This document shows, piece by piece, positions 1 to 64,000 of a DNA stretch of 64,000 bases. The notes beneath the pieces are model-generated. The model did not search any database, was not told the origin of the DNA, and worked only from the letters and a program-made list of their open reading frames with translations. The DNA is from Iphione sp. A-MEVVRFRX5 (lineage: Eukaryota). The stretch spans positions 14,694,001 through 14,758,000 of the forward strand of contig OZ320320.1 of the NCBI GenBank assembly GCA_976226885.1, in the 5' to 3' direction. The position numbers were made by a program, and so were the translations under genes. Numbering within the stretch: the first letter of the stretch is position 1; each line of letters starts with the position of its first letter.

Positions 1-12631: not shown

Positions 12632-13186
12632 ATGTGGGCGTCACCGCATCTCCCTTTCATAGAGGATGTCGCAGAAACTGCCAATCGGTGTGTGGCGTAC
12701 GCTGGTGCGCAGACACGCTCCACTCCAGCATGTAGAACGTGGCCACACGGGCAGGGACACGGGTTACTGCCGACGCCGCCAGTCTCGTACTTGTGCCTGA
12801 CAAAGACATTCGATCGACCTGGACGCCACCTGCATACTGGCTGGGTGCCTCTGTGGGTGTCTGACTCCCTACAAGATGTGGTGGCTTTGGCTCCTCATTC
12901 TGATGTGCATTTTGTAGCTGCATCAGTAAGGCAGAGAAGAGTGGAGGTGTCGGACGACGGGCAGGAGACGACAGCAGACGAAGGGGCGCGAGCTGAGGAT
13001 CTCCGCGTCACGGTTTCAGCAGTTGCAGGCAAGGGCACCCCCGATCCAACCGAGGGCCGGTCAGAAGAGAGACCAGGGACCATCATCCCTATCCCCAGAC
13101 GAAAGCGACAGCAGGTGTCGGCGCACGAGGCACTGATGAGCGAGGCGTTGGGGCGCAAGAGACGAAGGAGCGAGGCAATCCTATAA
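12632..13186 (+). CDS. Hypothetical 184-aa leader ORF of the provirus, with a basic C-terminus
   Basis: Longest ORF between PBS and gag, with PRRKR and RKRRR clusters. No recognised domain. Confidence 0.3.
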   Translation: MWASPHLPFIEDVAETANRCVAYAGAQTRSTPACRTWPHGQGHGLLPTPPVSYLCLTKTFDRPGRHLHTGWVPLWVSDSLQDVVALAPHSDVHFVAASVRQRRVEVSDDGQETTADEGARAEDLRVTVSAVAGKGTPDPTEGRSEERPGTIIPIPRRKRQQVSAHEALMSEALGRKRRRSEAIL

Positions 13187-13493
13187 GTGCATCGGGAAGG
13201 ACGGATGTCGCTGGCCGATGCGCAGATAGTGTGGCGGATGGGCGTAGCGTGAGGAAACCGGAGGACACCGCCACCCGAATTGCGGCCAGGGGCGCCGATC
13301 TTCGACTAAGAACAACGATTGAAAAGAGAGACTATGATGCCGAAAAACAGAATGGACTTGCGACATTGCCAAGGTGAGCGGGAGTTATTTCTGTCCACAA
13401 TTGCCAACCAAGGGTGTTGGGGAATGAGGGCGGACTAGGGCAACTATGAGGGATGGTTGCTGAATTGTAGCTGGGCTGGGACCAGGGAGAGGT

Positions 13494-13652
13494 ATGGAGC
13501 CGCTTGTGTTGGGATGTATGATTGCTATGTTGATGCTGTTGTGTATATTTGTGTTTGCTATGGTAGCTATGACCTGTCGCATGTTGGCCTATGACCCGAT
13601 GGTAGTGACGAGAGCATTCCAGGATGAATCGAGGCCCATAACGCTGGTGTGA
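13494..13652 (+). CDS. 52-aa small single-pass membrane protein ORF upstream of gag
   Basis: MEPLVLGCMIAMLMLLCIFVFAMVAMTCRMLAYDPMVVTRAFQDESRPITLV*. It has an uncharged hydrophobic stretch of about 25 aa, an ATG in good context (GGTATGG), and ends 16 nt before the gag ATG. Too short for the ORF track. Confidence 0.55.
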   Translation: MEPLVLGCMIAMLMLLCIFVFAMVAMTCRMLAYDPMVVTRAFQDESRPITLV

Positions 13653-13668
13653 GGGGTGGAGGATCAGA

Positions 13669-14778
13669 ATGAACCGTGATGTCCGACCCTCGCGCTTCCA
13701 TATTCCACAGTTTCAATCTCCAGTTACCCCTCAGGGCGGCCTCTCGGATGTTGAGTGGGATGAACATGCACAGCCGGGACCTTCGGGAGGCGCAGATCGG
13801 TTCCCTGAAGGGCCTGCCAGTGGGATGAATCATAACTCTGAGGATGCTGCTTTACAACAGTGCTTTCAGGGCATTGATCGAAATTTGACTCGGGTGACAG
13901 ATAATTTAACATTACAAGGGGCTAGACAGGGTGTGACAACTTTTGATGGGAAACCAAAACACTTCAAGACGTGGATGAAGTCCATCGAACATGCCGCTCG
14001 GAGCTATGTGAGCGCACCGGGGGTGGCTGTTCGGTTTAAGCAAAAATTGGCACAGCTAACGGCGGAAGGGTCGGTAGCCGATTTTATTATTTGGTACCTG
14101 GAGGAACAAGACGATAATTTGCATCAACAACAGATGGGTGTTGATGAGCCGGTGCTGACGCCAGAAGTGTGGGTAGAATTCAAGGCTAGGCTGTCCCATT
14201 GTTTTGGAGAAGTCATTGACCCCGTTCATGCAAAGGGACTTCTAAGAAAGTGCAAATGGCGATCTGATGAAGCCGTGTACGTATATTCCGAACGACTATT
14301 AGATCTGGCTAAAGATGCATTTGATGAAGACGAGTTGCAACAACCAGCAGTGCAACTACAGATAGTTGAGTTCTTTGTGGACGGGTTGAAAAACCCTAAG
14401 GTAGCTAGGAAGGTCATACGTGAACGACCGACGCAGTTCATGGATGCAGTTAAAACAGCAGGAGGGGAGACGGAGGTTCTCCGATGTTTTACTCTGCGAG
14501 GCAGGGATGAGCACACTCCTATGGAAGTTGATGTAGTTGATGCAGAGAAAAAGCGGGTAATGTCCGGAGCATGTTACTGTTGTGGAAAGAAAGGTCATTT
14601 TGCTAAAAACTGTTTTGCAGCCAAGGGTAGACAGACAAGGGCTCAAGGGGGTAATCCTTCGATGGCTGGGGCAGAGGCCTCGAGGGTGAAGAAGGTCCAG
14701 TGCTACAATTGCAAAAAAATTGGGCACTACTAGTCCCAGTGCCCATCTAATAAGAATAACTCCTCTCAGGGGAATTAG
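13669..14778 (+). pseudogene. gag: Gag (capsid-like domain plus two CCHC knuckles); TAG at 14731-14733 interrupts the second knuckle
   Basis: FDG...W, PMEVD, CYCCGKKGHFAKNC and CYNCKKIGHY*SQC motifs. The frame continues to the likely natural end QGN* at 14776-14778. Confidence 0.9.
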
Positions 14779-14792
14779 GTCTCTAGAACAGG

Positions 14793-17700
14793 ATGTTGGG
14801 AATGGAACGACCAACGATTAAAATTCAAGTGGGGCCCTTTGGGTATCGGGCTCTGTTGGATACTGGTGCAGATGTGTCGATTGTGCGAGAGGATATATAC
14901 CAACTGTTGAAACGAAAAGGGTTGGCCCGAGATGTGGTTGATGTACCCACCACGCTTAAGAGTGTGGGGGGCAGGGTGCTGGAGCAACGGGGTGTAGCTC
15001 GGATTGTGTTCCGAATACAACAAACCCACTTTGAGGTGGACTTTCGGGTGTTGACGAAGACCCGACACACCTTCATTCTTGGGTGGGATTGGTTGAGCCG
15101 ACACTCTGTACAGCTTATCCCGGGTCAGCAGAAGGTAAGATGTGGTCATTTAACGATACCCATGATAGGGGAAGAAAAACTGGGAACCTTGGTCAGGGCC
15201 GTTGACAGTTCTGTCATCCCTAGTGGTACGATGGTGCTGCAGGGGAGACGACTGTTAAGAGATCCCGATGATGAGGGGGCTCTGGCTATTGTCACGAGCT
15301 CCCAGGAGGGGCCTTTGTCTAGGGAGCCCGGAGTGATGATTGCAAATTGTTTAACTTCCCATTTGAACGGAGACATACCCATGGTTGTCGTGAATGCCAC
15401 TACTCGCACAATTGCCATTAGAACGGGCAATGTGATAGCCAGGTTGGAGGGAGTGAGAGACGAGGCGGTACAAGAGATCAGCCTTATACAGTCTAACCCA
15501 GGGCCGACAGAGAGAATGATTCCAGAGGCAGCTACTACATTAGAAGAGTTGTTAGCACTAAACGAGGATCTTTTCGCAGCGTCCGACATAGAGTTAGGAC
15601 GAACCCACCTCCTTACGATGGACATTGATACGGGGTTACACGCCCCTATAGCGCAGAAACCCTACCATACTCCGCTTTTGCGTCAAGGAGTAGTGGAAGA
15701 AAAGATTCAAGGCATGTTGGATGCAGGTATTATACAGCCAAGCCATAGTCCGTGGGCGTCACCGATTGTTTTAGTGGAAAAGAAGGATGGCAGCCAACGG
15801 TTCTGTGTGGATTATAGGAAGGTTAATGACGTGACCTCCAAGTTTAATTGGCCACTTCCACGCATTGATGACATTTTGGCGAGGTTGGGCGGTAGCACCT
15901 GCTTCTCTACGCTTGATTTGAGGAGTGGATATCATCAGGTGCCCATGAATGAAACCTCCCGGCCTAAAACGGCATTCGCTTGCCATGCAGGGTTATTTGA
16001 GTTTAACGTCATGCCTTTTGGGTTGTGTAATGCTCCAAGCGTGTTCTGCAAATTAATGGCAAAAGTATTAGATGGGATAAATGGCACGTTTACCACCGCA
16101 TATATAGATGATATTTTGATCTGGTCTCCAGACGAAGCTATGCACTTGTGCCACTTGCAAATGGTTTTTGACCGGTTAAGGCAGGCAGGCCTGAAACTGA
16201 AGTGCTCTAAGTATGAGTTTTTCACATCGCGAATTCGATACTTGGGACACGTTGTGACCCCAGAGGGCATGCAACCGGATATGGAGAAGGTGGAGAGTAT
16301 TGCCGAACTCGATCCACCTCGAGACGTGAAGGGGGTGCGGTCCTTTATAGGGATGGCTAGTTTCTATAGGCGATATGTGCCCACCTTCGCGTCGATTGCT
16401 GAACCCCTTATTGCCATGACCCGGAAACATGCGGAGTTCATGTGGACTGACGAGTGCCAGTCCGCCCGTGAACAGCTGAAGGATAGATTAACTCACCCCC
16501 CTGTTTTGGCGTTCCCGAGATTCGATCGAATCTTCATCTTGTATACTGATGCAAGCGACACTTGCATAGGGGCAGTTTGGGCCCAAGAGTTTGAAGACGG
16601 TGAACGTCCCATACAGTATATGTCACATCATTTGAGTGATACCCAACGAAGCTGGCCCGTGATTGAAAAGGAAGGGTATGCCATTGTGTCAGCCATTCGC
16701 AAGTTCCGCTCGTACTTATACGGACATAGGTTCATTGTCAGAACAGACCATAAACCTTTGCAATTTTTGTTTAAGTCTGAACAAAAGAACGCTAAAGTGC
16801 AGCGTTGGGCTATGCAACTGTCCGAGTACAACTGCAAAATTGAATATATCCCCGGGAAGCAGAATATTCCCGCTGATACCTTGAGTAGGCTCTGGTCCAA
16901 GCGCAATGAAGGCGTGTCCACGGAAGAATTGGCTCCAGTGGAAGGGACGGATACAGACGAGGAGTCAGGGGCCCTTAATGACTCTTCCTCTGTTCAGGGC
17001 CAGGAGAGTGAGCATCCGAATACTCCCAAGACCGACTTGGAGGGAGAGGACGTACCACTGATTCGCGAAACGGACGTGCGAGATGTAGATATGGCAAGGG
17101 CACAGGCGCAGGATCCTGAATGCCAGCGGTTAAAGGAAGGGCCAAAATTTGTGTGACTAGAAGGATTGTGGTACTATGTGAGCAAGCGTCCGGAAGCTTG
17201 CTTGCGAGTAGTGGTACCACAGGTGTTCCATAATACAGTATTGGATCAGCAACACGATCGAATGGGGCACATGGGGATTGATAAAATGTATGATCGCATA
17301 CGCGGACTGTATTACTGGAAAAATCTGTATGTAGACGTAGTGAAATATATCAGGCGATGTGTGGAATGTAACACGCGGAACCTGAGGAGGCAGCTGAGAC
17401 CGCTGCAAGAAATGGAGAGTATTGTCTTTCCGTTTCAGAAGGTCGCAGTTGACACATGTGGGCTGTATCCCGAGTCCAAGGCGGGGTATAAGTATGTGTT
17501 GTCCTTGATCGATGTCTATTCCGGATGGCCAGAGTTGTTCCCTATGAGGGATAAGAGGGCCATGATGGTCGCACAGATCCTAGCGACGGACATTATACCC
17601 AGACACAGATGTCCTGTGGTATTATTGTCAGACAATGGGACGGAATTTGTTAACGAAGTGGTCGCAGGACTCTGTAAGGAACTCGGCGTTGTGCGTATCA

Positions 17701-18308
17701 CCACTAGTCCGTACCATCCAGCGGCAAACGGTAAGGTCCAGCGCATGCACCGAGTGTGGAATGATATCGTGGCTAAGTTGACGTTGAGCGATATGGCGCA
17801 CTGGGAGGAGGTGGTTCCCTCAGCTTTGTTGGCCATGCGTATGAGTACGAATGAGTCAACTAAGTATACCCCTTTTTACTTGCTGCATGCAAGGGACCCA
17901 GTGTTGCCTTTGGACACATTGCTCCAACCCCGTATGCGGTATTACGGGGAGGAACACCATAAATTGGCGGTGCAACGACACCACCAGGCCATGACAGTGG
18001 TACGCCACAATGTCGCTAAGGTGCGGCAACGCATGAAGAAGTATCATGACAAACGTGCCACTGATGTGTCCTTTGAGGTGGGGGATCCTGTTTATATACA
18101 GAACCCCCTCCGGAAGCATAAGCTGGATATGAGATGGCGGCCATATCATCGTATTGTAGAGTGCTTGTCGCCGGTCAACTTTGTGGTCAAGGATCAGATA
18201 ATGGGGAAGTTAAGTAAGGTCCACAGTGATCGTCTTCGGTTAGCAGACCTGGACTGGAGGCTTCTGCAGAAACGCGAAGAGACCGCGCCGGCGTGTTGCT
18301 TTAGCTGA
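14793..18308 (+). pseudogene. pol: Pol: protease, RT, RNase H, integrase; in-frame TGA at 17154-17156
   Basis: PR LLDTGAD; RT PWASPIVLV, CVDYRKVN, YIDD; RH YTDAS, TDHKPL, ADTLSR; IN HDRMGH...CVEC, VDT, SDNGTEF. The third catalytic position reads Q (VQRMHR). Pol is in the -1 frame relative to gag, with a TAG at 14784-14786 just upstream of the ATG. Confidence 0.93.
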
Positions 18309-18327
18309 CAGTCCCTCTCCATCTGAC

Positions 18328-18948
18328 TTGGACTCAGCGGAGGAGGATGGGTCCGAAAGTGGTTCGGAGTTCTCTTCGGAAGATGAAATCCCATTAGCCC
18401 AGTTGTTTGGAAGAGAACGGCAGCATGACGTGCTGCAGGCTATCAACCCCAATCCCGAGGGGGAAGGGAGGGTTGAGGTGGAGGGCCCCACGGGAAGCGC
18501 AAGTCCACCGAGACAGGTGCATGGTCCTGTGGTTCATCATGAAAACCCTGACTCGGTGGCCGCGAGTCAAGGCGGAGGGTCAGGAGGGTTGCAAGACCAT
18601 GTGGAAGGACAACCCGAACCAGCTGTTCCGACCTTGACAGCTGTTGACCCGATGGATATCCTGCAGAGTACAGAGAGAGGGGAAGTAAGTAGTCAGGCTG
18701 TGGTAAAACCTAGGGTAGAGGGCCACGGGTTGGCATCCTACCGAACAAGATCAGTGGTCAAGCGGGAGCAAAGCATGATGGATGAGCTACCGCCAGTAGA
18801 AAAACGAGCTAGGTCTGACCAACAAGTGGTTGTTGTGGAGGAAGAAATTAGTCAAACAATGGATGCATTAGTTGATGTGTTAGCACAGTTAGATGAAGTG
18901 GCTGATGTATTGTGTGCTGCATTGAAAATAGAGAAGAGTGAACCATGA
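18328..18948 (+). CDS. Acidic low-complexity ORF, probably the frameshifted C-terminal tail of Pol
   Basis: Its frame is open back to about 18280, overlapping the end of IN. Restoring 2 nt in GAAGAGAC would fuse it to IN. It is in frame with env and separated from it by TGA TTA. Confidence 0.5.
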   Translation: MDSAEEDGSESGSEFSSEDEIPLAQLFGRERQHDVLQAINPNPEGEGRVEVEGPTGSASPPRQVHGPVVHHENPDSVAASQGGGSGGLQDHVEGQPEPAVPTLTAVDPMDILQSTERGEVSSQAVVKPRVEGHGLASYRTRSVVKREQSMMDELPPVEKRARSDQQVVVVEEEISQTMDALVDVLAQLDEVADVLCAALKIEKSEP

Positions 18949-18951
18949 TTA

Positions 18952-21132
18952 ATGCGGTGCTCTTCTTTGGTTCCAGGTGGCCTCTTGGTTCTGGTGTTGT
19001 TGTCGTGGGTTGGCCAATCGCAGGAAGGCTCCTTGGAAAATGTGATCTTCAAAAAGAGGTTGGATGTGAGGTCGGTATTGTCCACTTGGCGGATTGATCT
19101 GGTGTCGGAGTACGATCAGTACAAGAAAACCAGCTATGATTTGCAAGAACAACTGAACGAGACTCGACATGGGTTCTTAAAGACGGCGTATTTGGTTATG
19201 CCGCCACGTCACCGTTATGGGAACCGTATGCGTACGGAAACTGTCACGCGAACCCTGATGAGGTCACAGTTGGATCGAGCGGATGTATTGTTAGATCAAA
19301 TACATCTGAGCCTGCAGCGGATTAACAACATAGCGCGGCTCAGGGTACAGACTCGGCGTATTCCGTTTGCTACGGTTCATGACCCTGCTTTGAACCGTAC
19401 GAGGCATAGGAGGAAACGTGCAGTCATGGTGGCAGCTGTGGCCGGTCTTATCACCTTGGTCTCTGGCACCGCTACTGGTTTCGGTGTGGTGGGAAATGAG
19501 ATCCATGTTATCAAACACCGAGTAGGACAAATGGAGAGACAACAGCTGGAGATGTTGACTATCATGGGGGACATGATGACTATTATCAACCAAACTCGGA
19601 TGGATATCAGGCGCAACCGAGATGGTATTAATGACGTGATGCATAAGTTGCAATTGGTAGAAGGAGACTTATGGGAGGCTTTACAGCAAGCTAGCAATAT
19701 CACTGCTAAGGAGATACAATACATACACACCATCCTGAACGCCGAACAATATTTCTCACAGTTTGAGTATCAGGTGTCGGCTTGGGAGGGTGCAGTTGGC
19801 CAACTTGAGGCCCGAGTGGATCATCTGTTAGGGGGGCATTTGACACCGGAGGTCGTTCCGGCTACTGAATTAAAGGAGCTGCTCGCCAATGTGGCCCGGC
19901 AGTTGCCTCCAACACTCCAACTGCCATTCGATCCCGATGATGTATGGAGCTATTATAGTACTTTGGAGACAACTACCATCATCTTCGAGGGCCGTATTAT
20001 TACTTCCGTGAGTGTTTCGCTGATCGACCCTATGGCTTCTTATATGATGTATGAAGCTGTGAATATTCCTGTTCCCATACAGGCGGGTCAAGCCATACAA
20101 TTCCGACTAGAGTTTACGTATTTCGGAATAACTAAGGATAGGAGACGTTATGCTATCGCGACTACGGAGGAACTAGTTAGGTGTCAGTTACGAAAAGGTT
20201 CCTGTCTTGTCTCCTCCCCGGTGTATGAACTAAACATGCATTCTTATTGCGTTATGGCAATCTTCCGAGGGGAGGTGGAACGTGTTCGCGAACTGTGTCA
20301 GCGAATTGTGTTGGACAATGTATCTATGCCACAGGCACCATACTTGGATAGAGGCAATTGGGTAGTAACCACACCTGTGGACTTGACCTTACGGATTCAG
20401 TGTGTAAATGGTACTACATATCAGCGAAATGTACCTGTGCCTTTTGCGTTGGTAAACCTGCCGAACGGTTGTGGAGCCGTGGGGGACCAAATGTCCCTGC
20501 CGACTTACTATCAGCAGAGAAGCGAATATGAGGTAGAGCGAGACCCTGTTGTTCTACCCTCTGGATTGGTGGTGAACGAACTTATGGTTTGGACCCCAAA
20601 TCTGCCCGAGGCTTCCAATCACACGGCGAACTTGCATCCGCTTCTGGCGTTGTTGGAATCAGACATGGCAGACATCATGCAACATATCAATAACTTACAT
20701 GACTGAGTGGCTGACAATCCCTTGTTGCCGGGTACGTCAGTGACCTCTACTATCATCTGGGCATTAGGAGGACTGAGTTCGGCGTTGACTTTGGGAATGT
20801 GCTGTTATTGCTGCTTGTGTAAGAAGGGAAGATGGAGGCGCTTAGCTCAGCAAGCACCTATGGGGCCGCGGGGGTCGGGAAACGGGTCGGCTCCCATTAC
20901 AATTAATTTGGGGGAAACCAGTTCTAAAGATAGCCCTGAACGAGTGCGACCCACTAACGCTGCCCTTACGTATGCTATTCCACCCCTGCCTGAGCCTGAA
21001 AGAGTAGTGCCTGAGTGTGCTGTCCGTTTGTCCAATGGACCGTCCCAACAGCTTGAAGTTTTCAGACCAGAGGGCAATGTGGGGGCGCATGCAACGGCCC
21101 CCAGGAAGTATCCCTTCTCTGTATTTCAATAG
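18952..21132 (+). pseudogene. env: Envelope, class I fusion glycoprotein (baculovirus F / errantivirus Env-like); in-frame TGA at 20704-20706 before the TM anchor
   Basis: Signal-like N-terminus, furin site RRKR (19408-19419), hydrophobic fusion peptide AVMVAAVAGLITLVSGTATGFGVVG, heptad-rich region, Cys-rich block and 7 ectodomain N-glycosylation sequons. The same frame continues (20707-21132) into a TM segment IIWALGGLSSALTLGMCCYCCLC followed by KKGRWRR. About 726 codons in total. Confidence 0.88.
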
Positions 21133-21946
21133 ATGGGTTGAGGTACATGGTTGGCGGGTGGAGAGAAGATCTCCCGCTCAAGATGTGCTGTTGTTATGGT
21201 ATTGTCGACGGGAGTTTCAGACCAGTGGGTCTTTTGCTCAAAATGTGTTGTTGTTGCTGTTATTCTTAAAAGAATGATACAGTATCAAAAAAAAAAATAT
21301 ATATATATACATTGAGTGTATTCAACGAATGTTGTGTCATGTAATGTGTGTGTGTAACTACATTTAACTGTTCAATGAAGGTGTGATAGTCCAAGGACCA
21401 ACGGTAATGGATTGTAAGCGATTGTGTTACATATTGCCTGCTCGGAGGATATGATCGTTCAAGAGGTGTAAAGGGAAGTTAGCAACGGGAAGGCGCATGA
21501 CCATCATGGAAGATCGAGAGGACAGGGCTCCCAGTTGTACATATCGTTTTGGAGCACCCTCCTCTTGGCGCTCTATAGGGTATGGTCTGAGCCTTAGGGC
21601 CGCCATTCTTTTACTCTTTCCTAGGAAACCAAGATAAACTTCCAAAAGTGGGCCAGACACAAGTCTGTTACCCCTACCTGTGGAAGGTCTCTCATGGTCA
21701 GGTAGCGAGTCTGAGCTCGAATGTCCTTAGCTCTTGGTTTCCATTCTTGGTCAACTGACCCTCTATCTCTTTCCTTTCTTTTCCTTGGCCGGTTGTGGAA
21801 GTGATCGCATCCCTCAAAATGAACCACCTCTGTTTAGTATGCCAGTTGGGCAGAGGGCGGTTGGTCTGTTTGGTGAATGACCTCTCTTGAATGACCTCTC
21901 ATGAATGGCCTTCTCTCAAAGGCCTTGTAATGAGAATATTACTCTC

Positions 21947-21960
21947 AAGGAGGGGAGGGA
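21947..21960 (+). promoter_or_regulatory. Polypurine tract
   Basis: AAGGAGGGGAGGGA directly abuts the 3' LTR. Confidence 0.9.
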
Positions 21961-22438
21961 TGTGACACAGTACGGTTATAAGTTAAGAACATATGCATGT
22001 GAAAAGGGATGTACTGTGTCTATATAGTGTACAGTTATACGCAGTAAAGAAGGGCCTTTTACTGGTGACGCAGTTTAAAATTTTTCGCTTGGCGTACGTG
22101 ATGCCTAAAGTGTAAACAGGTTGATCCTTATCTTGTTAACGAAGTGGCTATTACAATTAACAAGGTATTATCAGCAATGAGCACGTGATACTGTAACCAG
22201 TTGGAGTCGACACAATGGTTGATCAATCGTGTGCTGTCTAACGAGACATCCGCTGTTGATAACACAGCAAGTTTCGCATATTTTCGTTAGCGTGTTTACG
22301 TCACTAAGTTGTATATAAGGATTGACGTGCGCGTCCCTAGTTGGGATCCGCCTGAGACGACCGTGTAACCTGTGTTGCTGCGTTTCTGCAATAAAGGCCG
22401 GACGATTGAAGAACCTGCTTGTGGTGTCTTTTGTTACA
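21961..22438 (+). repeat. 3' LTR
   Basis: 478-bp copy of 12093-12570, followed by the TSD ACAT. Confidence 0.97.
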
Positions 22439-23003
22439 ACATTTGTATCAATCAGATGCTGACCAGATGACATGCACTTACCGTAGCTCAGCAGTATAAT
22501 GAGAAGGCCAAGTCACTTTCTGTAGGACCGAATTGCTCTATTCAATTGAATTCAATTTCAATTACGTAGGAACGGATCGCTAGACATACAGGGAGAGGTA
22601 ACAGACAACTTGATGATAGTATGACAATGCGACTGTGATTGAAGGGAGGACCAGATACGGTTGTGTTTGCATGTACAACACACGTTAGACGTGCTTAACC
22701 CTGAAAGTTTATGCAACATCCAGATTGATCAGGGTGGCCTGTCTGCTTTAACAAGTATCTAATCAGGTCTAAGTCAGGTGCCTCACATGAAATGAAGCAC
22801 GAGGGCTTCACGCCCGAGTGCTTTTATGAAGAGTAACTGCCCACCTAGGACCTTATGTAATTTAAAGTACCCACCCAGCATCTGTGTGATTTGTCAGTTA
22901 AAGACGATAGACAAATGGGCTTTTAAAGTAGAGAGAGAGGTATTTATAGAAAGCTTAATGATATATATATTTACACTGGTGGTTACAGCAAAGATGCATT
23001 TAA

Positions 23004-35205: not shown

Positions 35206-35859
35206 AACCTACAGGTTAACAACAGATGTGCTCTCAAAGTCGCCCTTGCCTCCTTGGAAAGACAAGTGGAGACAAGCCTGGGGCAAGCTTAAGCCGGAGG
35301 TCAACCCACAGAACTGACTGATTTACACATACACAGTCAACAAACCGAGGACTTTGGCTGATTCTACTTCACAACGCATGGGAGAAGTTGGCTGGAACCA
35401 AGAGTGACACTATAGGTGCGCTCTTGCAGAGAAAAGCACCACATCCACCTGTCTAAATTAACGAATGGATCAATGGTGGCGCCTACAGGTTCGACCCATT
35501 ATAGGCGGCCACCACCACCTGGCATCTAAGCCTGACAATAAAAAACCACCTTCCTCTCCTGCACCTGTTGCCTTATACCACTCGAACCCCCCGACCCCAT
35601 TCTCCACCCTTTCACCATCAGTCTAGTGGCCGAAAAAAAACGAGAACAACTCAGTCTCATGCGTTTACCATTCGGGACAATGGTGAAAATATAGAGCTCC
35701 ACTTTGTCTCCGGAAAGGTTTGTTGTTACTGGAGCAGTGGGAGCAGGTCTCTGGAGCTGATACCCTCTCCATTGTGTCTCCTGGGTCTATTAATATTGTG
35801 TTATTGTCCAGCGGTGAACAAAAAGCAAGGACCTGGCCGGTGTGCTATGGTAACCGAAA

Positions 35860-35995
35860 GCACAGTGACGTCACCAATCAAACGCGTACCCCACCACAGC
35901 AGGCGTCCCGTCATTAGTTGCGGGGGCGCCCGGCGGAGGGCGCTATTGAAACCGTCGCTGGGCGGCAGATGGCAGCACGGCGCTAGGGGCAAATA
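35860..35995. promoter_or_regulatory. GC-rich patch with CCAAT and CTCF-like motifs
   Basis: GACGTCACCAATC near 35868, GGCGGCAGATGGCAGCAC (35961-35978) and GGCGCTAGGGGC. Confidence 0.3.
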
Positions 35996-36835
35996 AAATT
36001 AATCGCTGCGTCAACACAGAGTGGGGGATTTATCTCTCGCTTTAAAAAAGGACAACATAGGCTGATGGAGGCAAACCAAAGCAAATGTTCATCATCTGTC
36101 ACATTTAACCTGTGGACTTATGGACCAATGGATATCCGATACATTGGTGGATGTGTATACTGTTAGAGTTTTTTTTCGTGGAGGTTATTTATCATTTTTC
36201 GAGTGAAGTATCCGGCCACATGTGGTGAACGTGGTGTAAACAAAGTGTTGTAAAAGCCAATTTACTAAGGGTCTCAAAGTATCGTATAACTCCATTGTGC
36301 TAAATTCATTGATTTGTAATCTAAATGAATTAATTTGTGAATAGATTTAAATCACTTTCACTGTGTGTGCCCAGTCCTCCAGCCACAGGAAGTAGAACTT
36401 ACGTGAGCCCACGTGCCCAATCACAAAGAGGTCACAGAAATATTCATGTATTAATGAAAATGAAAAAGACAAATTATCCTGTGTTTCCGATAAACCTCCA
36501 GCGTTACAGTTATATTTCTTACAAATCTGTAGCCCAACCGAAATATTTAAGCATCTCTTATGCATTTTCCTATATAGAACTACACATCAAGTGATTTTTA
36601 TTGAATGAGCCATCCAACGGAGGAATATTTAACATAATAATGTGTCTATAGCTCACTACATTGTCAGTCATCTTACTCCCTATTCGCAGTCATATTACGT
36701 CTACCTAGCTCATTTAGTCCTAACAAAACCAGACGATTGAACAGATATTTGATAGCTCCTGTTACGAAACACGAGAGTAGCCTCTCCGAACCATATGGAC
36801 CATATGACATTAACCACCTGAACGCCCCATACTAA

Positions 36836-37141
36836 GGCGTAAAAAGTATCTGTGTTTCCAGTAACATGCTGAAAACAAGGGGGCTGGTTGGTAGGTGGTA
36901 TTATTTTTATTTTCATTTTTTTCCCAGTGTCAATAGGTCCTGAAACTAACAAATGTCTATGGCAATGTCACTTATACTCCTTAGATTCTAATGAAACATA
37001 TATCAAATGAAAGGAACACTTTGACCTATAGTACATGTTTCTATTTTTATTTATTCAAAAGATATTAACAAAAAACTTCCACTGCTACCAAATACTAGGT
37101 TGGTCAGGTTACCGGAAACACAGATATTTTTTGTTTAGGCC
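36836..37141. mobile_element. MITE with TAA TSD (PIF/Harbinger- or Zator-type)
   Basis: TAA at 36833-36835 and 37142-37144. Imperfect TIRs of about 30 bp: GGCGTAAAAAGTATCTGTGTTTCCAGTAAC and GTTACCGGAAACACAGATATTTTTTGTTTAGGCC. Confidence 0.6.
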
Positions 37142-37610
37142 TAAGTATGACTAACTGAAACCAAGCCGCATAGAATCACCCCAAGAGGGCCCCCTCCCCT
37201 TATGTGCTTACTCTATTTGACGCCACTGCTCCGACAGCTAGGGAAGAGCAGAGTTACAGAGCGATATTGAGTTATAAAAGGGAACAGATAACAAGATATA
37301 AATTCGATTCCCTCTAAACAATAATTCAATTTCTTTTTATGTTGAAAACTAAATGATAATCTCCGAGCATATCTTTAATAAATTTTAGGTATTGATCAGG
37401 CATTGATTGAAAGTCCATGTGCAGAACAGTCTCTGGGGCCAATGTAATAGTGCGACTATGTAACCGATGTATGTAATTTGATGAATTATAGAAAAATTAA
37501 GATTTTTAACAGAGACAAGCACCTTTGGTGCCAATTCACATTATAAACTCGCTGATTAGCAGCATAAACCCACCAGAGAGAGAGAGAGACAGACAGACAG
37601 AGACAGAGAT

Positions 37611-37648
<38 letters not shown>

Positions 37649-38223
37649 GGGGGGTAGTGTAATAAATTCATTCGAGGTTTACAACCCTCGGTTCTGCTTG
37701 ACTGAACACAGAGGAGTGTAGGAATACATGTTGCCAAAGCAGTTTCTACAGCACTTCTGAAAAAGTAGTGCAAGATTTTTTCTGTTTTCTTTTACATTCT
37801 TTTTCTACCTAAAACCATGTGGCAGTTTCCATTATTCTAAAAATGATTAAGATAACAAATGACAGAAAAGAAAACATGATGTTTAAGAAGAGTCTCACAC
37901 CCATGAGACCTCCTCTCCATGGCCGTACTACTTTCAGGCAACGTTTTATATAGGGAGTGTAAACATGTAACAAGATCTGGTGTATCCAATGCACTCGAAG
38001 CTGCTCTTATCCTAGGTGTCCAGGCGCAGTCCTATGTTTGATGGTGGATGCCTTGCCCTTGCTCTCTCTTCCAGCTTAAGCACTTCATCATTCAGTCTAA
38101 ATACATTGCAGGTCCGTTACATGCCGTCGTCAGTCAAACAATATTGTTTCATATGACAGCAGCAATAATGAGAGGCAGGGAAACCAGGTTCTCGCCGAAG
38201 TCAGGTCCAGTACAATCATATAA

Positions 38224-41025
38224 CAGGACAAGATTCCTGCAATTGAATTCTATGTTAGCAACAATAACATTGACATTCTGGCTATACAGGAAACCTGGCT
38301 CAATTGTCAATACCCAAATAATATCTTACAAATAAAAGGATATTCCTTCTTCAGGCATGATAGAAGTATTGAGAACAAGAATGGCAACACAACCAAAGGA
38401 GGGGGTGGGTTAGCTATTTATGTAAAAGAGCTATACAACATCAACCTGGAAAAATATCAACACCTGAACATCTCAGATGAAAACATTGAGATTCAGTGTC
38501 TTGAGATTAAACCAGGCAACTGGAAAACTTCAATTGTAATCAATGTGTATAGACCTCCCAGTGGAGCAACGAATATATTCCTAAGCAAAATCACTGACAT
38601 CTTGTCCAAACTAAACCATAACAGGGACATTATACTGCTAGGGGATATTAACATTGATTTACTAAAGAAAGATAGGTTATCAGAGAGAATGACGTCGCTG
38701 TTGATGAACTTTGGACTTAAGAATCACATTAATAGTCCCACAAGAACCACGGATAAAACATCTACTCTCATAGATATTATAGCGACAAATTGCCAACATA
38801 TATCGGGTAGTGGAACCTCAGCCTGGAACATATCAGACCACTGCACCACCTGGATAATAAAAAAGTTTAAAAAATCTAACAAATTAATAGCATCGAAAAA
38901 GATCACAATAACGAAGATTGCAGATGTCAATGATGAGGAAATAAAGGGTGAACTTGATAGCAAAAACTGGTATGGTCTATACAACAGCAACAATGCTGAT
39001 GAATGCTGGGCTGAATACCATAAGAATCTTTGCTCAGTAGCTGAAAAATATACAACCACACAAACAATTACTGTCAAGAAGGAAAAACAACCCTGGATCA
39101 CAAAATCACTCCTATGCTTTATTAGACTAAAAAACTACTATATAAGACAAAACAAAATACGAGATTGCCAGGATACACAAAATATATATATCTACCTACG
39201 AAACTCAGTATCCTATACTATCAAAAGAGCCAAAGGTTTTTATCTACGAAGACAACTCAGCAATACTAAGAAACAGCCTAAACGTTTCTGGAATACGCTG
39301 AATAATGTACTTGGGAGAGCCAAAAAGAGTAGTGAAGATATCAAGCTTATAGCAGATGATAGGTGCTACGATGGGGCAGCAGTATCTGACATACTAAATG
39401 AGCACTTCACTGGAATTGCAAGAAAAAAACTAAATGAAGCAGGAATTGACACATCAGTAAATAATTTGGATACACCTGATAACTCAGATATTCCTGAATT
39501 CCGTCTTACACCTAGCACAATGAGTGAAATAGTGGAAGTAGTCAGAGCAATCAATACAAACAAAGCCTCCAATATACCAGGTTTACCTATTAAATTGCTG
39601 AAGACGCTGCTCAGGTTGAGTCTCAATCAATTGAGACATGTAATCAACCTAAGCCTTGAAAAGAATTCCTTTCCAACAGAATGGAAAGAAGCGATAGTTA
39701 AGCCATTACACAAGGGAGGTAACAAAATGTCGGCAAACAACTATAGGCCAATTTCTCTTCTCCCATTAATGTCAAAGCTAATCGAACGTATAGTGTTCAA
39801 CCAACTATACTCTCACCTTGAGAAACACTCACTACTAAACCAATTTCAATTTGGTTTCAGAAAAGGGAGAAACACACAGAATGCTATCCACAGAGTATTA
39901 AACGATCTGTATTACAGCTACAACAGTAATCAGTATAGCTCAGTCTTATTTGTAGATCTGTGCAAAGCATTCGACACTGTGAACATTGATCTATTGATCT
40001 ACAAGCTAGAAAAATACTTTAGGTTCTCTGTAAACACCATCAAATGGTTTAGGTCATTCCTACTACAGCGGAAACAGTGTTGTCATGTCAATGGACACCA
40101 GTCAAACTATGCAAACACAACCTTTGGAGTACCTCAAGGGTCAACCTTAGGCCCCTTGCTCTTCTCAATGTATATTAACGACCTACCACTGAACATAGAA
40201 TGTAACGCAACATTATTCGCAGATGATACAATCCTGATATGCAGTGATACACGCCTAGAGAAGGTGCACAACAGGATGACCAACTGTAGCACTCAACTTG
40301 AGAATTGGTGTAAGAAAAATCAACTGATAGTCAATACCTCAAAAACAAAGTGTATGTTAATCTCTCCATCCAAGAAAGACATTGATACCGATACCATTAA
40401 GTTAAAAATTAATGGTGGGGAGGTTGAATATGTACACGAATATAGGTATCTAGGCATAGTCATTGATGATGAGCTATCTCTAAGAAAGCATACTGAATAT
40501 CTTGTAAAGAAACTCCTAGTACAGTGCTATTCTCTATCGAAAGTCAGGTACCAGCTCACAGAATATGCCTTCATTACTGTCTACAAAACATTGATGCTAC
40601 CCTTGATCGACTACTGTCTGGCATTTACTACGTGCATACCTTCCTCTATGGTAACTAGATTACAAAGACTGCAAAACAGGACCCTACATCTGGCTTATCA
40701 AACAAACCACAAGAATGCAAATCTAGACACTGATAGTTTACACCACTACTATAACATCATGAAAATTACTGTGAGAAGAAAAGTAGCAATCGTTGACCTA
40801 ATGTACAAATCGATCCCCCTGAACATTGCAAAAAGAAGGACAACTTGTAATAACCTCAGAATAGAAGATGGCCCTGCTTTCTACCAACCGATCCCAAAAA
40901 CAACCAAGATAAGAAACTCGATAATATTCCAAGGACCGACTGTCTGGAATAATCTTGATCCACTAATCAGAAATATCAATGATAGAAATCAATTACTCTC
41001 TGTGTGCAAATCAATTATGACATAA
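38224..41025 (+). CDS. LINE ORF2: AP endonuclease plus reverse transcriptase (open frame of about 933 codons)
   Basis: The frame is open from 38224, upstream of the tracked start. APE motifs DILAIQETWL, RHDR, GGGLAIYV, VYRPP, LGDINID, STLIDII, SDH. RT motifs NYRPISLL, QFGFR, DLCKAFDTV, GVPQGSTLGPLLF, FADD, YLG. Confidence 0.9.
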   Translation, partial: QDKIPAIEFYVSNNNIDILAIQETWLNCQYPNNILQIKGYSFFRHDRSIENKNGNTTKGGGGLAIYVKELYNINLEKYQHLNISDENIEIQCLEIKPGNWKTSIVINVYRPPSGATNIFLSKITDILSKLNHNRDIILLGDINIDLLKKDRLSERMTSLLMNFGLKNHINSPTRTTDKTSTLIDIIATNCQHISGSGTSAWNISDHCTTWIIKKFKKSNKLIASKKITITKIADVNDEEIKGELDSKNWYGLYNSNNADECWAEYHKNLCSVAEKYTTTQTITVKKEKQPWITKSLLCFIRLKNYYIRQNKIRDCQDTQNIYIYLRNSVSYTIKRAKGFYLRRQLSNTKKQPKRFWNTLNNVLGRAKKSSEDIKLIADDRCYDGAAVSDILNEHFTGIARKKLNEAGIDTSVNNLDTPDNSDIPEFRLTPSTMSEIVEVVRAINTNKASNIPGLPIKLLKTLLRLSLNQLRHVINLSLEKNSFPTEWKEAIVKPLHKGGNKMSANNYRPISLLPLMSKLIERIVFNQLYSHLEKHSLLNQFQFGFRKGRNTQNAIHRVLNDLYYSYNSNQYSSVLFVDLCKAFDTVNIDLLIYKLEKYFRFSVNTIKWFRSFLLQRKQCCHVNGHQSNYANTTFGVPQGSTLGPLLFSMYINDLPLNIECNATLFADDTILICSDTRLEKVHNRMTNCSTQLENWCKKNQLIVNTSKTKCMLISPSKKDIDTDTIKLKINGGEVEYVHEYRYLGIVIDDELSLRKHTEYLVKKLLVQCYSLSKVRYQLTEYAFITVYKTLMLPLIDYCLAFTTCIPSSMVTRLQRLQNRTLHLAYQTNHKNANLDTDSLHHYYNIMKITVRRKVAIVDLMYKSIPLNIAKRRTTCNNLRIEDGPAFYQPIPKTTKIRNSIIFQGPTVWNNLDPLIRNINDRNQLLSVCKSIMT

Positions 41026-41216
41026 AAACCTTCATCACTAACATTCCTCTTCTATCATCTGTAAATCTATCATATTTGTACCCATTCCATCATCACCTTA
41101 CCCATACGGCTAATCATCAGTGTGGGTATTGTAAAATTTCCTTACTGTGAAAACTGCTGCTTCGTAGCAACCAGAGGGAAATAAAATAATTTTCAATTTT
41201 TCAATTCAATTTCAAT
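38224..41216 (+). mobile_element. CR1/L2-type LINE, 5'-truncated, with near-complete ORF2
   Basis: ORF2, a short 3' UTR, AATAAA at 41180 and a (TTCAA)n-like tail at 41191-41216. No ORF1 seen. Confidence 0.9.
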
Positions 41217-42789
41217 GATGATGGACAGAATGAACATTAAACGTGAGTTGGGAACAAGAGGAGACAATCTGAGATGCCCAAAACTCGTGCCCAATACCGG
41301 CATGCCCTGCTGTGAAGGTCCCCTGTAAACAAGAATACGGCCCGGTTTCCTTACCTGCGTGGGGGGGGGGGGTGTGGGAGTGTATGGGTGCCGTAGTCTT
41401 CTAGGAAACTGCATGACTGTTTTCCCAAAGCCTCACGCAGACTCCAACTCGTCAAAGACTGACTCCCCTCGGTAATATGAAACGTGGTTTCCCACAGCGC
41501 CTCACTTCAATCTATAAAGCAACATACATTTTGTGGCTTCGCCGAGTGCATTGACAAATGAAATCCATTTTGCCTTCTTCACTCTCTAAGATACGAGCAG
41601 TGGACCAAGGATAGTGATCAACTGATAAATTTTTTTTGGTTTAAAATTCTTCTTAGTGGCACTGTCATTGCCAGAAACATCGGATGTTCTCTTCGAGATG
41701 GCTAAGCCTCTGTTTACTTTAATTAGTCAATAGTTAGGGTTTGTCAAAAGGTACACATTCCGATCTTGTCCCATGAAGATTTTTATGTCATAAATCTGTA
41801 TGCATAATGGAAATGTAGATTTTCATGACTTCTTTTCATAGTACAAGCACAAGTGATACATCAAAATGTTGCTTATGGTTTGGAGAATGTATTTAGATCA
41901 TTCTGAATCCTTTTGTCTCAAATATATGATTCTGCCATCGCTATTTGTCCAATGTCATCAAAAGCAATGACAATGTTATTGATTTTGAGCCTAAGATTTC
42001 TAACCAACACTTTTACTGATATCCAATACATATAAACTCAGTAAGTACGTCAGCGTTTTATGCGTCCGTATATAACAGATAGGATCAGGTTTTAACATCC
42101 TAAGGTTATCCATTTGTCTCATACAAGTGTTGCCTCCTCATAAAAATTGATAAAGAAATGTCGGTTTGGGTGAATGGCGCTATGTCCATTTCATAGAAGT
42201 ACATGTATACAAATATTATTACGGCTTACGGAGAAGAAAGATAGAGAACAACCAGAAGCAGGGAGAGAAGAGGGAGCAACAGATATGGACGAGAACAGCG
42301 ACAGGTTCTCGCCACTGCTGTAAGGCATGAGTGAAGCAAAGATGAAAAGGAAAGCCCGAGGAAGCCACACTGACAAATGAGGCGACGGGCAGTACTGGTC
42401 TGAGAAGCCGACGAGCAAGCAGCCCACCCGTTCTATGCATTTTTTTCGGTAGCGTATACTAACACTGGCTGTTCCATGTGCGGTAATGAATGGGGGATCG
42501 TGGGAAGTGCTGCACTGCAGTAGTACTCCAGTCCCCATTCATACGACTTCCTTTGATGTGTCAGCCAGAAAACCTGGGGAAATATTTCCCGCGGAGTCCA
42601 CATGTATTCGTCCAGCATACCCGGGGGGGGGGGGGGAGCAGGGCAGGGACTGGGAGCTCTAGGGCGCAGTTTGGCGCTTGCACGTGGTATGAATGCTATC
42701 TACCAGTCACGGTTACAGAGTTTGATGTGAGGAGGTTTGAACCGGGGAGAGGGTTGGCGGGGGTGGAGAGGGTAGAAGAGCGATGGATA

Positions 42790-43130
42790 CATAACTCACA
42801 CCATAACTTCATAACCACCTCATTCCATAACTCCATAACAAACTCACTGAATAACTCTACAATATCCTCATCCCATAGCTTCATAATCAACTCAACACAG
42901 AACTCTACAACTGCTTCATTCCATAACTCCATTACCCTCTGCCGACATACCTCCACAACTAACTGACCACATAACTCCATAACAAACTCAACACATAACT
43001 CAACAACCACCCCATCCAACAACTCCTAAACAACTGAACACATAACTCTATAACCACCTCATTCCATGACGCCATTACTAACGGCCCACATGCCTATATT
43101 ACCAACTGACCACATAACTCCATAAACTGC
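42790..43130. repeat. Degenerate CATAACTC-based tandem repeat
   Basis: Recurrent CATAACTCCATAAC units. Confidence 0.75.
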
Positions 43131-46100
43131 TCACACCACTGCCAATTCGGGCCATTGCTGATTGGCCCCTCTGTCAATGGACCGATCACGGTTTTACATC
43201 ATTACGACGTAAAATCATCGTGTTTACCTTCGCAGTAAAATTTACATCATTTACATTGGGAGTTCATGGGAAAATTTCACAGGGCTGGAACTTCTCTGTA
43301 AAATACGGTAGAAAGACAAACTATAGCTCATATTCTTCCATAAAAGCTTTTATTTGGTAGACGTCACATTAAAATCAGACTACTAAAAGTCATATGGGCT
43401 TAGAAATATACCTCCTTTCTTCTTCTTTGTACAGGTAGCACGGCATGCTATCGTAGTCTGTTCTGTGGCTGTCATAGGCATGCTACCAGTTGCACTGATT
43501 GTTTCACTTAATTTTGCATCGTAATTACATAAAAAGGCGAACGGCCCGTTAATAGCTACCATTGGCGAAAAATTCAATTGATAAGTGAACCTGACGCTTA
43601 TTTTAAGAAGAAGCCTTTTTAGAGGACTGTTAGCATATCACTATGTTCATCTCACAATTGTAAGGATCTAAAGAATAGACTGGAAAGCGTTTATGCCAAA
43701 TAAACAAGTTTAGGAAGTACATATTGAGTTAATGGAACTACCCCTCCCTGCCAACATCCCCCTGCTTATTAATCACGCATGGATGGATCAGAGTCAGGCC
43801 TGCTGGTGTGGTGTATCATTGCCTTCATCCATATGGCCTATAGATAGACCATAGCTGGTCCCACAAGTTAGTAACATAACACTGAATGTGGCTTAGGGTC
43901 AGTCTGTACCAAACATCCCTGGGTTTATCCCCTGTCAGTTGCCCTAAAGTGCTATTAGCTCTACTGTGTCACAGTCTATCTATAAAATATTTGTAAAAGA
44001 TTTTTTATGTCAAAACGTAGTCTCAATTATATTGCACACAGAATCATACCACGTAGGATTCGCCTTTTTTCTGAGGATTTTTATGTATGAATATTTCTCA
44101 TAGACCATTACGTAGACTGCACAATAATTCAAACATTTAAACTTATAATCAGTATATGAAGAAGAATCACGGATGATACCTATTCGAAAAGGGTTCATAA
44201 TATTTTCGAAAAACATGTGCAAGGTAGCTATATATAACAGTTATATAGTGTAACGTAGTATGTTCGTGTATATTATGTTATTCCTATAATTCTGTTGAAC
44301 ATGGGAAATATTTAAATGTATCACTTATTCATTTTATTTTCTCCTTTTCGTCAGCTGTATGGAAGGGGTCCCTGGATGGCCGGGGATTTGTAACATTTGG
44401 ATCAAGAAAACTATTCAATTACATGTACGTGTATAACCTTTGAAATTAATCCTCAGTCCACCGATGATGCATCCATATGACCTGTTTGAATAATGCCAAG
44501 TGTAACATGATAAGGGAAGGCTCTCAAATTGTTTTTTTTATTTGACTCTCGTAATGGTCTCTCTCTATGCGATGAGTAGTGAAATAAATATTCCCTTTAG
44601 AGGACTCCCCCAAGTTGTACAGTACTTTGGTGTCATGTAGAGTTGTCTTTCTTTCATCTGAATAATAGTTACGTCCACCATTCAGGTCAATTAGTAGTTA
44701 TGTTCTAAGAGCATCGCCGAAGCTTGTAGCTGTTGGGCAGTATTCGTCCATTGATAATGTGAGGATACGGGGACACCCAAGCACTTGACCCGTCCATTTG
44801 CAACGTCACAATAGACGGCGGAGGACCAGGCGCATGCGTGCCACAACCATATCCGGTAACCACTCTGCTCTCGTTTTTCGTTGGAAAGGGCTGGTCTAAC
44901 AATGCTTTAGCCAAGCAAGGGTATCCGTTGCGCGGAAAGAACAGATGACAAAAGCTTTCATGATGTCTACTGATCGTAAACAACGCGTATGTCTCACCAT
45001 TACAAGGCTCTGACGAGCACCGAAGCCCCTGAATGGGACATGAAGAAAGCATCCAGTTAATTGCATGGGGTCACCTCGGGGTCATTCATAGGAAAAGCTG
45101 AGTTATATCCCCTTTAGAATAATGTCAGAGGCCTGATGTGCGGCTATAGAGTGACCTTAGGTTCCTCCTCTTACATGTTAAATACCCCATAGCTGTTCAT
45201 ATATATGTTTACTTCGTAAGTTGTATGGTAGTAGAAAAAAGCTCCAATCAATTTGGCCGGCCGAGTATAAACGATGTTTCTTCACGAAACTTCTGCCGCT
45301 GAGGAAATGTAATGACCAGTATGCCGATTTGCCAGCTGTTCCTTTCCAGTGGCATTCTCCTATGATACGTCGTTCAGTGTTAATTCGCCAGTTTTAGTTG
45401 GAACTGAAAGGTGTCATGTTTAGATGGTTTATGGTTAGTAAATAACACATTATTTGCGTTTGAGGTGTCAAAGGGACCTTTTTTTAGCCTTCCATTTAGG
45501 GTGTCACTTTAGTGTTTTCAGGTGTAGTGTAAAGATCGATGAGAGATCTGGTACACATGTTTATCATGGTTTTCTTCTGTGGCGCTACTTTTCTAAGGTT
45601 TATTCCACCATGATGAATGGTGCAACTAATAGGCTATTAGGCCATTATCTGCTATTAGGACACTAACAAGGGTTTTATTGGTGCGAGCGATCAAAGGCTC
45701 TTGAAGAAGGATCGTGTCCAAGCTTCGCATGGACGGATCAATTAGAGGGATGTGGACGTTCAGGCTTGAACTCCAAAGTTTTCGTGACTTTGTTCCCATG
45801 AAGATGTCGTAAATCCACCTTATGCACATCATAAGTGGTTCCTGGCATGTGAGGAAGAAGTTGTTCCTTATGATCTCTCATGTATGGCATGGCCAGGTGT
45901 TACCATTCCCATATACGGGGAGCATCTCAGAACGAATACCACCGATGAGACCAGACAAGACTGCTCTAAAGTACGAGTTCCCCTCCTAACTGAGTTGTTA
46001 TCTTATTAAAAATGTACTATTGAGACAAGCCAAAGTTGCCCTTAATCCCAAAATGCCCTCCTGGTAGAAGTATCCAAGAGGTACGTTGCTACTGTATTCA

Positions 46101-46359
46101 TATTCTACCACAGTCGAGATCCTACCGGTGAAGGCAAACCAGGCTTGGTGCTCGTCTATTCTCTAGTTGTTGAGCATGGTTTTGTCTGAGCATCTGGTTC
46201 CCTCCTCGCTATATTACTTTCAATTGTATGGCCGTGTTCCATGCGGTACTGCAGACCTAATCAGCGTCACATTGGATTAGATCCGCCCGTGGTGGTGGTG
46301 GTGGTGATTTGTTGCGTCCCCCAACCGTGCCTGGTTGCTGTACAGAGCTGCTTGTAACA

Positions 46360-46590
46360 GTTGCTTCCCGCCTGCGTGCCTCGGTGAACATGTTGTTTCC
46401 CGCCTGTGTGCCTGGTTGAACATGTTGTTTCCCGCCCGTGTGCCTGGGTGAACAGGTTGTTTTCCACCTATGTGCCTGGATGAACATGATGTTTCCCAGC
46501 TGCATGCCTGGTTGAACATGTTCTTTCCCGCCTGTGTGCCTCGGTGGACATATGACTTCCGGCCTGCGTGCCTGGGTGGACGTGTTTTCA
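46360..46590. repeat. About 32-bp minisatellite (TGAACATGTTGTTTCCCGCCTGTGTGCCTGG)
   Basis: About 7 diverged tandem units. Confidence 0.8.
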
Positions 46591-48831
46591 ACATGTTCGG
46601 AGGAGTCGGTAATCCAGCACATCATGACGTCGGTGTTACGTTCCTTTCTCTACAGGTGAAGGCGCGGACTGAATTTGATGCGTTCATCAACCATGCTCTA
46701 GTCATTGCAGTTGGAGCATCATAGGTAATCATCAGAAATGTCTTCGAATTGTTCAGACATTCACCGTGTTCTGGAGTGTTATAGGTGATCATGAAATGTG
46801 TTAATCATCTTCATACTGTGACCCAATTTTAGGCCAGACTTTTGGATCTCGAATTGTCGGATAAGTCTTCGGGTACGGAGAAGATAAGGTTCATGGCATT
46901 TCAAGCAGCGGTTGCAGGGCATGTTTATGACTAACATAGCATTGGACAAGCTGAGTATGGTAATGATTCAAGTAATAAAGAGATCCAGGCAGGTAGATCT
47001 GGTTCACTCCCAGCACACAACGTATAGGTGTCTGTTCATTCAACATTCCAATCCCTGCCGTATATACATCTGATGCCCCAACTGCTTTCCTGACAGTGTC
47101 AATATTTTAACATTTGGCAACATTGCAAATAAGGAGCTGGCCTGGGAACTCTTACCAGAACACTGGACTACCAGACCTCTTAATTGGGGAGTACAAGAGT
47201 GCTAGAGCAAGTCTTACAGGGTTGAACAAATCACATCTTACAAGGTAAGGTGTGATGTTTTCAACACTGTATAATGTGTAGTCAGCTGATGAGCTATGGA
47301 TGCAAGCCAGAAGGGTAGAGAACTTGCAATAACCAACTCCAACATGGAGAAATCTGGTTCACTCCACTGCAGACCTCTGATGGATGTAACTCTCTCCAAA
47401 TACAAAGCGAGAATGTCTGTTTATTCATAAAGTTTTGCCTTTTATATACAGTCTGAGCCCTTATGGCTTGCACAATACCTCGATGTCACAATAGGTACAG
47501 CATAATTAATTACTTCAATCACTCCAGCAATCTGACATCCTTTCTATCAGGCAAAGCATATGTCGGATTACCAAGTGTTGGACAAATAGATTGGACAGTG
47601 GTGTCAGATTTCTGGTCCTACACTAAGCATCTGCCACAACTGTAAGGACCATGTATAGGACATATAACAATCTTGCCACACACTTGAGGATGTTATTTTC
47701 CTTAATATATTGTATTCCTTTTTTCGGTCAAGCAATGTTATCTTGTGGGGCTTCTTAAAATCTTAAGATAAAACCTATCCTAAGGAGGGTTTAGATTTAA
47801 AAAGGGTCATATGCCTTTATACATTTCATTATTTCCTTTTGACACTTAATACCACCAACCACATATACCAAAAACTTAGATATATTACTTTCCAATATTG
47901 CTTATCATAAAATATTCCGTATCGAAGGAAAATACTTTGTGAACACCATTTCCAATACAATAAAGGCTGGTCCTGCACGTTCCTTCTGGGGTTAAAGAAG
48001 TATTATTTTAATTCAAAATCTGTTGTTCTATGTGTATTGGGTGTATCTTTAGGTTTGGAGGAATATTGATGTGACCTCCTTTAAATTTTTAAATCTTCCA
48101 TGTAACTCTGTGTCTCGGTGTCTATACCACCTCCCATTACCACCCAAAGGTCAGCAACGGCTCGCACACCACGCATGCGCAGTTCTATTACATGTCCAAT
48201 TGGGCCCTTTTGGATTCATTGGTTACGGCGGATGCCCTGGTATACTTCACACAGAGAGACAGGCATCTATCTTCGAGGGACAAATATACGTGTAGACGTC
48301 AGAATTCCCAGAATCATACATGTAATATTGGGATGCACTGAAAAACTAATTCAAAATACGCCCATGGAAGAATCAATTAATTTCCGCCCGTTATGCCACG
48401 CGATGTTATATTTCGTCGTGTCATCAAACAACACACGTGACATAGAACATCCGACGTAGTAACCTGTACGGTATGGAACTACGTACGCTCACTAACACAC
48501 ACCGGGGTAAACCCACATACAAGAACACAAACATACCCCCCCCCGAACACAATAATCCACCACTAAACACACACACACACAGATGCGTGCCCACAGACAA
48601 ATGAACCAGTGGGGCTGGGTAAACTGGTACAACAATGACTGACGTATCGCTTCCCCCCATGCCTCTCAACAAAGAACACTTAGTATAAACCATATTCACA
48701 ATAGTAACCACCAATCAAAGATCGGACGTAGACATCCATTCCTCCTCTCCTACGTAACCACCGAAACACACACCCTGTAAAGCATCGAGAGGCGATATAA
48801 TGTCAGAACAAAGGCCAGGGCGCAACGCTAC

Positions 48832-48878
<47 letters not shown>

Positions 48879-48937
48879 GTTGGACGGGAGCCGATAGAGA
48901 CAGTTAGTCCTACACGGAGCGGGGATAAATAGGGCCT

Positions 48938-48989
48938 CGCCACCAGATGGCGCGGGCGTCACTGTGCGTGGAGGCCGCTAGAGGTCGCC
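48938..48989 (+). promoter_or_regulatory. Tandem pair of CTCF-like motifs
   Basis: CGCCACCAGATGGCGC (48938-48953) and GGCCGCTAGAGGTCGCC (48973-48989), in the same orientation. Confidence 0.4.
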
Positions 48990-62285: not shown

Positions 62286-64000
62286 TGCCCACTGCCAATG
62301 GCGCACCCTGTATGGGAATTAGTGATCCCGACACCCACATTATACCAGAACTCATTGACATAGTTACCCAACCCCAAGATTATGAAGCTCAATTGCCTAG
62401 GGGGGCCCCCACCACGCATGCCTCACTCATATACGCACATGTGTACAATTGGCCTAAGATCCTTTCCTGTAACGATCCACAGCTGATTAAGGTGTATGAA
62501 GCGGTCAAAGACACAGGTCTGCCTAATTCACTTGAATGTAAAATACCACTAACTTCTTCATTAAATTTCAGGTTGTGGGACATAGTCATCGGACAAGGTG
62601 GTGAGCTTGAAAAAATATTGTCAGAAGGTATAAGATATGGTTTTCAGCTGGGATATACACGCCAGCACGTCCCCGACACCCAAATAAACAACTATCCCTC
62701 AGCCACCGCCCACATGCAGAGCGTTGTCGACTATGTCAACGAAGAAAGGTTATGTAATGCGATTTCAACACCCACACATACACGCCCATTCACACATTGC
62801 GCAGTGAGCCCATTGCTCACTAGACCGAAACAAAACACATCAAAGAGACGAATAGTAGTTGACCTAAGCGCTACAGGGGTGAACACAGGCATACCACAAC
62901 ATTACCTGTTTGATTACAACTATACAATGTCGTTGCCAACCCCTCTTGACCTAGTGACCAGTCTTGTAGGATATCCAGACACCTCACATATAGCTACAGT
63001 GGACATCAGCAGGGCATACCGAAATTTTCGAGTAGATCCTCTCGACTGGCCACTGCTGGTGTTCTCGGTAGACAACGAATTTTACTTCGATGTATCATTA
63101 CCATTTGGGACTAGGCTCTCCTCGTACTACCTGCAAATGATGTCTGAAAAAATAGTCGCACATGTGCTCAGCGAATGCACTGGGGTAAACATTAAAGCCT
63201 ATCTTGATGATTATGTAATTGTTGGTGTCACTAAAGAGGCGACAGCAATCGCGTATGAACACCTGAAAACAACATTGTATGATCTAGGACTCGAGGTAGC
63301 CCAGCATAAGTGTACCCCACCAGCACGAAAAGCTACTTGGCTAGGCGTAGAGGTAGATGTGCAAAACAAAACACTGTCAATCACCAAAGAAAAAAAAGAT
63401 AGAGCATACAACTCTGCTTCAGAAATACTAAAAGAAGACAACTTATCGATTAAGAGAGTACAACGCTTTGTCGGTTTCATAAATTTTGTCTCTACATGCT
63501 TAGCCCCAGCTAGACTTTTCATCTGTGAGTTGCTGTTTCAGTACCGGGAGGCAATTAGGACTGATAATAGGAATGTAATTGTGACAACTCGCATACGAGA
63601 TGACATGTTATGGTTTGTGAAGTACATGCCTATGTATAATGGTATATCACCTTTCCAGGAGCATGTAATAACGGATGAAATTGTGGTAGATGCATGTTTA
63701 CAAGGCATGGGCGCATACACGAAAAAACACCTATACGCCATAAAAAACGACACACACCAGGGATTGAGTATAGCAAAGCTTGAAGCCCTTAATCTTGCAC
63801 TTGCTGTCGACATGTTTGGTAAACACTATAGCAAAGGTGCAGTATTAGAGGTTAAGTGTGACAACATGGCAACAATATGTGCAATGACGAACATGAGAAT
63901 CAGGGACAATGATTTGTCAGCGGTAGTAAGGTTCTGCTGGTACACTGCAATGAAGTATGGTATAATGTTAAAATTCACGCATGTACCAGGTGAGCGATTA
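62285..64000 (+). CDS. RT / RNase H ORF, open to the window end (absent from the ORF track)
   Basis: Manual translation from ATG 62285 shows no stop. Motifs TGLPN, RRIVVDLS, VDISRAYR, LPFG, YLDDY, WLG; RH motifs VDACL, IAKLEALN, CDN. Confidence 0.88.
   Translation, partial: MPTANGAPCMGISDPDTHIIPELIDIVTQPQDYEAQLPRGAPTTHASLIYAHVYNWPKILSCNDPQLIKVYEAVKDTGLPNSLECKIPLTSSLNFRLWDIVIGQGGELEKILSEGIRYGFQLGYTRQHVPDTQINNYPSATAHMQSVVDYVNEERLCNAISTPTHTRPFTHCAVSPLLTRPKQNTSKRRIVVDLSATGVNTGIPQHYLFDYNYTMSLPTPLDLVTSLVGYPDTSHIATVDISRAYRNFRVDPLDWPLLVFSVDNEFYFDVSLPFGTRLSSYYLQMMSEKIVAHVLSECTGVNIKAYLDDYVIVGVTKEATAIAYEHLKTTLYDLGLEVAQHKCTPPARKATWLGVEVDVQNKTLSITKEKKDRAYNSASEILKEDNLSIKRVQRFVGFINFVSTCLAPARLFICELLFQYREAIRTDNRNVIVTTRIRDDMLWFVKYMPMYNGISPFQEHVITDEIVVDACLQGMGAYTKKHLYAIKNDTHQGLSIAKLEALNLALAVDMFGKHYSKGAVLEVKCDNMATICAMTNMRIRDNDLSAVVRFCWYTAMKYGIMLKFTHVPGERL

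Follow-up and report, generated by a model that had tools for sequence, protein, structure and literature searches.

A predicted spliced subgenomic env mRNA in a degraded env-carrying Ty3/gypsy element of Iphione sp.

The window studied here (the whole 64,000-nucleotide stretch of DNA) carries at 12093-22438 a 10.3-kb Ty3/gypsy LTR element with gag, pol and an F-type env, all three of which are broken in this copy. The element has the paired LTRs, target-site duplication, primer-binding site (PBS) and polypurine tract of a Ty3/gypsy LTR retrotransposon, and the Pfam domains of pol follow the Ty3/gypsy order protease-RT-RNase H-integrase. No second copy or solo LTR of the family was found within the 64-kb window. 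This locus is best explained as the decayed remnant of a Ty3/gypsy element with env, probably of the ancient-errantivirus type. Its features are all on the forward strand:

12089-12092, target-site duplication ACAT (4 nt), with ACAT again directly after the 3' LTR
12093-12570, +, 5' LTR, 478 nt, TG...CA
12444, +, TATA-like box within the 5' LTR
12475-13373, +, inferred exon 1 of the env mRNA, about 900 nt, its 5' end inferred from the TATA-like box
12522, +, AATAAA within the 5' LTR
12586-12597, +, PBS for tRNA-His(GUG), 15 nt after the LTR
13334-13373, +, predicted coding part of exon 1, 13 codons plus 1 nt (40 nt), phase 1
13371-13379, +, predicted splice donor AAG/GTGAGC, intron from 13374, phase 1
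13669-14733, +, gag with zinc knuckle, the second knuckle cut by the stop 14731-14733
14787-18948, +, pol (protease, RT, RNase H, integrase)
18949-18976, +, branch-point-like TTAAT, pyrimidine tract and CAG of the predicted acceptor
18977-21135, +, predicted env exon 2 (signal-peptide core, furin-type site, fusion-peptide-like stretch, F-type ectodomain, membrane anchor, tail)
21948-21960, +, polypurine tract
21961-22438, +, 3' LTR, 10 differences from the 5' LTR over 478 nt

For comparison we took nine loci (L001-L009) from a second metagenome scan and excluded L009, in which the 5' end of env is missing, leaving eight; locus scans of viral contigs, genome contigs and the first metagenome set found no relatives. 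The env genes of these relatives are distant (24-29% identity), and five of the eight carry one contig-name prefix and are therefore not independent. The gag of our element is 33% identical to that of L001. In pol, the reading frame is broken by the stop 17154-17156 and by a frame change past the integrase, and searches returned only generic Ty3/gypsy matches at 31-46% identity. The acidic tail at 18244-18948 had no tblastn match, and is taken as the putative C-terminus of pol because the pol of the relatives extends to just before env. A 184-codon ORF in the leader (12632-13186) gave no Pfam match, no usable Atlas match and no tblastn match in L001-L009.

Several approaches point to an F-type fusogen as the product of env. 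Against the Pfam family Baculo_F, the protein scores E 2.5e-5 and 23.5 bits, just under the curated cut-off of 24.1, and its structure model (pLDDT 73.6) matches the F proteins of RSV, hPIV3 and NDV (best E 2.9e-9, for RSV/hPIV3 F; TM 0.3-0.45), while its sequence had no match in the PDB. A word-indexed protein search found no match among 7999 candidates; a full HMMER search gave 1201. The furin-type motif at 151 and six ectodomain cysteines are all at least 90% conserved in 40 sequences, and the hydrophobic core of the signal peptide occupies ORF residues 11-18. Env thus has the make-up of an errantivirus env, namely an F-type fusogen ORF after pol with signal peptide, furin site, fusion peptide, cysteines and anchor, the anchor lying behind the stop 20704-20706, because of which this copy cannot yield a membrane-anchored Env. 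All five of the named env relatives among 20 looked up come from molluscs. The closest Env relatives are P0035 (53%) and P0001/P0151 (39-45%), whose called starts are uninformative because gene callers may use non-ATG starts. A limpet gene model with a gag-env fusion (P0100), probably an automatic prediction, was set aside.

The initial annotation had proposed that env is expressed by joining an ATG at 13334, through a donor at 13373/13374, to an acceptor at 18976/18977 with TTAAT 25 nt upstream; every coordinate is right, as are the env frame and the phase, which is 1 at both sites. We scored splice sites with rounded matrices, which are approximate and not trained on the host, and used the observed scores as thresholds. 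The donor, with these simple matrices, ranks second among 687 GTs on the plus strand of 12093-21960 and is the best in the leader, and none of 549 minus-strand donors reaches its score. Shuffling the leader produced a donor this good in 147 of 1000 cases, and one with an open phase-1 ATG in 49 of 1000. By itself the agreement in phase is weak evidence, since in 317 of 1000 shuffles the top-scoring donor likewise came with an open phase-1 ATG. The donor is moderately above chance, and it is the sole strong one in the leader, in the right phase, 295 nt upstream of the first gag ATG.

The acceptor clearly exceeds chance expectation. It splits an env codon behind its first base, ranks third among 698 AGs (same strand, interval and simple matrices) and is equalled by none of 490 on the minus strand; dinucleotide shuffling of 18800-19010 gave an acceptor this good in 4 of 1000 cases, and shuffling of the 130-nt search span did so in 1 of 500. 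The next in-frame Met of env after 18977 is ORF residue 84, past the signal peptide; if this acceptor is used, the start must therefore come from an upstream coding exon. Such an exon could provide three in-frame ATGs (13334, 13337 and 13352) competing as starts, the context of 13352 being the best of the three (A at -3, G at +4). Without splicing, ATG 13334 opens a 34-codon uORF that ends at 13438. The claim that splicing "builds" the signal peptide is not borne out, as exon 1 would contribute only the start codon plus an n-region that is more basic, whereas exon 2 alone encodes the hydrophobic core and the cleavage region. The term "micro-exon" is to be given up: exon 1 probably runs for about 900 nt from an LTR cap site near 12475, and only its coding part measures 40 nt. 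Absent from the initial annotation were ATG 18952, the nine ATGs upstream of 13334, ATGs 13337 and 13352, and the stop 20704-20706.

Judging from these sites, we think it probable that env was expressed from a spliced subgenomic mRNA via 13373-18977, a known mechanism in a new element. In active ancestors, full-length RNA would have served for gag and pol, and splicing from 13373 to 18977 would have removed a 5.6-kb intron to give the subgenomic env mRNA. One of the three ATGs within the final 40 nt of exon 1 would serve as the start, with Met and the basic n-region supplied from there and the hydrophobic core and F-type fusogen from exon 2. With start and n-region in exon 1, env would thus not be made from unspliced RNA by simple scanning. 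Plain scanning to 13334 on the spliced RNA is also argued against, by the nine ATGs that precede it in exon 1, three of them with A at -3 and all with ORFs closed by 13252; ribosomes might get past them by reinitiation, internal entry or an extra leader splice.

The last of these options leads to an alternative that we consider unlikely, in which acceptor 18977 is used with another upstream structure, either an extra leader splice or another coding donor, e.g. within gag. An extra splice would lighten the burden of upstream ATGs: joining the weak donor 12628 (score 2.5) to the acceptor 13099 (4.6; another leader acceptor, at 12663, scores 5.7) would remove five of them and make 13099-13373 an internal exon. 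Donor 12628 lies 42 nt from the PBS start, compared with 71 nt for the L001 donor, but is weak and without an ATG upstream, and this three-exon form would keep 13373-18977 anyway. As to gag, elements of the idefix subclade use donors within it, but none of the gag donors here scores above 2.5. Improbable to a like degree is that env starts at its own ATG 18952, through a farther-upstream acceptor, internal initiation or reinitiation after the pol-tail stop, in which case the predicted sites would be partly coincidental. The unspliced ORF from this ATG already gives a plausible signal peptide with n-, h- and c-region, the pol-tail stop (18946-18948) is only 3 nt ahead, and seven of the eight relatives retain an ATG directly before the hydrophobic core. 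However, in the relatives this ATG is downstream of the acceptor, not upstream, whereas ATG 18952 overlaps the branch-point-like motif 25 nt upstream of a rank-3 acceptor and would be spliced out. It sits in a weak context (T at -3, C at +4), and no acceptor scoring above 0.44 lies between 18313 and this ATG. In L003, an in-frame ATG also overlaps the branch-like motif, yet the env ATG comes after the acceptor, so ATGs in this position can be by-products.

Two further readings seem to us very improbable. In avian sarcoma-leukosis viruses env shares its first codons with gag, and ATG 13334 could likewise be the true gag start, displaced by mutation. The degraded state of the copy and the 27 ATGs ahead of the first gag ATG would fit, but at least three breaks lie in the 335 nt between ATG 13334 and the gag frame, against an expectation of 0.14-0.18 at the break density of the coding region, and the resemblance to L001 gag sets in only at residue 56 of the ORF from 13669. 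Just as hard to believe, in our view, is a Pol-Env fusion product that arises when the stop 18946-18948 is read through. The pol tail and env do share one frame with this single stop between them, but such sharing has one chance in three, the pol and env frames differ in L001, L002 and L004, and an internal signal peptide behind Pol would be hard to square with secretion.

The placement of the predicted sites recurs in the relatives, in favour of a spliced env mRNA. Leader DNA is present in two of them, and in each the highest-scoring donor of the entire locus falls between PBS and gag (L001, rank 1 of 434, 33 nt ahead of the gag ATG; L004, rank 1 of 625, 53 nt ahead). All eight relatives have an acceptor-like AG 60-87 nt before the conserved post-signal-peptide motif, compared with 59 nt in our element, and these AGs rank 2-8 within their own loci; singly they are mostly weak, their scores being reached in 10, 26, 57, 64, 96, 105 and 111 of 500 shuffles. 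L001 and L004 resemble our element in that their PBS is of the His type, their best donor falls between PBS and gag and a strong acceptor closely precedes env, but differ from it in a short, non-coding leader exon, an env ATG 8-23 nt after the acceptor and an env only about 28% identical. In seven of the eight the env ATG follows the acceptor, and neither leader seen is coding, so a coding exon 1 is not a conserved trait; L007 has an ATG on neither side of the acceptor. The spliced env mRNA first proposed is thus supported in part, by its sequence logic and by the donor-before-gag and acceptor-before-env of the relatives, but not in its "micro-exon" and "builds" wording.

A parallel had been drawn with Drosophila gypsy and vertebrate retroviruses. 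In the latter, one splicing event joins the 5' leader to an acceptor where pol ends to yield the env mRNA, a design that the predicted junction would share, although these viruses belong to another RT lineage and have another Env class; in gammaretroviruses the env start codon is in exon 2, as in L001 and L004. Gypsy itself is a poorer parallel, its exon 1 giving only 2 coding nt. Closer are other Drosophila elements, in which a short coding exon ahead of gag matches the env exon in phase: their annotated coding parts measure 38 nt in ZAM, 42 in gypsy5, 29 in tirant and 44 in HMS-Beagle2 (Senti et al., 2025, PMC12992720), and the 40 nt predicted here would represent the same design. That of HMS-Beagle2 ends 272 nt before gag, compared with 295 nt. 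There are clear differences: the coding piece starts 15-23 nt past the LTR end in ZAM, gypsy5 and tirant but 763 nt past it, behind nine ATGs, in our element, and all four are insect errantiviruses, with the ZAM and gypsy5 junctions marked as Sanger-verified (PMC12992720), whereas our junction is predicted.

By its tRNA-His primer site, our element is in keeping with the "ancient errantiviruses" found in molluscs, annelids and barnacles, F-type ENV elements that share with it the order LTR-gag-pol-env, the furin site and a His(GUG) PBS spaced from the LTR (Chary and Hayashi, 2026, PMC13524379). Our PBS matches the His_GUG PBS in supplement 1 of that survey at 12 of 12 positions, and L001 carries the same one. 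Among the matches listed, 16 of 17 pure His_GUG rows are ENV_F elements of annelids, molluscs or barnacles, and the LTR-PBS gap is 0-21 nt (15 nt here). This PBS type supports, without defining, the assignment; the clade itself is marked by its place in a tree of the POL RT/connection region and by a "mini" domain that comes after RNase H in the bridge region. The survey, with its 1512 elements, took intact ones, unlike our copy, which is broken in all three genes. Its main text is silent on env expression in these animal-wide env-carrying Ty3/gypsy elements, with no occurrence of "splic" or "subgenomic".

We see about even chances for a wider reading, in which non-insect elements of mollusc/annelid type share a donor between PBS and gag and a pre-env acceptor, spliced env mRNA is as old as the errantiviruses, and the env start codon has shifted between exons, lying in exon 2 in L001, L004 and most relatives and in exon 1 in our element and probably L007, in parallel to ZAM and Beagle. 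If so, surveys that insist on an env ORF beginning with ATG would annotate members of this kind wrongly or overlook them. As the mechanism is established for insect errantiviruses, it would not surprise specialists, and the value lies in its extension: the sites here and in the relatives make the testable prediction of the same single-splice design as in fly elements and retroviruses. They are also a warning that what is annotated as the N-terminus of such Env proteins may be intron sequence.

The predicted env splice sites lie within an LTR element at 12093-22438 of the window that is a Ty3/gypsy errantivirus and probably a member of the ancient errantivirus clade. It has two LTRs of 478 nt each (differing at 10 positions, ends TG...CA), a flanking target-site duplication (ACAT), a polypurine tract and a primer-binding site (PBS) 15 nt past the end of the 5' LTR, matching tRNA-His(GUG) at 12 of 12 nt. 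By Pfam, gag carries a zinc knuckle, and pol encodes protease, RT, RNase H and integrase, arranged as in Ty3/gypsy elements. The third ORF, env, matches Baculo_F slightly below the cut-off (E 2.5e-5), and its structure model (pLDDT 73.6) resembles F structures of pneumoviruses and paramyxoviruses (best E 2.9e-9). This copy is disrupted: gag has a stop at 14731, pol one at 17154 and env one at 20704, ahead of the membrane anchor, and the frame changes downstream of integrase; an anchored Env cannot be made from it.

Based on sequence prediction, the best explanation for Env translation, and one that we consider fairly likely, is a spliced env mRNA with its start codon in the leader exon, joining donor 13374 to acceptor 18977 (both phase 1). 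The first in-frame Met downstream of 18977 is env ORF residue 84, so secreted Env from an mRNA using this acceptor would require an upstream start. Env's own ATG (18952) has a weak context and overlaps the branch-like TTAAT, and no good acceptor was found upstream of it (best score 0.44, after 18313). In the leader, the best start context among the in-frame ATGs 13334, 13337 and 13352 is that of 13352. The initial annotation had described a leader micro-exon starting at 13334, a description that has to be abandoned: given a TATA-like box at 12444, exon 1 is expected to measure ~900 nt, with nine ATGs ahead of 13334, every ORF of which is closed by 13252. The idea that this exon builds the signal peptide is not supported: exon 1 would supply only the Met and n-region, and the hydrophobic core sits in exon 2. 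The n-region holds 3 K/R among 13 residues in the spliced form and 1 among 8 in the unspliced form. That ATG 13334 is instead a displaced gag start is unlikely, at least three breaks being required versus 0.14-0.18 expected.

The splice-site coordinates first proposed were all correct on re-check. Scored with rounded, approximate splice-site matrices and ranked across 12093-21960, donor 13374 is second of 687 and acceptor 18977 third of 698; on the opposite strand, 0 of 549 donors and 0 of 490 acceptors attain the scores of these sites. Shuffling gave an acceptor as good as 18977 in 4/1000 cases, a donor as good as 13374 in 147/1000, such a donor plus an open phase-1 ATG in 49/1000, and a best donor with the phase match alone in 317/1000, chance figures that are indicative only because the shuffle and rank thresholds are the observed scores themselves. 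Among leader donors, 13374 is top at 6.25, with three open in-frame ATGs ahead of it; the runner-up (3.72) lacks an open ATG in any phase. Higher-scoring sites on the + strand are acceptor 21625, which lies past env but short of the 3' LTR and is followed by no long ORF, and acceptor 16998 and donor 15135, both within pol.

One metagenome scan yielded nine related loci (L001-L009), two of which (L001, L004) contain the leader; identity to the window's element is 24-29% in env and 38-46% in pol where matched. L001 shares the His PBS, and its top donor of 434 lies 33 nt ahead of the gag ATG. L004 is a circularly permuted contig, and its top donor of 625 precedes gag by 53 nt. The leader exon of both would be non-coding, since stops close the ATGs upstream of the donor (judged by eye in L004). 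An acceptor-like AG lies 60-87 nt ahead of a conserved post-signal-peptide motif in 8/8 loci having an env 5' end (ranks 2/651, 8/492, 5/413, 3/686, 6/175, 2/191, 2/60 and 3/153), with CTAAT 24-27 nt upstream in three of the seven loci tested. Among the seven loci shuffled (all but L004), only L001 (10/500 shuffles) and L006 (26/500) have singly outstanding acceptors; in the other five, 57-111 of 500 shuffles attain the score. Five loci have one contig-name prefix in common, which counts against the relatives' evidence. From this placement of sites, and because the env ATG follows the acceptor in 7/8 loci, the splice architecture looks clade-wide and a coding exon 1 looks like a minority state. 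L007 resembles the window's element, as no ATG lies on either side of its acceptor. Two relatives carry additional sequence between env and the 3' LTR, of which the window's element has none:

L003 4384-5081 and L004 1367-2407: extra ORFs and short tandem repeats

The annotated coding parts of exon 1 measure 38 nt in ZAM, 42 in gypsy5, 29 in tirant and 44 in HMS-Beagle2 (Senti et al., 2025; PMC12992720). The predicted splicing would work as env splicing does in ZAM and Beagle. Elements of this kind have been described across animals in a paper whose main text, by term search, does not contain "splic"; among the matches listed from its errantivirus table, 16 of 17 pure His_GUG rows belong to F-type elements from annelid, mollusc or barnacle hosts (Chary and Hayashi, 2026; PMC13524379). 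Literature listings, which covered few subscription papers, showed no paper on splicing of env in errantiviruses of molluscs or annelids; this does not prove that none exists. Among 20 Env relatives looked up, 5/5 of those named are molluscan.

The leader and the start of gag hold further features:

13494-13652, + strand: predicted 52-codon ORF, good start context, long hydrophobic stretch
12632-13186, + strand: 184-codon leader ORF, weak start context
13711 and 13735, + strand: two acceptor-like sites slightly inside the gag ORF

The 52-codon ORF ends 17 nt short of the first gag ATG, within the predicted env intron. It may encode a small membrane protein, for which the short fusogenic ORFs reported from fly elements lacking env would be a parallel, or it could be a chance product of TG-rich sequence. 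The 184-codon ORF has no support from Pfam, Atlas or tblastn. Sites 13711 and 13735 precede a second ATG, at about 13825, from which point the ORF resembles L001 gag. With 27 ATGs ahead of gag ATG 13669, gag may be translated from a spliced mRNA or by internal initiation.

Elsewhere in the window we found:

27037-31267, + strand: tyrosine-recombinase retroelement with gag-like, RT/RNase H and recombinase ORFs
38224-41025, + strand: open LINE-type ORF of 933 codons, endonuclease and RT
57702-58448, + strand: 248-codon ORF without a Pfam match, resembling a non-LTR element's C-terminal end
5897-6240 and 52977-53321: dispersed repeat pair, 93% alike
60493-61195 and 46328-46615: minisatellites with 33-nt and 32-nt units, respectively

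The tyrosine-recombinase retroelement has split direct repeats (27037-27176 = 31051-31190; a second near 31000-31050 and 31217-31267), a layout that we take to be that of Ngaro-type elements.

Follow-up and report, generated by a model that had tools for sequence, protein, structure and literature searches.

The closest described counterpart of the locus reported here is sORF2 of the Drosophila MDG1-group Ty3/gypsy elements (412, mdg1, Stalker), which, in the account of PMC11952523, is a short ORF with a single transmembrane (TM) segment, located directly upstream of gag on the same strand and read from unspliced RNA. According to that article, its length is 63-107 aa and its ectodomain comprises close to 30 residues; it bears a polybasic patch and, in many cases, a myristoylation motif. 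The current view is that Gypsy elements exit cells through either Env or sORF2 and do not use both (PMC13486581); the survey of 249 drosophilids in that article reports no case of sORF2 and ENV together. The other relevant group is the env-carrying 'ancient errantiviruses' of molluscs, annelids and barnacles (Chary and Hayashi, PMC13524379), which are described as nearly all F-type and have the same His primer match as the element analysed here. The main text of PMC13524379 contains none of the terms 'sORF', 'small ORF' and 'upstream of gag', and our literature searches, which mainly covered work outside subscription journals, turned up no description of a TM ORF ahead of gag in a gypsy element that also has env.

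We analysed a 64,000-nt stretch of Iphione sp. DNA (the window) that contains a 52-codon TM ORF, hereafter the micro-ORF, directly before gag in an element with env. Both its position and this kind of element are already known; it is their combination that we did not find in the literature. The initial annotation of the locus considered such a co-occurrence unusual, and the drosophilid survey bears this out. In our opinion, the micro-ORF may be a real, lineage-specific gene by which an env-F 'ancient errantivirus' makes a membrane adaptor for trafficking or assembly; this reading, drawn by analogy, is tentative and we put it close to an even call. That the env-F errantivirus lineage acquired, either de novo or through capture, another membrane protein alongside Env, as a Vpu- or E-like trafficking or fusion accessory, is plausible, though on balance we would not lean towards it. 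If such a protein is functional beside a full env, invertebrate errantiviruses evolve accessory genes like complex retroviruses, and screens filtered for myristoylation miss a class of accessory membrane proteins. A pre-gag TM microprotein together with env would also be a combination without precedent for sORF2 in the drosophilid survey, as reported in PMC13486581.

The host element and its leader

The micro-ORF belongs to a 10.3-kb env-F Ty3/gypsy element of the order LTR-gag-pol(PR-RT-RH-IN)-env, with the following features (window coordinates).

12093..12570, + strand: 5' LTR, 478 nt, TG...CA, preceded by the target-site copy ACAT
12586..12603, + strand: primer-binding site of tRNA-His type, set 15 nt beyond the LTR
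12632..13186, + strand: leader ORF, possibly coding, 184 aa, opening at the first AUG past the primer site
13334..13373, + strand: predicted first exon of env with a basic n-region; 13 codons up to the donor AAG/GTGAGC
13374..13668, + strand: donor-to-gag interval, 295 nt, containing the micro-ORF
13494..13652, + strand: micro-ORF, 52 aa and stop; 3-residue N-terminus, hydrophobic segment 4-27, Cys28, 25-residue tail
13669..14778, + strand: gag, two CCHC knuckles, premature stop at 14731-14733
14787..18948, + strand: pol (PR-RT-RH-IN), premature stop at 17154-17156, tail frameshift near 18250-18310
18952..21132, + strand: F-type env with a Baculo_F match (E 2.5e-5); acceptor at 18976; a premature stop (20704-20706) ahead of the TM anchor
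21947..21960, + strand: polypurine tract
21961..22438, + strand: 3' LTR, 478 nt, followed by the target-site copy ACAT

Gag-pol-env order, an F-type env and a His_GUG primer site offset from the LTR are shared with the env-F 'ancient errantiviruses' as described in PMC13524379, and the last-12-nt tRNA match is the same as in the His_GUG rows of supplement 1 of that article. The env assignment stands at 23.5 bits against Baculo_F, just short of the curated cut-off of 24.1; this env also matches the env of three loci of the clade (L013, L014, L019). The named Pol relatives, at 52-55%, are from Patella, Haliotis and Solemya. Given the primer match, the type of env and these Pol relatives, we infer that the element is a new member of the group defined in PMC13524379 and that its source is probably a mollusc or an annelid. 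It is young, and its LTRs, flanked by the 4-nt target-site copies, differ at 10 of 478 nt. The genes other than the micro-ORF had been described as decayed, which is true insofar as they carry three premature stops and one frameshift, but with LTRs so similar the decay is only mild.

Several minor observations concern the element and its surroundings. About 52 aa rich in Pro and Gly (13669-13824) extend Gag at its N-terminus, ahead of the region common to its relatives. The 184-aa leader ORF (12632-13186, + strand) ends in basic clusters resembling a nuclear signal and is in the same frame as the env first exon; it has no Pfam match, no Atlas hit and a low recognition score. A longer basic ORF further upstream is also present in MDG1 elements, as sORF1, and the leader ORF is possibly its counterpart, although the likeness is one of resemblance only. 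A second copy of the element was not found within the 64-kb window, which contains further, distant reverse-transcriptase remnants at 28801-30153 and 62915-63358.

In the leader the best splice donor, with 8 of 9 consensus matches, would start an intron at 13374; near env, the best acceptor is at 18976 and has 11 of 13 pyrimidines. Counted from the AUG at 13334, the reading frame at the donor is in phase 1, as is that of env at the acceptor, and the predicted spliced Env would receive a basic 13-residue start from exon 1 and a hydrophobic core from exon 2. Because the phases agree and the exons give such a start and core, we predict that Env has its own signal peptide and that the micro-ORF is intronic, as had been proposed; a comparable env splicing design is described for ZAM and Beagle in PMC12992720. 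It is then likely that the micro-ORF would be made from genomic-length RNA.

How ribosomes would arrive there is less straightforward. Between the probable start region and 13494 there are 15 AUGs against 15.7 expected, i.e. they are not depleted, so plain scanning would hardly reach the micro-ORF, and gag likewise is not easily reached. Translation of either would need internal entry, shunting, re-initiation or an extra splice from the donor at 12628, a further donor that makes other spliced RNAs possible. No AG between 13380 and 13499 is preceded by more than 7 pyrimidines in 13. A look-up of sequencing runs for 12571-14800 returned none, which bears neither way on expression.

The last 175 nt before gag contain 11 AUGs against 3.7 expected, eight of them in the micro-ORF frame, and this excess fits Met-rich membrane coding better than a neutral leader. 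All eight in-frame AUGs share a single stop, which precedes the gag AUG (13669) by 16 nt, and this spacing and the concentration of the excess in one frame would also suit a regulatory upstream ORF, in which translation, and not the product, tunes Gag output via coupled re-initiation. We regard this as quite improbable: re-initiation is usually poor after ORFs as long as 52 aa, and the 24-residue apolar segment would be left unexplained.

The least probable of the readings considered here is that the micro-ORF is not a separate gene, but either an alternative Env signal/anchor exon or the leading part of a TM-Gag fusion that resembles glyco-Gag. MLV glyco-Gag does place a membrane-anchoring sequence in the leader ahead of gag; however, it is in frame with Gag, starts at a CUG and is type II, whereas the micro-ORF is separate and out of frame. 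The two open frames, micro-ORF and gag, overlap by only about 10 nt, and a mildly hydrophobic N-terminus was seen in 1 of 150 Gag relatives (best 19-residue Kyte-Doolittle window, KD19, of 1.82). As for an Env exon, Env already has an in-phase upstream first exon (phase 1 on both sides), and the donor-like sites within the micro-ORF have only 6 of 9 matches and are in phase 0.

The predicted product

The initial annotation pointed to a clean single-TM ORF with a good start context, and we agree with this description. The AUG has G at -3 and at +4, and the best KD19 window, starting at residue 4, scores 2.94; hydrophobicity was judged by KD19. A single-sequence AlphaFold model has a helix over residues 2-33 (pLDDT 90-98 over residues 1-30) and a second, weak helix at 35-45 (mean pLDDT 79.8, pTM 0.49), and the KD19 value and the first helix together predict a single TM domain. 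Segment 4-27 is devoid of charged, amide, His, Trp and Ser residues.

The tail contains a YxxPhi-like motif at Y33-M36, with Tyr33 six residues past the hydrophobic segment, and ends in T-x-V; we read the former as a putative Tyr-based sorting motif and the latter as a putative class I PDZ-type motif. Both were sought post hoc, and among 20000 shuffled tails 33% have YxxPhi, 2.9% the T-x-V end and 1.0% both.

Our preferred reading, of a membrane adaptor, can be spelled out as follows. An accessory gene would have been acquired in the interval that separates the env splice donor from gag, and would be read from unspliced (gag-type) RNA via a non-scanning route. The product would insert as a single-pass protein with an acidic 3-residue N-terminus, a long apolar helix and Arg29 after it; with Glu2 before the helix and Arg29 behind, the orientation is presumably N-out/C-in, by the usual topology rule. 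The short cytosolic tail, with a Tyr-based sorting motif and a C-terminal PDZ-type motif, would make it a trafficking adaptor, which may determine the membrane site reached by capsids and Env, or divert a host membrane protein. The role of fusogen would be left to Env, and the product would act more like other small accessory membrane proteins of viruses, such as coronavirus E or HIV-1 Vpu, the latter a presumed likeness. Palmitoylation at Cys28 would be possible, as at the Cys beside the coronavirus E helix in the description of PMC6537279. Coronavirus E, as described there, shares with the micro-ORF product a very short N-terminus, one helix, an adjoining Cys and a C-terminal PDZ-type motif. 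In contrast to E and Vpu, the product has no polar pore face and is about 25 residues shorter, and it has no significant sequence match to them. The proposed mechanism is drawn from analogy only.

The size and the single helix would also suit a viroporin that oligomerises into an ion channel, and one Atlas lead pointed to the coronavirus E family with a score (0.80) that shuffled proteins attain in one case out of three. Segment 4-27 offers no polar pore-lining residues, and we consider a channel very improbable. A four-copy complex prediction for the peptide scored 0.03, which speaks neither for nor against oligomers.

Reoviral FAST proteins are likewise small, have a single TM segment and are N-out/C-in, as predicted here, but the product is without the ectodomain, the N-terminal acylation motif and the polybasic region that are FAST features in the account of PMC11952523. 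That it is not a classical FAST protein had been noted from the beginning, and indeed residue 2 is Glu, so there is no Gly2 and no MGxxxS/T myristoylation motif, and the only basic residues of the tail are R29, R40 and R47, against three acidic ones, with no juxtamembrane polybasic region. The comparison with sORF2 is similar: the product has 52 aa, a 3-residue ectodomain, no myristoylation motif and no polybasic patch, and its host carries env and belongs to another lineage, with no sequence similarity shown. Since it departs from them in length, ectodomain, myristoylation and polybasic features, we do not class the micro-ORF as sORF2 or FAST, although it may act at the same step.

One could still suppose a non-canonical sORF2/FAST-like cell-cell fusogen, palmitoylated instead of myristoylated, that provides a second, Env-independent route between cells. 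The position and the predicted topology are those of MDG1 sORF2, Cys28 adjoins the helix, and the sORF2 screen excluded palmitoylated variants, as its authors state (PMC11952523). Yet we find a fusogen improbable. The product is shorter than the 63-107 aa of sORF2 and has 3 ectodomain residues where sORF2 has about 30, with neither the myristoyl Gly nor the polybasic patch; the amphipathic moment of its tail (0.73) is marginal, being reached by 290 of 5000 shuffles; and the element has its own env, while sORF2 and ENV do not occur together in the drosophilids covered by PMC13486581.

Coding sequence or chance frame

The main alternative to an adaptor gene is a chance frame without a functional protein product: non-coding sequence rich in G and T would have expanded downstream of the env donor, where it may serve RNA splicing or packaging, and would read as hydrophobic codons by accident. 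We consider this a serious possibility, even if a rather doubtful one. No other 90 nt of the element are as TG-rich as the micro-ORF region (0.73-0.74). The leader of XMRV offers a precedent in ORFs of 53 and 58 aa without detectable function, as reported in PMC3423011. The 15 AUGs upstream of the micro-ORF also suit a frame that is not translated. A TG-rich tract in the 3' UTR opens a 40-aa frame as well; this Cys-run ORF (21147-21269, + strand) derives from a duplicated TG-rich unit and is probably non-coding. If the micro-ORF is likewise a chance frame, it serves as a calibration case, demonstrating that G/T-biased retroelement leaders can yield convincing TM micro-ORFs.

Against chance stands first of all the internal structure of the sequence. 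T occupies codon position 2 in 27 of the 52 codons, which 23 of 20000 shuffles match; the other two frames contain stops, and the micro-ORF frame stays open in only 5.5% of shuffles. There are no adjacent identical codons (2.0 expected) and 29 distinct codons, unlike the 3' UTR tract, where 3 adjacent identical codons occur in 28. None of the three tandem arrays of the element overlaps the micro-ORF, and together with the codon counts this rules out a decayed triplet repeat. The env signal segment is nearly as TG-rich (0.69). For an RNA element, the region has no unusual fold (z -0.30) and no Rfam match.

The hydrophobicity itself is rare. Among the 216 ORFs of 40-120 aa in the window, 11 reach a KD19 of 2.0 and the micro-ORF, the most hydrophobic, alone reaches 2.9. 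In dinucleotide shuffles an ORF of at least 50 aa with a KD19 of at least 2.9 appeared in 0 of 2000 for the 1083-nt leader, and the same threshold was reached in 0 of 2000 both for the donor-to-gag interval and for the micro-ORF with its flanks; at 2.0 the respective counts were 6, 10 and 5 of 2000. Block shuffles, which retain local composition, are less kind: with blocks of 30, 60 and 90 nt, ORFs of at least 50 aa reached 2.9 in 12, 4 and 2 of 1000, and reached 2.0 in 181, 110 and 82 of 1000, while ORFs of 30 aa reached 2.0 in 390, 213 and 156 of 1000. The threshold of 2.9 was set post hoc, with the micro-ORF already known, and the looser one is often reached. It follows that the suspicion of a mere TG-rich non-coding tract, raised with the initial annotation, is largely refuted by the phase-locked T and the lack of repeats, yet retains the 8-18% of block shuffles that arrive at 2.0. 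Based on the phase-locked T, the absence of repeat structure and the rarity of such hydrophobicity in shuffles, the micro-ORF looks coded.

We disagree with the suggestion that its intactness is a sign of function. The element has 4 breaks (3 premature stops and 1 frameshift) in 7450 coding nt, and a neutral frame of 159 nt would survive in it with a probability of 0.918; an intact micro-ORF is therefore no evidence of function, and we reject the argument.

Relatives and distribution

At E 0.001, an exhaustive search with Gag returned 743 relatives; identity is about 30-45% for the best of them. The clade sample consists of the DNA of 11 loci, representing about 10 independent elements (L016 is close to L020); L016 has no visible primer site, and L023 and L024 duplicate L021 and L022. 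Gag of the 9 tested clade loci is 26-38% identical to that of the window, and env is present in 3 of these 9 (L013, L014, L019). The remaining L025-L061 (37 loci) are distant, two of them without a gag match and many with an ill-defined gag start, and the 11-locus count leaves them out.

The initial annotation proposed to look for a TM ORF conserved in position, and at the clade level this fails: in the stretch from primer site to gag, 0 of the 11 distant loci has an AUG ORF of at least 25 aa with a KD19 of at least 1.8; the one that L018 has is upstream of its primer site. Hence the micro-ORF is not ancestral to the clade. An RT-RNase H tree of 44 sequences, limited to unnamed relatives and proteins with mollusc names, places the window beside P0166, P0167, P0169, P0174 and P0177 (FastTree support 0.99), and the 6 of 11 clade loci with enough RT fall in sister groups; the comparison of the 11 loci applies to the clade level.

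What the relatives do have is a strong donor shortly before gag, 24-53 nt from its AUG in 8 of the 11 loci (L012, L013, L014, L017, L018, L019, L021, L022), compared with 295 nt in the window. Given this difference, the micro-ORF would occupy a lineage-specific expansion of about 250 nt. A source of the interval 13374-13668 was not found elsewhere in the window or in the 61 loci.

Homologues of the micro-ORF were sought widely. A word-seeded search of 5.8 billion proteins returned none, a weak blank, since the same tool missed all of the Gag relatives that the exhaustive search recovered. There was no family in Pfam, no match in PDB, no tblastn hit across the 61 loci, only E 0.16 and 0.28 in PHROGs, and in Atlas all hits were under 0.9. 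Viral contigs were scanned with Pol, with two alignments of Gag and with the pattern of the primer site, and no clade member came up; a Pol alignment found 9 loci at about 30% identity.

The lack of a homologue and of a counterpart in the clade loci is what a chance frame would produce, and against an accessory gene we count both of these, together with the uninformative survival, the upstream AUGs and the loose threshold that is often reached. For an accessory gene we count, by analogy, the position directly before gag, which is that of MDG1 sORF2 as described in PMC11952523.

Hydrophobic ORFs of 30-120 aa with a KD19 of 2.08-2.47 number 4 in the 11 clade loci, which is the background level. 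Various short ORFs were seen in passing: in L018 (1156, + strand) a 38-aa hydrophobic one that ends in basic residues and lies ahead of the primer site, a 34-aa hydrophobic one between pol and env in L013 (6158, + strand), and Thr-rich repeat ORFs of 126 and 58 aa in the leader of L019 (5429-6003). In the leaders of L016 and L020 a duplicated gag start gives rise to short hydrophobic upstream peptides of 13-17 aa. Outside the 11-locus count, L052 (36 aa) and L060 (63 aa) have hydrophobic ORFs far upstream of gag. Finally, the genome G002, the source of L024-L052, is a bacterial genome bin with 79 Gag-profile matches, that is, animal retrotransposon DNA in a prokaryote collection.
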